From an uncultured virus (IMG/VR IMGVR_UViG_3300029922_000022) (taxonomy: Duplodnaviria > Heunggongvirae > Uroviricota > Caudoviricetes): 64,000 nt of DNA. The notes below the pieces were generated by a model. It saw only the letters and a list, made by a program, of their open reading frames with translations, was not told where the DNA came from and did no database searches. The DNA is taken from IMG/VR virus record IMGVR_UViG_3300029922_000022, one strand, 5' to 3'. Below are positions 1-64,000 of this stretch, one piece after another; the first letter of the stretch is position 1, and each line of letters starts with the position of its first letter. The position numbers and the translations under genes were made by a program.

Positions 1-714
1 CATAATATAGCTACTAATGCAGCAAACGCTGGTACTAATGTATTACTTATTACATTAGAGATGGCTACAAGAAAAGTAATGAAGAGATTAGGTTCTATGA
101 GACTTAAAATTAAATCTGATGAGTATGATGAAAAATCAAAAGATCCAGTTTTCATGAAACAAAAATTAAATAATCTTAAATCACAATCAACTGTTGGTAA
201 TTTATTCGATGCTCAACCAGGTAAAATATTTGTTAAAAAATATAATACCAGTGATTGTACTGTTACTGATATTGATAATTATATTAAAAAATTCGAAGAA
301 GTTAAAAGAATTAAAGTTGGAATGGTAATCGTAGATTATATAAATATTATGTCAATTGAAAAAGGCTATGATATTACTAATATGCTTTACCTAAAAGGTA
401 AACATTTAGCTGAAGGATTAAGACGTGTAGCAGATAAGTATGAATGTGCAGTTATAACTGCAACTCAAACCGATAAGAGCGTTTGGGGTGCTTCTGATAT
501 TACACTTAATGCTATTCCTGAAAGTAAAGCGATAGCAGATACATCTGATTCAGTCTGGGGGATCATAAGAAATCCCGAAATGAAAAGAAATAATAGTTAT
601 AGATTAAAAATATTAAAGTTAAGAGATGGTGAACATCATGAAGAACAAGTTAGATTTGATTTTAATACAAATTTTTTAACTATGGAGAATGATGTTTTAG
701 TAGGAGTTAAATAA
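1..714 (+). CDS. Replicative DNA helicase, DnaB/T4 gp41-like (5' part outside window)
   Basis: Frame open from base 1 (HNIATNAANAGTNVLLITLEM); SF4 motifs LITLEM, VIVDYINIM, ITATQT, IPESKAIADTSD, LKLRDG. Confidence 0.9.
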   Translation, partial: HNIATNAANAGTNVLLITLEMATRKVMKRLGSMRLKIKSDEYDEKSKDPVFMKQKLNNLKSQSTVGNLFDAQPGKIFVKKYNTSDCTVTDIDNYIKKFEEVKRIKVGMVIVDYINIMSIEKGYDITNMLYLKGKHLAEGLRRVADKYECAVITATQTDKSVWGASDITLNAIPESKAIADTSDSVWGIIRNPEMKRNNSYRLKILKLRDGEHHEEQVRFDFNTNFLTMENDVLVGVK

Positions 715-720
715 TAAAAA

Positions 721-1599
721 ATGGGAAAAAGATTAACTAATGATATATTTATAGAAAGATCAAATATAATTCATAATAATTTTTATAGTTATCCAAATAC
801 TAATTATATAAATAATGATTGTTATGTGAAAATTGTATGTCCTAAACATGGAGAATTTATTCAAAATGCTAAATCTCATTTGGATGGACATGGATGCTCG
901 GAATGTGGAAATAATCATTTTACTACAATTAATTATATAGAAAAAGTTAATATTATTCATAATTTTAAATATAAATATGATAAAACTATTTTTATTAATT
1001 ATAGTAGCGATATTATTATTTATTGTGATAGACATGGATATTTTTCACAAAATACTAAACTACATTTAAATGGCCATGGATGTCCAAAATGTGCAAATAA
1101 TGTTTATACTAAAAAAGAAATATTAGAAAAAGCTAATAATATACATAATTTTAAATATAAGTATGATGATTTTGAGTTAGATAAAAGAATGAATGAAACT
1201 ATTTTAACTATTTATTGCAAAAAACATGGTAAATTTAATCAAAGATTGAACAATCATATACATCAAGCTAATGGCTGCCCGCTGTGTAGTGAATCTAAAG
1301 GTGAGATTGAAATTGAAAATATATTAATTGATAAATTTATTAAACACGAAAGACAAAAAAAATTTGAAAAATGTAAAAATAATAAAAAATTACCTTTTGA
1401 TTTTTATCTAATAGATTATAATATATGTATAGAATATGATGGTATACAGCATTATAGTCCAATATATGGAGAAGATAATTTAATTAAAACAAATAAAAAT
1501 GATAATATTAAAAATGAATTTTGCTTAAATAATAATATAAGATTAATAAGAATAAAATATGATGAGAATATCATTGAGAAATTAGAATTTCTCAAATAA
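721..1599 (+). CDS. Homing-endonuclease-like protein with CxxHG-F-Q zinc repeats and C-terminal PD-(D/E)xK/DUF559-like nuclease
   Basis: Three CPKHGEFxQ...GxGCPxC repeats; ESKGE...LPFDFYL...IEYDGIQH. Confidence 0.75.
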   Translation: MGKRLTNDIFIERSNIIHNNFYSYPNTNYINNDCYVKIVCPKHGEFIQNAKSHLDGHGCSECGNNHFTTINYIEKVNIIHNFKYKYDKTIFINYSSDIIIYCDRHGYFSQNTKLHLNGHGCPKCANNVYTKKEILEKANNIHNFKYKYDDFELDKRMNETILTIYCKKHGKFNQRLNNHIHQANGCPLCSESKGEIEIENILIDKFIKHERQKKFEKCKNNKKLPFDFYLIDYNICIEYDGIQHYSPIYGEDNLIKTNKNDNIKNEFCLNNNIRLIRIKYDENIIEKLEFLK

Positions 1600-1620
1600 A
1601 AATCAATTAATAATTAATAA

Positions 1621-2328
1621 ATGAAAAATGATGAAGAAATAAATGACGATTTGAATGAAGATTTGGATAACGATTTAGATTTGGAAGAAGATTTAGAAGA
1701 AGATTTGAATCTATTAGATGAAAATTTAGATGACTCGTCTGAAGAAGATGCATTAGTATCTGATGAATCTATTGATGAAGATGATGAAGATGATGAAGAT
1801 AATGAAATAGATATAATGGTTAAATTCAATACAAATAATCATAAAATTGAAGGTAAACATGCATTATCTAGAGATACAATATTTAAAGGTAAAGTTGAAG
1901 ATAATGTAGATCAGCAAGAATATGATTATAATATTAATCAACAAGAAGATTTTAATTTAAATGATGGATTGCCGATAGAAGCTGGATCATCGTATGAATT
2001 TGAAAGTAAACATTATGAAGATTACGTAGATAGATTAAATTTGCAAAGAGATATTTATGATTTATTAAGTGAGAAAACAGATTTGGATTTTTCTTCAAAT
2101 AGAAGAAAACCAAATAAGCAAGCATTTAACGATTATTATAGAATGTTATTAAATAATATTGGAAAAGAATATAGTAAATCTGAAATATTTGTAGAACTTT
2201 CTTATTATTTCACAGACAACATCTTCAATATGTTTAAATTATTAGATAAAGAATATGCAACACGTATAATAGTAGAATTAAAACAGCGTGGTCATTTAAC
2301 AAATTTAAACAATATAAATTTTATATGA
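1621..2328 (+). CDS. Hypothetical protein with very acidic N-terminus
   Basis: 235-aa ORF, first ~65 aa D/E-rich. Confidence 0.7.
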   Translation: MKNDEEINDDLNEDLDNDLDLEEDLEEDLNLLDENLDDSSEEDALVSDESIDEDDEDDEDNEIDIMVKFNTNNHKIEGKHALSRDTIFKGKVEDNVDQQEYDYNINQQEDFNLNDGLPIEAGSSYEFESKHYEDYVDRLNLQRDIYDLLSEKTDLDFSSNRRKPNKQAFNDYYRMLLNNIGKEYSKSEIFVELSYYFTDNIFNMFKLLDKEYATRIIVELKQRGHLTNLNNINFI

Positions 2329-3194
2329 GCAAAGTAAAAAATGTAGATGATTATATAAAAGAAGTTTCAATAATACATAATTATTATTATGATTATAGTT
2401 TAGTTTTATATATTAATGCTCATACTAAAATAAAAATTATTTGTCCAATACATGGAATATTTGAACAAGAACCTCTTAATCATAAGAGATATGGTTGTAA
2501 AAAATGTGGTAAATTATTAGATGAAAAAGTTGTATTAAATAGATGTACTAAAATACATGGAGATAGATATGATTATTCTAAATTTAAATATATTGGTATG
2601 TATAATAATTCTACTATAATATGTAAAATTCATGGTGAATTTGAACAACAAGTGATTAATCATTTAGCAGGTAAAGGTTGTCAAAAATGTGCACCAAATT
2701 ATAAAAAAGATAAAAAAACGATTTTAAATAAATTAAATAAAGTTCATAATAATAAATATGATTATTCATTGTCTATTTTTAATAGAACAAAGGATATAAT
2801 AAAAATAATATGTCCTTTACATGGAGAATTTGAACAAATATTAAATAATCATTTAAGAGGAAATGGTTGTCCTTTATGTGATGAAAGTAAAGGAGAAAGA
2901 GCGGTAGAAAGTTATCTAATAGAGCATGATATTATTTTTGAAAGACAAAAAAAATTTGAAGGTTGTATGAATAAAAGATTATTATCTTTTGATTTTTATT
3001 TACCTGATTATAATTTATGTATAGAATTCGATGGTGCTCAGCATTTTATAGAAGTTCTTAATTGGGGTAATCTTGAATATACTAAAGAAAATGATGAAAT
3101 TAAAAATATTTTTTGTTTAAATAATAATATTGATTTATATAGAATATCATATAAAGATAATATACTTGGTAGATTAAATGCCAAATTTAAATAA
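2325..3194 (+). CDS. Paralog of 721-1599, zinc-repeat PD-(D/E)xK homing-endonuclease-like protein
   Basis: CPIHGIFEQ, CKIHGEFEQ, CPLHGEFEQ repeats; ESKGE...FDFYLP...IEFDGAQH. Confidence 0.75.
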   Translation: MSKVKNVDDYIKEVSIIHNYYYDYSLVLYINAHTKIKIICPIHGIFEQEPLNHKRYGCKKCGKLLDEKVVLNRCTKIHGDRYDYSKFKYIGMYNNSTIICKIHGEFEQQVINHLAGKGCQKCAPNYKKDKKTILNKLNKVHNNKYDYSLSIFNRTKDIIKIICPLHGEFEQILNNHLRGNGCPLCDESKGERAVESYLIEHDIIFERQKKFEGCMNKRLLSFDFYLPDYNLCIEFDGAQHFIEVLNWGNLEYTKENDEIKNIFCLNNNIDLYRISYKDNILGRLNAKFK

Positions 3195-3271
3195 TATAAA
3201 AATATCAAAAACTAATATAAAAATATCTACTAATATAGTAGATTAATAATTATAAAATAAAATAGAATAGA

Positions 3272-5830
3272 ATGAGTTTTAAAAGAGAAGAAGCGTTTGA
3301 TGCAGCATTAAAATATTTCAAAGGAGATACATTAGCTGCTGATGTTTGGGTTAATAAGTATGCATTAAAAGAAACGGTAGATAATGAAACAGTTTATTAT
3401 GAGTTGACTCCTGATGATATGCATAGAAGATTAGCTAAAGAAATATATAGAATTGAATTAAAATATGAAAATCCGTTATCAGAAGATTTTATATTTGATT
3501 TGATAAAAGATTTTAAATATATTATACCTCAGGGCTCTCCAATGTCAGGGATAGGTAATGATAATCAAGTAGTGTCCATATCAAATTGTTTTGTTATTGG
3601 TAATCCTTCTGATTCTTATGGATCAATTATGCAAGTAGATGAAGAACAAATTCAATTAATGAAAAGGCGTGGAGGAGTTGGACATGATCTTTCACATATT
3701 AGGCCAGCAGGAATGCCTGTTAAAAATTCTGCATTAACTTCAACAGGTTTAGTTCCTTTTATGAGTAGATATTCAAATTCAACAAATGAAGTTGCTCAAG
3801 GAGGAAGAAGGGGTGCGTTGATGTTATCTTGTTCTGTTCTTCATCCTGATTCTGAATCATTTATTGATGCTAAATTAGAGCAAGGAAAAGTAACAGGAGC
3901 GAATATATCAATAAAATTAACGGATGAATTTATGGAAGCAGCTATGAATTCTGGAATGTTTACTCAATTATATCCAATTGATTCTGAAACTCCATTAATT
4001 ACAAAACAAATAGATGCAAATAAACTTTGGAAAAAAATTATACATAATGCATGGAAATCAGCAGAACCTGGTATATTATTTTGGGATACTGTAATGAGAG
4101 AATCTGTCGCAGATTGCTATCAAGAATATGGATATAAAACTGTATCAACAAACCCTTGTGGAGAGTTGCCATTATGCCCATATGATTCTTGTAGATTATT
4201 AGCAATAAATCTTTATAGTTATGTTATAAATCCTTTTACTAAAGATGCATATTTCGATTGGAAATTATTTAAAGAACATACAATTTATGCTGAAAGATTT
4301 ATGGATGATATTGTTGATTTGGAATCTGAAAAAATAGATAAAATTCTAGAAAAAATTGAATCTGATCCAGAAAACGAGAATACAAAAATGGTTGAAAAAG
4401 AAACATGGGTCAAAATAAAAAATATGACTATTAAAGGGCGTAGAACAGGATTAGGTGTGACTGCTGAAGGTGATATGTTAGCTGCTCTTGGTATGACTTA
4501 TGGAACAACAGAAGCAACTGATTTTTCAACAGAAGTTCATAAAAATTTAGCTGTATATGCTTATAAATCATCTGCTATTATGGCAAAAGAAAGAGGAGCA
4601 TTTTCTGTTTATAATTATAATAATGAGATAAATAATCCATTTGTTCAGAGATTGAAAGATATTGATCCTGAATTAGATACTATGATGAAAGAATATGGTA
4701 GAAGAAATATAGCATTGTTGACGATTGCGCCTACTGGTAGTGTAAGCATTTTATCTCAAACTACATCAGGTGTTGAACCTGCATATAAAGTATCATATAA
4801 GAGAAGAAGGAAGATAAATCCAAGTGATAAAAATGGTAGAGTAGACTTCATAGATGCAGAAGGACAAAAATGGGAAGAATATTACGTATTTCATAAGAAA
4901 TTTGAAGTATGGTTGGAAATAAATGGATATAATGTAGATGAAGTTAAATTAATGAAAGATGTAGATTTAAATCCAATTATTGAAAAATCACCATATTATA
5001 AAGCAACTGCTAATGATGTTAATTGGGTAGAAAAAGTAAAAATGCAAGGTAGTATTCAAAAATTTATTGATCATTCTATTTCAGTAACAGTAAATTTACC
5101 AAATAATGTAACAGAAGAACTTGTTTCAAAAGTTTATGAAACAGGATGGAAAAGTGGATGTAAAGGAATCACTGTTTATCGTGATGGATCTAGAGAAGGA
5201 GTTATCATGTCAAATGAAGGTACTACTCAAAATGTTGTATTAGAATCAGGTGAAAATAATGCAAAAAAACGTCCAAAAAAACTTGAATGCGATGTTGTTA
5301 GATTTACAAATAAAGGTGAGAAATGGATTGGATTTTTAGGATTGAATGTAGATGATAAAGGTGAAAAATATCCTTATGAATTATTTACTGGTTTGGCTGA
5401 ATCATTTCTTATTCCTGTTAGTGTAGAAAAAGGAGAAATTGTTAGATTTAAAACTGAACCAAAAAATGGTGAAGAAGGTAAGAGTAGATATGACTTTGTT
5501 TATAAAGATAAAGATGGATATAATGTGACTATGGAAGGATTAAATAGAGCTTTTAATAGAGAACTATGGAATACAAGTAAATTATTATCAGCTTTCTTAA
5601 GACATAGAATTCACTTACCAAGTGTTATTCACCTTATCGATACTTTACAAATGACAGACAATGCAGCTTTTGGTACATGGAAAAGTGGAGTGAAACGAAT
5701 TATTAAGAAATATATAAATTCTGCTGTGGTTGGAGAAAAATGTCCAAATTGCGGAGCAACTGGAGATGACTTGGTTTATGAGAATGGATGTCGGACATGC
5801 AGAAAATGTGGATATTCGCGCTGTGACTAG
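3272..5830 (+). CDS. nrdJ: Class II (adenosylcobalamin-dependent) ribonucleotide reductase
   Basis: SNCFV, GGRRGALM, TNPCGE (radical Cys), TIAPTG, DHSISVTVN, GCKGITVYRDGSR, C-terminal CPNCG...CRKCGYSRC. Confidence 0.95.
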   Translation: MSFKREEAFDAALKYFKGDTLAADVWVNKYALKETVDNETVYYELTPDDMHRRLAKEIYRIELKYENPLSEDFIFDLIKDFKYIIPQGSPMSGIGNDNQVVSISNCFVIGNPSDSYGSIMQVDEEQIQLMKRRGGVGHDLSHIRPAGMPVKNSALTSTGLVPFMSRYSNSTNEVAQGGRRGALMLSCSVLHPDSESFIDAKLEQGKVTGANISIKLTDEFMEAAMNSGMFTQLYPIDSETPLITKQIDANKLWKKIIHNAWKSAEPGILFWDTVMRESVADCYQEYGYKTVSTNPCGELPLCPYDSCRLLAINLYSYVINPFTKDAYFDWKLFKEHTIYAERFMDDIVDLESEKIDKILEKIESDPENENTKMVEKETWVKIKNMTIKGRRTGLGVTAEGDMLAALGMTYGTTEATDFSTEVHKNLAVYAYKSSAIMAKERGAFSVYNYNNEINNPFVQRLKDIDPELDTMMKEYGRRNIALLTIAPTGSVSILSQTTSGVEPAYKVSYKRRRKINPSDKNGRVDFIDAEGQKWEEYYVFHKKFEVWLEINGYNVDEVKLMKDVDLNPIIEKSPYYKATANDVNWVEKVKMQGSIQKFIDHSISVTVNLPNNVTEELVSKVYETGWKSGCKGITVYRDGSREGVIMSNEGTTQNVVLESGENNAKKRPKKLECDVVRFTNKGEKWIGFLGLNVDDKGEKYPYELFTGLAESFLIPVSVEKGEIVRFKTEPKNGEEGKSRYDFVYKDKDGYNVTMEGLNRAFNRELWNTSKLLSAFLRHRIHLPSVIHLIDTLQMTDNAAFGTWKSGVKRIIKKYINSAVVGEKCPNCGATGDDLVYENGCRTCRKCGYSRCD

Positions 5831-5900
5831 TTAATACAATTAATTTAAAATAAATCCACATATTTCACGGTTATGACTACCATAATTTAATATATAGATT

Positions 5901-6932
5901 ATGGTAAAATATAAAAAATGTGAAATATGTGGATTAACTTTTCCTTATACTACTGGAAAATTTACAATTCATTTAATGGAAGAACACAATATATCTTTAA
6001 AAGATTATATTATTAAATATGAATTAGATGGTATAACTCCAAAATGTCAATGTGGTTATTGTGATGATGATGCACCTTTTTATAGAGGTACATTTTTGAC
6101 TAAAAGTAGTGAACATAAAAAATATAAATCTTTAAAGGAAGGTTATATAAAAAAATATGGTATACCTAAATGTGTAAATTGTGGAGAAGATGTAAAATGG
6201 CATAGAGGAATACCAAATATTTATTGCTCACCAAGTTGTTTTCCTTGTCAATGGAATCAAGAGAAAGTTAAACAAACTGTTAAAGAAAGATATGGAGTAG
6301 ATAATGTATCATTTTTAGATGAAGTTAAAGAAAAAATATCAAAATCTAAAAATGAAAAAAATGAAAATGAAAAAAATGAAATTTTAAATAAAATTAAAAA
6401 AACTTGTTTAGAAAGATATGGTACAGTATCTTTTTTTAGTACTAAATTATTTTATGATAAAAATAAAACAACTATGCTTGAAAGATATGAAGTAGATCAT
6501 CCTTCTAAAATGATGAAGAATAGGGAGAGTGCAAGTAAGAGAATGATAGAAAATAATTCAAATTTTGATTTGGATTTTAGAAATTGTTATAACATTAAGA
6601 GATATAAAGATACTGATTTGTGTTATCAGAGTTCATATGAAGAAGACTTTTTAGATTTATGTGATAAGTATCAAATACTTAATAAAGTTGAAAATGGACA
6701 TACATATAAGTTTTTAGAAGAAGATTATTCATATGGATTAAGGACAATTACTGATTTTTGTATTGATGATATGGAGATTGAGATTAAATCATCTTATATA
6801 TTAGAGAAACAAGGAGGAGAAGAAGTTATTGATATAAAAAGAAAATCTGTTAAAAGAGCAGGTAAATATTATTTATTAATTTTAGATAAAAATTATTCTG
6901 AGTTTAATAAGTATTTCAAAAAATTATTTTAA
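5901..6932 (+). CDS. Homing-endonuclease-like protein (Zn fingers, ERYG repeats, PD-(D/E)xK C-terminus)
   Basis: CEIC, CQCGYC, KERYGVDN repeats; YQSSYE...TDF...EIEIKS. Confidence 0.65.
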   Translation: MVKYKKCEICGLTFPYTTGKFTIHLMEEHNISLKDYIIKYELDGITPKCQCGYCDDDAPFYRGTFLTKSSEHKKYKSLKEGYIKKYGIPKCVNCGEDVKWHRGIPNIYCSPSCFPCQWNQEKVKQTVKERYGVDNVSFLDEVKEKISKSKNEKNENEKNEILNKIKKTCLERYGTVSFFSTKLFYDKNKTTMLERYEVDHPSKMMKNRESASKRMIENNSNFDLDFRNCYNIKRYKDTDLCYQSSYEEDFLDLCDKYQILNKVENGHTYKFLEEDYSYGLRTITDFCIDDMEIEIKSSYILEKQGGEEVIDIKRKSVKRAGKYYLLILDKNYSEFNKYFKKLF

Positions 6933-7065
6933 AATATGAGTAATTTAATATTTAATTTGAGGATTTATAAGTATCATTTTCAAATAACAAAGAAATTAAG
7001 AATGAGTATTTCTTATAATGAAAGTTATGATTTTCATAAAGATCCGTTCATAAGATTATTCAAAT

Positions 7066-7096
7066 AAAAAACTACTAATTTAATTAGTAGTTTTTT
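7066..7096. terminator. Bidirectional intrinsic terminator
   Basis: aaaaaactactaatt/taattagtagtttttt inverted repeat between convergent genes. Confidence 0.7.
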
Positions 7097-7110
7097 ATTT
7101 TGTGAATTTT

Positions 7111-7338
7111 TTATTCTTCATTATCAATTAACTTACAACCTTCTAAATGACAAAAATCATCTATGTGACAATCATAACAACAAGTTAAATTTGGACAATT
7201 ACTTTCCACAATTCTAAACACTTTTTATCCAAGTTCATCGTATAGTTGATTGAATATTTTAGTTAACATTCTTGAATTAGGTTCAGTCAATAATGGACAG
7301 TTATTGCAATTAGAATCACATACTCTATCATTTTTCAT
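7111..7338 (-). pseudogene. Small Cys-rich ORF interrupted by in-frame TAA at 7225-7227
   Basis: MKNDRVCDSNCNNCPLL...LYDELG*KVFRIVESNCPNLTCCYDCHIDDFCHLEGC...; frame continues after the stop. Confidence 0.6.
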
Positions 7339-7356
7339 AAATTTTACTTTTTAAAT

Positions 7357-7389
7357 AAAAAAAGTCACTCAATTTGAGTGACTTTTTTT
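7357..7389 (-). terminator. Intrinsic terminator after AAA ATPase
   Basis: aaaaaagtcactcaa-t-ttgagtgactttttt. Confidence 0.75.
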
Positions 7390-7401
7390 ATTAATTATTA
7401 A

Positions 7402-8679
7402 TTATTTTTTATCATCACTATCATCACTATCATCAACATGTTTGAAGATAGATTCTCTAAATTTATTAAACCTCTTATCTGCTAAGAATTTTTGTGCAGC
7501 TTTATTTGTTTTAGAGTCTTCAGATAAAGTATATTCTGTATCAAGAACATGAAGTAAATAACCTACAACTTCATCATCTGAAATGGTTCCAAGAAATTTG
7601 ATAAGATTTTCAACTTCTTTAGATTTCAATACTGAAACACTACGTTCTTTCATGTTTGCAAGAAGTTCAGATTTTTTATCACGATTGAAGTTTTTGATGT
7701 CATCAATAATATCATCAAAACGATTAAGAACATCATCAAGAGTTATTTTAAGAGTATCTTCACAATATCTAATGAATTGTACATTTGATGCACCAACATA
7801 ACCATGACCAATTTCTTTAATGTCATTTATCCAAGTACGAATAGATGGGAATTTTTTGACCATTATTGAGTTACCTTTTTCATCTTTTATAGAATTTCCA
7901 GAAACATCAGTTTTTTCAACAAATCCTCCAAAATTTTCAAAAATATAATCACTTAAAAAAGTCCAAGAACGAGGTGTAGCATATGCTTTATTCGTTTTAT
8001 TTGTGATGTTCCTTTGATCAGGTTTTTTATAATAATGTTCAGTTTGATTTTTCAAAAATTGAACAATTATTGGAGCTACATTTTTATTTGCATATTGATC
8101 AGCCCATTCTGTAAATGGTAAAGTATGTTCAATATGAATTAAACGATTATTAAGAGCTTGATCAAATTCTTCTACATCTGTACCATCTTCTTCTCCAAGG
8201 TTACCAGAAGAACACATAAATACATTTGAATTAAAAGCGAAAAATGAACCAATTTCTCTTTCAAGTAATATTTGAAGAGCAGCATTCCTTACTGCAAGAG
8301 TAGAACGATTTAATTCTTCAAAGTGAATAATGGTCGGACGTTTATTAGCTTCATATGCCCATTTAGGTGCAACGTGAGCTAACATTCGTTGCATTTTACC
8401 ATCTACCATTTCTTCATCCAATGATGGGTATAACCCTACATCTGTTTCATCAATCATTGATAACCTGATATCAAAATATTGAAATCCTACTTTATTCGCA
8501 ATTGATCTCATAATTGCAGACTTGGCATAACCAGGAGGAGATGTTATAAAAAGAACTCCACTTTTGGAATTCATAATTTTAAAATACCTTTTCTCTCTTT
8601 CTGATAGAGATTCATACCCTTCTGGAAATCTGTTAGCTGGAGTCAGTGTTACACCTTTACCCATGTTTTTTTCTGTCAT
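7402..8679 (-). CDS. MoxR-type AAA+ ATPase
   Basis: Walker A variant SPPGYAKS, Walker B IIHFEELNR, SSGN, ALNNR, ATPRSW. Confidence 0.85.
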   Translation of the reverse strand: MTEKNMGKGVTLTPANRFPEGYESLSEREKRYFKIMNSKSGVLFITSPPGYAKSAIMRSIANKVGFQYFDIRLSMIDETDVGLYPSLDEEMVDGKMQRMLAHVAPKWAYEANKRPTIIHFEELNRSTLAVRNAALQILLEREIGSFFAFNSNVFMCSSGNLGEEDGTDVEEFDQALNNRLIHIEHTLPFTEWADQYANKNVAPIIVQFLKNQTEHYYKKPDQRNITNKTNKAYATPRSWTFLSDYIFENFGGFVEKTDVSGNSIKDEKGNSIMVKKFPSIRTWINDIKEIGHGYVGASNVQFIRYCEDTLKITLDDVLNRFDDIIDDIKNFNRDKKSELLANMKERSVSVLKSKEVENLIKFLGTISDDEVVGYLLHVLDTEYTLSEDSKTNKAAQKFLADKRFNKFRESIFKHVDDSDDSDDKK

Positions 8680-8745
8680 AATTAATTCAATTTAATTTTA
8701 ATTTAATATTTATTATTTAATTGATGTTTTGTTTTTTATACATTA

Positions 8746-8753
8746 CAAAGATA
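8746..8753 (-). promoter_or_regulatory. Bacteroidota sigma-70 -7 element (TATCTTTG)
   Basis: Matches TAnnTTTG upstream of the AAA gene; same element at 10299, 13876, 14662, 61134 (minus) and 41677, 53088, 61247 (plus). Confidence 0.7.
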
Positions 8754-8911
8754 CTACTTATTTCTGATATAAAAAAATATTTTTGTACTTATTATTAAAG
8801 AATATCATCATATTCTTCATTTTTATTTTTATTTTTTTCTATTGTATTATTAATTAAGTTTTTATCATCTTCTGAATTTTTATCATAAAATGTATCAATA
8901 GAATTTTTTAA

Positions 8912-9916
8912 TTATTCATTTACATTTTCTTCATTTTCTTCATCAGTTAATGTTTTTAAATATTCTTGAGCTTTATCATCTTTTATTTTTTTGAAAATAG
9001 GAACCAAATAGTCAATGATATATTCAAACCGTTCTGTTTCATTTTTAAATTCCCAATCTTTTACAGATTTTAAATCAACATCATATAATATTGATAATAC
9101 ATCATAATCTTGTATAATATCTGGTATAGTATCGCCATATTCAATTTTTACGATATTTTCAGTATCAATTATAGTATCTTTAAATATTAAAGTTGCAGTA
9201 TATGAATAATCATTATTATCTGTTAGATATACATTAATTCTATCTTTCTCCAAGGATAATACTTTAATTATACAAACATAAGGTTTATCATTAATTTTTA
9301 TCCATGTCTCAGGATTAATTAAATTTCCTATTATTTTTTGTAATTCTACCTCAAATGAAAAATCTTGTTTTTCATATTCAATTATACTTTCAAAATACTC
9401 TTTTAAAAGTTTAATTAAGTCATTATCATATGCTAATAATGCATCTTTTCTATCCTTAACATCATTCTCTATTTGCTTAGCATATTTATCCCATAATTCT
9501 TTCTGATGATCTATATGTTCCTTCTTTTTAGCTTCTTCATAAGCTTCAGGATCTTTCTTATATAAAAGAGAATCTTTTACTTCTAATATTCTATACTCAT
9601 CTTTTATACTTTCAATAAAATTAGAAAACTCAATATTTTTAATCAATTTATTATTTAATTTACTAGATAATAAATTAACATCAGTTTCTTCTGTGAAATA
9701 AATAGCAGGTGCAAATTTTTCAATTTTAATTGAACATTGCTCAATTAATTCCTCAACTATTTTCAATGGAGAAAATTCTAATGAATCTGTATTTAATTCT
9801 AACCCATTTTTAATTAAGTAAATGAGACTACCACTTGGCTCAATCGTAGATATAATATGATAATTATATTCTACATCTTGCGTAAATAATGATAATAAAT
9901 CTTGTTTTTTGCCCAT
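8912..9916 (-). CDS. Hypothetical protein
   Basis: Long ORF; likely start MGKKQ at 9916. Confidence 0.65.
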   Translation of the reverse strand: MGKKQDLLSLFTQDVEYNYHIISTIEPSGSLIYLIKNGLELNTDSLEFSPLKIVEELIEQCSIKIEKFAPAIYFTEETDVNLLSSKLNNKLIKNIEFSNFIESIKDEYRILEVKDSLLYKKDPEAYEEAKKKEHIDHQKELWDKYAKQIENDVKDRKDALLAYDNDLIKLLKEYFESIIEYEKQDFSFEVELQKIIGNLINPETWIKINDKPYVCIIKVLSLEKDRINVYLTDNNDYSYTATLIFKDTIIDTENIVKIEYGDTIPDIIQDYDVLSILYDVDLKSVKDWEFKNETERFEYIIDYLVPIFKKIKDDKAQEYLKTLTDEENEENVNE

Positions 9917-10099
9917 TTTATTTTTTGTTTTTAAATAATAATTTTGTATATATTTTGCTAATATATTCAATATAATCTTTTCCTGATATAATATATGGAA
10001 TAGTTGTGAATATAGCTGATATAAAAAATACTATTAATATAATAAACCATAATACGCTTTCATATAATCTATATGAGTATTTTTTTAATGCTTTCATGT

Positions 10100-10279
10100 T
10101 TAAAATTTTTTGTTTTTTATAGAGTAATAAACAGAATAAGGAAATATTATCAAATTCATTAAAAATGTACGAATTAAATTGCTAAATTTCTTACCCAAAT
10201 TACCCATTTTATACGTTCTGTGTAAACAATAAATAGCCCATATTATAGCTAAAATTAAATATATCAGTATATAAATCAT
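10100..10279 (-). CDS. Small membrane protein
   Basis: Two hydrophobic segments; start moved to ATG 10279, downstream of the TAnnTTTG element at 10299. Confidence 0.55.
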   Translation of the reverse strand: MIYILIYLILAIIWAIYCLHRTYKMGNLGKKFSNLIRTFLMNLIIFPYSVYYSIKNKKF

Positions 10280-10403
10280 GTTTATGTTTTTTGTACTACA
10301 AAAGTAATAAAAAAATCTGATATACCATAGTAAAATCAAACTATTTTTTAAAAAAAAGATAAACTTTTATCTTTTTTGATTATATATTATTTATATATAA
10401 AAT

Positions 10404-10565
10404 ATGAAAAATATGAAAAAACTAAAAAATATGAAAATTGATGAAAAATTGCATACAGAATTAAAAAAATATGCAACTGAAAATTCATTAAAATTAAATG
10501 ATTGGGTTGAAAAAATAATCAAAAAAGAATTCGAAAAAATAAAACAAAATAATAATGATTATTGA
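10404..10565 (+). CDS. Small ribbon-helix-helix-like DNA-binding protein (not in ORF track)
   Basis: MKNMKKLKNMKIDEKLHTELKKYATENSLKLNDWVEKIIKKEFEK; overlaps start of next nuclease gene. Confidence 0.6.
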   Translation: MKNMKKLKNMKIDEKLHTELKKYATENSLKLNDWVEKIIKKEFEKIKQNNNDY

Positions 10566-11589
10566 TAAAGAAGTTATAGTAAAACCTAATAATCACAGTA
10601 TTAAACATTATATAGATAAAGGATATGATGCTAAATGTAAATGTGAATTGTTAGTTAAAGTTGAAGATTTAACAACATCATCTAATGTTAGAGTTAATTG
10701 TAAGTGTGAAAACTGTAATGAAATAACTAATATAAAATATCATGATTATAGTATATGTTTATCTAAAAATAATTTTTATGTTTGTAAGAAATGTAAATTT
10801 GAAAAAATTAAAATAACTAATAAAGAAAAATATGGAGATGAAAATTATTCTAATTGTGAGAAAAGAAATAAAACTATGATTGATAAATATGGAAGTTCAA
10901 TTCCATTAAAAAATATTAATATAAAAAATAAAAAAGAACAAACTTGTTTAGAAAAATATGGTTTTAAAAATGCATCTGAAAATGATGAAATTAAAAATAA
11001 AATAAAAAATAGTCATATAATGATATATCAAGATGATGATAATAAAAATAAAATTGTAGATAAAAGGAGAAAAACTTGTATATTAAAATATGGAGTAGAT
11101 AGTTTTACTAAAACAGAAGAATATAAACAAAAAAGTGAAAAAACTTGTAGTAATAAATATGGATATCTACACAATGGTTCAGTTCCAGAATTTATTTTAA
11201 AAAGACAAGAAACTCATTTAAAAAATAATGTAGATGATAATAGAACAGATTTCTATTTATATAAAAGAAAAGTGAATAACTATACTAGAATATTTTTAAA
11301 AGAATTGTTTTATAAATGGAATGGTTTTGATTATTACGATAATGAATATATAAAAAATAATTTAAGTTATGACTCAGGTTGTTCATTATACCCATCAGTT
11401 GATCATAAGATACCAAAATATTTTGGATTTAAAAATAATATAGATCCTAAAATAATAGGAGATATTAATAATTTGTGCATAACAAAAAGATCAATAAATT
11501 CTAAGAAAAAAGATAAAATTTATGATATAAAATTATTAATTAAAATGAAATTGATAATAATAAGTGATATAATAAAAAAAGAGAGTTAA
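10555..11589 (+). CDS. HNH-type homing endonuclease with KYG repeats
   Basis: CENC...CKKC, repeated T(C/M)xxKYG, PSVDHKIP...NLCITKRSINSKK. Confidence 0.7.
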   Translation: MIIDKEVIVKPNNHSIKHYIDKGYDAKCKCELLVKVEDLTTSSNVRVNCKCENCNEITNIKYHDYSICLSKNNFYVCKKCKFEKIKITNKEKYGDENYSNCEKRNKTMIDKYGSSIPLKNINIKNKKEQTCLEKYGFKNASENDEIKNKIKNSHIMIYQDDDNKNKIVDKRRKTCILKYGVDSFTKTEEYKQKSEKTCSNKYGYLHNGSVPEFILKRQETHLKNNVDDNRTDFYLYKRKVNNYTRIFLKELFYKWNGFDYYDNEYIKNNLSYDSGCSLYPSVDHKIPKYFGFKNNIDPKIIGDINNLCITKRSINSKKKDKIYDIKLLIKMKLIIISDIIKKES

Positions 11590-11622
11590 AATAACTCTCT
11601 TTTTTTTATTTAAAAATTATTA

Positions 11623-13209
11623 TTAATCTTGTTTACCAACATTAACAATTTGTTTTACTTTTCCATTATCAAATGTAATAGGACATTTTTCTGCAGTCGA
11701 TAATATTAATGTTCTTGATTTAATATTTTTAAAATCCAAAGAATCTGTGTATCCATCTGTTAATATGACATTGTTAAATCCTGAAATTCTATTTTTAGGA
11801 TCTGAAATAAAGTCCAACCCCGGCATAAGTGTGGTACCACCAAGTCCGGAAATTTTCATTTTTTCAATTTCTTTCTTATTTTTGATATGTAAAACCTTTT
11901 GAATCTGCGCATCGCACTGTATTAAATTAATTTCGATGTCATTCTGAAAGATATAGGAAAGAACTTTTTCAAATTCACCGTTCATTGATCCACTGGTATC
12001 AAGAAGAACATTAATTTCATTTTTGAATTTTTTATGACCTTTTAATCCTTGTATACCTTTTCTATTAGGACGTACTATGGTTTTTTCTTTTTTTGAACCA
12101 AAAACATGACTGCTCATCGCTCTTTTAATTTCTTTCAGGTAATCTTTTTTTGTTTTTCTAAGTTTATTAAGAATAGCATCAACATCTCCTGATTCAAGTC
12201 CACGATTTTTCAATCTTGACATAACTCCTTCAACTATTTCTCTTTTTAGTTCTTGAGGTATATCATCTCCTAAATGTACATCAAGTGTATTTTGTTCTTG
12301 ACGTTCTTCACCTTCAAAAATAGTTTCAAGAGAATAGCATTCTGCATCATTTTTGCCATATTTGCCATATCTATCTTTTCCAGATGTATCAGTTTTTCCT
12401 TGACGAGATTGATTATTTTTGTGTTCATGCCCACAATTTGGACATTTATTGCTATTGCTTTGACCTTCACCATCACCTCCTTGACCTTCACCATCACCTC
12501 CTTGACCTTCACCATCACCTCCTTGACCTTCACCATCGCCTTCTTGACCTTTACCTTGTCCTTTTTCTTTACCTTCATCATCTTGATGTTCTTCTCCTGG
12601 TTGGTTCATAGGTGATCCACATTTAGAACATTTATTACTTTGACCTTGCATTTTTTTAATGCTTTCCTTATTTTTTTCTTGCCATTCTCTTTTTTTGTTG
12701 ACAAACCATTCGTATAAGTCTTCAAATATTTGTTCTCCTTTATAATCTTTAGGAACCATAAGAGCACTATTATTTTTCAATTCATCTTTTGGAATATCAA
12801 TAAAAGGTTTAGCTCCTATACCAAGACCTTGTTTTTTCATAATTTCGTCATATATGATTTGGTTGATAATCATATCTTGAACGATATTAGCATCTTTTTG
12901 ATTATATCCTACGCTTCTTTTAATATGTGAAAAAAGAATATGGAATTCTTCGTGTATTAGCAGAAAATTTATTTCAGGTTGTGGTAGAGAGTCTATAAAT
13001 TTTCTATCCCAATAAAAGTTCATACCAGCGGAAGTAACATTAACTCCTGCTGTAGGAATATAAGGATTGTTTTTACTTTCGAAAAAATTAATAAACAAAG
13101 CGAATTCACCATAGTATGGTAAATTGCCAGTTGCCATCATAGCCACTACTGCTTCAGTAAGCTTTTCGTGCATTTGATCTGGAATTACGTATTTATAAAA
13201 ATCTATCAT
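11623..13209 (-). CDS. Metallopeptidase-like plus vWA domain protein (MoxR partner)
   Basis: HEEFH (HExxH) near N-terminus; MIDAS DTSGSM, GGT, ILTDG near C-terminus. Confidence 0.85.
   Translation of the reverse strand: MIDFYKYVIPDQMHEKLTEAVVAMMATGNLPYYGEFALFINFFESKNNPYIPTAGVNVTSAGMNFYWDRKFIDSLPQPEINFLLIHEEFHILFSHIKRSVGYNQKDANIVQDMIINQIIYDEIMKKQGLGIGAKPFIDIPKDELKNNSALMVPKDYKGEQIFEDLYEWFVNKKREWQEKNKESIKKMQGQSNKCSKCGSPMNQPGEEHQDDEGKEKGQGKGQEGDGEGQGGDGEGQGGDGEGQGGDGEGQSNSNKCPNCGHEHKNNQSRQGKTDTSGKDRYGKYGKNDAECYSLETIFEGEERQEQNTLDVHLGDDIPQELKREIVEGVMSRLKNRGLESGDVDAILNKLRKTKKDYLKEIKRAMSSHVFGSKKEKTIVRPNRKGIQGLKGHKKFKNEINVLLDTSGSMNGEFEKVLSYIFQNDIEINLIQCDAQIQKVLHIKNKKEIEKMKISGLGGTTLMPGLDFISDPKNRISGFNNVILTDGYTDSLDFKNIKSRTLILSTAEKCPITFDNGKVKQIVNVGKQD
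12460..12551 (-). repeat. 21-bp tandem repeat encoding GDGEGQG (about 4 copies)
   Basis: ttgaccttcaccatcacctcc repeated in the vWA gene linker. Confidence 0.9.
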
Positions 13210-13276
13210 ATTTATTTATTTAATTATTTGTTTATTATTTATATGTAAAAGTACTACAATTTTTTCTAATCACCTA

Positions 13277-13567
13277 TTATTTTTCTTTATTTTTTAGATA
13301 AAGTAAGAAAAAAACAATAAATATAAATACAGGTACAAATATATTTGAATTTGCTTTTATTGTTTCTTTTAATCCATATACACGAATTTCAGTAGTTATA
13401 ATTGAAACTCCTTTTTTTCCTATTACAAATGTGTCGTCCATGATTTTTTTGTTATCATTGATATCTTTAACTACTTGTTTTGGATCCAGTTCTTTTTCTT
13501 TTGCTGATACATTAGAATATGTAAACATAGGAATTAATATTAATAGAATAATAAATATTTTTTTCAT
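13277..13567 (-). CDS. Hypothetical exported/membrane protein
   Basis: Signal-peptide-like MKKIFIILLILIPMF and C-terminal TM helix. Confidence 0.55.
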   Translation of the reverse strand: MKKIFIILLILIPMFTYSNVSAKEKELDPKQVVKDINDNKKIMDDTFVIGKKGVSIITTEIRVYGLKETIKANSNIFVPVFIFIVFFLLYLKNKEK

Positions 13568-13584
13568 AATGATATTATTTATAA

Positions 13585-13851
13585 TTATTGTATATGGTTT
13601 TTTATATTTGAGCAATTTGAATTATATCCTATTTTACAATTTTGACAACCTTGTATTTGTTCTGTATAATATTTACAAGTTAGATATCCTTTTTCACATC
13701 CTATTATTTTTATAATTATGTGCATATCTGCATCTAATTCATTTTTAAAATGTTGAATATCATTTTGAGTTTCAACATTCCAACATGATGTAAATCCACT
13801 TTTGAATTTTATATAATCTCCGTTAGTTTCATAGCCTGATTTTGTTTTCAT
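13585..13851 (-). CDS. Hypothetical Cys-containing protein
   Basis: ORF directly downstream of TATCTTTG element at 13876. Confidence 0.5.
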   Translation of the reverse strand: MKTKSGYETNGDYIKFKSGFTSCWNVETQNDIQHFKNELDADMHIIIKIIGCEKGYLTCKYYTEQIQGCQNCKIGYNSNCSNIKNHIQ

Positions 13852-13905
13852 ATTATATTATTTATAATTACACTACAAAGATACTACATTTATTTGATAT
13901 AATTA

Positions 13906-14637
13906 TTAATATGTATGAATTTGTTTTTTATTTTTCCAATATAGCATTATTAAATATCCTCCAATTAGTCCTCCTAGATGTCCAAAGTGTGCGATTCCAA
14001 ATCCTAATGATGGATTTATCATAGATAGTAATCCAAATACTAATGAAAATGCTGCAAATCCATATAAAAAAAACTTCACTTTCATTGGTATAGCAAAAAA
14101 CAAAAAAATTTTTGATTCTGGAGCTAAAAATAAAAGTGCTATCATTGCTCCACTAATTGCTCCTGATGCTCCAATTGCAGGAACTGGACTAAGAAACATG
14201 CATAATATACTTGAAGAAATACCACTTAAGAAATATAATATTAAGAATTTTTTACTACTGATTGTTTTATCTATAAAATTACCAGTAAACCATAATGCAA
14301 GCATATTACCAAGTAAGTGTATAATACTACCATGTAGAAACATTGATGTTATTATTTGATATGGCTGAAAATCTGGACTGGATATATTATAAATAGCTCC
14401 TTTATCTATTAAAGATGGTATGAAATAATAACTAATTATAAATATTATAGTATTTATGATGATTAAATACTTTATGACGTCTGTTGAATTTCCAATAGAT
14501 GTGAATTTATAAGTTGTTTCTCTTCGTTTTTGAATTTTTTGTTTTTTACTCTTATATTCTCTATATTCAGGAGTATCAAGAAGTTCTTTAATTGATTTCT
14601 TTTTAGATGAAAAATCATATCCATTAGTATTGCTCAT
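13906..14637 (-). CDS. Rhomboid family intramembrane serine protease
   Basis: TSMFLHGSIIHLLGNM, GASGA (catalytic Ser), AHFGHLGG (catalytic His); multiple TM helices. Confidence 0.92.
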   Translation of the reverse strand: MSNTNGYDFSSKKKSIKELLDTPEYREYKSKKQKIQKRRETTYKFTSIGNSTDVIKYLIIINTIIFIISYYFIPSLIDKGAIYNISSPDFQPYQIITSMFLHGSIIHLLGNMLALWFTGNFIDKTISSKKFLILYFLSGISSSILCMFLSPVPAIGASGAISGAMIALLFLAPESKIFLFFAIPMKVKFFLYGFAAFSLVFGLLSMINPSLGFGIAHFGHLGGLIGGYLIMLYWKNKKQIHTY

Positions 14638-14742
14638 AAAAAATAGTTTTATATTGAGGTACAAAGATAATATATTTTTTTTATTAAATGAATATAAATT
14701 TGAGATATTTTTTAGTTATTATTTAAATATCTGATTATTAGA

Positions 14743-15027
14743 TTAATCGTCTCTTTCTATTTTTGTTGAAAATTTATACATTTTATTTATTTCTACGAGA
14801 GTTTTTATTTCTCTCCATTTTTTTCTAAGTTTAGCAGAATCATTAGAAATTCCATTATTTACTACATTTATTGAAATTCCGCTATTTATTAAATAGTCTA
14901 TCCATAATTGCAAATTTATAAAATTTTTAATATGAAGAAAGATGGCATATAAATACCATCTATTTCTCCACAATTTTACAATTTTTGAAGATGATTCATA
15001 TGAAATTATTTCATTTTTAACCTTCAT
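14743..15027 (-). CDS. Hypothetical protein
   Basis: ORF coupled to the sigma factor gene. Confidence 0.5.
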   Translation of the reverse strand: MKVKNEIISYESSSKIVKLWRNRWYLYAIFLHIKNFINLQLWIDYLINSGISINVVNNGISNDSAKLRKKWREIKTLVEINKMYKFSTKIERDD

Positions 15028-15637
15028 TATAATCTATATCTTTGAATTTTTTTTCTACTTTTTTTCTAATTATTGTTCTTCCTTTTTTAATTTGAGATTT
15101 TATAGTAGATAGATTTATATTTAGTTCATCTGAAATTTCTTTATATTGCATACCTTCGATTTCTCTCATTATAAGAACTTTTTTATATTTTGAATCTTTT
15201 TCTGGTAAATTGTATATAGCATCTTTTATGATAGATGCTTTTTTAACAAAAATATTATATTCTTCTATTGGTTTTTTGCTATCATCATATGCTATCACAT
15301 TAGATAAACTAAAATTTATTGCTAAATCTTTATCAATTGAATCTGTTGGTAACCTTTCATTATCTTTGTGTACTTTTTTGACAATATTTTCTGCTATTTT
15401 ATAAATCCAAGTATTTAGTTGTGCTCCTCCTTCATCTGGTCTTTTATATGTTTCAATATTCAGTAATGCTTGAATAAATGCATCTTCTACATGATCTTCT
15501 GCTATTCCAGAATCTTTAGTATATTTTGTGATATACCATATTAATTTAGGTTTGTGATTTTTATAAAAATCTTGAAAATTTATACCTGTGCGAGCTTCGA
15601 ACTGTATTTCAAGTTCATTATTTTTAGTTGATGTCAT
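15017..15637 (-). CDS. ECF/sigma-70 family RNA polymerase sigma factor
   Basis: Region 2 AEDHVEDAFIQAL...TWIYKIAEN; region 4 REIEGMQYKEISDELNINLSTIKSQIKKGR. Confidence 0.9.
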   Translation of the reverse strand: MTSTKNNELEIQFEARTGINFQDFYKNHKPKLIWYITKYTKDSGIAEDHVEDAFIQALLNIETYKRPDEGGAQLNTWIYKIAENIVKKVHKDNERLPTDSIDKDLAINFSLSNVIAYDDSKKPIEEYNIFVKKASIIKDAIYNLPEKDSKYKKVLIMREIEGMQYKEISDELNINLSTIKSQIKKGRTIIRKKVEKKFKDIDYNEG

Positions 15638-16070
15638 AAAGTTTATATTTGAGTTGTTATATATATAAAATGTATTGGTTTGTTTTTAAAAAATACATTT
15701 TTTAACTATTTTTGGATATTATATAATTCTATCATACCTACCACTTGAGTAGGACTATGTTGCATAGTTATGATCGTTGAGAAATTAATTCATTTTATGA
15801 TACATCAATAATTTATGTACTGATAATTTTAATTCGTTCAACATTAGAATTTTATATAAGTTTATCCTATATTGATTATTTTTATTATAATCATTTTTTT
15901 ATTTCTATAATTGATATTTATTATAATTTATTTTCTGTTTTTGTTATTTTTATTTTTTAATTGTTAATATTAATTTAGTTAATTATCTCATTTCTTATTT
16001 TATAAATTTATATATTTCATCATTTTAAAAGTCAACGTTTTTAGCTCACTTAACATCATGTAATTTATAT

Positions 16071-16544
16071 CTAAGATTCTGTTATTTTATTTAATTTATT
16101 TCTTCTTGTTCTTTTTATATTTTCTTCGAATCTAAGCTCGTAAATTGGTAGGTGTTTATCTATGAAATTTTTATATTGAACATCAACATAAATAATATCT
16201 TCTGCATTTATTATTGTACCCTTATATCTATGCGATAATAATTCAACAGCATCTCCAATTATAGGTTTGTATATTATACGATTTTTCTCCAAATAATTAA
16301 ATGGATTGAAATAATTTGCAAAATTAATAAATTCTTCATCTGTAACTCTTATGCTTTGTTTAAGTTCACTATCACTTTTATGATAACCTTTTATTATTTT
16401 TTCAAATTTTATTCCAAAAAAATAGCATGTATTAAATATTATATCATCAGTAAATATTGGTTTGTTATATTTGTCATATCCTACCAAATATGAATCTGGC
16501 TCAATTGAAGTATATTTCATTTTTCTGTCTGTGTATGTTTTCAT
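16071..16544 (-). CDS. Hypothetical protein with C-terminal RRNKLNKI motif
   Basis: 157-aa ORF. Confidence 0.6.
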   Translation of the reverse strand: MKTYTDRKMKYTSIEPDSYLVGYDKYNKPIFTDDIIFNTCYFFGIKFEKIIKGYHKSDSELKQSIRVTDEEFINFANYFNPFNYLEKNRIIYKPIIGDAVELLSHRYKGTIINAEDIIYVDVQYKNFIDKHLPIYELRFEENIKRTRRNKLNKITES

Positions 16545-16739
16545 ATTTCATTAAACTTATTGTTATACAACATAAATGTTTTTTATTGTTTGTTTATATA
16601 AAGGTAATAAAAAAATTGGATAAAAAAAATAATATCATGTTTTATTTTGCATCTTTTTTAGCTATTTTTCAAAAAAACTATTTAATATATATCGTACGTA
16701 AAAAGTAAATATCAACAAATAGTTTTTTTATAAAAATAT

Positions 16740-16749
16740 TTAATATATA
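16740..16749 (+). promoter_or_regulatory. Putative phage late-promoter motif T(A/T)ATATATA
   Basis: Found just upstream of sheath, tube (28398), hub (31337), 35850, lysozyme (45332), 22986, 49893 and 5888; background is AT-rich, so tentative. Confidence 0.45.
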
Positions 16750-16770
16750 CATAAAAATAATTTTTAAATT

Positions 16771-19700
16771 ATGCCAATAAAAGACGCAGATTTCGGAAAA
16801 TACAAAAGACCAGGTATTTTCTTTGAGGAAATTGACCAGAGTATTGTTCAACTTCCAGTACAAAATGTTTTAATAAATTTAGTTCCTGGTTTTTCAAAAA
16901 AAGGTCCTTTTAATACTCCACTTTATGTTACAAATCCTACAGATTTTAGTACAATATTTGGAGATGATGATACTAGATTAGAAAATAAGGGATCATTTTT
17001 TCATAAAACAGTTAAACAAATGCTAAAAAGCGGTCCTGTTTGGGCGTTAAATCTTTTAGCAACAGATCCAAATAGAGATAAAGTGGACTGGCAATCAATA
17101 GGTGTGTCAGCAAGTGTAAAATCTCAAAATAGTAATGTTATAAGATCTGCTTATGAATCATTTTATAATAGACAAGCTTTCTGGGAAAGAGATACTGATT
17201 CATTTTTAAATGTTGTACAAGCAAATAATTATGGTGTTCAAGATACTGATAGACTTTTTCATATAACAAACATGGGATATACAGATATTAGTATATTTAT
17301 GTTTAAATCATCTATAACTGGTTTCGATGTTACAGCAGAATCATGGTACGGTGATAGAACAAAAGTACCATCATATCTTGATTATAGAGATTGGATTTCA
17401 GATTATTTAGTAACTATCATTGTAGTAGCTGGTGATTGGTCAGATTATAAAACATTATCTAATGATACTACATATGGTAAGTATTTTGATAAAAATGGAT
17501 TAATTAAAAATAACGTATCTTCATTTCTTAATGAAAGTACTGTATCTGTTCTTGCAAATTATGATTGTTCTTTAATTCCATATTTTAAAGATTTGAATAA
17601 TAGAGATATGTACATTAAAAATATTATAAATAATGATACAGATAAAACTGGTTTATTCTGTACATATAATGAAGATGTATTACTTGAAGCTGATTTTAGA
17701 GTAAGTAGTTTGGATATTATAGGTGGAACAATTGTTGGAGAAGATGTTAGTAGTATTAATTTTATGTCATATAATACAATTCTTAATGAACAAATATCAT
17801 ATTCTCAAACATATTTGGATTCAACTAATAATGTTATTACTAATAATTATGATAGTTATAATCAAGATTTTGTGTCAAATAATGTAGATGTTAGATCAGG
17901 TGCATATGTGAATGGAAATATATTTGGTGTTAGTTGTAATACAACATCATTAACAGGAACAACAGGAACAACTTTATTAACAACGTTTACTATTGATCCT
18001 AACGCATATTATGTATTAAATGGAGTACTTATTACTGGTAATACATTTGTTGTTAATGCATCAGATGGTGTTTCATATCCAAATGGATCAAGATATGATG
18101 TTCTTTATCTTACTAATGATAATACTATTAACGTGCTAAAAGGAACAGAATCTAATTCTAATACAGGAGCAATTTTACCAGATTATTTATATAGTTTAGA
18201 TAGTACTATAATTTTAGGATATGTGTATATATTAAATTCTGGATTAACTGCAACATTAACATATAATTCTATATCTGTAGGAACTAATGGTTATATTGCT
18301 CTTGGAACTACAACAGGATATGAATCAGTAATTACTGATGGTTTTGATACACAAAATTATATGAATATTCAATTTAATGGCACATCTGGTCAAACAGGAA
18401 TTTATAATGATTATAATTATCTTAGATTAGCTCAATGTTTTTATGAAATATATGAAAATATTACTGCAAAGAGCGTTTTTATTCATCAAACAAGTGGTGA
18501 TTTTATTGGTGGAGATAAAGATCCTGTTGTTTCAGTTTTAGCAACTGAGGCTACTTCATTACAAAATGCGAATATTAAAATTTATATTGATAGTGATTCT
18601 CCTGCTTTATGTCATTCAGGTAATACATTTTTATTATATTATGTGGACAATGAATTTTTGTTACATGAAAATTTTGTTGATACTAATACATTGGTAACTA
18701 TAAATTCTGTTTTATCATCAGGAACTAATGGTATTGTAGCAACATATTCTCAATTTTATTTAGATTATTATAATGGTAATATTAATAACGATGATTATTT
18801 TTATGTTAATAATAATAGTGGATTGACAACTAAGATATATTTGGATATGTTTATTGATCAAAATAATATATTAACTGTCAATTTTTTATCTGCAATCAAT
18901 CCTCCAATAACATATAGTGTTTCACATACAGATTGGGATAATTCTAACTATTATAATTATAGTTTAATAGTATATTCCGATAGATCTAATTGGAAACAAT
19001 CAGTTCAAATCGATCAATGGTACGGTGATGATCTTACAGATTGTAGACAAATATCTATAGATAAAAATAGATATTCAGAAATAACAATAGGTAATTTTTT
19101 AACCGCTTATTATGATGAATCATATTGGACTGCACCTAATGGAGAAGGATATTTAGAAGGATCTGTTCCAAGAAAAATAACTAGAATTATAAATATTAAA
19201 AATGATCCAACAAATGTTAATAATAAATATATTTATACAGATTCTCCTATTAAAATTGATAATTATAATTCATTAAATCCAAGTGGTACTACATCATTAC
19301 AAACATTTACATATCCAGAAATTGATGAATATGTTGATGAATATAAAGCATTGGTATTATCGCCTTTTACAGTAAATGTAGCATCTATACCAGATGGTAC
19401 TGATATTAGACAAAATTCAATATTGGATATTATTGATATTGATACAAATCTTGGAAAGGCTCTGGCAGATAAAAATAAAATATCATGGAGATATCTTGTA
19501 GATTCATTTGGATTAGGATTGACTCCAATGGACGGATATGGATCAAAACAACAACTTGCTAATGTTTGTGGATTGAAACTTAATTGCTTAGGATTTATAA
19601 GTATGCCATCAGCTAAAATATTTAAAAATTCAACTAATCCATCATTTATAAATGACGATTATACTTTAAATATTCAATATGTTGCTGCTGGAGCAGATGA

Positions 19701-20436
19701 TAGTAAAAATCCAGATTATTATTATCAATTTGCTCAACCTTATACAGACGCTGTAGATAATGTTTCTGTTGATGGTAGAAGTTGTGTTGGTTATTTCTTC
19801 CCATATATAAGAATATATGATAATGGTGTACCAAAATGGGTTCCGCCTGCATCTTACGCAGCAACAACTTATATGCAAAAGTTTGTATCTAATACAGCAG
19901 GTATGGTGCCTTGGACAATATGCGCTGGTATTACTAATGGTAGAGTTCAAACTATAACTAAAACTGAAATGGACTTTAATGATACTGATCTTGATTATTT
20001 ACATGGCATGAATGCAAATCCTATTGTATATAAATTAAATAATGGATATTGTATTAATGACGATGCATCAGCACAAGTATTTCCATACTCATCTCTTAGC
20101 TTCTTACATTCAAGAGAAGTTCTTATTGAACTTGAAAATAGAATGTACGATATGCTATTAAAATATCAATGGCAATTTAATACTGCAGAAATTCGTTCCG
20201 AAATCAAATACAATGCTAATAAAATCTGTAAAGATATGTTGGATAACAACGCATTATATGACTTTTGGAATGTTTGTGATGAAAGTAATAATACTGATTA
20301 TGTTATAGATTTACAGATGGGCGTAATTGACACGTATGTAGAGTTGATAAAAGGAATGGGTATTATTGTTAATAATATTACAATAATGAAGAAAGGTGAT
20401 ATACAATCTATGGGATTTTCATCAGTTGGTAGCTAA
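16771..20436 (+). CDS. Contractile tail sheath protein (T4 gp18-like) with large central insertion
   Basis: N-terminal RPGIFFEEID...GFSKKGPFNTP; C-terminal WVPPAS, AGITNGR, NPI, VCDESNNT. Confidence 0.9.
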   Translation: MPIKDADFGKYKRPGIFFEEIDQSIVQLPVQNVLINLVPGFSKKGPFNTPLYVTNPTDFSTIFGDDDTRLENKGSFFHKTVKQMLKSGPVWALNLLATDPNRDKVDWQSIGVSASVKSQNSNVIRSAYESFYNRQAFWERDTDSFLNVVQANNYGVQDTDRLFHITNMGYTDISIFMFKSSITGFDVTAESWYGDRTKVPSYLDYRDWISDYLVTIIVVAGDWSDYKTLSNDTTYGKYFDKNGLIKNNVSSFLNESTVSVLANYDCSLIPYFKDLNNRDMYIKNIINNDTDKTGLFCTYNEDVLLEADFRVSSLDIIGGTIVGEDVSSINFMSYNTILNEQISYSQTYLDSTNNVITNNYDSYNQDFVSNNVDVRSGAYVNGNIFGVSCNTTSLTGTTGTTLLTTFTIDPNAYYVLNGVLITGNTFVVNASDGVSYPNGSRYDVLYLTNDNTINVLKGTESNSNTGAILPDYLYSLDSTIILGYVYILNSGLTATLTYNSISVGTNGYIALGTTTGYESVITDGFDTQNYMNIQFNGTSGQTGIYNDYNYLRLAQCFYEIYENITAKSVFIHQTSGDFIGGDKDPVVSVLATEATSLQNANIKIYIDSDSPALCHSGNTFLLYYVDNEFLLHENFVDTNTLVTINSVLSSGTNGIVATYSQFYLDYYNGNINNDDYFYVNNNSGLTTKIYLDMFIDQNNILTVNFLSAINPPITYSVSHTDWDNSNYYNYSLIVYSDRSNWKQSVQIDQWYGDDLTDCRQISIDKNRYSEITIGNFLTAYYDESYWTAPNGEGYLEGSVPRKITRIINIKNDPTNVNNKYIYTDSPIKIDNYNSLNPSGTTSLQTFTYPEIDEYVDEYKALVLSPFTVNVASIPDGTDIRQNSILDIIDIDTNLGKALADKNKISWRYLVDSFGLGLTPMDGYGSKQQLANVCGLKLNCLGFISMPSAKIFKNSTNPSFINDDYTLNIQYVAAGADDSKNPDYYYQFAQPYTDAVDNVSVDGRSCVGYFFPYIRIYDNGVPKWVPPASYAATTYMQKFVSNTAGMVPWTICAGITNGRVQTITKTEMDFNDTDLDYLHGMNANPIVYKLNNGYCINDDASAQVFPYSSLSFLHSREVLIELENRMYDMLLKYQWQFNTAEIRSEIKYNANKICKDMLDNNALYDFWNVCDESNNTDYVIDLQMGVIDTYVELIKGMGIIVNNITIMKKGDIQSMGFSSVGS

Positions 20437-20454
20437 TTAATTATAAATAATAAT

Positions 20455-20492
20455 GAAAAAAAGAGAAATAATTTAATTATTTCTCTTTTTTT
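20455..20492 (+). terminator. Intrinsic terminator after sheath
   Basis: aaaaaaagagaaataat...attatttctctttttt. Confidence 0.75.
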
Positions 20493-20549
20493 ATAAACTT
20501 TATATTAAAATATTTATATATAGGAGAAATAGAAACATATATAAAGTTT

Positions 20550-22304
20550 ATGAATAAAGAAGAAAATATAGAAAAAATAAAAAAAGAAAATGGTACATCA
20601 GGAAAAATGTATAATGAGAAATACATTAAAAATAATTATCCTGAAATTTTTAAAGATGTTATAGAATTTTGTAGTAGTGATAAATTGATAGATTTACCTT
20701 TTAAAGAAAAAATTTATCATTATGTTAATGATTTAAAAGAAATTTTATATTGTTCAAATCCAAATTGTAATAATATAGTTAAGTTTAAGAATTCAACGAT
20801 AGGATATCATAAACATTGCTCTAAAGGTTGTACGAGTAAAGATCCGAATATTAAACAACAAAAAGAAGATAATTCATATATAAAATATGGAACTAAAGCA
20901 CCAGGAATGAATAATGATATTAAAGAAAAAATGATAAAAACCAATCAGGAAAGATATGGCGGTAATAGTCCTATGCAAAATATTGAAATACAAGAAAAAT
21001 CTAAAAAAACATTATTTAAAAATTATGGTGTATATAATTTAAACGATTCAGAAGAAATTGTAAAAAGAAGAATCGAATCATTTAAAAAAAGTAATTATAA
21101 AGAAAATTATACTAATACTATGATGTCCCGTTATGGAGTAAAATATACATTTCAAAATGAAGATTTTTATAAAAAATCTAAAGAAACATTATTTAAAAAT
21201 TATGGAGTATTTAATCCTTATGAAAATAAAGAGATATTAGACAGAGCACAAAAGAAAAGAAAAAATACTATTAAAAATAATAAAATATTGAATCAAGATA
21301 ATAATATAATTGATGTTGATTATGATACAAGAGAATATTTGATGAATTGTGATGTTGGAAAAAATCATACATTTAAAATTAGTTTTGAATTATATAAATC
21401 TAGAAAGCAATTTGCTAATTATAAATGTACTGAATGCTTTCCAGAACATTTCAATCAAACTTCAATGAGTGAATTCGAATTATTAAATTTTATACAAAAA
21501 CATTATAAAGACGAAATAGTAGTTAATAGCAAAAAAATTATTTATCCTTTTGAATTAGATATTTATTTACCAGAAATAAATATTGCATTTGAATTTAATG
21601 GTATTTATTGGCATGATGAACAGCACAAATCAAGTGATTATCATTTAAAAAAGACTGAATTATGTGACGAAAATGGTATTAAATTAATTCATATATGGGA
21701 AGATGATTGGATGTATAAAAATGATATAGTAAAATCAAATATTTTAAATATTTTAAGTATAAAAACAAATATTATAGATGTAAATGATTGTGATATAAAA
21801 GAAATAACTAATAGTGAAGTTATTAAAGATTTTTTAGAAAAAAATCATATTCAAGGATTTATAGATTCACAAATTAAAATAGGATTATATCATAATAATG
21901 AATTAATTAGTTTAATGAATTTTGAAAATAATATTGAATCATATGAATTATTAAGATTTTGTAATAAGTTAAATACTAATATTATTGGCGGATATGATAA
22001 ATTATTCAAATATTTTGTTATAAATTATGAACCAACGGAAATTATAGCATATTTTGATAGAAGTTGGAGTTATGATAAAATATATGAAAATTTAGGATTT
22101 GAATTAGTACATAAATCTCAATCTAATTATTCTTATGTTATTGATGGTATTCGTAAAAATAGATTTAATTTTGGCAAATCTATTTTAATAAAAGAAGGAT
22201 ATTCAAGTGAAAAAACTGAAAGTGAGATTATGTTAGAAAGAAAAATTTATAGAATTTATGATTCTGGACAATTAAAATTTATATGGAAAGATAAACAAAT
22301 TTGA
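20550..22304 (+). CDS. Homing-endonuclease-like protein (KNYG repeats, DUF559-like nuclease domain)
   Basis: ELDIYLP...AFEFNGIYWH...LIHIWEDDW; C-terminal RIYDSG. Confidence 0.75.
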   Translation: MNKEENIEKIKKENGTSGKMYNEKYIKNNYPEIFKDVIEFCSSDKLIDLPFKEKIYHYVNDLKEILYCSNPNCNNIVKFKNSTIGYHKHCSKGCTSKDPNIKQQKEDNSYIKYGTKAPGMNNDIKEKMIKTNQERYGGNSPMQNIEIQEKSKKTLFKNYGVYNLNDSEEIVKRRIESFKKSNYKENYTNTMMSRYGVKYTFQNEDFYKKSKETLFKNYGVFNPYENKEILDRAQKKRKNTIKNNKILNQDNNIIDVDYDTREYLMNCDVGKNHTFKISFELYKSRKQFANYKCTECFPEHFNQTSMSEFELLNFIQKHYKDEIVVNSKKIIYPFELDIYLPEINIAFEFNGIYWHDEQHKSSDYHLKKTELCDENGIKLIHIWEDDWMYKNDIVKSNILNILSIKTNIIDVNDCDIKEITNSEVIKDFLEKNHIQGFIDSQIKIGLYHNNELISLMNFENNIESYELLRFCNKLNTNIIGGYDKLFKYFVINYEPTEIIAYFDRSWSYDKIYENLGFELVHKSQSNYSYVIDGIRKNRFNFGKSILIKEGYSSEKTESEIMLERKIYRIYDSGQLKFIWKDKQI

Positions 22305-22331
22305 AAATATATAATATATAAATAAAAAATT

Positions 22332-22517
22332 ATGATAGAACAAAAACAGAAGGATGATTTAAAAAACCAACTTTTAGATATGACTGAATTGAGTAAGAAT
22401 TTACAAGAACCAGTATCTGAAGAAGAACAAAAGTCTTTAGATGATATTATGAATCAAATTCAAGAAGCTAGAGATTTTTTAGATGAATGTATTAAAAATA
22501 ATAAAAAGGAGAAATGA
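22332..22517 (+). CDS. Small coiled-coil hypothetical protein
   Basis: 61-aa ORF. Confidence 0.5.
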   Translation: MIEQKQKDDLKNQLLDMTELSKNLQEPVSEEEQKSLDDIMNQIQEARDFLDECIKNNKKEK

Positions 22518-22552
22518 ATAAAAAAGAGAAATGATTAAATCATTTCTCTTTT

Positions 22553-22954
22553 TTATATGTTAAATTTTTTAGTGCTTTTTGCTAATTCTAATTCAGTTTC
22601 TAACTTGCCTTTTTTATGATTATATAAAGTGAATGATTGAGTTTTATTTATTTTCCGATCTGTCAACTCATACCATTTATTATTCATTTTTACTAATATA
22701 TCAGATTCATAAGTACTTGATAGTTCATCTACTAATTTAATATCTTCACACCTCCCAGTTATACTTTTATTTATAGTTAAATAATTAAAATCATACTTAT
22801 AAATTTTAAAGCATTGAAATGTTATCATATGATTTAATATCATTTCAGAAATTAAATCAAAAAAATCAATATTATATGTTATGCAGTCATTCATTAAATT
22901 CATGATTGATATTTCTGTGTTGCGTAAATCTTCAAAGGTTTTTATATATTTCAT
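22553..22954 (-). CDS. MKxxKxFE...KFNI family protein (putative internal head protein)
   Basis: MKYIKTFED start, KKFNI end. Confidence 0.7.
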   Translation of the reverse strand: MKYIKTFEDLRNTEISIMNLMNDCITYNIDFFDLISEMILNHMITFQCFKIYKYDFNYLTINKSITGRCEDIKLVDELSSTYESDILVKMNNKWYELTDRKINKTQSFTLYNHKKGKLETELELAKSTKKFNI

Positions 22955-22999
22955 GATATTATATATTAAATTAAATATTTATTTTTTATATATAATGCT

Positions 23000-23359
23000 A
23001 TGAAGCATTTAAAAATATATGAAGCATTTAAAGAATCTGATGTCAAAATAGGAAATTATGTAATATTAAACGTTAAATTTAAAGATTTTGGATATTCTTT
23101 ATCTGATAATCAAAAAAATACTCTTGTCGAATATTTAAATAATACAATATGTGAAATTGTTAATATAACTACTAGTTATTCTGGTATCCAAGAGATAGAT
23201 GTTAAATATAATAATATACCGTTTACTCTTAATGATTGGTTCGGTGTAGGAAGAACTATTACATTAGATATTACAGATATTTTTGATATGTCAGATTCAA
23301 AAAAAGAACTAATTGATAGACATAATTTAAGGCAAGTAGTAAATAAATTTAATATATGA
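23000..23359 (+). CDS. MKxxKxFE...KFNI family protein
   Basis: MKHLKIYEA, KIGNYVIL, NKFNI. Confidence 0.7.
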   Translation: MKHLKIYEAFKESDVKIGNYVILNVKFKDFGYSLSDNQKNTLVEYLNNTICEIVNITTSYSGIQEIDVKYNNIPFTLNDWFGVGRTITLDITDIFDMSDSKKELIDRHNLRQVVNKFNI

Positions 23360-23661
23360 AGTATTTAAAAATATATGAAAAATATAATAATTTGCCTATT
23401 CTTGGTGATTATGTCGTAGTTTATTGTGAATCAATGAATGAAAAATTTAACGATTTTATAAATAATAATATTGGTAAGTTAAATAATTACGGTAGAATAA
23501 CAGATCTTGCTTGGGTTGAGTATTTTAATATTCCAGAAGAATTAAAAAAACATTTTGATGATGATAAATATGCTATACTTAATACAAATACTATTAAATA
23601 TTTTTCTAGTGACAAAAAAAATGTAGAAGCGTATTTGAAAGCTCAAAAATTTAATATATAA
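23356..23661 (+). CDS. MKxxKxFE...KFNI family protein
   Basis: MKYLKIYEK, LGDYVVV, QKFNI. Confidence 0.7.
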   Translation: MKYLKIYEKYNNLPILGDYVVVYCESMNEKFNDFINNNIGKLNNYGRITDLAWVEYFNIPEELKKHFDDDKYAILNTNTIKYFSSDKKNVEAYLKAQKFNI

Positions 23662-23664
23662 AAT

Positions 23665-24180
23665 ATGAAATTGAAAAGATTTAATGAAAGTGTTCATGAA
23701 GATTATGTCGAAATACTTCAAGATAAAATTAAAAATGATAAAAAAATTATTAATAGATTTGAATTTTATTTTGATAACATGAGTAATACATTTGAATGGG
23801 ATTCTGATAATATTACAATATTTGCAACTCCTTATTGGGAAGAAAATTTAAATTTACCTATTGATATTCTTATTGATGATACCGATCGTAATATTGTTTT
23901 TGAATTAAAAGAATTAACTTCACAAAAAGACGTTGATAATACTATAAATTATTATTATGAAATAATAGATTCATTAACATTAAAATTAAATAAAATATCA
24001 GAATTGAATAGTGTTATTCCTATTATATTAAATAAATTGAGTATTATAAAATTTGATAATATTATTATAAAATCTATTGACGATATAAAAAAATATGATA
24101 TTGATGAATTAGTAAAATTATATAATTACTTATATAAACAATATCCTGAAATATTTTTAGCTAAAAATTTTAATATATAA
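23665..24180 (+). CDS. MKxxKxFE...KFNI family protein
   Basis: MKLKRFNES, KNFNI. Confidence 0.7.
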   Translation: MKLKRFNESVHEDYVEILQDKIKNDKKIINRFEFYFDNMSNTFEWDSDNITIFATPYWEENLNLPIDILIDDTDRNIVFELKELTSQKDVDNTINYYYEIIDSLTLKLNKISELNSVIPIILNKLSIIKFDNIIIKSIDDIKKYDIDELVKLYNYLYKQYPEIFLAKNFNI

Positions 24181-24183
24181 AAA

Positions 24184-24525
24184 ATGAAATATTTAAAAAA
24201 ATTTGAAAGTTTCAATTGGAATTCTTTAATAGATATTAAAATAGGAGATTATGTGATAATTGATTCTAGTAAATTGTCAAATTTTATGATTAAAAATAAT
24301 GTTGATATATATAGAAATTTTTTGAATAGTAATATAGGTAAAATTATTAATATTAGTCGTGTGCTTGATAATATTAGAGTTAAATATGAAAATATACCTG
24401 ATATTATTAAAGATTATTTTGAAGAAGATAATTCTATATTTTTACATCCGTCAAAAATAAAATATTTTTCTAAAACAATAGATGACTTAAAATTGAAATT
24501 AGATACTGATAAATTTAATTTATAA
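24184..24525 (+). CDS. MKxxKxFE...KFNI family protein
   Basis: MKYLKKFES, KIGDYVII, DKFNL. Confidence 0.7.
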   Translation: MKYLKKFESFNWNSLIDIKIGDYVIIDSSKLSNFMIKNNVDIYRNFLNSNIGKIINISRVLDNIRVKYENIPDIIKDYFEEDNSIFLHPSKIKYFSKTIDDLKLKLDTDKFNL

Positions 24526-24528
24526 AAA

Positions 24529-25224
24529 ATGAAATATTTAAAAAAATTTGAAGGATTGATAAAAACTTATGATTATAATATAATCATAAAATTATTAAAT
24601 AATTTACTTGTTAAATATAATGAAAATGATAGTAATATAAGGCAATCCGCACAAGGTATTTATGCTAGATTTTCAAAAAAATTCATTAAAAAATCATATC
24701 TTGATATTTTAAATATATTGAAAGTTTGTGGTTATGTAATATCTTCATATAGTTATGATGAGAAAAAAAGAATTAATAAACAACCAGAAAATAATAATAT
24801 TTTATCTGATATTTATACATATATTAATTTTACACTTATAAAAAAGTTTGATATCGAAAATATAGATAATATAGATAATTTATATCACGTTACTGATAAA
24901 AAAAATATTAAAAATATATTAAAAAACGGATTAATTCCAAAATCAAATAATAAAATAGAATCACATCCAGATAGAATTTATTTAATGAGTAATTTAACTG
25001 GAGCTAATCATTATTTGCGATTACTAGAAGATAAATATGGAGATTATTCTGGCGATAGGTTTATAATATTAAAAATTAATAAAAAATTAATAAATATAAA
25101 ATTATATTATGACCCAATGTATCTTAGGTCAGAAAAAAACGTTGAAGTATCTGGATTTGACGCATTTTATACATATGATAATATTTCACCTGATTCTATA
25201 GAATTACTTACTATTGATTATTAA
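24529..25224 (+). CDS. Putative ADP-ribosyltransferase/Tpt1-fold protein with MKYLKKFE leader
   Basis: LYHVT...ILKNGLIPK...DRIYL...YTYDNISPDSI pattern. Confidence 0.55.
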   Translation: MKYLKKFEGLIKTYDYNIIIKLLNNLLVKYNENDSNIRQSAQGIYARFSKKFIKKSYLDILNILKVCGYVISSYSYDEKKRINKQPENNNILSDIYTYINFTLIKKFDIENIDNIDNLYHVTDKKNIKNILKNGLIPKSNNKIESHPDRIYLMSNLTGANHYLRLLEDKYGDYSGDRFIILKINKKLINIKLYYDPMYLRSEKNVEVSGFDAFYTYDNISPDSIELLTIDY

Positions 25225-25394
25225 AAATATGTCATAGTTAATAGGTGTAATCTTTTTTTAAATTTACATTATAAATATCTTTAATTTTTGTATATGTTTC
25301 CTTCTATGAATTCTAATATAGAATCATAAAAAAGTTTCATATTTATTTTTTAATGTAAACAACATTATCACCAATTTTAATATTTTATGATATT

Positions 25395-25712
25395 TTATAT
25401 TAACCAATTATTTTCATCAATAATCTCAATTTCTAATATTATTTCATTATCTTTTTTTAAATATATTTTATTATCGTCCCATTTCTGATAAGTATTAACA
25501 TTTAGTGTAATATTATTAAATAAACCAACAGTATATATTTTTTGATCTTTATTTAAACTTGGTAATTTATATAAACTACTATCACACAAAATAGTAGCAA
25601 TATTTCCATTTGTTTCTATATTATCAACATTTTCATCAATGTGTGATATGATATCATCTTCTAATTGTTTTTGTGATAAAATACCGGTTTTTTCTGTTAT
25701 TTTAATTTTCAT
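25395..25712 (-). CDS. Hypothetical protein
   Basis: 105-aa ORF overlapping 25702 ORF. Confidence 0.55.
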   Translation of the reverse strand: MKIKITEKTGILSQKQLEDDIISHIDENVDNIETNGNIATILCDSSLYKLPSLNKDQKIYTVGLFNNITLNVNTYQKWDDNKIYLKKDNEIILEIEIIDENNWLI

Positions 25713-26295
25713 GTTTTTTAATTATTTTTATTATATAATATGCTTTTTCAGGAAACATTCCTATATCAATTAATGCTATTTTAATATTATTTTTATCATT
25801 TAAAGCATTTTCGTTAGTAGCTACAATGATACCTGGCTGATCAATATTAGTTTTATACCCAAATATGATTTCGTCATTTAAATATTCAGAAATAATGATA
25901 GGTATATTAATATTTTTTTCATTTATAATATCTATTAAATCATTATTGTTTTTTGTGATATGTATTTTTTTAGGTATTATAATAAATTTATCATCATATC
26001 CAATTTTGATAGTTGATTCTTTTAATATTTTAAAATTATCATTAATATAATTCGCTATTTCATCAATATTAATATTAATATTTGTTGAATTTCTTTTAAT
26101 ATCTTTAATTTTATTTATAAAAATTTTTTCAATAAGTTCAGGAATATTTTCTAAATCATCAATTTTAAACGTGCCTGCAGATACTGTCTTAGTATATACA
26201 TTATTATCTTCATTAACATATAGTAAAGATATTTTTTCTAAATTGTCAGTTTCTTTTACTGATATATAATCTAATGTTTTTATTTTTTCTAACAT
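25702..26295 (-). CDS. Hypothetical protein
   Basis: 197-aa ORF. Confidence 0.6.
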   Translation of the reverse strand: MLEKIKTLDYISVKETDNLEKISLLYVNEDNNVYTKTVSAGTFKIDDLENIPELIEKIFINKIKDIKRNSTNININIDEIANYINDNFKILKESTIKIGYDDKFIIIPKKIHITKNNNDLIDIINEKNINIPIIISEYLNDEIIFGYKTNIDQPGIIVATNENALNDKNNIKIALIDIGMFPEKAYYIIKIIKKHEN

Positions 26296-26343
26296 ATCAT
26301 TTTTATTTTAATATATATACTAATAAAAAATAAGTTTAAAAAT

Positions 26344-27087
26344 ATGAAGACATATATTCAATTTATAAATGAAGCAAGTATTGGAGATCTTTTTAAAAAT
26401 CAAGTAGAACTATTTCTATCTAATGATAGAGAAGATAAACAATTGTTTGCTGAAAGTAAAACATTAGGTAAAAAAATTTTAGAAGATTCTACCATTGTAC
26501 TTAAATGTAAAAATTATATAATTAATTCATTTTCTCAAATGGGATATGATAAATTAAGCATAGAAAATATAGAATTAACTTTTTATGAACCTGAAAATAT
26601 AATAGTCGGTATTATTCCAGATGGAGTTCTAAAAAATTTTGGTAAAACTGGTCATAGTGTATCTTTAAGAAAACTTAATATAATAGTTTTTGAAAAATCT
26701 CAATGGAAAAATGATGTTGAAGGTTGGATAATACATGAAGTTGGTCATGTTATATCTTGGAGAGATTATAAAGATTCACCGAAAATAAAAAATGAATTTA
26801 TTACTGGAACTAAAGTCGATGCTAATTCTAATGTATTTGACTCAAAAGATTGCTTCGGTTATAATGGATATCCAAATGTTTGGTTCGAATATATACCATT
26901 TATAAATCAAATTAAATTTTTATTGAAATCAAATTCTCCAGAAAATACAATTAGATTAATGATGAAAGATTATGAAGTAGAACATAATCCTGACGAATTG
27001 ATGAAATATGAACAAATTTTTATAAATTATTTGAATTGCGTATTAGGTGAAAAAAGTGAAATAAAAAATAAATATATAACATTATAA
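26344..27087 (+). CDS. Putative zincin metallopeptidase with T4-CTS-like leader
   Basis: MKTYIQFINEA; IIHEVGHV (HExxH). Confidence 0.55.
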   Translation: MKTYIQFINEASIGDLFKNQVELFLSNDREDKQLFAESKTLGKKILEDSTIVLKCKNYIINSFSQMGYDKLSIENIELTFYEPENIIVGIIPDGVLKNFGKTGHSVSLRKLNIIVFEKSQWKNDVEGWIIHEVGHVISWRDYKDSPKIKNEFITGTKVDANSNVFDSKDCFGYNGYPNVWFEYIPFINQIKFLLKSNSPENTIRLMMKDYEVEHNPDELMKYEQIFINYLNCVLGEKSEIKNKYITL

Positions 27088-27098
27088 AAATAATAAAG

Positions 27099-27476
27099 AT
27101 GAAAAAAATAAAAACATTCGAAAATTTTACAGCACAAAATGAAATTAATGTTATTATTGATACTTCTGCAAGTATGTCAGATGATCAATTACAAAAAGCT
27201 ATAACTGAAATAGATATGATAGATGATTACTGTTGTAATATTAATGTTATACAAGTATCAGATAAAATTGATGATGTTACTGTAATTAATAATATACATA
27301 ATTTATTATATTTGAAATTTAAATTTGGTGCTGGAGGTTCTGATTTACGTGCAGCAATAGATTATATTATTGATAATGACTTAAATGATAATAAAACATA
27401 TATTATATCAGATTTCATTTTACCTAAAATAGATTTCTCAGAATTATCAGATTACGAAAAAATAGTAGTAGAATAA
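27099..27476 (+). CDS. Stand-alone vWA-like domain with MKKIKTFE leader
   Basis: NEINVIIDTSASMS, GGSD, IISDF; resembles C-terminus of 11623-13209. Confidence 0.7.
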   Translation: MKKIKTFENFTAQNEINVIIDTSASMSDDQLQKAITEIDMIDDYCCNINVIQVSDKIDDVTVINNIHNLLYLKFKFGAGGSDLRAAIDYIIDNDLNDNKTYIISDFILPKIDFSELSDYEKIVVE

Positions 27477-27517
27477 TTAATTTTATTCTTGATATATTAT
27501 AAAATAAAATATGAAAT

Positions 27518-27769
27518 ATGAAATACTTAAAAAAATATGAGATCGTTAATCAAAACCCAAAAATTGATGATTATGTTATTTTAAATGATATGCCATCAGT
27601 AATAGGTAGAATAAAAGAAGTCAATAGAAATTTTACATATTATATTAAATTTATAGGTAATAGTTATATTACTGATAGAAGAGTTTTTTCAACATCTGAG
27701 ATTAAATATTGGAGCGAGAATAAGAAAGAATTAGAGTTAATAGCTGATACAAATAAATTTAACATATAA
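27518..27769 (+). CDS. MKxxKxFE...KFNI family protein
   Basis: MKYLKKYE, KIDDYVIL, NKFNI. Confidence 0.7.
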   Translation: MKYLKKYEIVNQNPKIDDYVILNDMPSVIGRIKEVNRNFTYYIKFIGNSYITDRRVFSTSEIKYWSENKKELELIADTNKFNI

Positions 27770-27779
27770 TATTTAAAAA

Positions 27780-28268
27780 ATGAAGACATATATACAATTT
27801 ATAAAAGAAGATAATAATTAAAAATTATCTGATGATAAATATGAAATTAAATATGAAAAATGGAAAAAATCAGATTATTCTGAATGTTATATGGCATATA
27901 ACCTTTATAAAAATGATCAATTAGTAGCTGGTATTTCAAATGATAGTAAAGATAAAATGAAAGTTGTTGTTAGACACATTGAAAATTTTTCAACTGAAAA
28001 AGGAATGACAACAAAATTATTATTTATGTTGTTAGATATGAATGTTTCTATTGATACTGGTAAACCAAATTATAATTCAATTTCAACTACTGCATATAAT
28101 ATGAATAAAAAAATAGTGGAAATAATAAATAATAGTAAAGGTAAATATAAAGCAACTATTTTAGGTCCTGCTAATAATAAAGGCAAAGAAAATGAAGAAA
28201 AATATAAAGATGTCGCAGGTAAAAATACTAAATCAGATAATTATCATTATAGATTTCAAAAAATATAA
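27780..28268 (+). pseudogene. CTS-leader gene with in-frame TAA at 27819-27821 (downstream part is ORF 27891-28268)
   Basis: MKTYIQFIKEDNN*KLSDDKYEIKYEKWKKSDYSECY in frame with MAYNLY. Confidence 0.65.
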
Positions 28269-28450
28269 TATATAAATCTATTATATATAAATATTTTTTT
28301 TTACTTTTTCATTTTTTATTAAAATACTCAATATATAAGCACCTATTTAGGTAAATAAATTTATTTATTGGTTTTTTTCATTACAGTGTGTTAGATTTAA
28401 TATATAGACTGAATTATATATTTAATTTATAAAAAATAATCTAATAAAAA

Positions 28451-29014
28451 ATGGGATTAGCACACTTTACAGCAGTGGATACGGCAAGAGAAAAATGGGA
28501 ACCTATTCACAAGAATCTATACGAGACTACAATTATTTTACCAACTGTTCTCCAATCACTACATCCAAACGCAACACACTTACTTTTGGAAAATACAAAA
28601 TCAGCAAAGTTTCCAGCTTATCCTGATTTATCAACTGGTGTTCAAAGATTTAAATACTCTACAAGAGTTTTTATTATGATGCCAGAAAAAACACATATAG
28701 ATGATTTATCTATTGTATTTAATCTTAACCAAAATGATGACTATCAAATATTTTGCTTTAAAATGCTAAAAGATTGGTACGATTTAGGCTGGAATAACGA
28801 AACTGGTACTCTTCATTATAAGAAAAATACGGTTGGAGATATTATTATTCATGCTCATGATAAAGAAGGTAAAGTTATTCGTAGGGTAACATACCATAAC
28901 GTTATGATGAAAAGCTTTACAGGATTTGAAGATCTAAGTTGGGAAAGTTCAACTGATATTTTCGACCTTACTGCAAACTTCGTTGCAGATTATTGGGAAG
29001 ATTTCTACTATTAA
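28451..29014 (+). CDS. Tail tube protein (T4 gp19-like)
   Basis: 187 aa; DWYDLGWNNETG, DLSWES, FVADYW; near sheath gene. Confidence 0.8.
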   Translation: MGLAHFTAVDTAREKWEPIHKNLYETTIILPTVLQSLHPNATHLLLENTKSAKFPAYPDLSTGVQRFKYSTRVFIMMPEKTHIDDLSIVFNLNQNDDYQIFCFKMLKDWYDLGWNNETGTLHYKKNTVGDIIIHAHDKEGKVIRRVTYHNVMMKSFTGFEDLSWESSTDIFDLTANFVADYWEDFYY

Positions 29015-29128
29015 AATTTTATGAATTTTTAAAAATTAATAGGTATAAAAACCTATTAATTTTTAAATTTTTAGATTACTGGGAAGAAAATAAATTAAAC
29101 AAAAAACAAAAAATCATATATATAAAAT

Positions 29129-29815
29129 ATGAAAAAAATATGTAGAATTTGTAAAGAAAATAAAGAATTAAGTGAGTTTCATAAAAAATGTAATACTTTT
29201 GATGGTCATAGAAGTGAATGTAAAGAATGTATTAAAGATATTCAAAAAAAATATAAAGAAAAACCTGATTTTAAAGAAAAAAGAAAAGAATATGATAAAG
29301 ATCGTTATGATGAAAATAGAGAAAAAATATTAGATAGGAAAAAAGAATATCACATTGAAAACAGAGAAAAAATATTGGAGAAAAAAAAGGAATATCATAG
29401 TAAACCAGAAGTAAAAGAAAAAATGAAGGATTATAGTAAATATTATAGAACAGAATGTAAAGATAAGTTTTATAAGTATAGGAACAACAATCCTCACATT
29501 ATAGTATGGCGTTCGGTATTAAATTCCACGTTAAAGAGATTAGGAACTATGAAGGAGGGTAACACGATAGATATATTAGGTTATTCTGCATTAGAGTTAA
29601 AGGAGCACATTGAGAATTTATTTACTCCTGGAATGACTTGGAATAATCATGGTGATTGGCATATAGATCATATAATAGGTGTTATAAATTTTACCAGTGA
29701 TTCTGACATTAGGGAAGTATGTTCATTAAGTAATTTACGTCCATTATGGTCGACTACGAGGGAGATAGATGGTATAATATATGAAGGAAATTTAAACAGG
29801 AGTAAGATTAATTAG
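29129..29815 (+). CDS. HNH homing endonuclease
   Basis: KICRICKE...CKEC; MTWNNHGDWHIDHI...NLRPLW; paralog of 57053-58057. Confidence 0.8.
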   Translation: MKKICRICKENKELSEFHKKCNTFDGHRSECKECIKDIQKKYKEKPDFKEKRKEYDKDRYDENREKILDRKKEYHIENREKILEKKKEYHSKPEVKEKMKDYSKYYRTECKDKFYKYRNNNPHIIVWRSVLNSTLKRLGTMKEGNTIDILGYSALELKEHIENLFTPGMTWNNHGDWHIDHIIGVINFTSDSDIREVCSLSNLRPLWSTTREIDGIIYEGNLNRSKIN

Positions 29816-29827
29816 AAAAAGATTCCA

Positions 29828-30043
29828 TTAGGAATCTTTTTCTATATTTTTAGGTTTTTTATCGAACATTACGATTAATGCGATTGCTGCAAAAATATCT
29901 ACCCATAATATATTAATTGGATGTATACCTATTAGTCCGCATGTTGCTCCGATAATAAATGCTACAGTTATTGGAATTAAAGCATACCATTTCCAGCCTT
30001 TTCTCCACACTAAGATTGTTAAAATAATTTCTATTATACCCAT
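29828..30043 (-). CDS. Small membrane protein
   Basis: Hydrophobic 71-aa ORF. Confidence 0.55.
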   Translation of the reverse strand: MGIIEIILTILVWRKGWKWYALIPITVAFIIGATCGLIGIHPINILWVDIFAAIALIVMFDKKPKNIEKDS

Positions 30044-30088
30044 AATTTATTTTTATTTTTTATATAGAAATAGATTATTAAAGTTTAA

Positions 30089-31189
30089 TTAAAAATAATA
30101 GTTATCATCATAGAAATCTGATAAAAAATTTAGCCAAGCATTTATTGCATTTTCATTATATTTTTTAAGAGATATTAAGTTTTTCTTAGTATATGATTCT
30201 TTATTTTTTATAGTATTACTTAGTTGTTTACACATTGAGTTTACACTATTTGGATCTGATATTCCTGTAGATACCCAATTTATTTCGTTTGATACTACAA
30301 CAGGAACGTTCATAAATACAGCATCTGCTGTTACGATATTAAATGTTTCAGTTAATGATACTTGCATTAATATATCCATTTTACTTAGTAGATTAAGAAA
30401 GTTTTCTCTATTTAGCCATTCAATTTCGATTAAGTTATGTTTAGTATTATTGAATAATGCTTTAATATTTTTATAAACATTAGCGCCAGATTGTTCTAGT
30501 CTACTATAATTGATATAGAAATTTACAATTGTATTATTTTCTTCTCCAAATTTTATAGCTGCAACAGCTTGGTTTAGTTGATTTTTCAATGGTCTAATTG
30601 CGCCGAAGCATCCAATATTATATGATTCTTTAATTTTTATTTTTGAAAATAATTTAAAAAAATTACCACATTTTTTTTTAATTATAATATCTTCATATAT
30701 ATTTGGTAGATATATATTTTTTATGCCTATTGAATTTAGATCTTTATGAGTTATTTCATTATTAAATGAAACTTCAACATTTTCAATTTTCAAATATTCT
30801 TTAATCCATGTAATAGCGATTCCTTCCATTGCTAAAAATGGAATTTTACTATGTATTCTTATAATAAATTTTATATTTGGATATAATTTATGTAATTCTG
30901 ATATTTTTTCAGGAGTTACCCAAATTGCTTCAATTATACATATATTTGGTTTTATTTTGAATAATTTATTATCAATGTCGTTACCATCAATACACAATTC
31001 TACATCAGATTGAATATTTGGTAGAGTTGATATAAAATTTGAAACAAGTCTAGCAGAATTATACAATCCAGATTTTAATTTACCAAATGAATAATCTGGT
31101 GAATCATTATAGCCTGAATTGTCACTATACTCCGAATTATAGTCTGAGCAATAAGTTTGAGATTTTTTAAGTAAGAATAAAATTTTCAT
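30089..31189 (-). CDS. GT-B (family 4-like) glycosyltransferase
   Basis: GCFGAIRPLKN...QVSLTETFNIVTADA...VPVV. Confidence 0.8.
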   Translation of the reverse strand: MKILFLLKKSQTYCSDYNSEYSDNSGYNDSPDYSFGKLKSGLYNSARLVSNFISTLPNIQSDVELCIDGNDIDNKLFKIKPNICIIEAIWVTPEKISELHKLYPNIKFIIRIHSKIPFLAMEGIAITWIKEYLKIENVEVSFNNEITHKDLNSIGIKNIYLPNIYEDIIIKKKCGNFFKLFSKIKIKESYNIGCFGAIRPLKNQLNQAVAAIKFGEENNTIVNFYINYSRLEQSGANVYKNIKALFNNTKHNLIEIEWLNRENFLNLLSKMDILMQVSLTETFNIVTADAVFMNVPVVVSNEINWVSTGISDPNSVNSMCKQLSNTIKNKESYTKKNLISLKKYNENAINAWLNFLSDFYDDNYYF

Positions 31190-31365
31190 ATATAAGTTTT
31201 TTTTTTAATTGTTAAATAAGTTTTAATATTTTTTATAACTTATATATAAAAATATATTGTTAAATAATTGATAAAATACTAATTATTATGATATAAAAAT
31301 AAAAAAATATATTTTTATGGTGGGACAGAATCTTTTTTATATATAATCAAAAAATAATTAATTAT

Positions 31366-32322
31366 ATGAGTAATAATTCAAATAATAAGAAAGAAGAAGA
31401 TGCATTATCTTATTTAGAAAATAATTTTGTTGATGATAAAGATGATATTGTTTCTATAAAAAAGCCAGATATGTCATATTTAGATAATAATGTACCATCT
31501 AATGAATATATTATTATTCCATTAAATATTTTACCTTGCGGAATATTTTATAAAAATGGTACAAAAATTAGTATTAGAGCGGCTAGAGTACAGGAAGTTC
31601 AGGCTTATTCGGTAGTTGATGATAAGAATTACCTTGATATTACTGAAAAAATGAATCAGATATTAAGTGGATGTGTAAGATTTTTTAATCCAAATGGCAA
31701 ACAAGGTTCATATAAAGATATTAGAGATGGTGATAGATTATTTCTAATTTTCATGATTAGAGAATTAACATTTCCAGGTGGTAAAAATTTATCAAAAGAA
31801 GTTGTATGTGGTAATTGTGGTAATGAATTTAAGATGGAATTAAGAGCAACAAGTTCAACTACTGTAGAGAAATCTTTTGTAAATCATGATATACCTGAAA
31901 AATTAAAGAAATTTTTTGATCCTATTAATAAAGTTTTTGTATTTAAAATTGATGGAGTTGATTATAATTTAGCTCCTCCTACAATTGGAATTCAGGAAAC
32001 ATTTTTTGGAGATATTAAAAATAAAATTCAAGGAGAAAAAAATCCAAACGTTGCATTTTTGAAATTGGAATCATTTTTGTTACATGATAGAAATAACATA
32101 ACAGAAGATGGTATAAAAGTAAAAGAGCAAGAATTTAAAAGAATGGATATGAAAACTTTTCAAATTTTAAATCAAGCAGTTAATCAAATGTTATTTGGTA
32201 TAAAAGAAATGAAAAATCAGTGTCCAAGTTGTGGAATGGAGGTCCATACTGATATGAGCTTTCCCACAGGAGCCTCAAATATTTTCGTTATTCCAGATGC
32301 CTTTGGAGACTATTTTGGATAA
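31366..32322 (+). CDS. Baseplate hub / tail assembly protein (T4 gp26-like)
   Basis: LPCGIFY, GDRLFLIFMIRELT, CGNCG and CPSCG zinc motifs. Confidence 0.65.
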   Translation: MSNNSNNKKEEDALSYLENNFVDDKDDIVSIKKPDMSYLDNNVPSNEYIIIPLNILPCGIFYKNGTKISIRAARVQEVQAYSVVDDKNYLDITEKMNQILSGCVRFFNPNGKQGSYKDIRDGDRLFLIFMIRELTFPGGKNLSKEVVCGNCGNEFKMELRATSSTTVEKSFVNHDIPEKLKKFFDPINKVFVFKIDGVDYNLAPPTIGIQETFFGDIKNKIQGEKNPNVAFLKLESFLLHDRNNITEDGIKVKEQEFKRMDMKTFQILNQAVNQMLFGIKEMKNQCPSCGMEVHTDMSFPTGASNIFVIPDAFGDYFG

Positions 32323-32551
32323 TAAATTTGGATTTATGGATGTTGATCATATTGCGCCTAGATATATAGATGAATTAGCTTGGTGGGAATATGAAGAATA
32401 TGTAAAAAGATTAAATGCTAGAATTGAAAGAGATAATAAGCAGCAAAAAGAAACATCATCATCAACTGATAATTCAAGTATGTCAAATTATGCTAATAAA
32501 ATGCCTAATATGAATTCTATGATGAACAATCTTGGTAAATATAAACCTTAA
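32297..32551 (+). CDS. Small baseplate/tail assembly protein
   Basis: IDELAWWEYEEYVKRL; overlaps the hub gene. Confidence 0.5.
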   Translation: MPLETILDNKFGFMDVDHIAPRYIDELAWWEYEEYVKRLNARIERDNKQQKETSSSTDNSSMSNYANKMPNMNSMMNNLGKYKP

Positions 32552-32762
32552 TAAAAAATCACTATTTTTTAATAGTGATTTTTTATATATATCGAATCCA
32601 GAACATAAAAAATATTATAAATTATATTATTAAAAAATATTCTGATTTCATGAAAGAAGTATAAATTGAAAGAAGTATAAAAAATTTTTTAATTTATAAA
32701 AATATTGTTAATTTAATTGATTTTTTATATTTATATATATACCAAATTAAAAAATTATAAGC

Positions 32763-32969
32763 ATGTCAAGAATAAATACTTATAGACAATTTTTAAATGA
32801 ATTATTTACTATAACATCTGATGAATTGCCTATAATTGATGATATGGCAGATAATATACATTGGAGAAAAGGTGATAAATTTGCGTTTATTGATTTTAAT
32901 GGAATAAAAGATATCCCAATTAGTATTAATAATAAGGAATTAATAAATACTACTATTAAAAATAAATAA
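32763..32969 (+). CDS. Small CTS-leader protein (possibly truncated)
   Basis: MSRINTYRQFLNE. Confidence 0.5.
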   Translation: MSRINTYRQFLNELFTITSDELPIIDDMADNIHWRKGDKFAFIDFNGIKDIPISINNKELINTTIKNK

Positions 32970-32982
32970 TAATTTATACTTT

Positions 32983-33456
32983 ATGATAAATTTTGATGAA
33001 TATATAACAGAACTCAAATCTAATAAGCAAAAAACTCATAAACTTTCTGGAGTAGTTTTAATATGTAATAATAAGATATTATTAGTAAGACCAAAAAAGT
33101 TTAAGAAAAAAGAAAAAAAATGGTCTATTCCTAAGGGACATGTTGAAGATGATATGAGTATAATAAAAACTGCAATTATAGAATTAAGAGAAGAAGCAGG
33201 AATAAAATTATCGAAGAAACAGATGAAATCAAGTGATAAATTTGTTATAAAATATGAAAAATCTGGAGTTAATAAAATATTAACTTGTTATGTTGTAGAT
33301 ATTGAATATGGTGATATTAACATTAAATTAGTTAATGATATGATTTTAAAAAATTTTTTAAAGAATGAAATTATAGAAGCTGGATTTTTTTCAAAAGAAG
33401 ATGCAGAAAAACTTATAGAATCACAACAATTAGAAATTTTAAAAATTTTAAAATAA
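32983..33456 (+). CDS. NUDIX hydrolase with CTS-like leader
   Basis: WSIPKGHVEDDMSIIKTAIIELREEAGI Nudix box; MINFDEYITE. Confidence 0.85.
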   Translation: MINFDEYITELKSNKQKTHKLSGVVLICNNKILLVRPKKFKKKEKKWSIPKGHVEDDMSIIKTAIIELREEAGIKLSKKQMKSSDKFVIKYEKSGVNKILTCYVVDIEYGDINIKLVNDMILKNFLKNEIIEAGFFSKEDAEKLIESQQLEILKILK

Positions 33457-33457
33457 T

Positions 33458-34348
33458 ATGAAAAAAGAAATTGCATTTTTTGATTTAGATAATACACTTT
33501 GGTATATAAAGAGTGATATTTGGTTAATTGATAAAAATAAACCATCTATACCTATATTAAAAATTTCTCCTATTGAATTTGCATTAATAAATAATGGAAT
33601 TTATTCAAAAGATGAATTATCTATTGATTATAATGGAGAAACTTTTTTTATATCTAAAGATATGTTAGAACGAGTTCAAAGAAAGCACAGAAATATTAGA
33701 TTATCAAATTTAGGGATATCTTATAGTGAGTTTTTTAATGAAGATATTTTAAATAGTAAAGAAGTACAATTATTATTAGATAATGTTAAGCATCTTATTG
33801 GTAAAAATATAGAAATAGGAGTTTTAACAGCAAGAAGTGATAGAAAAAAACATGCAAATTTATTAAATAAATTAAGAGAAAAATTAAAAGAGTATGGTTT
33901 AGAAATAAGTAAAATATATTTTGTTTCTGAATCAATTAGATCTACTGGATTTATGGATAAAATAATTTATGATAAAAATAAAATTTTATTGGAGCATTTA
34001 ATTGGTTTGACAATTGAAGATAAACGTTTTATTCCTGTTAAAAAAGAAGCTTATGATAAAGTTTATTTTTATGATGATGTTAAATCTAATTTTTTAAATA
34101 CTAATAATTTACAAGATTATTTTGATTTTTTGATTAGAAATAGTGACGATGAATGTATTGAATATATTAATAATAGATTACAAAATAATAATATATTTTT
34201 AATAAATAATTTAATAAGTAATAATACAGTAAATCCATTTGAATCAAAAACAATAGAATTGAAGCCTCCTATTAAATTTCCTATTAAAGTTTCTGATAAT
34301 AAATTAACTGTTAAATTTGAGAATTTTAAAAATATTAATCTCTACTAA
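33458..34348 (+). CDS. HAD-superfamily hydrolase-like protein
   Basis: FFDLDNTLW, LTAR, FYDD. Confidence 0.65.
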   Translation: MKKEIAFFDLDNTLWYIKSDIWLIDKNKPSIPILKISPIEFALINNGIYSKDELSIDYNGETFFISKDMLERVQRKHRNIRLSNLGISYSEFFNEDILNSKEVQLLLDNVKHLIGKNIEIGVLTARSDRKKHANLLNKLREKLKEYGLEISKIYFVSESIRSTGFMDKIIYDKNKILLEHLIGLTIEDKRFIPVKKEAYDKVYFYDDVKSNFLNTNNLQDYFDFLIRNSDDECIEYINNRLQNNNIFLINNLISNNTVNPFESKTIELKPPIKFPIKVSDNKLTVKFENFKNINLY

Positions 34349-35786
34349 TTTTAACTGTTGATGTTGCAATTTTTCCAGTTCCGTCAGTTACTTTTACAGT
34401 ATAATTTGAAATCTCAATTAATGGTGTTATCAAAGTTTTAGATATATATGGTATATATGGTGTTAATGTTCTAGTACCATCGTCATAATCAAGATTAGGA
34501 TCATTTGCTATTATATTGCCATATGAATCTGTCCATTCAAATGTATAATTATAATCACCTCCATTTGCTGTTACACTTAGAATTGCTATTTGATTAATTT
34601 TTACATGATCAGGATTTGCTGTTGCTGTTATTTTAAATTGTACATTATCTGAACGTTTTTTTATTTTATTAAATAATGCTATTATAACCGCTAAAATAGC
34701 GAATATACTTGTTATAGAATCAGTTATAGATTTAATTATTGCTAATATTCCTGTAATGGTTGCAATTATACCTACCAAAAATGTCATAGGTAATAAATAA
34801 CCTATTATATCAAATGATGCTAAAAAAGGAAATATTTCACCTATTTTTGATTTTAAAGTTTTTATTGCCATCATCATAGTTTTTACAGCGGTTAATGCTG
34901 TTGGCATTCCAGCTCCAAATGGTAATATTATAACTGATGATACTAATGATGTTAGTGCTAATGCTATAGTTACTGTAGTATCAGCTATCAAATCAATAAA
35001 TTCTCCTAATTTTATACCTAATTGTATTAATGAATCTTTTAATTCTTTTATCCATTTATCAATTTGCTTTGATATTGGATGTGAATCATCAATAGGTTTG
35101 TGATAATTATCGTCTGTTGGTTTTGATACACAACTTGGATCTAAAATATCATTATCATATAAAATTCCATTTTTATAATATAATTTTCCATATATAAATA
35201 ATTGAGCATCTTCTTCTGTCATTAATGGATTTGATATTAATAATACCTTTTTAGCTGTTTGTCTTTTTGTTAACAATAAAGGTTCAATAGTATTCCATAA
35301 AATAGTTGTCACATCTTTTATTGCAGATAATCCTAATCCTTGTAGAATAATCATATCATTCTTTATTCCATCTATAATCTTTGTTAATTCATCCGTACCT
35401 AAACTTATAGTATTACCTGTTATTCCAGATGTTACTCCTGATATTATCGTTGTTCCTGATGTTGATCCTGACCTTGCTATAGCATCTATACTAAAATTTG
35501 ATGTTGTATTATTACTTGATGTTATACCTGATATAGATGAATTGTAAGTACCGTCATAGTAACCTGTAAATGGATATATCATAAATGGATTACTTGTTGT
35601 ATAATTTTGATATCTATTTATATCACTTTTAATTGTTTGTATTGCTCCATCTATTCCATGATATTCAATTCCATTAATTGAAGGATTGAAGTCCGAAGAA
35701 AATAGTTTAGTATCTATAACTACTCCATTATATCTTATTTCTATATAAATTGTATCTCCTACTATATGACCTATAAATTCGAACAT
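34335..35786 (-). CDS. Hypothetical structural protein with hydrophobic helices and C-terminal beta domain
   Basis: 483-aa ORF; SGxT-rich segment; YTVKVTDGTG. Confidence 0.6.
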   Translation of the reverse strand: MFEFIGHIVGDTIYIEIRYNGVVIDTKLFSSDFNPSINGIEYHGIDGAIQTIKSDINRYQNYTTSNPFMIYPFTGYYDGTYNSSISGITSSNNTTSNFSIDAIARSGSTSGTTIISGVTSGITGNTISLGTDELTKIIDGIKNDMIILQGLGLSAIKDVTTILWNTIEPLLLTKRQTAKKVLLISNPLMTEEDAQLFIYGKLYYKNGILYDNDILDPSCVSKPTDDNYHKPIDDSHPISKQIDKWIKELKDSLIQLGIKLGEFIDLIADTTVTIALALTSLVSSVIILPFGAGMPTALTAVKTMMMAIKTLKSKIGEIFPFLASFDIIGYLLPMTFLVGIIATITGILAIIKSITDSITSIFAILAVIIALFNKIKKRSDNVQFKITATANPDHVKINQIAILSVTANGGDYNYTFEWTDSYGNIIANDPNLDYDDGTRTLTPYIPYISKTLITPLIEISNYTVKVTDGTGKIATSTVKISRD

Positions 35787-35873
35787 ATTAATTTTTTAAT
35801 TTTAAATATATATATAAAAATATTAATGTTATATTTCATTTTTAAATTTTTATATATAAAATAAAATTTTTAT

Positions 35874-37112
35874 ATGAAAAATATATATTCAAAAAATGAA
35901 TTTTTAAATATTCATAATGATAGTAATTTAACAAATGAAGGATTATTTAATTTTATAGGTAAATTATTTAATACTATTTCAACTTACATAAAAAAAGTAA
36001 AAGGAGGACAAGAAATTCAAGATATTTATAATAAATTTCTAACAAAAATTAATGATGATATTAAAAAGAAAGTTCAAGTAGATTTAAGTTTAACTGCAGA
36101 TAATCAAATAAAAACTACTATAACTACTACGATAGCAACTACTCCAATAGTTACTACAAATACTACTACAGTACCTGTAAAAGAAAATAATATCGTAAGG
36201 GTACATTTAAAAAATAAATTAAATGAAGCAGATGTTGCGACAGCAGTTAATAACGTGAAAAATGTAGTAAATCAAGCTAAAGATGCTATAAATCCAAGCA
36301 TAGAAAAAAAAGAAGCAGGAACAAATGTAAAAATGACTATAGATGCATTAAAGAGCAAAGGTAATCTTATTCAACAAATAATTGATACAGACGCTGCTGT
36401 TGCAAGAAATGAAATGAATAGAGTACTAGCTAAGTATGGTGGACAAGAAAAAAATCCAAAATTAGCTGTTATTATAGGAAATAAAATAGATGAGTTTAAA
36501 TTAGCATATTTAAATGCTAAAATAAAAATATATGACGCTGGCGGAGATAGAACAGCTTCACTTGCTGTAGCTAAAAATAGAGATGTATTATCTAAACAAT
36601 TAGATGAAAAATGGAAAAACTTATCAAAAGAACAGCCTGCTGGTCAATCAACAGATTTAAAAATTGGAGATACTGTTAAATTTCATTCTGATGCGTTGAA
36701 TAAAGATGTTGAAGAAAAAATAATTAAAGTTGAAGGAGATACGTTAACATTTAAAGGAGATAAAGGAGATTTTACTAAAAAGAAAACTGAGGTAACTAAA
36801 ATAGTACCAGTAGAAACCCCTGCTAAACCTGTTGAATTTAAAGTTGGAGATAAAATTACTTGGAAGCCAGATGGTCAAGATAAAGAAATTATTAGAACTA
36901 TAACAAAAGTAGATAAAGATATATTAACTTTTAAGCAAGGAGATGAACAAGATGGACAAGAGCAAACTAAAAAATCAAGTGATGTTAAAAAAATAGAAGC
37001 ACAGCCAGCGTCAGCACAAGTTCAGAAAGCAGCGCCAATAACACCTGCAGCACCAATTACACCTGCAGCACCAATTACACCTGCAGCGCCAATAACACCT
37101 GCAGCAAAATAA
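35874..37112 (+). CDS. Putative virion protein with SH3/KOW-like repeats and PAAPIT tail
   Basis: LKIGDTVKF and FKVGDKITW repeats; low-complexity Thr and PAAPIT stretches. Confidence 0.65.
   Translation: MKNIYSKNEFLNIHNDSNLTNEGLFNFIGKLFNTISTYIKKVKGGQEIQDIYNKFLTKINDDIKKKVQVDLSLTADNQIKTTITTTIATTPIVTTNTTTVPVKENNIVRVHLKNKLNEADVATAVNNVKNVVNQAKDAINPSIEKKEAGTNVKMTIDALKSKGNLIQQIIDTDAAVARNEMNRVLAKYGGQEKNPKLAVIIGNKIDEFKLAYLNAKIKIYDAGGDRTASLAVAKNRDVLSKQLDEKWKNLSKEQPAGQSTDLKIGDTVKFHSDALNKDVEEKIIKVEGDTLTFKGDKGDFTKKKTEVTKIVPVETPAKPVEFKVGDKITWKPDGQDKEIIRTITKVDKDILTFKQGDEQDGQEQTKKSSDVKKIEAQPASAQVQKAAPITPAAPITPAAPITPAAPITPAAK
37029..37106 (+). repeat. 18-bp tandem repeat encoding AAPITP (4 copies)
   Basis: gcagc(g/a)ccaat(a/t)acacct repeated. 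Confidence 0.9.
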
Positions 37113-37136
37113 AATAAAATAAAATAAAATAAAATA

Positions 37137-38027
37137 ATGAATATAATATTATATAATAATTTTTTAATAGAGAATGCTGAATCTTCTATATCTGATTTTT
37201 TGAAAACTCAATATAATCATATATTTCCAGATCCTACTCAATCATTAAATAATCTATTTTCTGATTTTAATAAAAAATTATATACAGAAAAAAATATTTC
37301 TAATTTATATCAGATGTATTTGAAATCAAGTCAAACTCTTACTCAAAATGAAATTAATAATGCTACTGATATTATTGGAGTAGATAAAATATTAACAGAA
37401 AGCATTAAATATTTTTATTTTTCTTTGAAACCAATTATAAATAAATTACAAAATGATCAATTTACAGTTACTGAAATATTTGGAAGATCAAGGGATAAAA
37501 GATTAGCTACATTAATGAGTTATTCCGAAGATCAATTTACAAATGCAGCAGCAACATATGCATCAACAGTAATTACCGAAATTAAAACATCTGCAGGTAT
37601 AAATTCAAATACAGGTACAACTACTACTAACACTACTAGTGTGAATCCAAATACTAGTACCAATACTACAACTGTTATACAAACTACATCAGAATCTATA
37701 ACAGATAGAATAAACTATAAAATTAATAGAATATTAGAAGCCGATAATATTGTTAATAATACAAATTTAATAAATTATAAGAAATCTGCAATAAATTGGA
37801 TAAATATATCATTATTTGATATGATAAAACCTAAAATTCAGTTATTGAGTCAAATAAGTGCTAATACAAGTAATAGCGTTGATCAATTATCAACTCAAAT
37901 GAAAGGTACAACTAACGAAAATGCAAAAAAGATTATTCTTAATAAAATTCTTAATATGAATAAAGAAGAATTACAAACATTAGTAAATACATTAGGATTA
38001 ACAAAAGAGCAATTGGGAGATTTATAA
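37137..38027 (+). CDS. Putative virion protein with CTS-like leader
   Basis: MNIILYNNFLIE; Thr-rich linker. Confidence 0.6.
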   Translation: MNIILYNNFLIENAESSISDFLKTQYNHIFPDPTQSLNNLFSDFNKKLYTEKNISNLYQMYLKSSQTLTQNEINNATDIIGVDKILTESIKYFYFSLKPIINKLQNDQFTVTEIFGRSRDKRLATLMSYSEDQFTNAAATYASTVITEIKTSAGINSNTGTTTTNTTSVNPNTSTNTTTVIQTTSESITDRINYKINRILEADNIVNNTNLINYKKSAINWINISLFDMIKPKIQLLSQISANTSNSVDQLSTQMKGTTNENAKKIILNKILNMNKEELQTLVNTLGLTKEQLGDL

Positions 38028-38279
38028 AAAACTAAATAAAATGAAAATATAAAAATTTGAAGCATATAAATATAGAGGTAAAAAATTAGATATTATAAAT
38101 AGAAAGGAATTTATAAGTGTAATTTCTTCATCTTTTGCATCTGATATGTTTGAATTCCAAAATAATGGAAATAGTTATTATACTGATTCAGAAATTTTAC
38201 TAATTTATTTGATGAATAATGAAACAGGAGAAGAAAAAACAATTAGATTGGATTTATCTGATATGGGAATTGAAATAGG

Positions 38280-39647
38280 TAGTATTTAATATCTTTAATT
38301 AAATCAATGAAAAACAATGATTTTTTAATGAATATTTTCATTAAAATTATTATAAACTTTAAATTAAAATAATACTATAAATTAAATGTTAAAGGCAATT
38401 AAAATAAGACTGTATCCAAGTGAAGATAAAATTATTGATATAAATAAATTGATTGGATCTGCACGATTTGTTTATAACAAATGTCTTAGTTTTAAATCAA
38501 TTGAATATGGGTTATTTAATACTTCAACAGGCATAGGTCAAACAAACAAACACTACATAGAATTAAAAACTAAATATTCATGGCTTGGTGAAGCACACTC
38601 AAAGGTAATGCAACAATCCATGATGAATCTTGAACAGGCCTTTAGTAATTTCTTTAAAGACCTAAAGAAAGGTGATAAAAAGATCGGAGTTGGTTACCCA
38701 GACTTCAAGAAAAAGAAATTTAAAGAAACATGTAGATTTCCAAGTGATGCGATATCAAGTGTCAAAGGAAATAGAATTAATATCATTAAATCTTTAAAAA
38801 ATATTCATTTTAAATGTTCCGTAAGTGATGAAAAATACCTAAACAAACATCAAAAAGAAATTAAATCAGGGACGTTAACTAAGACTAAATCAGGACATTA
38901 TATATTTAGTATTTTAATTGATCGTCCAAATAAAACTTTAAAGAAAGCTACAAATGATGTCATTGGTTTAGATTTAGGCATTAAGGATTTCATCGTAACG
39001 TCCGAAGGACAAAAGTATGAAAATCTTAAAATTAAAAGAAAGAATGAAGTCAAATTATCAAGACTTTACAGGCAATTATCAAGAAAAAAGAAAGGTTCGA
39101 AGAATAAAAATAAGACAAGGATAAAGCTTGCTAAGTTTCATGAAAAATTAAATAATCAAAAAGAATACTACTTACATCAAACGGTGAATCAAATCCTTAG
39201 TGAAAACCAAACTATCGGTATTGAAAACCTTAATGTAAAAGGCATGATGAAAAATCATAATTTAGCTAAATCTATCCAGGAAGTGTCCTGGTCAAGGTTT
39301 AGAACGATATTAACCTATAAATCTGAATGGTATAACCGTGAAGTAATTGTTGTTGATAGATTTTTCGCTTCCACTAAACTATGTAGTGAGTGTGGTTACA
39401 AAAATGATGACTTGACGTTGAAAGATAGATTCTGGATTTGCCCTAAGTGCGGTAAATTACATGATCGTGACATCAATTCAGGAATAAATATTAAAATAGA
39501 AGTAATTAGAATTAAAATAGGACTGAGTTCACCCAAATCAACGCTTCAGGAGAGTAAATCCATTAGATCCTCTGTGAATGAAGAAACAAACAGTAAAAGA
39601 CCTAAAATGATTAAACAGTGATTTCATTGTTTTTCATTATTTTACCG
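38280..39647 (+). mobile_element. Non-autonomous tnpB-only element (IS607- or IS200/IS605-like)
   Basis: Boundaries inferred by restoring the host frame; 15-bp subterminal inverted repeat aatgaaaaacaatga (38306-38320) / tcattgtttttcatt (39624-39638); no tnpA, no TSD. Confidence 0.75.
38386..39621 (+). CDS. tnpB: RNA-guided endonuclease TnpB
   Basis: KAIKIRLYP HTH; RuvC GLDLGIKDF, IGIENLNVKGM, HDRDINS; CSECG...CPKCG zinc ribbon. Confidence 0.95.
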   Translation: MLKAIKIRLYPSEDKIIDINKLIGSARFVYNKCLSFKSIEYGLFNTSTGIGQTNKHYIELKTKYSWLGEAHSKVMQQSMMNLEQAFSNFFKDLKKGDKKIGVGYPDFKKKKFKETCRFPSDAISSVKGNRINIIKSLKNIHFKCSVSDEKYLNKHQKEIKSGTLTKTKSGHYIFSILIDRPNKTLKKATNDVIGLDLGIKDFIVTSEGQKYENLKIKRKNEVKLSRLYRQLSRKKKGSKNKNKTRIKLAKFHEKLNNQKEYYLHQTVNQILSENQTIGIENLNVKGMMKNHNLAKSIQEVSWSRFRTILTYKSEWYNREVIVVDRFFASTKLCSECGYKNDDLTLKDRFWICPKCGKLHDRDINSGINIKIEVIRIKIGLSSPKSTLQESKSIRSSVNEETNSKRPKMIKQ

Positions 39648-39817
39648 AACTATGGAATGGTATGATGAAGATGAGATAGAAAACCATGATGATTTAGGAG
39701 TATTTACTCCAGAAAGAAATTTAGATGAAGATATAACAAAAGCATATAAATCTAATAAAAAAGATTTTACAAAATTTAACATATAAAATAATTTAAACAT
39801 TATTTATAAAAAATAAT

Positions 39818-40865
39818 AATGATTATCCGCAAAGTATGCAGTTCTAAATTTTAACTTTACTGTATGTTAAATGTTTAAAGTTTGATTCGTAAGATGCGGT
39901 AACAGCGAGTAATCTTTCAAAGGGGTCAAGGGGTATTTTGATCCGATTGAATTTGTAGCAAAATTCATTCAAATACCCTTGAAGGAATTCTGATTTTATA
40001 CCGTGATACATATCATCAATCAATGATTTTGCATTACTTATGGCTATGTGTACCCAAGGCAGTACCTTAGCGATTTTTTCAGGTGGAACAACCGAAGCAT
40101 CGTGTTGGGCAAAATGGTCTTTGAAGTTCGTGTATGAGGTAGAGCCGTCAGTTGTAATTTTTGCATCTTTATCTATCGATGTATTTGCTTTCTGATCTAT
40201 AGTTACTGCTTTTAAGTCGGGAATAACTATCATTTTCAGATGATTGACCCGTTTAGGCTTTTGTGGGTTTTTGGGATTTTCAACCTGCTCACTTTCGACC
40301 ATTACAAGTACTTTGCTTTTTTTCTGACTGCCACGTCCACGTTTCAATGGTTCGTTTTTTCCTTTTTCATCTCGTTCGGTAGAGAAAAAGCCTTCATCAA
40401 GTTCTATCATCCCGGACAAGGTATATTGGGCATCGCGTTGCCCCATTACACTACGGATCTTATGAAGCATTTCCCAAATGGGTTGATATCGTTTATGACC
40501 TAATTGTCGTTGCATCTCAGAGGCTGAAAAAGTCTTTTTTGTACTTGTCATCAAATGAATGGCTTTAAACCAATATAAAAAAGGCAATTTAGAACCGTGC
40601 ATAATAGTGCCTGAACGTAAAGACCTACGACAATGACAGGATTTACATTCAAAATGCATCGAAGCAGGTAACCATGTATGCTCTTTATTACCGCAATGAG
40701 GACATACAATACCGGATTTAATCCGCATCTCTTTGAATTTTTCAATACAAACGGCTTCATTTGGGAAGTGTTTGTCAAAGTCTAATAGTTTCATATAACT
40801 GTTGATTTATTACTCTAAAGATACGAAATATTCTTGACAAAATGTGTTAAATGCGGATAATCATA
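39818..40865 (-). mobile_element. IS1595-family insertion sequence
   Basis: Terminal IRs atgattatccgca / tgcggataatcat; 8-bp direct repeat aaaataat at 39810-39817 and 40866-40873; visibly higher GC than flanks. Confidence 0.9.
39844..40794 (-). CDS. IS1595-family DDE transposase
   Basis: CPHCG...CKSC zinc ribbon; IELDEG, TTDG, YLNEFCYKFNR. Confidence 0.95.
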   Translation of the reverse strand: MKLLDFDKHFPNEAVCIEKFKEMRIKSGIVCPHCGNKEHTWLPASMHFECKSCHCRRSLRSGTIMHGSKLPFLYWFKAIHLMTSTKKTFSASEMQRQLGHKRYQPIWEMLHKIRSVMGQRDAQYTLSGMIELDEGFFSTERDEKGKNEPLKRGRGSQKKSKVLVMVESEQVENPKNPQKPKRVNHLKMIVIPDLKAVTIDQKANTSIDKDAKITTDGSTSYTNFKDHFAQHDASVVPPEKIAKVLPWVHIAISNAKSLIDDMYHGIKSEFLQGYLNEFCYKFNRIKIPLDPFERLLAVTASYESNFKHLTYSKVKI

Positions 40866-40891
40866 AAAATAATATAACAAATAAAAATAAT

Positions 40892-41638
40892 ATGATATTT
40901 AAAAGATATAACGATTTTTTGGTAGAAAATGCATTATTTAAAGGTGATTATGATAGATATGACAATTACTTTGATGATATAGAAAATAATAAAAAAACAT
41001 TAAAAAATTTTGATATTGAGATAAATTTATTGATTTCTAGATTTAAAAATCTGGATTATACTAAAATAAAGTTTAGTAAATCAAGATATAAGGATGATGA
41101 AAATTTTGAAATAAAATTTCCTATTGAGATAAAGACTTTAATTACTCCTTTTGACGGATTATTACAAGAAATAGAAAATAGAAATGATGTATTATATCAT
41201 AAAATAATTAATTCATATTTTAATGGAAATGAACCAATTTTTTTATTTGATGTTCAAATAGAAAGAAATTATTTTAATAAATTTCATTTTCCAGTTGATT
41301 TACCAGTAATTTTTAGAAATCTTGGATTAGGTAAGAAAATAATCAAAGCAGCAATATACAATTTTGAATATTTATTATTTACAAAAGAAGATGACTCATT
41401 TGAACTAAAAACCACAGTTCATTCTATCACAGAAATGAAAGATGTATATTCTTTCATGAAAGAACAAAATATATTAATATTTAAAGATGACTTTGATTTA
41501 ATTAAAAAAATATTACCTAAGTTTTTTAGTGATGATTATGATAATAAATATACATTAGATGAAGATTTTTTTATTAAATATAAAGATGAAATAACTAACG
41601 ATGAATTTTTATCAGAATTATATAAAAATAAATTATAA
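40892..41638 (+). CDS. CTS-leader protein with possible GNAT acetyl-CoA motif
   Basis: MIFKRYNDFLVE; FRNLGLGKKI; the track start at 40844 lies inside the IS end. Confidence 0.6.
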   Translation: MIFKRYNDFLVENALFKGDYDRYDNYFDDIENNKKTLKNFDIEINLLISRFKNLDYTKIKFSKSRYKDDENFEIKFPIEIKTLITPFDGLLQEIENRNDVLYHKIINSYFNGNEPIFLFDVQIERNYFNKFHFPVDLPVIFRNLGLGKKIIKAAIYNFEYLLFTKEDDSFELKTTVHSITEMKDVYSFMKEQNILIFKDDFDLIKKILPKFFSDDYDNKYTLDEDFFIKYKDEITNDEFLSELYKNKL

Positions 41639-41653
41639 AAATATCTAAAATAT

Positions 41654-41684
41654 TTTGATATATAAAATGTATTTATTATCTTTG
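41654..41684 (+). promoter_or_regulatory. Bacteroidota sigma-70 promoter TTTG-N19-TATCTTTG
   Basis: Both -33 and -7 elements with 19-nt spacing, upstream of ORF 41703. Confidence 0.75.
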
Positions 41685-41702
41685 TGACTTAAAAATTAAA
41701 TC

Positions 41703-42053
41703 ATGAATATAATAAATTTTTTATTTTATAAATCAGAAAAAACTATGCACATAAATAGTACAGATATTGATAATTGTACTAGATATAAAGATAAATGGAT
41801 CCAACCTTATACAGAAGTTATTAAAAATAAAATAATTACTGATTCTAATAAAATGATAGATGAAGTGAATTTGAAATATAAAAGAAAAAATAAAAAAGAA
41901 CTTATTATTGAAATAACTTTATGCTTAAATAGAATAGATAGAAACTATGATGATCACGGAATTAGTAATAAACAATATCAAGCAGAATTTGAGCATTTTA
42001 TAAAATCAACAATACTAATATATAAAAATAACGTAATATATGAAAGTAGATAA
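41703..42053 (+). CDS. Hypothetical protein
   Basis: ORF after host-type promoter. Confidence 0.55.
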   Translation: MNIINFLFYKSEKTMHINSTDIDNCTRYKDKWIQPYTEVIKNKIITDSNKMIDEVNLKYKRKNKKELIIEITLCLNRIDRNYDDHGISNKQYQAEFEHFIKSTILIYKNNVIYESR

Positions 42054-42447
42054 ATTTAATGAGACATACGAAGAAATAATTCATATTGAAGGTAATGATG
42101 TATCAAATGATTCAGTACCAATAACAAATAATCGTGATATATTAACTTATATGGTTAATATTCAAACTGATGCATTTAAATCTCATAAATTAGTATTAAC
42201 TAGTAATTTAATTGAACCTTTAACAAAAATTTTTGGTACTCAAAATAAAACAATGAGACTTGAGTTTATGACAAAGTTGTGGGTTTTAAAATTTAAAGAT
42301 TTGACATTTAATGTTTATACAGCAAAGAATAGAGGAACATCTTATGAAGTTTGTGACTATTCATATGAAGATATTCGTACAGATAAATTATTAACAAAAA
42401 AAATTATAGAATTTTTAGATGAATTGTATAAATTAATAAACGAATAA
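42040..42447 (+). CDS. Hypothetical protein (MKVDKFNE leader)
   Basis: 135-aa ORF. Confidence 0.6.
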   Translation: MKVDKFNETYEEIIHIEGNDVSNDSVPITNNRDILTYMVNIQTDAFKSHKLVLTSNLIEPLTKIFGTQNKTMRLEFMTKLWVLKFKDLTFNVYTAKNRGTSYEVCDYSYEDIRTDKLLTKKIIEFLDELYKLINE

Positions 42448-42452
42448 ATAAT

Positions 42453-42794
42453 ATGAAAAAAGCTTATATCGTAAAACTAATTGATGGCGATAATGATACC
42501 ATTATGAAACTTGTTGATCAGGAAACTTGGAATTGGATAAATTTAGATAAATCTGGACAACCAACTCCTACTAAGGTGAAAAAATTTAAATTTTTTGCTA
42601 CTGCTACTGGTGGTAGATGGGATGATAAATTGTGTCCAGATTCAATCCGAGAACGGATCAAAAATGATACAGAATTAAATAATTGTATTTTTGATGGTGT
42701 TTGGATAACAGAAGGTACTTGGAACAACGATAGAGCTATATTAGCACCAGCATTAGAAGATAATAACGAAGATTTTAAAAATAGAAAAAAATGA
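42453..42794 (+). CDS. Hypothetical protein
   Basis: 113-aa ORF. Confidence 0.55.
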   Translation: MKKAYIVKLIDGDNDTIMKLVDQETWNWINLDKSGQPTPTKVKKFKFFATATGGRWDDKLCPDSIRERIKNDTELNNCIFDGVWITEGTWNNDRAILAPALEDNNEDFKNRKK

Positions 42795-42866
42795 CTTTTT
42801 TTATATAATATATAAGAAAGTAGAAAATAAAATAAACAAAATACAAATTTAAATATATACAATATC

Positions 42867-42965
42867 ATGAACAACATTAGTAGAAATATCACAGCAGTCA
42901 CAACAACAACTACCCCCGCAGGAGGCAGACCAGTCGTGTATTTGGGTGATAATAATCTAAGTTGA
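42867..42965 (+). CDS. Putative attenuator leader peptide (32 aa)
   Basis: MNNISRNITAVTTTTTPAGGRPVVYLGDNNLS*; GC-rich core in an AT-rich genome; precedes terminator and tRNA array. Confidence 0.7.
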   Translation: MNNISRNITAVTTTTTPAGGRPVVYLGDNNLS

Positions 42966-42993
42966 TATTTTTATAAAATATTTTAATAGTGTT

Positions 42994-43035
42994 AAAAACC
43001 CAAAGATGATTATTCAACTTTGGGTTTTTTCTTTT
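42994..43035 (+). terminator. Intrinsic terminator/attenuator ahead of tRNA array
   Basis: aaaaacccaaag-N12-ctttgggtttttt-ctttt; 5' arm also complementary to tttgggt (42941-42947) in the leader ORF. Confidence 0.8.
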
Positions 43036-43048
43036 TAAATAATTAATT

Positions 43049-43126
43049 GGTCCTGTATTGGCAGAATTTCCTAAATTCTATGTGCATAATGGAATGAAAA
43101 TGAGAGTTCAAATCTCTTCTGGACTA
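43049..43126 (+). tRNA. Atypical tRNA-Arg(CCT), D-arm reduced, long variable region
   Basis: GGTCCTG/CTGGACT acceptor; AGAAT-TTCCTAA-ATTCT; GAGAG-TTCAAAT-CTCTT T arm. Confidence 0.6.
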
Positions 43127-43136
43127 CAATAAACAT

Positions 43137-43197
43137 CGGGAGTATGTGGTAGTGTCTCGGGTACCGACACAAGAAAGTTCGACTCTTTCTCTTCCGA
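43137..43197 (+). tRNA. Short tRNA-Pro-like element (anticodon GGG or CGG, uncertain)
   Basis: CGGGAG/CTTCCG-A acceptor (C1-G72, A73); GAAAG-TTCGACT-CTTTC T arm; no D arm; 9-nt loop. Confidence 0.4.
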
Positions 43198-43214
43198 CAA
43201 AGGTTGAATTAAAT

Positions 43215-43287
43215 ATGGATGTAGTTCAGTAGGTAGAATGCTTGGTTTGGGACCAAGTGGTCGGGATTTCGAGCATCCCCATCCATA
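43215..43287 (+). tRNA. tRNA-Pro(TGG)
   Basis: Cloverleaf; CTTGG-TTTGGGA-CCAAG. Confidence 0.85.
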
Positions 43288-43298
43288 CATATAATAAT

Positions 43299-43375
43299 AG
43301 TCCTGTAATGGCATGGTTTTCTAAACCATAAGTGCATAACGGATGTGAATGTGGGTTCGAATCCCATCAGGATTA
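43299..43375 (+). tRNA. Atypical tRNA-Arg(TCT), D-arm reduced, long variable region
   Basis: AGTCCTG/CAGGATT; ATGGT-TTTCTAA-ACCAT; TGGG-TTCGAAT-CCCA. Confidence 0.65.
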
Positions 43376-43384
43376 CAAAAATAA

Positions 43385-43459
43385 GGGGGCTCATGTTCCA
43401 AGGCTCGGCGATGAATATTTGCAATATTTGTGAGGTGAATCCGATTTTCACAGTCTCCA
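43385..43459 (+). tRNA. tRNA-Ala(TGC)
   Basis: GGGGGCT/AGTCTCC-A with G3:U70; loop TTTGCAA. Confidence 0.75.
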
Positions 43460-43493
43460 CTATTTTTTGTTGGGTTCAAAATGATTATAATTT

Positions 43494-43568
43494 GCAGATA
43501 TAGTATAACGGCTAGTACATAACATTGCCAATGTTAAGATACCTTTTCGAGTAAGGTTATCTGCTCCA
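43494..43568 (+). tRNA. tRNA-Gly(GCC)
   Basis: GCAGATA/TATCTGC-T-CCA; TAACA-TTGCCAA-TGTTA. Confidence 0.85.
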
Positions 43569-43664
43569 AGTATTTATGGACATTTTTTATTAATAAGTGA
43601 AAATAATAGTTCGTTTTTGAGTTTATGCTCATCAATATTTTTATATATACAAATAAAAAGTTGT

Positions 43665-44834
43665 ATGGTAGAATATTGTAAATTTTGTGGTAAAGACATT
43701 AAGGATTTAAAGCCAACACAAAAAGGTCAGCATGTTGCAAATTGTAGCATGAATCCAAATATAAAAATAATTAAGGATAAAAGAGCATTATCAAAAATAG
43801 AAACACAGAGAGCAAAAAATCCAATATTGAAAATTAAGTTGAGATGCTTAAATTGTAATGAGGAATTTGAAATTGATGTGATTGAAAGTTATTATAAACG
43901 TGGTAGGTATAAAAAATGTTGTTGCGAAAAATGTGCAAAGCAATATTCAACAAAAAATTATGATGACGATATATTAAAAAAAGATTTTTGTAAAGAATGT
44001 GGAGAAGAATTTTTAGTTAAAAATAGAACAAAAATAGGTATATCAACATGTACAAAATGTAGAAAATTAAAAAGAAATAGAGGCAAAAATATAAAAAATA
44101 TTAATAAAAAACTTGGTGATAAAAATATTATAGAAAAAATATTAGTATGTAAATTTTGTGGTGACGAAAAATGTAAAAAACCAGAAGTGTGTTCAAAATT
44201 TAGACAAAAAAATAATGTTTATGAAAAATATTTAGGTTTTGATAGTAGTAAAAAAGGAAATAATGATGTGTATACTGAGTTTGATAGAATTATAAATGAA
44301 TTAAAATTTGATTATTTTGATAAAGAATTGTCTATTGTTGAAATAAGCAAAAAGTATAATATGAATTATAAATCTATGTATTTAATATTTAAAAAGAATA
44401 ATATTGTTATTAGAACATTTTCTGAAGCTGTAATGAATTCTATTAAAAATGGAAAAATAAATTATAATAATATAGTGCAATATCCATATAAATCTGGAAT
44501 GTATATAACATGGAAAGGTGATAACGTACATTATAGAAGCAATTATGAGAAAGAATATTATTCTATTTTGGATGATAAAAAAGTGAATTATGAAGTTGAA
44601 AGTTTAAGAATACAATATTATGATACACAAAAGAAAAAAATAAGAATTGCAATACCAGATATTTATATTAAAGAAATAAATGAAATTATTGAGATAAAAA
44701 GTAAATGGACTTTGAATGAAATAAATATGAAAGATAAAGTAAAATCATATAAAAAACTAGGATATAATGTTAGATTGATTGTTGGTGAAGGAAATAAGAA
44801 TTTTTTTAAAAATACAATTGATATAATATATTAA
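43665..44834 (+). CDS. Homing-endonuclease-like protein (Zn fingers plus TnsA-like PD-(D/E)xK) inside the tRNA array
   Basis: Several CxxC pairs; YRSNYE...PDIYI...IEIKS; likely ATG start at 43665. Confidence 0.7.
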   Translation: MVEYCKFCGKDIKDLKPTQKGQHVANCSMNPNIKIIKDKRALSKIETQRAKNPILKIKLRCLNCNEEFEIDVIESYYKRGRYKKCCCEKCAKQYSTKNYDDDILKKDFCKECGEEFLVKNRTKIGISTCTKCRKLKRNRGKNIKNINKKLGDKNIIEKILVCKFCGDEKCKKPEVCSKFRQKNNVYEKYLGFDSSKKGNNDVYTEFDRIINELKFDYFDKELSIVEISKKYNMNYKSMYLIFKKNNIVIRTFSEAVMNSIKNGKINYNNIVQYPYKSGMYITWKGDNVHYRSNYEKEYYSILDDKKVNYEVESLRIQYYDTQKKKIRIAIPDIYIKEINEIIEIKSKWTLNEINMKDKVKSYKKLGYNVRLIVGEGNKNFFKNTIDIIY

Positions 44835-44839
44835 AATAT

Positions 44840-44910
44840 GCAAAATGTAGCTTAACGGTAAAGTATCTGATTTCCAATCAGAAGACGGGGCTCAACACCC
44901 ACATTTTGCT
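44840..44910 (+). tRNA. tRNA-Gly(TCC), degenerate T arm
   Basis: TCTGA-TTTCCAA-TCAGA; 8-bp acceptor GCAAAATG/CATTTTGC-T. Confidence 0.6.
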
Positions 44911-44917
44911 CATAATC

Positions 44918-44990
44918 AGGACTTTAGCTCAGTTGGTAGAGCGCAACTATTACAAAGTTGATGTCATCGGTTCGATTCCGATAAGTCCTA
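44918..44990 (+). tRNA. tRNA-Val(TAC)
   Basis: Canonical cloverleaf; CAACT-ATTACAA-AGTTG. Confidence 0.9.
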
Positions 44991-45001
44991 CGAAAATAAT
45001 T

Positions 45002-45072
45002 GCACTTATCGTATAATGATATTACTTTGGCGTTGTATACCAAAAATTTCGGTTTGATCCCGAATAGGTGCT
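45002..45072 (+). tRNA. tRNA-Thr(TGT)
   Basis: GCACTTA/TAGGTGC-T; TTGGC-GTTGTAT-ACCAA (one mismatch); TTCGG-TTTGATC-CCGAA. Confidence 0.65.
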
Positions 45073-45116
45073 CAATAAAATAAACTTTTATTTTATTTTT
45101 TAATATATAAACATAT

Positions 45117-45189
45117 GCCATTATGATGTAATGGATTAGCATTAAAACCTTCTAAGTTTTTCGTCAGCGTTCGAATCGCTGTAATGGTA
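45117..45189 (+). tRNA. tRNA-Arg(TCT)
   Basis: Canonical cloverleaf; AAAAC-CTTCTAA-GTTTT; followed by terminator hairpin 45192-45231. Confidence 0.9.
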
Positions 45190-45345
45190 CAAAAATAAAA
45201 ATCAATCATTATTATGATTGATTTTTATTTTTAATTAAATAATTTTTACAAATTGAATTTATTTCCGTTATATAAAAGTTCTAATTTTTCAGGTAATTTA
45301 TATATTTTCACATTATATTATATATTAATTTTTATATATAGATTT

Positions 45346-46050
45346 ATGGAATATATTAAGAATTATAATAATTACAATGATGATATAATTTTAGAAAAAT
45401 TAAATCTTAAATCTCTTTTAGATACATTTAAATCGTTGAATAGTAAAAAAGTAGCTACTTTTATAGTAGGTGGACTTTTGACTATGATGACTGTTACACA
45501 AACAATAAATTATATAAACAATTTAAATTTAAATGCTAATCAGAAAATAACATTAATACATACTGTTGATAAATTTAAAGATCCATTAAGTTTTGGAGTT
45601 AGTAATTTTATATATGAGCATATCAAAAACCACGAAAAATTAAAATTAAAGGCATATAGATTAAAAGATAATAAAATAACTATAGGATTTGGTCATGCTG
45701 AAAATATTGGAGAATCTAAATTTAAAATTGGAGATCAAATAACTAAAGAACAAGCAGATCAATTATTTGAACAAGATTTACAATTTGCATATGATGGAGT
45801 TAGACGTATATTTAAAGAATGGAATAAAAAAGGAATCAATATAAAATTAACACAAAATCAGTTTGATGTTTTAGTGTCATTAGCATTTAATATGGGAATT
45901 GATAATTTAAGAACTTCAGATTTTATTCAAGCATTAAAACGTAAAGATATTAAGAATGCATCAGAATTGATAAAAATTACTGGATTACGTGATGGATTTG
46001 CTGGATTAGTTGATAGAAGAGAAGAAGAATATAATATATTTATATCATAA
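45346..46050 (+). CDS. GH24 phage lysozyme with N-terminal extension
   Basis: HEKLKLKAY...TIGFGH, LTQNQFDVLVSLAFNMG, GLVDRREEE; likely ATG start at 45346. Confidence 0.9.
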   Translation: MEYIKNYNNYNDDIILEKLNLKSLLDTFKSLNSKKVATFIVGGLLTMMTVTQTINYINNLNLNANQKITLIHTVDKFKDPLSFGVSNFIYEHIKNHEKLKLKAYRLKDNKITIGFGHAENIGESKFKIGDQITKEQADQLFEQDLQFAYDGVRRIFKEWNKKGINIKLTQNQFDVLVSLAFNMGIDNLRTSDFIQALKRKDIKNASELIKITGLRDGFAGLVDRREEEYNIFIS

Positions 46051-46079
46051 AAAAGAGATTCAAATGAATCTCTTTTTAT

Positions 46080-46388
46080 TTATTTTAATCCTTTAAGATT
46101 ATCAATTTGTTCAGTTAGCCATTTCATATCAAAATTTTGATATACATTTTTTTTAACATACTCTAATGCTGATATTCTTTCATTAAGTATATTATTTTCT
46201 ATTAGACCTTTAATTTTTTCAACTAATTCTTCTTTACCATTAATGGTAATATCTTTATCAATTGAATTATCGTTTGTAATTTTAATAGAAATTGATTCAT
46301 CTATTAAATCATAAATCTGATTTCTCAAAGTATCTTTGGCTTCATACTTTTTTTCAATTACGTCTTCTATTTTACTAAATTTTATCAT
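46080..46388 (-). CDS. Hypothetical protein
   Basis: 102-aa ORF. Confidence 0.6.
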   Translation of the reverse strand: MIKFSKIEDVIEKKYEAKDTLRNQIYDLIDESISIKITNDNSIDKDITINGKEELVEKIKGLIENNILNERISALEYVKKNVYQNFDMKWLTEQIDNLKGLK

Positions 46389-46551
46389 ATTTATTTATTT
46401 ATTTTTTCAGATAAGTATTTTCCACCTTTTTTAAAGTATCTTCATGACTATATATCTTTGTTAAATCCAATCCAATTTCTCTAATTTTTTTTCTTTTTCT
46501 ATAAGCTATTTTTTAAACTCTTTCAAATGTTTCATTTTTATATATTTATTT

Positions 46552-46818
46552 TCATTTGTAAGTATATCCTGATCTATTTGCCCAAATAAGTCCAGTAATT
46601 TGCATATATGTTACTCCATTTGCCATAATAGCTGGATATGTATTTACCATAGTTGTACCTGTTATATATGGATATTCGTATTTCAATACTGTACCATCAA
46701 TTGATGCTCTTTTAATTGACCATATTGAGTCTGTATCTTGAGTGCCTGGTGTCGCATATCCATAATATGTTGTTCCACTTTCATCAGAAGGATCAACTCT
46801 TAAAAGTTCCATTCCCAT
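46552..46818 (-). CDS. Small hypothetical (possibly structural) protein
   Basis: TYYGYATPG...WSIKR...WANRSGYTY. Confidence 0.6.
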   Translation of the reverse strand: MGMELLRVDPSDESGTTYYGYATPGTQDTDSIWSIKRASIDGTVLKYEYPYITGTTMVNTYPAIMANGVTYMQITGLIWANRSGYTYK

Positions 46819-46904
46819 AATTTATATTTTTCTTTTATATATAAAAAAAATCATTTCATATTTATGTATATATAAAAAAAACTTATAATTAAATTATAAG
46901 TTTT

Positions 46905-47269
46905 TGGTGGAGATGTCGGCATACAATAGCCGAGTCCAATATTGCCTTTCAGCATTTTCTACAAGTTTAGTTCATTTTTTCTAAAATAAACAAAAATACA
47001 TAATTTTTAAATGATAATTATTAAATTCATCAAACATTTTTACACCTTAAAATAGTTTGCTAACAAGGTTTCTGATTTTAGACCGATTAGGCTACTAAAA
47101 CTTCATTACCAACAACAGCTTCAGAAACTGCGAAAGTTGTATTAGAAGTTAAAATATGCGTATGTGCTTTGCCATTTAAATTTTACCCATTAATTTATTA
47201 ATCGCTGATAGATAATGCGATACTTGCTGATAACCTTATTCTACATTACTGTCAAAATCGTTCATCCCC
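46905..47269 (-). ncRNA. ssrA: tmRNA
   Basis: 5' GGGGATGAACGATTTTGACAG; 3' CATCTCC-A-CCA with G3:U70; internal tag frame 47173-47087 GKAHTHILTSNTTFAVSEAVVGNEVLVA*; 365 nt. Confidence 0.9.
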
Positions 47270-47289
47270 TTTTGAACTGTATATAGTAA

Positions 47290-47562
47290 TTAAAAAATAT
47301 AAAGTTTTTCTATTTTTTCTAATTTTAATTTTCTGACTTCATTTTTATATAATAATTTTTCATCATATGTTTCACTATCTGAAAAATTTTTAATTATACT
47401 ATTTATATAATCTTTATTATTCTCATATCTTGGTAGAACATCAATTGAATCATCGTTATTTTTTCTAAAAAAAATATCACCTTTATTCAAATCTATAATT
47501 TCAATAGCATATAATGATATTGTATTATTTATTTTTTGCACACTAAATTTTTCAGTTATCAT
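47290..47562 (-). CDS. Hypothetical protein with RKLKLEKI C-terminal motif
   Basis: 90-aa ORF. Confidence 0.6.
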   Translation of the reverse strand: MITEKFSVQKINNTISLYAIEIIDLNKGDIFFRKNNDDSIDVLPRYENNKDYINSIIKNFSDSETYDEKLLYKNEVRKLKLEKIEKLYIF

Positions 47563-47563
47563 A

Positions 47564-47935
47564 TTATTCGTTTAATTTTGAACTTATATCATTTTTAATT
47601 TCTTCTGCAGTTATATTTGGATATTTTTCTTTAATAGATAAATATAATCTATCTCTATCATCTTTTAGTTTTTCTATTTTATCATAGAATGGTTGAATTA
47701 TATTTTGAATAGATTTAATTTCTCTTTCTAAATATATTAATTTTTCATTTAAATCCATTGTTTTTCTAATATCATTCGCATCGGATTGAACAATAGTTTT
47801 CATTTCATCTTGAATTTTCTGAAATGCTTCTTTTTTTTTCATTATTATAGGTTCTTGATCTACAATTTCTTTTAAGTTTTGAAGATAATATTTCCTAATT
47901 CTTACTGCTTCATTAATATATTGATCATTAATCAT
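47564..47935 (-). CDS. Coiled-coil hypothetical protein
   Basis: 123-aa ORF in operon. Confidence 0.65.
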   Translation of the reverse strand: MINDQYINEAVRIRKYYLQNLKEIVDQEPIIMKKKEAFQKIQDEMKTIVQSDANDIRKTMDLNEKLIYLEREIKSIQNIIQPFYDKIEKLKDDRDRLYLSIKEKYPNITAEEIKNDISSKLNE

Positions 47936-48332
47936 TTTCTATATTTCTTTTTTCAATTAAATATGCAACATATTCTTCGTCTGACATTGTGTTTGTTGAC
48001 TTATTTTCATCATTCTTAACAGTATCAGGAATTAATTCATTTTCAGTTTCATATTTCATTTTATACCATTCATCAATATCGAAATCTACATCTTCGATTC
48101 TATCGTTTAATCCGTATTCATTATATTTTGAAATTAAATATCCAACATCAACAGTTTTACCTATTGTACCAGAGAAATAATCAATTAAAAAACTTGAAAT
48201 AGTAGAAAAATCTTCCAATTCTATAGCTCTATCTATATAATAATCAGAAAGATATCCTGCCATTTTGATAATCTTCATTTCATATTCTTTTAATTTCCTA
48301 ACTGAATCTAATTTTTTATTAATTTTACTCAT
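47928..48332 (-). CDS. Hypothetical protein
   Basis: 134-aa ORF in operon. Confidence 0.65.
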   Translation of the reverse strand: MSKINKKLDSVRKLKEYEMKIIKMAGYLSDYYIDRAIELEDFSTISSFLIDYFSGTIGKTVDVGYLISKYNEYGLNDRIEDVDFDIDEWYKMKYETENELIPDTVKNDENKSTNTMSDEEYVAYLIEKRNIEND

Positions 48333-48341
48333 TTGTGTTAT

Positions 48342-49097
48342 TTATTTTTTAAGTTCGTTATCAATAATTGTTTTAAGTTGATTATATATCTCATTTTTTA
48401 ATTTAGTTGGATCTTTTATTATTTTTTCTGATATTAATGTTGCGTAATATTCAACAGCATCAGCTTCTACATTTTCTTGAATCATTCCAATAAAATTAGG
48501 ATTAGGAATCATTTCTTCTATAGGAATACTCATTTTTATTGAATAATTACTTTTAAACATATTAAACATCATTTTAATAGGATCAACTTTTGGTTCTTCT
48601 TTTTTTATTTCTATTGGTTTATCGCCATTTAAAAATTTTTCATCATCAATTTCATCCCAATTTTTTTCTTGTACACTTGGTATATCTGCACCTGGCATAT
48701 TTTGTCTCCATTCATCTAGCATTGCTTTCTTTTGTTGCGGAGTTAAATTTACTGAGCCTTCAACCTGTTTTTGTTTTACTTGAGATTGAGACATAGAATT
48801 ATCAGATAATACAACAGGTTCTTCAATGAATTTTACTTTAGCTCCAGATGTTGGATTGTCTGTTATTTTACTAGTATCTAAATTTTTTAGTTGTTGAGCC
48901 ATATTCATTAATGGATCACTAGACGGAGCTTGAAAAAAAGAGTCAGGATTTATAGATTCTTCTATCATATCATATTTTTTGGCTAATACATCTTTTTTGA
49001 TACTTACATTATCACTTAATACATAGAAATTAGTATCCTCTTTTACAATACTAACTCTTTCTCCTGTTTGTTTATTTATAAAAACACTATTCGGCAT
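48342..49097 (-). CDS. Hypothetical protein
   Basis: 251-aa ORF. Confidence 0.7.
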   Translation of the reverse strand: MPNSVFINKQTGERVSIVKEDTNFYVLSDNVSIKKDVLAKKYDMIEESINPDSFFQAPSSDPLMNMAQQLKNLDTSKITDNPTSGAKVKFIEEPVVLSDNSMSQSQVKQKQVEGSVNLTPQQKKAMLDEWRQNMPGADIPSVQEKNWDEIDDEKFLNGDKPIEIKKEEPKVDPIKMMFNMFKSNYSIKMSIPIEEMIPNPNFIGMIQENVEADAVEYYATLISEKIIKDPTKLKNEIYNQLKTIIDNELKK

Positions 49098-49165
49098 AAT
49101 TTTAATTTATTTTTATTATATATATTGAAATATAGTATCTATAAAAAAAAAGTTTTAAATAATAG

Positions 49166-49441
49166 ATGAAATATATAAAAACATTTGAAGAAAAATTATA
49201 TCAACCTGGTAAAAAATTGTTATGTATTAATAATAACGTTGGTGAATTAGAAGATAAATATGATTTTACTATTGGTAAATTTTATAATATACATGAATAT
49301 GAATCTTGGTGGATATCATTTATAGATGATAAAGGAGTTGCACAATTTTTTAAACCTTCAGATGTTTCTAAAAATTTTTCAACTGCTTAAAGTTTAGAAG
49401 AGTATGAAATAATAAAAAATACTAATAAATTTAATATATAG
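49166..49441 (+). pseudogene. KFNI-family gene with in-frame TAA at 49388-49390
   Basis: MKYIKTFEE...NFSTA*SLEEYEIIKNTNKFNI*. Confidence 0.7.
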
Positions 49442-49445
49442 ATTT

Positions 49446-49889
49446 ATGATAACAAAATTTAAAATTTTTGAGGATGTAGATTATGATGAATCTAAATATA
49501 TTGGAAAGTTTTGTGCTTTAAAATCAGATGATAATGATATAAAAATGACTATATCTTTATGTACTCGTGTAGATTTTCACGATGATTTTAGTGTGTTTGC
49601 TGTATTTGATTGTTTTGATATTGATAAAAATGATAATATTAGTGATCCAGTAGGTGATCATGAAAATTTTACTAAAGATGAATTTAAAAAAATTAATTTT
49701 ATGACATCAATTGAATTTTATAATAGTCATAAAGATATTTGTGAGAAATTATATTTTAAAATTAGTGAAGATATTAAAAAAATAGGATTAGAATATTGGA
49801 AACTCTTAATATTAAGAGATTATAAAAAAGTATTAGATACAATACCTTATTTTAAGTTTTTTGTTGATTCTGATAAATTCAATATATAA
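49446..49889 (+). CDS. KFNI-family protein
   Basis: MITKFKIFED...DKFNI. Confidence 0.7.
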   Translation: MITKFKIFEDVDYDESKYIGKFCALKSDDNDIKMTISLCTRVDFHDDFSVFAVFDCFDIDKNDNISDPVGDHENFTKDEFKKINFMTSIEFYNSHKDICEKLYFKISEDIKKIGLEYWKLLILRDYKKVLDTIPYFKFFVDSDKFNI

Positions 49890-49926
49890 TTTTTATATAT
49901 ACATAAATAGAAAAAATATTTAACCT

Positions 49927-50547
49927 ATGATAAGTAAAGAACTTCGTTATTCGGAATTAAAATTTAATGGTAAAATTTTCACTGAACAGTGGAAAATTGA
50001 TGAGATTTTAATTGATAATAAATTCAATTGGATGGTTAATGCAGAAATAAAAAATGCTAGACTTGAAATTTTTCAAGATACATTAGTTTGGAATGCTGGT
50101 ATTTGGTATAATGGTGATTGGTATTTTGGAGTTTGGAGAGATGGTGAGTGGAGATATGGTAATTGGCAAAATGGAGTATGGTATAATGGAGTATGGAGAA
50201 ATGGAATTTTTAAATCAGGAATTATATACAAAGGAAATTTTTTTAAAGGAAAAATAGAAGGAGGAGAAATACGTGGTGGTAATTTCATAGATGTTGAAAT
50301 ATCTCCAAATGTAGTTGAATATACTGGTGATGAATATCAAGTAAAAAAACAAGAAGAACAAGAAAATAAACAAGTTGCAACAGCGCAAGCACAACCTATA
50401 ACACAATCTCAGCCTAATGTAACAGATAAAGTTAAAGTTCATAGTTCACAAGCAGAAGTTACACAACCTATTCAACCAAAAAAAGAAAGTATAAAATATA
50501 AAATATCAAGAGTGAAAAATTTTGAATCATTCTCAAAAAATAATTAA
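49927..50547 (+). CDS. WxxGx pentapeptide-repeat protein
   Basis: WNAGI WYNGD WYFGV WRDGE WRYGN WQNGV WYNGV WRNGI. Confidence 0.75.
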   Translation: MISKELRYSELKFNGKIFTEQWKIDEILIDNKFNWMVNAEIKNARLEIFQDTLVWNAGIWYNGDWYFGVWRDGEWRYGNWQNGVWYNGVWRNGIFKSGIIYKGNFFKGKIEGGEIRGGNFIDVEISPNVVEYTGDEYQVKKQEEQENKQVATAQAQPITQSQPNVTDKVKVHSSQAEVTQPIQPKKESIKYKISRVKNFESFSKNN

Positions 50548-50552
50548 ATAAA

Positions 50553-50870
50553 ATGAATAAAACAACTTTAAATTTTGATGATTTCATAACTGAAAAACAT
50601 CATGACAAAGAAGATAAAATTGATACCATTACAATGGATGTTCCATTATTTATTCGTATGCTTGAATTTGCAAAAGAAGATGCTAAAACTGATATGGATT
50701 TACATAAAGCAACAGAAATCGCGCTTAAAATTTCAAAAAAAGAAGGTAAATTATCTATGGATAATTATTATAAAATCGTAAGTGAATGCGGTCAAGAAGA
50801 AGGTAAAGAAGATGATAAGAAAGATGATAAAAAAGACAAAGACGATAAAGACGATAAAAAAGATAAATGA
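50553..50870 (+). CDS. CTS-leader hypothetical protein
   Basis: MNKTTLNFDDFITE; DVPLFIRMLEFAKED. Confidence 0.65.
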   Translation: MNKTTLNFDDFITEKHHDKEDKIDTITMDVPLFIRMLEFAKEDAKTDMDLHKATEIALKISKKEGKLSMDNYYKIVSECGQEEGKEDDKKDDKKDKDDKDDKKDK

Positions 50871-51178
50871 AAATGAAAAAAACTTTAAAATTTGATGCTT
50901 TTTTAAATGAAACATTATCAACTATTCCAGGTTCAAAAAACTCATCATCAGATAAACAGATTCTAAGAGCAGCAATTTTAGCGGAGCTAGATACTATCAA
51001 CTTATATGAGCAAATGGCTGACGAAGCTAACGATAGAAAAATTAAAGATACGTTACTAGATGTGTCTAGAGAGGAGAAGGTTCATATCGGTGAATTTCAA
51101 ACCTTACTAAAAGAAATTGATGAAGAATATGCTGAGGAATTGAAAAATGGTAAAAAAGAAGTAAAAAACAAAGAATAA
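50867..51178 (+). CDS. Ferritin-like/rubrerythrin half-domain protein with CTS-like leader
   Basis: RAAILAELDTINLYEQMA...DVSREEKVHIGEF (ExxH). Confidence 0.8.
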   Translation: MKMKKTLKFDAFLNETLSTIPGSKNSSSDKQILRAAILAELDTINLYEQMADEANDRKIKDTLLDVSREEKVHIGEFQTLLKEIDEEYAEELKNGKKEVKNKE

Positions 51179-51190
51179 AATATAAATAAA

Positions 51191-52156
51191 ATGAGTATAC
51201 CTTTAAATTGTGATCATCTTTTAAATAAGTCACTTGATATTATATCAGCAAATTATAAAAATATATCAGATGAACAATTTTCAAATAATTCAAATCTATC
51301 TGATTTTAATTTTATTGATATCGTTTATATTTATGCTCTTACAGATAACGAAAATACTGTAAGATACGTTGGCAAAACAAATAATCCTCACAAAAGAAGA
51401 TTAAAACATATATCTGATGCTAAAAATTTAGTCGGAAATAGACATAAATGTAATTGGATTAGAAAGGTGATAAAATCTGGAAATTCTATAAATATTAAAA
51501 TATTAGAAACTTGTAAAGAGGAAGATTGGATTAATAGAGAAAAATTTTGGATTTCTCAATTTAAAAATTTAGTTAATATATCTGAAGGAGGAGAAAGTGG
51601 AGGAAATAAAAAATATCACAAAACATTTAAATATGTAAAAAATTGGGTTAATAAAAATATTCCAGATCTTAAAATAAAAGAAGATTGGTTAGAATATATA
51701 AAAAATAATACGTTACCTAAATTTATACCTAAACACCCGTATACAGCATATAAATGTAAAGGTTGGATTTCTTGGGGTGATTTTTTAAATAATGGAAAAG
51801 AAACATTCTTGGATTATATTAATTGCAAAATATGGATTAAAAATAATTATCCAAATATAACAACTCAAAAAACTTGGAGACAAAATAAACATTTATTTCC
51901 AGGATTCATTCCAAAAAGACCAGATTCTACATATAGTAAATCTGGTTGGATATCTTGGAAATCATTTTATCAAAAAGAATTTATGTCATATGATGATTGT
52001 AAAAAATGGTTAAATTATAATTATCCAAAGATTAATACTAGGAATTATTTCGATATTTTTAGCAAATCATCAGATAGACCTTTAAATATACCGAGTTGTC
52101 CATATATTGTATATAAAGATAATGGATGGATATCTTGGTCAAAATTTCTTAGATAA
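51191..52156 (+). CDS. GIY-YIG homing endonuclease with C-terminal repeats
   Basis: VYIYAL...RYVGKT...RLKH; three IPxxP...Y...GWISW repeats. Confidence 0.8.
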   Translation: MSIPLNCDHLLNKSLDIISANYKNISDEQFSNNSNLSDFNFIDIVYIYALTDNENTVRYVGKTNNPHKRRLKHISDAKNLVGNRHKCNWIRKVIKSGNSINIKILETCKEEDWINREKFWISQFKNLVNISEGGESGGNKKYHKTFKYVKNWVNKNIPDLKIKEDWLEYIKNNTLPKFIPKHPYTAYKCKGWISWGDFLNNGKETFLDYINCKIWIKNNYPNITTQKTWRQNKHLFPGFIPKRPDSTYSKSGWISWKSFYQKEFMSYDDCKKWLNYNYPKINTRNYFDIFSKSSDRPLNIPSCPYIVYKDNGWISWSKFLR

Positions 52157-52184
52157 AAAGAAACAAAAATACAAAAAAAATAAT

Positions 52185-52715
52185 ATGAAAAAATTAAAAA
52201 CATTTGAATCATATGTAGATGACGCAGAAGAATCTGGATTATATGATGATATGAGTGAGCTTCTTGATAAAGCTAATATTCTTATATGTAATTATAAAGG
52301 TATTAATCCAGAAGAAAATAATGACGCATCAGATCCAGAAGAAACAAATGATTCATTAGCTAAAATTGCTACGCCAGAAGCAATTAATTTAATTAAAGAA
52401 ATAAATGATAAATCTACTGAAATCGATGAGATGGAATCAGAATCATATTATAATGAAGACGATGAATTATCTGAATCTGTAGGTGATTTAGAAGATAGTT
52501 TCGTTAAAATTAATATAGATGAAACTGATTTAGAAGATTCAGATAGAAAAAAATCTGGTAAATTGAATCAAAAAACTGGTAATATTATTATTGAAAATCC
52601 AAGTAAGACAGATGAGTATAACGCAAAAATGAGATTAGGTGGAGAAGTTATTGTTGATCCTAAATTTCCTGAAAAATCTATACATCACGTAAAAAGTTTT
52701 AATGATTTTCATTAA
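52185..52715 (+). CDS. Acidic protein with MKKLKTFE leader
   Basis: Likely ATG start at 52185; ends VKSFNDFH. Confidence 0.65.
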   Translation: MKKLKTFESYVDDAEESGLYDDMSELLDKANILICNYKGINPEENNDASDPEETNDSLAKIATPEAINLIKEINDKSTEIDEMESESYYNEDDELSESVGDLEDSFVKINIDETDLEDSDRKKSGKLNQKTGNIIIENPSKTDEYNAKMRLGGEVIVDPKFPEKSIHHVKSFNDFH

Positions 52716-52745
52716 TAGAACCATGTAAATGAAATATATAATATA

Positions 52746-53069
52746 ATGGGATATATTTATTTATTAGAATCATCTAATGATGATGGTATAATTTACAAAA
52801 TTGGTTATACAAAAAATTCAGTCCAAAAAAGAATTAATTCATTACAAACAGGCAATCCTTTTTTAATAAAGGAATTGTGCTGCTTTCAAACGAAATATAA
52901 TCAAAGATTAGAAAAAAGTCTACACAATTTCTATTCTCATTGTAGATTAAATGGTGAATGGTTCAAATTAAATATATCGGAGATTAATAATTTCATTACG
53001 TTATGTAATAAATTAGAAAATAATTTTGAAAATCTACAAAATAATCATTTTATTTCAAAAATGTTTTGA
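52746..53069 (+). CDS. GIY-YIG (T5orf172/MUG113-like) nuclease
   Basis: GYIYL, YKIGYT, RINSLQTGNP, GEWF. Confidence 0.85.
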   Translation: MGYIYLLESSNDDGIIYKIGYTKNSVQKRINSLQTGNPFLIKELCCFQTKYNQRLEKSLHNFYSHCRLNGEWFKLNISEINNFITLCNKLENNFENLQNNHFISKMF

Positions 53070-53095
53070 TATATCAAATAAAAATACTATCTTTG
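53065..53095 (+). promoter_or_regulatory. Bacteroidota sigma-70 promoter TTTG-N19-TATCTTTG
   Basis: Upstream of tRNA(CAT) and lipoprotein gene. Confidence 0.75.
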
Positions 53096-53148
53096 TACTC
53101 AATTCTAAAACAAATTATGTTTTTAAACATATAATAATAGTATAATAA

Positions 53149-53221
53149 GGATCATTAGCCAAGTCGTTACGGCATCTGGCTCATAACCAGAAGATCGTTG
53201 GTTCGATTCCAACATGATCCA
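53149..53221 (+). tRNA. tRNA(CAT), elongator Met or Ile2
   Basis: GGATCAT/ATGATCC-A; TCTGG-CTCATAA-CCAGA; GTTGG-TTCGATT-CCAAC. Confidence 0.9.
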
Positions 53222-53267
53222 CAATCATAAATTTTTATGATTATAATAAAATAATAAATAAATAAAG

Positions 53268-53429
53268 ATGAAAAAAGTAATTTTAATGATCGCAGTTATT
53301 GCTGCTTTTACATTTGCTTCTTGTACTCCAAAGAGTGCAAAATCTACAACTCCTGCTCAGGATTCAATTTCTGCTGTTGATTCAGCTAGTGTTGATACAG
53401 TAGCAGTTGATACTGTAGTAGCAAAGTAA
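53268..53429 (+). CDS. Small Bacteroidota-type lipoprotein (not in ORF track)
   Basis: MKKVILMIAVIAAFTFAS-C lipobox; DSI, DSA, DTV, DTV motifs. Confidence 0.75.
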   Translation: MKKVILMIAVIAAFTFASCTPKSAKSTTPAQDSISAVDSASVDTVAVDTVVAK

Positions 53430-53564
53430 CAAATTTGTAAATAATTTGCGAAAATAAAAAAATCTGTATTTTTTAATACAGATTTTTTTATTTTCTATAA
53501 ACTTGTAATATTTTTTGTACTATTATTGATAACTCAGTTGTTGAATATATAGGAGAAAAAATAT

Positions 53565-54059
53565 ATGAATACAATAATGGCATTTATTTTAGGAATGTTG
53601 TCAGTTATAGTTTTTGCAGCGATTGTAATGGGTGTAATTGCATTTTTTAGGGTAATAAAAATGAATAAGAAAATTATTGAATTAGAAACAAATATGACAA
53701 ATAATGTTGGTGAAATATATGATAATATGCAAATACAATCGACTGATTTATCTAATATGATTTCTAAGTTAGAAAAATCTACAGAAAATAATTTTAGTGA
53801 AACACACAATATTATTAATAATAATGTAGAGACATTAAATAATGAAATTTCACAATTATCTAGTGAAATTTATCGTACAATGGATTCAAGATTCAATAAA
53901 TTTGAGAATAAAGTTGATAGCGAAAGAGAAACTGTTTATAGAACAATGGATTCAAGATTTGCTAATGTTGAAAATAAAATTAATAGTGAAAATGTATCTA
54001 TTAATAGAAATATTGAGTTTAGATTTAATGAACTTGATAAAAAATCAAAAGGTGAATAA
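53565..54059 (+). CDS. Membrane-anchored coiled-coil protein
   Basis: N-terminal TM helix; YRTMDSRF repeated. Confidence 0.65.
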   Translation: MNTIMAFILGMLSVIVFAAIVMGVIAFFRVIKMNKKIIELETNMTNNVGEIYDNMQIQSTDLSNMISKLEKSTENNFSETHNIINNNVETLNNEISQLSSEIYRTMDSRFNKFENKVDSERETVYRTMDSRFANVENKINSENVSINRNIEFRFNELDKKSKGE

Positions 54060-54107
54060 CCTTTATAAAAATAATAAAAATTCAACAACCGAGTTAATAA
54101 AAAATCA

Positions 54108-54506
54108 TCAATTTTTAATTGATGATTTTTTGTTTTTATATTTTCTATTATTGTAAGGCGTGATAATTTTATTATGTGAAAATGTGAAATTTTTAAGTTT
54201 TTTAGTAAGTTGTTTTCTTGGATTAAACATCTTCATTAATTCTTTCATGATACTCTTATCAATTTCTTTTGATAGTTCTAAGCTAAAAATTTCTGAAACA
54301 TCTGCTATAGTTGAATGATTAACTATATCATTAATTTTATTATATAATTTTACATTATCAATAGATAATATTTTTATTTTTCTTGTAATTTTATCAGTAG
54401 TAGAATAATAGATATTAGGAAAATCAGTAAAATATATATAAAAATGACTTTCTATAAATTTTATTTCTGATTTTCTATTTGCTGTATATTTATATAAGTT
54501 ATTCAT
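54108..54506 (-). CDS. Hypothetical protein
   Basis: 132-aa ORF. Confidence 0.5.
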   Translation of the reverse strand: MNNLYKYTANRKSEIKFIESHFYIYFTDFPNIYYSTTDKITRKIKILSIDNVKLYNKINDIVNHSTIADVSEIFSLELSKEIDKSIMKELMKMFNPRKQLTKKLKNFTFSHNKIITPYNNRKYKNKKSSIKN

Positions 54507-54518
54507 TTAGTTATTTAG

Positions 54519-54998
54519 TTATTTTCCAGTTGTTCCAAATCCGCCTCTATTTTCGGAATTCAAATCATCAACATAAATAATATTAATACCATTTGAGAAA
54601 AGCCATTTTAATTTTACCCAAAATGGTGCAAACATTGTTGGCTTGATTTCAAATTGACAAATTCTTTCACTTTCATTAATTGTAATATCATCCATAGCTA
54701 ATGCTGCAAATTTCCATCTATCGTTATTACCAGAATATCCAGATTCTTTTTTTGTTGGACCATCAACAACTCCATAGTGATTTGTTTGTAATAGTTTAAA
54801 GTTTTTATATGTACCAGATCTTGGTACTATATTACCTTGATAATATTTAGGTAGTTTCATAGAAACTCCTAAATCAAGTAATTTAAAATCGAATTTTTTA
54901 AGCGTTGTAGTTTCAGACACTCTTAAATCTATCCAGTTTCCAAATGAAACCAATTCACAATTTTCATTGTGCAATTTAACGTATATTTTTATTTTCAT
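54519..54998 (-). CDS. dut: Trimeric dUTPase
   Basis: WIDLR, IVPRSG, GVVDG...YSG, ERICQF, NRGGFGTTG. Confidence 0.92.
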   Translation of the reverse strand: MKIKIYVKLHNENCELVSFGNWIDLRVSETTTLKKFDFKLLDLGVSMKLPKYYQGNIVPRSGTYKNFKLLQTNHYGVVDGPTKKESGYSGNNDRWKFAALAMDDITINESERICQFEIKPTMFAPFWVKLKWLFSNGINIIYVDDLNSENRGGFGTTGK

Positions 54999-55036
54999 TA
55001 TATTTTTAATTTTTTTAATTTAATTTTTCTATTATT

Positions 55037-55294
55037 TTAATTTTCAAATTTAACTATTTTATAATCTTTCAAATTTATATTATCAGTAGATGGATTTTTA
55101 TAATTCATAGAAAATTGCGGATGCACATTTATCCTGTATGCAATTTCAGCTTCATCTTTAGTTTTAACGAACCATAATGGTGAATATATACATGTAGTGA
55201 AAAAATATTCCTGTCCAAATTCAGAATCACCATTTTTTAAATCACATCTGATAATTTCGTTAGTTTCTTTGTTTATAAATGTCCAAGCTTCCAT
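55037..55294 (-). CDS. Hypothetical protein
   Basis: 85-aa ORF in operon. Confidence 0.55.
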   Translation of the reverse strand: MEAWTFINKETNEIIRCDLKNGDSEFGQEYFFTTCIYSPLWFVKTKDEAEIAYRINVHPQFSMNYKNPSTDNINLKDYKIVKFEN

Positions 55295-55937
55295 ATATTT
55301 CTATTATTTTTTTTTCTAATTCTTCATCAAATATCAAATCATCAAATTTAAATTTTAATACGTTTGAATTATAATTTTTTAAATTATCTAAATATGTTTT
55401 AATTTTATTATCTGATTGATTTTTAAGAATAACTCCAGTAATATCATTTGATGTGAACGCGTATAATTTTTCAGTTGTAACTAATCCATTCCAAATATGT
55501 ATAGCATCCTTTGAACTGTATTTATTTGTAGTTATAAATCCTACTTTATCTATTACAAATAAATATAATTTATATCCTAAACTAATACCTCTCAATAAAT
55601 CTGGAATTCCTTTTTTAAAATCTATTAAATTTAGATTATTTATATCATAAGAAAATTCAAATTGTAAATCTGTTGATATTTTAGTTTCTAAATCTTTATT
55701 AATTTTATTAATTTTATCAATAAATATATTATCTGGTGTTATACAAAAATCATAAGATTTATCATTATAGTTAAAGTTGGATATATCATATTCAATCAAT
55801 TCAATTAATGATAATCTATAATTTTCAGCATCTTCTACATAATCACTTAATCTTCTTTTTAAATATGTTCTTTCAGTTTTTTTTAAATCAGCTAACACAT
55901 TTTTAGTGAAAGCTTCAAATTGTTTTATATAACTCAT
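55260..55937 (-). CDS. CTS-leader protein with possible GNAT motif (similar to 40892-41638)
   Basis: MSYIKQFEAF; IPDLLRGISLGYKLY. Confidence 0.6.
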   Translation of the reverse strand: MSYIKQFEAFTKNVLADLKKTERTYLKRRLSDYVEDAENYRLSLIELIEYDISNFNYNDKSYDFCITPDNIFIDKINKINKDLETKISTDLQFEFSYDINNLNLIDFKKGIPDLLRGISLGYKLYLFVIDKVGFITTNKYSSKDAIHIWNGLVTTEKLYAFTSNDITGVILKNQSDNKIKTYLDNLKNYNSNVLKFKFDDLIFDEELEKKIIEIYGSLDIYKQRN

Positions 55938-55954
55938 TATTTAATTATTTTATC

Positions 55955-57028
55955 TTATGAATTCCAATAATCATCATCATTTTTTATGTCTACTATTTTA
56001 ACTTCATTTATAACTTGATTAAATTTTGGATCCAAATCTACTTGATTTGAAATTAGTTTATCTGCGAATTCTTTAAAAATTTTAAATTTATTATTTGAAT
56101 CCATATCGGTTAATTTAATAAAAGTTTTAGGATCATAATTTAAAATCAATAATTCTGTACCTTTTGTATCTTTTGTTTCAGAAAAACTTGCAGATGAACG
56201 AAAGAAATCTTTTTGTAACCAAATATATTCATCTTTAGGTAAATATTTGGATAATTCTGGAAAATCGTAGTAAGATAATGCCCAACGGGATTTTGTTGTT
56301 TTTAAAAGTTCTAATAGTCTAATATGAGTTTTTTGATTGAAACTATCTTTTACTCCATACCATGAGGCTCTTTTTCCAGTGTCATTGCCATCTTCATCAT
56401 TACTGAAGTATGGTGGATCTAAATAAAAAAATGTATCTTTTGAATCATACATATTTATCAATTCTTCAAAATCTAAGCTATGAACGTTTGTTATTTTAGA
56501 TAATTTATTTTGATATTCTTTTTTCTTTAATTTATTTATTAATGCATATAATTTAATTTTATTAGTGCCACCTATACCACTATATCCCCCACTTCTAGGG
56601 TAAACACCGTTAAACGTTGAAGTTAATAAAAATGCATATTTTACTCCAGCATCAAAATCTGGTATATTTGTTGGTGGATTATCTAAAAAATTAGTTTCAC
56701 TCTTATCATGTTTATATGAGTAAAATATATCTTTATGAAATTTTTTATATTCTTCTCCAGTTTTATCTGTTTTTAAAAATCCATTATTTATTTCATCCTC
56801 TATATGAGATAAAAAAGTTTTGTGCTCTTTTAAGCATGCAAATAAATTTGCCATATGTTTATTGTAATCATTATAAATTATATTTTCAACGTGCGAATAG
56901 TCCAATTTAGGACTAGTATATACCCACATAGCGCCACTAAATGGTTCAGAAAATGTTTTTATGTCTTTTGGTATGTAGTTGTATATCCAGCCGGCCATAC
57001 GGCTTTTTGCCCCGAAATATGAAATCAT
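55955..57028 (-). CDS. Dam/D12-class N6-adenine DNA methyltransferase
   Basis: YFGAKS, EPFSGA, YNDYN, FYLDPPY, ELLILNY. Confidence 0.9.
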   Translation of the reverse strand: MISYFGAKSRMAGWIYNYIPKDIKTFSEPFSGAMWVYTSPKLDYSHVENIIYNDYNKHMANLFACLKEHKTFLSHIEDEINNGFLKTDKTGEEYKKFHKDIFYSYKHDKSETNFLDNPPTNIPDFDAGVKYAFLLTSTFNGVYPRSGGYSGIGGTNKIKLYALINKLKKKEYQNKLSKITNVHSLDFEELINMYDSKDTFFYLDPPYFSNDEDGNDTGKRASWYGVKDSFNQKTHIRLLELLKTTKSRWALSYYDFPELSKYLPKDEYIWLQKDFFRSSASFSETKDTKGTELLILNYDPKTFIKLTDMDSNNKFKIFKEFADKLISNQVDLDPKFNQVINEVKIVDIKNDDDYWNS

Positions 57029-57052
57029 TTTTTTGTTATTATTTTTATTTAT

Positions 57053-58057
57053 TTAGTCTAATCTTTTGCCTTTGTTTAAATTTCCTTCATAAAAAACTTC
57101 ATCAATTATTCTACTTGTTGCCCACATAGGGTTTAAATTTGTTAATGCATTTACAATAGATGGTAAGTCAGTTGATTCAAATGTAGCTATACTACGAACA
57201 TGATCTATGTGCCATTCTCCATAGTTATCCCAACTCATACCTATTGTAAATTTGGATTCAATGTTCATTTTAAATTCTTCTGCTGAATAACCTAATATAT
57301 TTATTGTTTTATCATATTTTGTAGTATTAAAATACGAAAATGTTCTTTTTAAAACAGCTCTCCACGCATATCTATATTTATTTTTATTGTAATTCTCATT
57401 ATATCTTTTTCTACTTCTTTCTTTATTTTTCTGTTGGTATTCTTTACGTTTTATTTTATATTTTTCTGATTGTCTTCTTTTATTTGCTTTTTTTAAAATT
57501 TCCTCTTTATTTAATTTATAATATTCTCTTCTTTCTTGTGCTAATCTTTCTTTATCTTTTTCATATTTTTCTTTATCTTTTTCATATTTTTCTTTATTTT
57601 TTTCTTTAATTTTTTCTCTAAATTCATCATTCAACATATCTTTATGATATTTTAATTTTTGTTTCTCTCTATATTCTTCTTTACTTTGTTTAACTTTTTT
57701 TATTTTTGGTTCAAATGTAATAACTATTTTTTTACATTTTTTAATTATAGTTAAAATTTTTTTAATATTCTTATCTAATTCAATAATCTTTTTTCTGTTC
57801 TTTGAATTAATATCACTTGGTTTAATTATTTTTTCTTTTTTCTTTTTTTTATAATAAATCTTTCTATCAATTTTTAATTTTTCTTTATTTTTAATTCTAT
57901 ATTTTTTTGCGTTTATCCTTAATTGTTCTCTATTTTCTTTTTTATATTTATTTCTACATTCTTTACAAGAATCAGTAAATCCATCCTTACTATACTTATC
58001 TTTTGAAAATTCTTCAAGTTCTTTTTCTTCCCCACATTTTTTACATATTTTTTTCAT
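57053..58057 (-). CDS. HNH homing endonuclease
   Basis: KICKKCG...CKEC; MSWDNYGEWHIDHV...NLNPMW. Confidence 0.8.
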   Translation of the reverse strand: MKKICKKCGEEKELEEFSKDKYSKDGFTDSCKECRNKYKKENREQLRINAKKYRIKNKEKLKIDRKIYYKKKKKEKIIKPSDINSKNRKKIIELDKNIKKILTIIKKCKKIVITFEPKIKKVKQSKEEYREKQKLKYHKDMLNDEFREKIKEKNKEKYEKDKEKYEKDKERLAQERREYYKLNKEEILKKANKRRQSEKYKIKRKEYQQKNKERSRKRYNENYNKNKYRYAWRAVLKRTFSYFNTTKYDKTINILGYSAEEFKMNIESKFTIGMSWDNYGEWHIDHVRSIATFESTDLPSIVNALTNLNPMWATSRIIDEVFYEGNLNKGKRLD

Positions 58058-58221
58058 TAGTCATAATATTCTTTTTTATCAATAGCTTTATGCTCAATAA
58101 GATCTGAATATATTAGATATTCAATATATTTTGATATATTGTTGATATTATTGTTCAGATATTCTCTGATATTTTCACTTAAGCACACTGATAATTTTTC
58201 TTTTGTCGTTATTTTTTTCAT
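58057..58221 (-). CDS. Small RHH-like protein coupled to HNH gene (not in ORF track)
   Basis: MKKITTKEKLSVCLSENIREYL...NISKYIEYLIYSDL; TAATG overlap with HNH start. Confidence 0.6.
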   Translation of the reverse strand: MKKITTKEKLSVCLSENIREYLNNNINNISKYIEYLIYSDLIEHKAIDKKEYYD

Positions 58222-58334
58222 ATATTATTTATTCTTTAAGGGTATATATAAATAAAGTAAGGTTATGTTTTGATATTTAATAAATTATTTTAAACAAAAA
58301 AATAGATTTTTATTATAAATAATAAAAATCTATT

Positions 58335-58499
58335 ATGTCATTTGAAAAATTTAAAATAAAATCAAATAAAAAATCTATTGGTATAACATTAGATATAGAA
58401 ATAAATAAAAATTTAGATAAATATTTAGAAAAAATTAAAATGAGTAAATCTGAATATATTGAATATTTAATAGAAAAAGATATAAAAAAAGCTGATTAA
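58335..58499 (+). CDS. Small RHH-like protein (not in ORF track)
   Basis: KKSIGITLDIEINKNLDKYLEKIKMSKSEYIEYLIEKDI. Confidence 0.65.
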   Translation: MSFEKFKIKSNKKSIGITLDIEINKNLDKYLEKIKMSKSEYIEYLIEKDIKKAD

Positions 58500-58737
58500 A
58501 TATCAGCTTTTTTGTTTAATTTTTCAAGTTTTTTCTTTCTAATTAATATATTAACATATCTTTGATGTTCTTGAGAACCATGTCATTCATTAAATGATAA
58601 TTTATTATCAAAATCTATGATATAAATAGTATCATCATTATCTTCTTCATTATATTGTGAATCACTAAAATATTTTCTGTAAGCTTTAATATCAACTGCA
58701 AGTTTTTCCGCATTTTATAAAGGCATTCCGTAGTCTA

Positions 58738-59199
58738 TCATATATTAGTTTTCACATCTTCTTTACCCCATTCACTTTCAAATTGAGTTCTCATTTCTTC
58801 ATATTTTCCGTACATTTCTTTGAATCTATTAGTATCTTCAATTGAAATAATTTTACAACTAAAAAAACATGGATATCCATTAACACTTCTTGGTCCTGCT
58901 TGACTATAGCTTTCATAAAGCATACCTATTGTTCTTAAATATTCTTCACGTTTGTGAGTATTATTTTTATATTCAGTACATTCATCCAGATAGTTAAGTT
59001 TATTTTTTCTATCAATTTTTATTTTTCCTGTTAAATCAGGAATAGTTGGAGCAGATCCTAAAAATATAAAAGGCATAAAAATCATCATCAAGTCACTTTG
59101 GCTACATTGAAGAGATGTGAATATTTTACAATCAAATACATTTTTAACGAGTTCTTTAAGTTCATCGTTAGTCATTTTATGATGTTCCCAGTTTGTCAT
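58738..59199 (-). CDS. Hypothetical protein
   Basis: 153-aa ORF; AGPRSVNGYPCFFS. Confidence 0.65.
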   Translation of the reverse strand: MTNWEHHKMTNDELKELVKNVFDCKIFTSLQCSQSDLMMIFMPFIFLGSAPTIPDLTGKIKIDRKNKLNYLDECTEYKNNTHKREEYLRTIGMLYESYSQAGPRSVNGYPCFFSCKIISIEDTNRFKEMYGKYEEMRTQFESEWGKEDVKTNI

Positions 59200-61109
59200 T
59201 ATTTTCTTATTATGTTATTTTTTACGTTAAGAATAGAATTATTATCAACTGTCCAATATTCATCATTAGAGTCAGAATTTCTAATATGTAAATATTCTAA
59301 GCCAGATGTGTACAATTCTTTATTTGTTTCTGAATTGAATCCTGATAATACAGCTGAATTTGAACCAGCATCAAGAGATTCTTCACAAGCTTCTTGCATA
59401 GCATCTAAAATCAAATCTACATTACAGTCATTGATAACATCATTTTTCAATATGATTGAATTTAGATGTTTTTCAAGAATTGTTCTTAAATTAATTTTTT
59501 CCATTTTTAGTTTTTTTAATGATTAAAATAAATTTTCTGGATCTTCTTTTTTTAACATATTTAATTTTCTATACCTTATCTCTTGCTCAAAATTATATAA
59601 ATATTCATCTATTCTTTCTTTACCATACATAGTTTTAAAAGATGTTTCTCTTTTTTTCATTTGTGATAATGCGTTACATAAATGATTATTTTTCATATTT
59701 ATTATTTTTCTAGATATACCATTTGCTGTAATCCATTCTAAATTTTTATCTCTCATTATAAACCACTGATATATTTTTAAGTTTTTCTAAAACTTCTTTT
59801 TCATCTTTAAATTTTTCTATCCAATCATTCAAATCACAATTATTATATACTATGCTACATGTAGCTGTCATCTCAATTTGATCAATAAATACTTCTTTAT
59901 AATATTTATCATTTTTTTGTGTATTATCAGAAAAATAATTGTTATATGTTCTATCTATTATTTCTTTATTTTCTGAGTCTTGATATTCTTTTATTCTATC
60001 TTTTTTCATATGCTTTCAATTTTTCTAATTTTTCTTTTCTTTTCATTTCTATATAATTACACGTGAATGAATTTCTATTATTAACATATTTAAGATTTGA
60101 GCAAAATTCACAATCATGGGTACAATAGAGGCTACTAATTTTGACTCCTTTCAAATGATGGCAATCATTTAATGTACCAAATGTATAAACATCATAATAT
60201 TCTTTCATTTTAATATTTTATATTTAAGTCTATTAAGTCTTTTGATTTTTCTTTTTCTAGCATCTTTTAATGTATATTTATAGGATGATTTATAAAAAAA
60301 TATTACAATAATATAGTCAGTAAATTCTTTAGCAATTATTCTAAATACAAGAAAAAATAAAAAAGTTCTAAAAATATTAAATAATGTAAATGTTTCTCCT
60401 ATATAACTAATACATATAATACCTAAAAATATAATCAAAGGTAATATAATATATAATCTACTTCTAATGTGATCTTTTTTACTATTTCTTACTTTACAAT
60501 TATTGATAATTTTTTTATCAACAGTAAAAACATAAGTATAAAATGATTTAATAAATATTTTTAGAATATTCATATTTAATTAGATATGAATTTTATTATT
60601 TTTTATCAAATTATAAATAATTTCATTCATATTTAGAATTAAATATTCTTGAACTTCATTTTTAATATATTCTATTCTATCTACATCTGATGAAGAATTC
60701 CAATCTTCTAACTCTGGACTAGTTTTTATTTTAAACTTATCAATTTCTACTGTAATAGTTAGTTCTTTTTTCATAATTATTTTTAATATTTGTAGCAAAA
60801 AGGAGGATTTAATCCTTGATTTTCATATTCTTTCTCTTTTACCAAATCTTTCAATATAGATTGGCATTCAGCTTTTCCTTCCCTTAGAGATGATTTATAC
60901 CATATTACAAGCTCATTTTCAGGTGGATAATGTTCTTTATCCATACTGGATTCTTTCAACAATTCTTTATACGATGATACCATATCTTCAAAACTACGTA
61001 TAATTTTAGATAGGGAGTACTCTACTACAATTTTTTCTTCTAATATTGTTATGTCATCTACATCGAAATAAAACCGAGTTGTTTCTATCATATCCTTTTT
61101 ATTTGCCAT
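59199..61109 (-). other. Operon of seven small hypothetical genes (59199-59504, 59523-59756, 59746-60009, 59996-60208, 60205-60573, 60580-60798, 60783-61109)
   Basis: Abutting or overlapping ORFs downstream of TATCTTTG at 61134; several end in RKxKL-like motifs. Confidence 0.6.
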
Positions 61110-61334
61110 TATTCTTATATTTTTAATATTCAACAAAGATAATTCATTATTTTTGAATAAAAAATTAATATCATTAAAAAATATGTTAATCATTATTAAT
61201 TTGTATTATATTTCTGTTTTTTGCTGATTTTATGACATATTATTATTACCTTTGTATATTAAAATAAATTATTGAATTATGGTTTCAATAATAACATTTT
61301 TAATATATCCGCACAATTCAGGAAAAAGTATATA

Positions 61335-61977
61335 TAAAAAAAGTTGTTTGCATTAAAATTCCAAACATTAATAATATTGATCATTTTAATTTAAATGAAA
61401 AATATGATTATTGGTCATCGTCTCATTTTGATAATTATTTTATTGTCATTAATAAAAAATATTTTATGTTCTCATTTGAAGAGCATGAATTTAAAAAATG
61501 TTTTATGAATGAAAGAAAATTCAAATTATTAAATATTAAAAAATTATTAAATGAAAAAAGTTGTTAATATTAAAAATATAGATATAAAGTTTATTGAATC
61601 AGATTATTATACTTTGTATGTTAGTTATAACTATTATTACTCAAATAATTTAAAGAGTTATGTTGTATCAGATAACTATGATGCTAGTTGTGTGTTTGGT
61701 GTTATGGAATTTAAAAAATATTTTATGAATGAAAGAAAATTTAAATTATTAAATATTGAAAAAATAGAAAATATAAATGAATAAAGTAATATGTATACAA
61801 CAAAATCATGATAATTTTAGTTATGGATTTAAAATTAATAATATTTATGATTATTTTAAAACTGATGAACAATATTTTGTTATTAAAAATAATGTAAGAT
61901 ATGGATATGATAAAATACATTTTGATAAACAATTTATTGATGAAAGGAAATTAAAAATTATCAAACTAAGTAAATAA
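61335..61977 (+). other. Three tandem paralogous small ORFs (first lacks ATG; 61551-61784; 61777-61977)
   Basis: IKKVVCI, MKKVVNI and MNKVICI starts; F(M/I)(N/D)ERK(F/L)K(L/I) ends; near-identical DNA ttttatgaatgaaagaaaatt(c/t)aaattattaaatatt twice. Confidence 0.6.
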
Positions 61978-62007
61978 AAATAATATATAATAAAAATAAA
62001 TTTATAG

Positions 62008-62496
62008 ATGACGAATATAGATTATATAAAAACTAAATTTTATGATGATATAACCATTAATAAACAGTTAAATATTTGGAGATTAGAAAATAAAAAAATT
62101 GTATTTACAAATGGTTGTTTTGATATTTTGCATAAAGGACATGTAGAATATTTATCAAAATCAAAAGATTTAGGAGATATTTTGATTGTTGGATTAAATT
62201 CTGATAATTCAGTGAAGAGATTAAAAGGAGAAACAAGGCCAATAAATAATCAAAATTCAAGAGCATTCATTTTATCTGCATTGCTATTTGTAGATGCAGT
62301 AATATATTTTGATGAAGATACTCCATTAAATCTAATTGAAAACATAAAACCTGATGTATTAGTAAAAGGAGGTGATTATAAAAAAGAAGACATTGTTGGT
62401 TATGATTTTGTAATAGAAAGAGGTGGTGAAGTTAAAATAATTGATTTAGTAAAAGGTTATTCAACAACTAATATAATAAAAAAAAGCAGAATTTAA
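62008..62496 (+). CDS. rfaE2: HldE/RfaE domain II-like sugar-phosphate nucleotidyltransferase
   Basis: VFTNGCFDILHKGHVEYL, GLNSDNSVKRLKGETRP, PDVLVKGGDY, GYSTT. Confidence 0.9.
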   Translation: MTNIDYIKTKFYDDITINKQLNIWRLENKKIVFTNGCFDILHKGHVEYLSKSKDLGDILIVGLNSDNSVKRLKGETRPINNQNSRAFILSALLFVDAVIYFDEDTPLNLIENIKPDVLVKGGDYKKEDIVGYDFVIERGGEVKIIDLVKGYSTTNIIKKSRI

Positions 62497-62515
62497 AATT
62501 CTGCTTTTTTATTTT

Positions 62516-63042
62516 TTATACAGTTGGAACAACTGTGGTTTGTTGTGTAGTAGTTGTTGGCTGAACTGTTGTAGTTTCGGTTGTTGATACAGGATTTTCA
62601 ACACCATCATCATAAATTATAAGACAAGGTACCTTTGAAGAAATATTGATCATCCATGCTATTTCTTTCATTCTAACAAATGGATGATCAATATTTTTTA
62701 TAGTGTCACGTAATGAATCTAAATTGTTTTTATTTACATAAACATGAATTCCACCTGATCTATTTTTACCATCCCAACCAATATCAAAATTCGTAGTAAT
62801 AAGTGCTAATTTATCTGTTGATTCTAATATTTTATTCAAATTTGGATTTTGATCATTTCCACTCATATCCACATTAACCTTAAATCCAGATTTATTTAAA
62901 GCAGGATGAATAGCATTAATGATATTTGTTGCTATGGTTTTATTTTGTTCTTGTGATTGATAAGCCTTCTTTAGTACCGCCATGTATTGAGGTTTCATTT
63001 ACAAAACCAATAAAATCTTTTAATTTTTTCATTTTTTTTCAT
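62516..63042 (-). pseudogene. Probable CTS-leader gene with a 1-nt frameshift near 62970
   Basis: MKKMKKLKDFIGFVNETSIHGGTK is in a different frame from the long ORF KAYQSQEQ... Confidence 0.5.
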
Positions 63043-63058
63043 TTTTTTTAATTATATA

Positions 63059-63364
63059 TTAATAATAAACTTTTATTTTTTTAGATCCATTTTCAAAATT
63101 TTTATTCCAAACAATTCTTGTTTTATTATCTTGAAAATCATCAAATTCAGTCCATGCAGTTTTATGCGTACCTTCATTATAACCATTCAAAGTAGATTTA
63201 ATATAACCCCTTGCTTTTATTTCTAATTTTTTATCCTCAGATTTAACTATCTTAAAATATGTTATTAGAGTAGTTGGGTTATCCTTTATATCTCTAATAA
63301 TTATTTTATAATCTACATTTACATATTTTCCTGTTCCTTCTAAAAATTCTTTGAAATTTTTCAT
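63059..63364 (-). CDS. CTS-leader hypothetical protein
   Basis: Likely start MKNFKEFLEG. Confidence 0.6.
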   Translation of the reverse strand: MKNFKEFLEGTGKYVNVDYKIIIRDIKDNPTTLITYFKIVKSEDKKLEIKARGYIKSTLNGYNEGTHKTAWTEFDDFQDNKTRIVWNKNFENGSKKIKVYY

Positions 63365-63423
63365 ATGATATATATAAAAATAAAAACTTTGAATTTTCAT
63401 TCAAAGTTTTTATTTAATAATTA

Positions 63424-63864
63424 TTAAATTAGTTTTCTTTTCATTATTGCTGCAATTTCACCATAATTTTCACTATCAGTTCCAGATAACCATTCTAATT
63501 TATGCTCAATTATAACATTACTACCTAATTTACTCCTCCACATATCACCAAATTGTTTGCACGCATGTGTTACAAAATTATTATTAGAGTATATTGCAAT
63601 TTTTTCATAATCCAATTCATATGAATCATTTTCACATATTTTATAATTATATGTAGAATAGAACTCTATATAATTTTTTACTGTTGCATATCTATCATTA
63701 GGATTATGCCATAATTTACAATTAGCTCCGCTCCATTCATTATAAACATCTATAGCAAAAGAAAAACAATTAAAATCATCTAAATTTTTATTAGTATTAA
63801 TTATTTTCCATTTATTATTTTTTAATTTTGGATGCCAATATTCTATCTCTTTATAAATATCCAT
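63424..63864 (-). CDS. Hypothetical protein with Cys/His papain-like pattern
   Basis: FNCFSFA...THACKQ...WRSKLG. Confidence 0.6.
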   Translation of the reverse strand: MDIYKEIEYWHPKLKNNKWKIINTNKNLDDFNCFSFAIDVYNEWSGANCKLWHNPNDRYATVKNYIEFYSTYNYKICENDSYELDYEKIAIYSNNNFVTHACKQFGDMWRSKLGSNVIIEHKLEWLSGTDSENYGEIAAIMKRKLI

Positions 63865-64000
63865 TTTCTGATGCCCATTTTTTCCAAATATTTTTCATTT
63901 CAGATGTTGTTAGAGAATATTCTTCATATAGTTCAATATTGGTTATTTTTTCTAATGCTTTTAACCATATTATCGAAAAATTTTCAAATATATATGGAAT
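63851..64000 (-). CDS. Partial ORF (start outside window) overlapping the start of 63424-63864
   Basis: ...IPYIFENFSIIWLKALEKIT...WKKWASENGYL*. Confidence 0.55.
   Translation of the reverse strand: MPYIFENFSIIWLKALEKITNIELYEEYSLTTSEMKNIWKKWASENGYL

Follow-up and report, generated by a model that had tools for sequence, protein, structure and literature searches.

Leader-peptide attenuation as a probable feedback control of tRNA supply in a clade of huge phages

Why does a phage tRNA array lie immediately behind an intrinsic terminator, and what could carry RNA polymerase past it? The question is raised by a locus in the 64,000-nt stretch of viral DNA analysed here (the window), which comes from a peat phage within a clade of huge phages whose closest published relative is the 735-kb LR756501. 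An initial annotation had read the segment upstream of the array as an attenuator. We conclude, with a probability of about 0.85, that the element works by ribosome-mediated leader-peptide attenuation and thereby exerts feedback control on the phage tRNA supply, as judged from comparative sequence analysis and RNA folding models. The elements upstream of the array are the following.

42781..42814, + strand, promoter-like box ATAGAAAAAAATGACTTTTTTTATATAATATATA, containing TAGAAA-16-TATAAT
42867..42965, + strand, leader ORF of 32 codons, MNNISRNITAVTTTTTPAGGRPVVYLGDNNLS, with a TGA stop
42891..42938, + strand, sensor run of 16 codons, solely Thr/Ala/Val/Pro/Gly/Arg
42941..42947, + strand, region 2, the antiterminator strand TTTGGGT, which repeats the core of the terminator 3′ arm
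42994..43036, + strand, intrinsic terminator, a hairpin of -16.9 kcal/mol plus T-tract
42994-43005, + strand, terminator 5′ arm, with the region 3 core ACCCAAA at 42998-43004
43018-43029, + strand, terminator 3′ arm
43025-43036, + strand, terminator T-tract

The unannotated ORF described ahead of the terminator is present, and its sixteen consecutive codons are indeed limited to six amino acids: all 16 encode T, A, V, P, G or R, a score not equalled when these 48 nt were shuffled 200,000 times (shuffle mean 8.3), and the remaining two plus-strand frames of the run score 3 and 7. The match of leader to array had been called codon-for-codon, which is too strong. Under simple wobble rules, the window’s array supplies a cognate anticodon for 11 of the 16 sensor codons and none for the other five (GTC twice, ACT, ACC and CCC). 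No viral contig in an exact-match search contained the sensor run, and neither the leader peptide nor the four ORFs upstream matched PHROGs or Pfam. The G+C-rich patch was also considered as a structured RNA and this was rejected: the fold z-score of -2.65 comes from the terminator, the patch is variable among relatives and contains no conserved helix, and no Rfam family attains its gathering score. TAG/TGA recoding was likewise set aside, as reading TAG as sense gave no gain in long ORFs on the window contig.

The array downstream comprises tRNA genes, tRNA-like elements and one protein-coding ORF.

43049..43130, + strand, atypical tRNA-like element with anticodon CCT (Arg), relaxed ARAGORN
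43134..43205, + strand, unclassified tRNA-like element, read by eye
43215..43288, + strand, tRNA-Pro (TGG), default ARAGORN; Rfam 63 bits
43299..43376, + strand, atypical tRNA-like element with anticodon TCT (Arg), D arm missing, Rfam 34.9 bits; relaxed ARAGORN
43386..43460, + strand, degenerate tRNA-Ala (TGC) with G3:U70, ARAGORN -ps85 only
43494..43568, + strand, tRNA-Gly (GCC), default ARAGORN and Rfam
43665..44834, + strand, endonuclease-like ORF within the array, 389 aa from ATG
44841..44909, + strand, tRNA-Gly (TCC), Rfam 47.6 bits
44918..44991, + strand, tRNA-Val (TAC), default ARAGORN and Rfam
45002..45072, + strand, tRNA-Thr (TGT), Rfam 41.8 bits
45117..45190, + strand, tRNA-Arg (TCT), default ARAGORN and Rfam
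45198..45235, + strand, AT-rich hairpin and T-run at the array end, AATCAATCAT-TATT-ATGATTGATT TTTTATTTTT, read by eye

With default settings, ARAGORN recognises just four tRNA genes in this array, Pro-TGG, Gly-GCC, Val-TAC and Arg-TCT; Rfam adds Gly-TCC, Thr-TGT and the odd Arg-TCT-like element, and in ARAGORN runs Arg-CCT, the Arg-TCT-like element and Ala-TGC appear at the relaxed -ps85 setting only. The Ala-TGC gene has no Rfam match at E ≤ 1. The element at 43049..43130 lacks a D arm and has a long extra region; its sequence is conserved, and default ARAGORN calls its homologue in relatives. Its neighbour at 43134..43205, with acceptor- and T-arm-like ends and an odd anticodon region, is called by neither ARAGORN (default or relaxed) nor Rfam. 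The claim that the array encodes the same amino-acid set as the leader thus stands for Thr, Ala, Val, Pro, Gly and Arg, with three elements needing relaxed thresholds, while the second element, initially listed as Pro-like, is left unclassified. The ORF within the array matches phrog_22215 at 2.9e-6 and an endonuclease family, phrog_15137, at 0.009; blastn matches of the region to published phages are limited to the tRNAs and this ORF. Phage T4-type tRNA clusters contain a homing endonuclease gene (SegB), and the array interrupted at 43665-44834 resembles them in this respect. The hairpin at 45198..45235 is likely the end-of-operon terminator, and a consensus terminator scan, which needs three G-C pairs, did not report it. 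Solitary tRNA genes, namely the window’s tRNA-Met at 53149 and tRNA-Asn and tRNA-Met in a relative, have no leader or terminator, and no single tRNA in the relatives has a leader.

The strong terminator ahead of the array was confirmed. Its hairpin (42994-43029) has 12 bp plus 3 apical bp and is followed by T6-C-T5 to 43036, and the first tRNA-like element begins at 43049, 13 nt further on. Region 2 lies inside the leader ORF, 16 nt before the stop, and the complementarity of TTTGGGT to ACCCAAA that had been pointed out exists in the sequence; taken alone, this 7-nt match is marginal, with 300 dinucleotide shuffles giving P=0.057 for its length and P=0.027 for its duplex energy. Folding with and without a ribosome footprint, as the initial annotation had suggested, gave alternative structures of the expected kind. 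In constrained folds the predicted probability of the 2:3 pairing, P(2:3), is 0.18 without a ribosome, 0.93 with one stalled early in the sensor run, 0.44 with one on the last sensor codons, which partly covers region 2, and 0 with one at the stop codon. The window antiterminator has only 7 bp and is far weaker than the terminator, whose pair probability is ~0.9 in full-length RNA and in every ribosome state folded. As the terminator dominates at equilibrium in every state, antitermination in the window would have to be kinetic. The trp attenuator likewise has a terminator thermodynamically stronger than its antiterminator. A T-box or other riboswitch family found no match in the region at E ≤ 1; across 42500-45400 no Rfam family other than tRNA reached its gathering score, three non-tRNA matches (E ≤ 1) lying far below it, and across the whole window none did apart from tRNA and tmRNA.

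The initial annotation had made its reading depend on conservation in relatives, and there the ORF is kept and the leaders follow their arrays. The leader ORF stays open in relatives whose neighbouring proteins are 78% identical. Among close relatives its flanks hardly change, and no part of the leader varies more than the sensor run, which has in-frame indels of 9 nt and 3 nt; all the same, the relatives’ runs are confined to T/A/V/P/G/R save for one Asn (the L010/L014 variant). Complete relatives carry ~60 tRNAs each. In these related huge phages the tRNA genes are divided over several arrays, each with its own matched leader, and 24 modules of promoter, leader, terminator and array were examined across the clade, the array contents being drawn partly from relaxed ARAGORN settings (-ps95, -ps85). 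The modules fall into these classes.

TAVPGR leader: Thr/Ala/Val/Pro/Gly/Arg tRNAs
LLL..LLL leader: five tRNA-Leu
SKHSKSFKSFWSH leader: Ser/Lys/His/Phe/Trp tRNAs
YINEEMCNNEIINNIDD leader: Met/Tyr/Glu/Asp/Asn/Cys/Ile tRNAs
QQQQQ leader: three tRNA-Gln

In LR745206 the amino acids are partitioned differently (NRLVITM; PDQ; HFWKS), and the leaders track these partitions too. Pooled over 22 modules, the sensor runs contain 262 codons, of which 239 have a cognate anticodon in their array. For 17 of the 24 modules scored, the longest in-set run, at 8-21 residues, exceeded anything that 5000 simulations produced; the runs of three Leu modules are shorter (P 0.001-0.013). The cross table of leaders against arrays is class-specific save for the overlapping MQIE and Q sets. 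In L032 (truncated flank) and G006 L158 (3 tRNAs called) the leader-array match is not significant because few tRNAs are seen in these two modules. Arrays without a leader also occur (LR756501 L170; LR745206 L177 and L180).

Past its sensor run, each leader contains within the ORF a 5-10-nt perfect complement of its own terminator’s 5′ arm; in the LR756501 TAVPGR module this measures 9 nt, and its pairing extends beyond the arm into the adjoining bases on the 5′ side. With 300 shuffles per module, and leaving out the G001 module, which duplicates the window’s stem, the complement is significant by length in 13 of 16 modules (P ≤ 0.05) and by duplex energy in all 16 (P ≤ 0.027). Own pairs average -11.4 kcal/mol as against -6.6 kcal/mol for cross pairs. 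Region 2 co-varies with its own terminator stem in 23 modules besides the window, including triple compensatory changes such as GTTCGGA / TCCGAAC / GTTCGGA versus GTTTGGA / TCCAAAC / GTTTGGA, and when six SKFWH-type leaders are placed in one consensus alignment it falls in two registers. A hairpin with T-run after the leader stop was located in 23 of the 24 modules; the terminator of the LR756501 TAVPGR module was missed by the automatic fold and read by eye. In simulated folding of the nascent RNA without a ribosome, the minimum-energy fold includes the antiterminator in 11 of 13 modules; masking the sensor run brings this to all 13, and the full-length fold holds the terminator in 11 of 13. 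Since the antiterminator forms without a ribosome in 11 of 13 modules, most would not be strictly trp-like. The attenuator interpretation is thus supported by conservation, by leaders that change with their arrays and region 2 segments that change with their terminators, and by the predicted alternative folds.

As to transcription, the 42781..42814 box is a putative promoter on sequence grounds. Across the clade it precedes the tRNA-array leaders and also four kinds of head and tail gene (head maturation protease, major head, tail sheath and tail tube), and the full box was present in 73 of 125 matches among viral contigs. A weak sigma-70-like match, TTGATA-17-AATAGT, lies at 42962-42990. Among four metatranscriptome runs, available as assembled contigs without ends or strand, one has RNA contigs over 42866-42965 and over 42936-43084, the latter bridging the terminator, at a depth of 2-4, and DNA carry-over is possible; the remaining three cover neighbouring genes only.

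From these elements we infer a course of promoter use, leader translation, stalling and read-through. Transcription would start at the box that also serves the phage head and tail genes, and a ribosome would translate the 32-codon leader. With ample charged Thr, Ala, Val, Pro, Gly and Arg tRNAs, it would pass the sensor run and cover region 2 or get to the stop; in either case the terminator hairpin would form and RNA polymerase would halt 13 nt before the first tRNA. Were any of the six tRNAs scarce, the ribosome would stall in the sensor run and leave region 2 free to pair with the emerging 5′ arm, so that no hairpin forms and the array is transcribed. The new tRNAs would then quicken decoding and shut the gate, so that the supply of tRNA would be under negative feedback in step with late gene expression. 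A wider extension, to which we give about an even chance, is that the ~60 tRNA genes form several regulons in which each leader test-reads the codons of its own tRNAs, that ribosome speed sets supply during late expression largely independently of the host pool, and that the circuit also restores tRNA groups lost to anticodon nucleases; the anticodon-nuclease scenario is speculation.

Other explanations have to be weighed against this feedback reading, beginning with composition alone. The sensor patch has 40% G+C in a genome of 23%, and all six sensor amino acids have C or G at codon positions 1-2; a G+C-rich patch could in this way yield such residues, with tRNAs for GC-rich codon families adjoining it by coincidence. 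We find this hardly credible: the shuffles and the other two frames speak against it, A+T-rich leaders (Leu; SKFWH; MYEDNCI; Q) fit their arrays equally well, and the paralogous modules lead us to regard it as already refuted. The ORF might instead encode a small protein in a transcription unit separate from the array, with a promoter of its own and the hairpin as an insulating terminator, the tRNAs arising from an unrecognised promoter or another transcript. Conservation of the ORF with in-frame indels, the sigma-70-like match at 42962-42990 and a strong terminator that dominates at equilibrium would all fit. A functional peptide, however, would not switch composition class with the neighbouring tRNAs across 22 modules, nor would it need a copy of a terminator arm that co-varies with the stem; moreover, only 13 nt separate the T-tract from the first tRNA, and a transcript begun at ~42997 would still contain the hairpin. 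We consider such a gene very unlikely.

A somewhat less improbable alternative, although still an unlikely one, retains the same hardware and changes the signal, so that the leaders report general translation capacity, amino-acid starvation or an anticodon-nuclease alarm and are no homeostat of phage tRNA. Stalling does not distinguish absent from uncharged tRNA, the ribosome-free antiterminator of 11 of 13 modules would give read-through when translation fails altogether, and the large tRNA complement of complete relatives fits replacement of a damaged host pool. Yet the leader-by-leader match to the leader’s own array, including the LR745206 partitions, would be pointless in a general sensor, and extra tRNA does not relieve amino-acid starvation.

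Amino-acid biosynthesis is the textbook setting of leader-peptide attenuation, and enterobacterial attenuators can be multivalent, as in the thr leader (Thr and Ile codons) and the ilvGMEDA/ilvBN leaders (Ile/Leu/Val); trp, his, leu and pheA are further cases. The phage element resembles these in its short leader ORF with a regulatory codon run, its intrinsic terminator before the regulated genes, its antiterminator strand that would compete for the terminator 5′ arm and, as proposed, an outcome set by ribosome position and the sensing of more than one amino acid. It differs in that they control biosynthetic enzymes and it would control tRNAs, a product that would act directly on the sensor through decoding speed and so give feedback on tRNA supply. 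It is, further, phage-encoded, covers up to seven amino acids per leader, shares a promoter-like box with structural genes, belongs to a set of modules that jointly cover the amino acids and matches no Rfam leader family. The E. coli pheST operon, with its pheM leader, has an attenuator of phenylalanyl-tRNA synthetase. It is akin in placing leader-peptide attenuation on the decoding apparatus and not on a biosynthetic pathway, but it controls a synthetase, senses one amino acid and is cellular rather than viral. T-box riboswitches also switch a leader RNA between terminator and antiterminator to report tRNA status; they bind uncharged tRNA directly, without translation, whereas the phage sensor would be a translated ORF. 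We know of no leader-peptide attenuator for T4-type phage tRNA clusters, and a literature search returned no description of leader-peptide attenuation of tRNA genes, nor of such attenuation in phages. An attenuator-like leader of the E. coli tRNA-Phe genes was considered as a precedent and discarded, as the ~100 nt upstream of pheV in K-12 contain no such ORF.

If the feedback reading is correct, tRNA abundance itself is open to direct translational feedback, and both the dosing of dozens of phage tRNA genes and their grouping are explained. The codons that the phage monitors could be read off its leaders, and the long-standing question of whether phage tRNAs serve codon-usage compensation, host shut-off or counter-defence would become testable. 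The leaders would also be small ready-made sensors that follow decoding speed at up to seven amino acids at once, with uses as tRNA-depletion reporters or in synthetic circuits.

A near-identical record, L001, was found through protein search only. The upstream 113-aa protein as a probe returned only L001 and one poor match; the neighbouring genes were better probes for relatives.

Within a 111-kb phage genome fragment (23% G+C) encoding a tail sheath, ribonucleotide reductase and many homing-endonuclease-like genes, the tRNA array of the window follows an arrangement that comparison with relatives supports as ribosome-mediated attenuation in kind, putatively gating the array, as the initial annotation had proposed. 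The leader ORF, the strong terminator and the array 13 nt further on are present as it described.

Features of the window locus
42781–42814, + strand: promoter-like box, containing TAGAAA-16-TATAAT
42867–42965, + strand: leader ORF of 32 codons, MNNISRNITAVTTTTTPAGGRPVVYLGDNNLS
42994–43029, + strand: terminator hairpin, −16.9 kcal/mol, then T6-C-T5
Beginning 13 nt past the terminator T-tract, + strand: tRNA array of 2.1 kb, in the order Arg-CCT-like, unclassified tRNA-like element, Pro-TGG, Arg-TCT-like, Ala-TGC, Gly-GCC, endonuclease-like ORF, Gly-TCC, Val-TAC, Thr-TGT, Arg-TCT

The leader segment TTTGGGT (42941–42947; hereafter region 2) is the exact complement of ACCCAAA (42998–43004) in the hairpin 5′ arm, a match that is marginal taken alone (P = 0.057 by length, 0.027 by duplex energy). 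That 16 consecutive codons (the sensor run) encode only Thr, Ala, Val, Pro, Gly and Arg was borne out: these residues make up 22.9% of this phage's proteins, and the G+C-rich patch by itself favours them, yet no 16/16 arose in 200,000 shuffles of those 48 nt (mean 8.3), and the other two forward frames hold 3 and 7 in-set codons. The description of the match as codon-for-codon was too strong, with 11 of the 16 codons cognate to an anticodon of the window's own array (GTC twice, ACT, ACC and CCC are not). The earlier list of array tRNAs is right, although several members are atypical: four are called by ARAGORN at default settings and three more by Rfam, while Arg-CCT and Ala-TGC appear at a relaxed ARAGORN threshold only.

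Close relatives, with 78% identity in the neighbouring proteins, retain the whole block. Among them there is almost no change in the box, the eight codons at either end of the leader, the spacer, the terminator or the first tRNA-like gene. What differs is the sensor run (TANTTATTPVTGGRPVA in one variant, TTGTATTTATTPVTGGRPVA in another), which carries 9-nt and 3-nt in-frame indels and keeps to the same six amino acids except for one Asn. Such a pattern would be expected of selection for codon class and reading frame, not for a particular peptide sequence.

Paralogous modules, each comprising box, leader, terminator and array, provide what we regard as the decisive sequence test of leader–array matching. 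In one relative (G001), five tRNA-Leu genes form a second array, ahead of which stand the same box, then the ORF MKNYNNIMNLLLSNLLLQNNRTENIMSYLL and then a different terminator (AAACCTCAGTCA...TGACTGAGGTTT); GACTGAG within this leader duplicates the 3′ arm of that terminator. Further pairs were established on whole arrays fetched from relatives. The closest published relative, LR756501 (735 kb; tail-sheath identity 49%), carries four modules; the more distant LR745206 has another promoter box and divides the amino acids among its arrays in another way, which its leaders track.

Leader sensor runs and the tRNAs of the arrays behind them
SKHSKSFKSFWSH: Lys, Phe, Ser, Trp, His
YINEEMCNNEIINNIDD: Met, Tyr, Glu, Asp, Asn, Cys, Ile
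MIQEQMQQI: Met, Gln, Ile, Glu
QQQQQ: three tRNA-Gln
TATVATTTTAPVGGRPVR: Pro, Ala, Thr, Gly, Val, Arg
TTMNLNMTMNLTLNVVNITL (LR745206): Asn, Arg, Leu, Val, Ile, Thr, Met
PQPQDQDP (LR745206): Pro, Asp, Gln
FSKSHKWFS (LR745206): His, Phe, Trp, Lys, Ser and one Arg

Counted over 22 modules, 239 of the 262 codons in sensor runs have a cognate anticodon in the array behind them. For 17 of the 24 scored modules, the longest in-set run (8–21 residues) was reached in 0 of 5,000 simulations; three Leu modules have shorter runs (P 0.001–0.013), one Leu module is significant by binomial count only, the LR745206 HFWKS module has an in-set run of nine (P = 0.0002), and too few tRNAs were seen in two modules for them to be informative. 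When leaders are crossed with array sets, matching is class-specific except between the overlapping MQIE and Q sets. Leaders are absent from some arrays and from all single tRNAs in the relatives and the window. The conservation and co-variation in relatives that had been put forward as a check are thus found, the close relatives keeping the block and the paralogous leaders following their arrays.

The second kind of co-variation concerns the switch itself. Each leader holds a stretch of 5–10 nt perfectly complementary to the 5′ arm of the terminator it precedes (in the LR756501 TAVPGR module, 9 nt that pair with the arm plus the nucleotides immediately 5′ to it), placed within the ORF, 3–12 nt past the sensor run and 0–36 nt ahead of the stop codon, which it overlaps in one module. 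Region 2 duplex energies are significant against shuffles in 16/16 modules and average −11.4 kcal/mol for own pairs versus −6.6 kcal/mol for cross pairs, modules with similar stems being the exceptions. Where the stem differs between homologous modules, region 2 and both arms change together (GTTCGGA / TCCGAAC / GTTCGGA versus GTTTGGA / TCCAAAC / GTTTGGA); a second such co-change takes ATCGGGGT / ACCCCGAT to TTCGGGGTT / AACCCCGAA.

Predicted folds are compatible with this arrangement. In RNA ending before the terminator 3′ arm, the minimum-energy fold includes the antiterminator in 11/13 modules without a ribosome and in 13/13 with the sensor run masked; in full-length RNA the terminator fold prevails in 11/13. 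Folding the window leader with and without a ribosome, as had been suggested, gives a predicted probability of pairing between region 2 and the 5′ arm of 0.18 with no ribosome, 0.93 with one stalled near 42900, 0.44 at AGA (42927) and 0 at the stop codon, but at equilibrium the terminator wins in every state (predicted P 0.9), so antitermination here would have to be kinetic. The trp attenuator behaves likewise: its terminator wins at equilibrium and its antitermination is kinetic. In one of four runs, assembled RNA-library contigs (depth 2–4), possibly DNA-derived, include the leader and extend across the terminator.

The anatomy, its conservation, both kinds of co-variation and the compatible predicted folds are shown by the sequences; that the box acts as a promoter, the leader is translated, ribosomes stall and the terminator is read through, we infer. 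Transcription would start at a box shared with structural genes, and the leader would then be translated. With rapid decoding the ribosome would cover region 2, allowing the terminator to form, while slow decoding of any sensor codon would leave region 2 free to capture the terminator 5′ arm, so that the array is transcribed; newly made tRNAs would then raise decoding speed until termination resumes. Uncharged tRNA, or host tRNA that has been destroyed, could equally well be the signal; anticodon nucleases, suggested in the initial annotation, are a speculative cause of the latter. Such an element would work like the multivalent leader-peptide attenuators of the thr and ilv operons, a known type of regulation, but differs in regulating tRNA genes, in being viral, in a sensor spanning up to seven amino acids and in occurring as a coordinated set of modules. 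The window element matches no Rfam leader or T-box family, and a full-text search of openly accessible literature turned up no account of attenuation acting on tRNA genes or arrays.

A scan of viral contigs gave at least 125 matches to the box, with the full box in 73 among the matches listed. Of these 73, 41 precede ORFs of at least 64 codons, including head maturation protease, major head, tail sheath and tail tube genes, and 32 have a short ORF (at most 40 codons) downstream; 31 of these 32 short ORFs are leaders of the types described here, the exception being locus L069. A second copy in this genome (G000 C1:111224, outside the window; L026) lies ahead of a head-maturation-protease-type gene at the contig's end. 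Upstream of single tRNA genes and some boxes (window 53085–53148; L017 ~840–895; L016 ~985–1005) stands a TAnnTTTG motif (for example TATCTTTG), which we take to be the Bacteroidota −7 promoter element and which hints at a Bacteroidota host.

Several tRNA genes are unusual. The tRNA-like genes at 43049–43130 (CCT) and 43299–43376 (TCT) form a similar pair with Arg anticodons, no D arm and a ~20-nt extra region; as they are kept in relatives, they are probably functional though non-canonical. The element at 43134–43205 has acceptor- and T-arm-like ends and an odd 9-nt anticodon loop containing GGG; it was classified by no tool used, and its homologue in relatives has another loop. Long extra arms are normally confined to Leu, Ser and Tyr tRNAs; many Gly, Pro, Thr, Lys, Met and Asp tRNAs in relatives (L007, L153, L163 and others) have them, these tRNAs being 84–94 nt in length. 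Relatives also carry tRNAs with the CTA anticodon, of amber-suppressor type (L156 847–918 in G005; L175 636 and 714 in LR756501); reading TAG as sense did not lengthen ORFs in the window's source contig. Upstream of a leaderless LR756501 array, an adjoining ORF (L170 202–342) ending ...EEAVALEASLKEIGAEVEVL resembles, by eye, the bL12 C-terminal domain.

The array is interrupted by an endonuclease-like ORF (43665–44834, + strand, 389 aa) with weak PHROG endonuclease matches and 65–71% nucleotide similarity to Lak megaphage DNA, recalling the homing endonucleases within T4-type phage tRNA clusters. A tmRNA gene lies ~1.7 kb downstream of the array (46905–47269, − strand; Rfam RF00023, 48.8 bits against a gathering score of 47), with counterparts in relatives L004/L005 (6425–6791, − strand; 52.8 bits), and the phage contig also contains a transposase gene (38386–39621, + strand; phrog_506, E = 3e-107).
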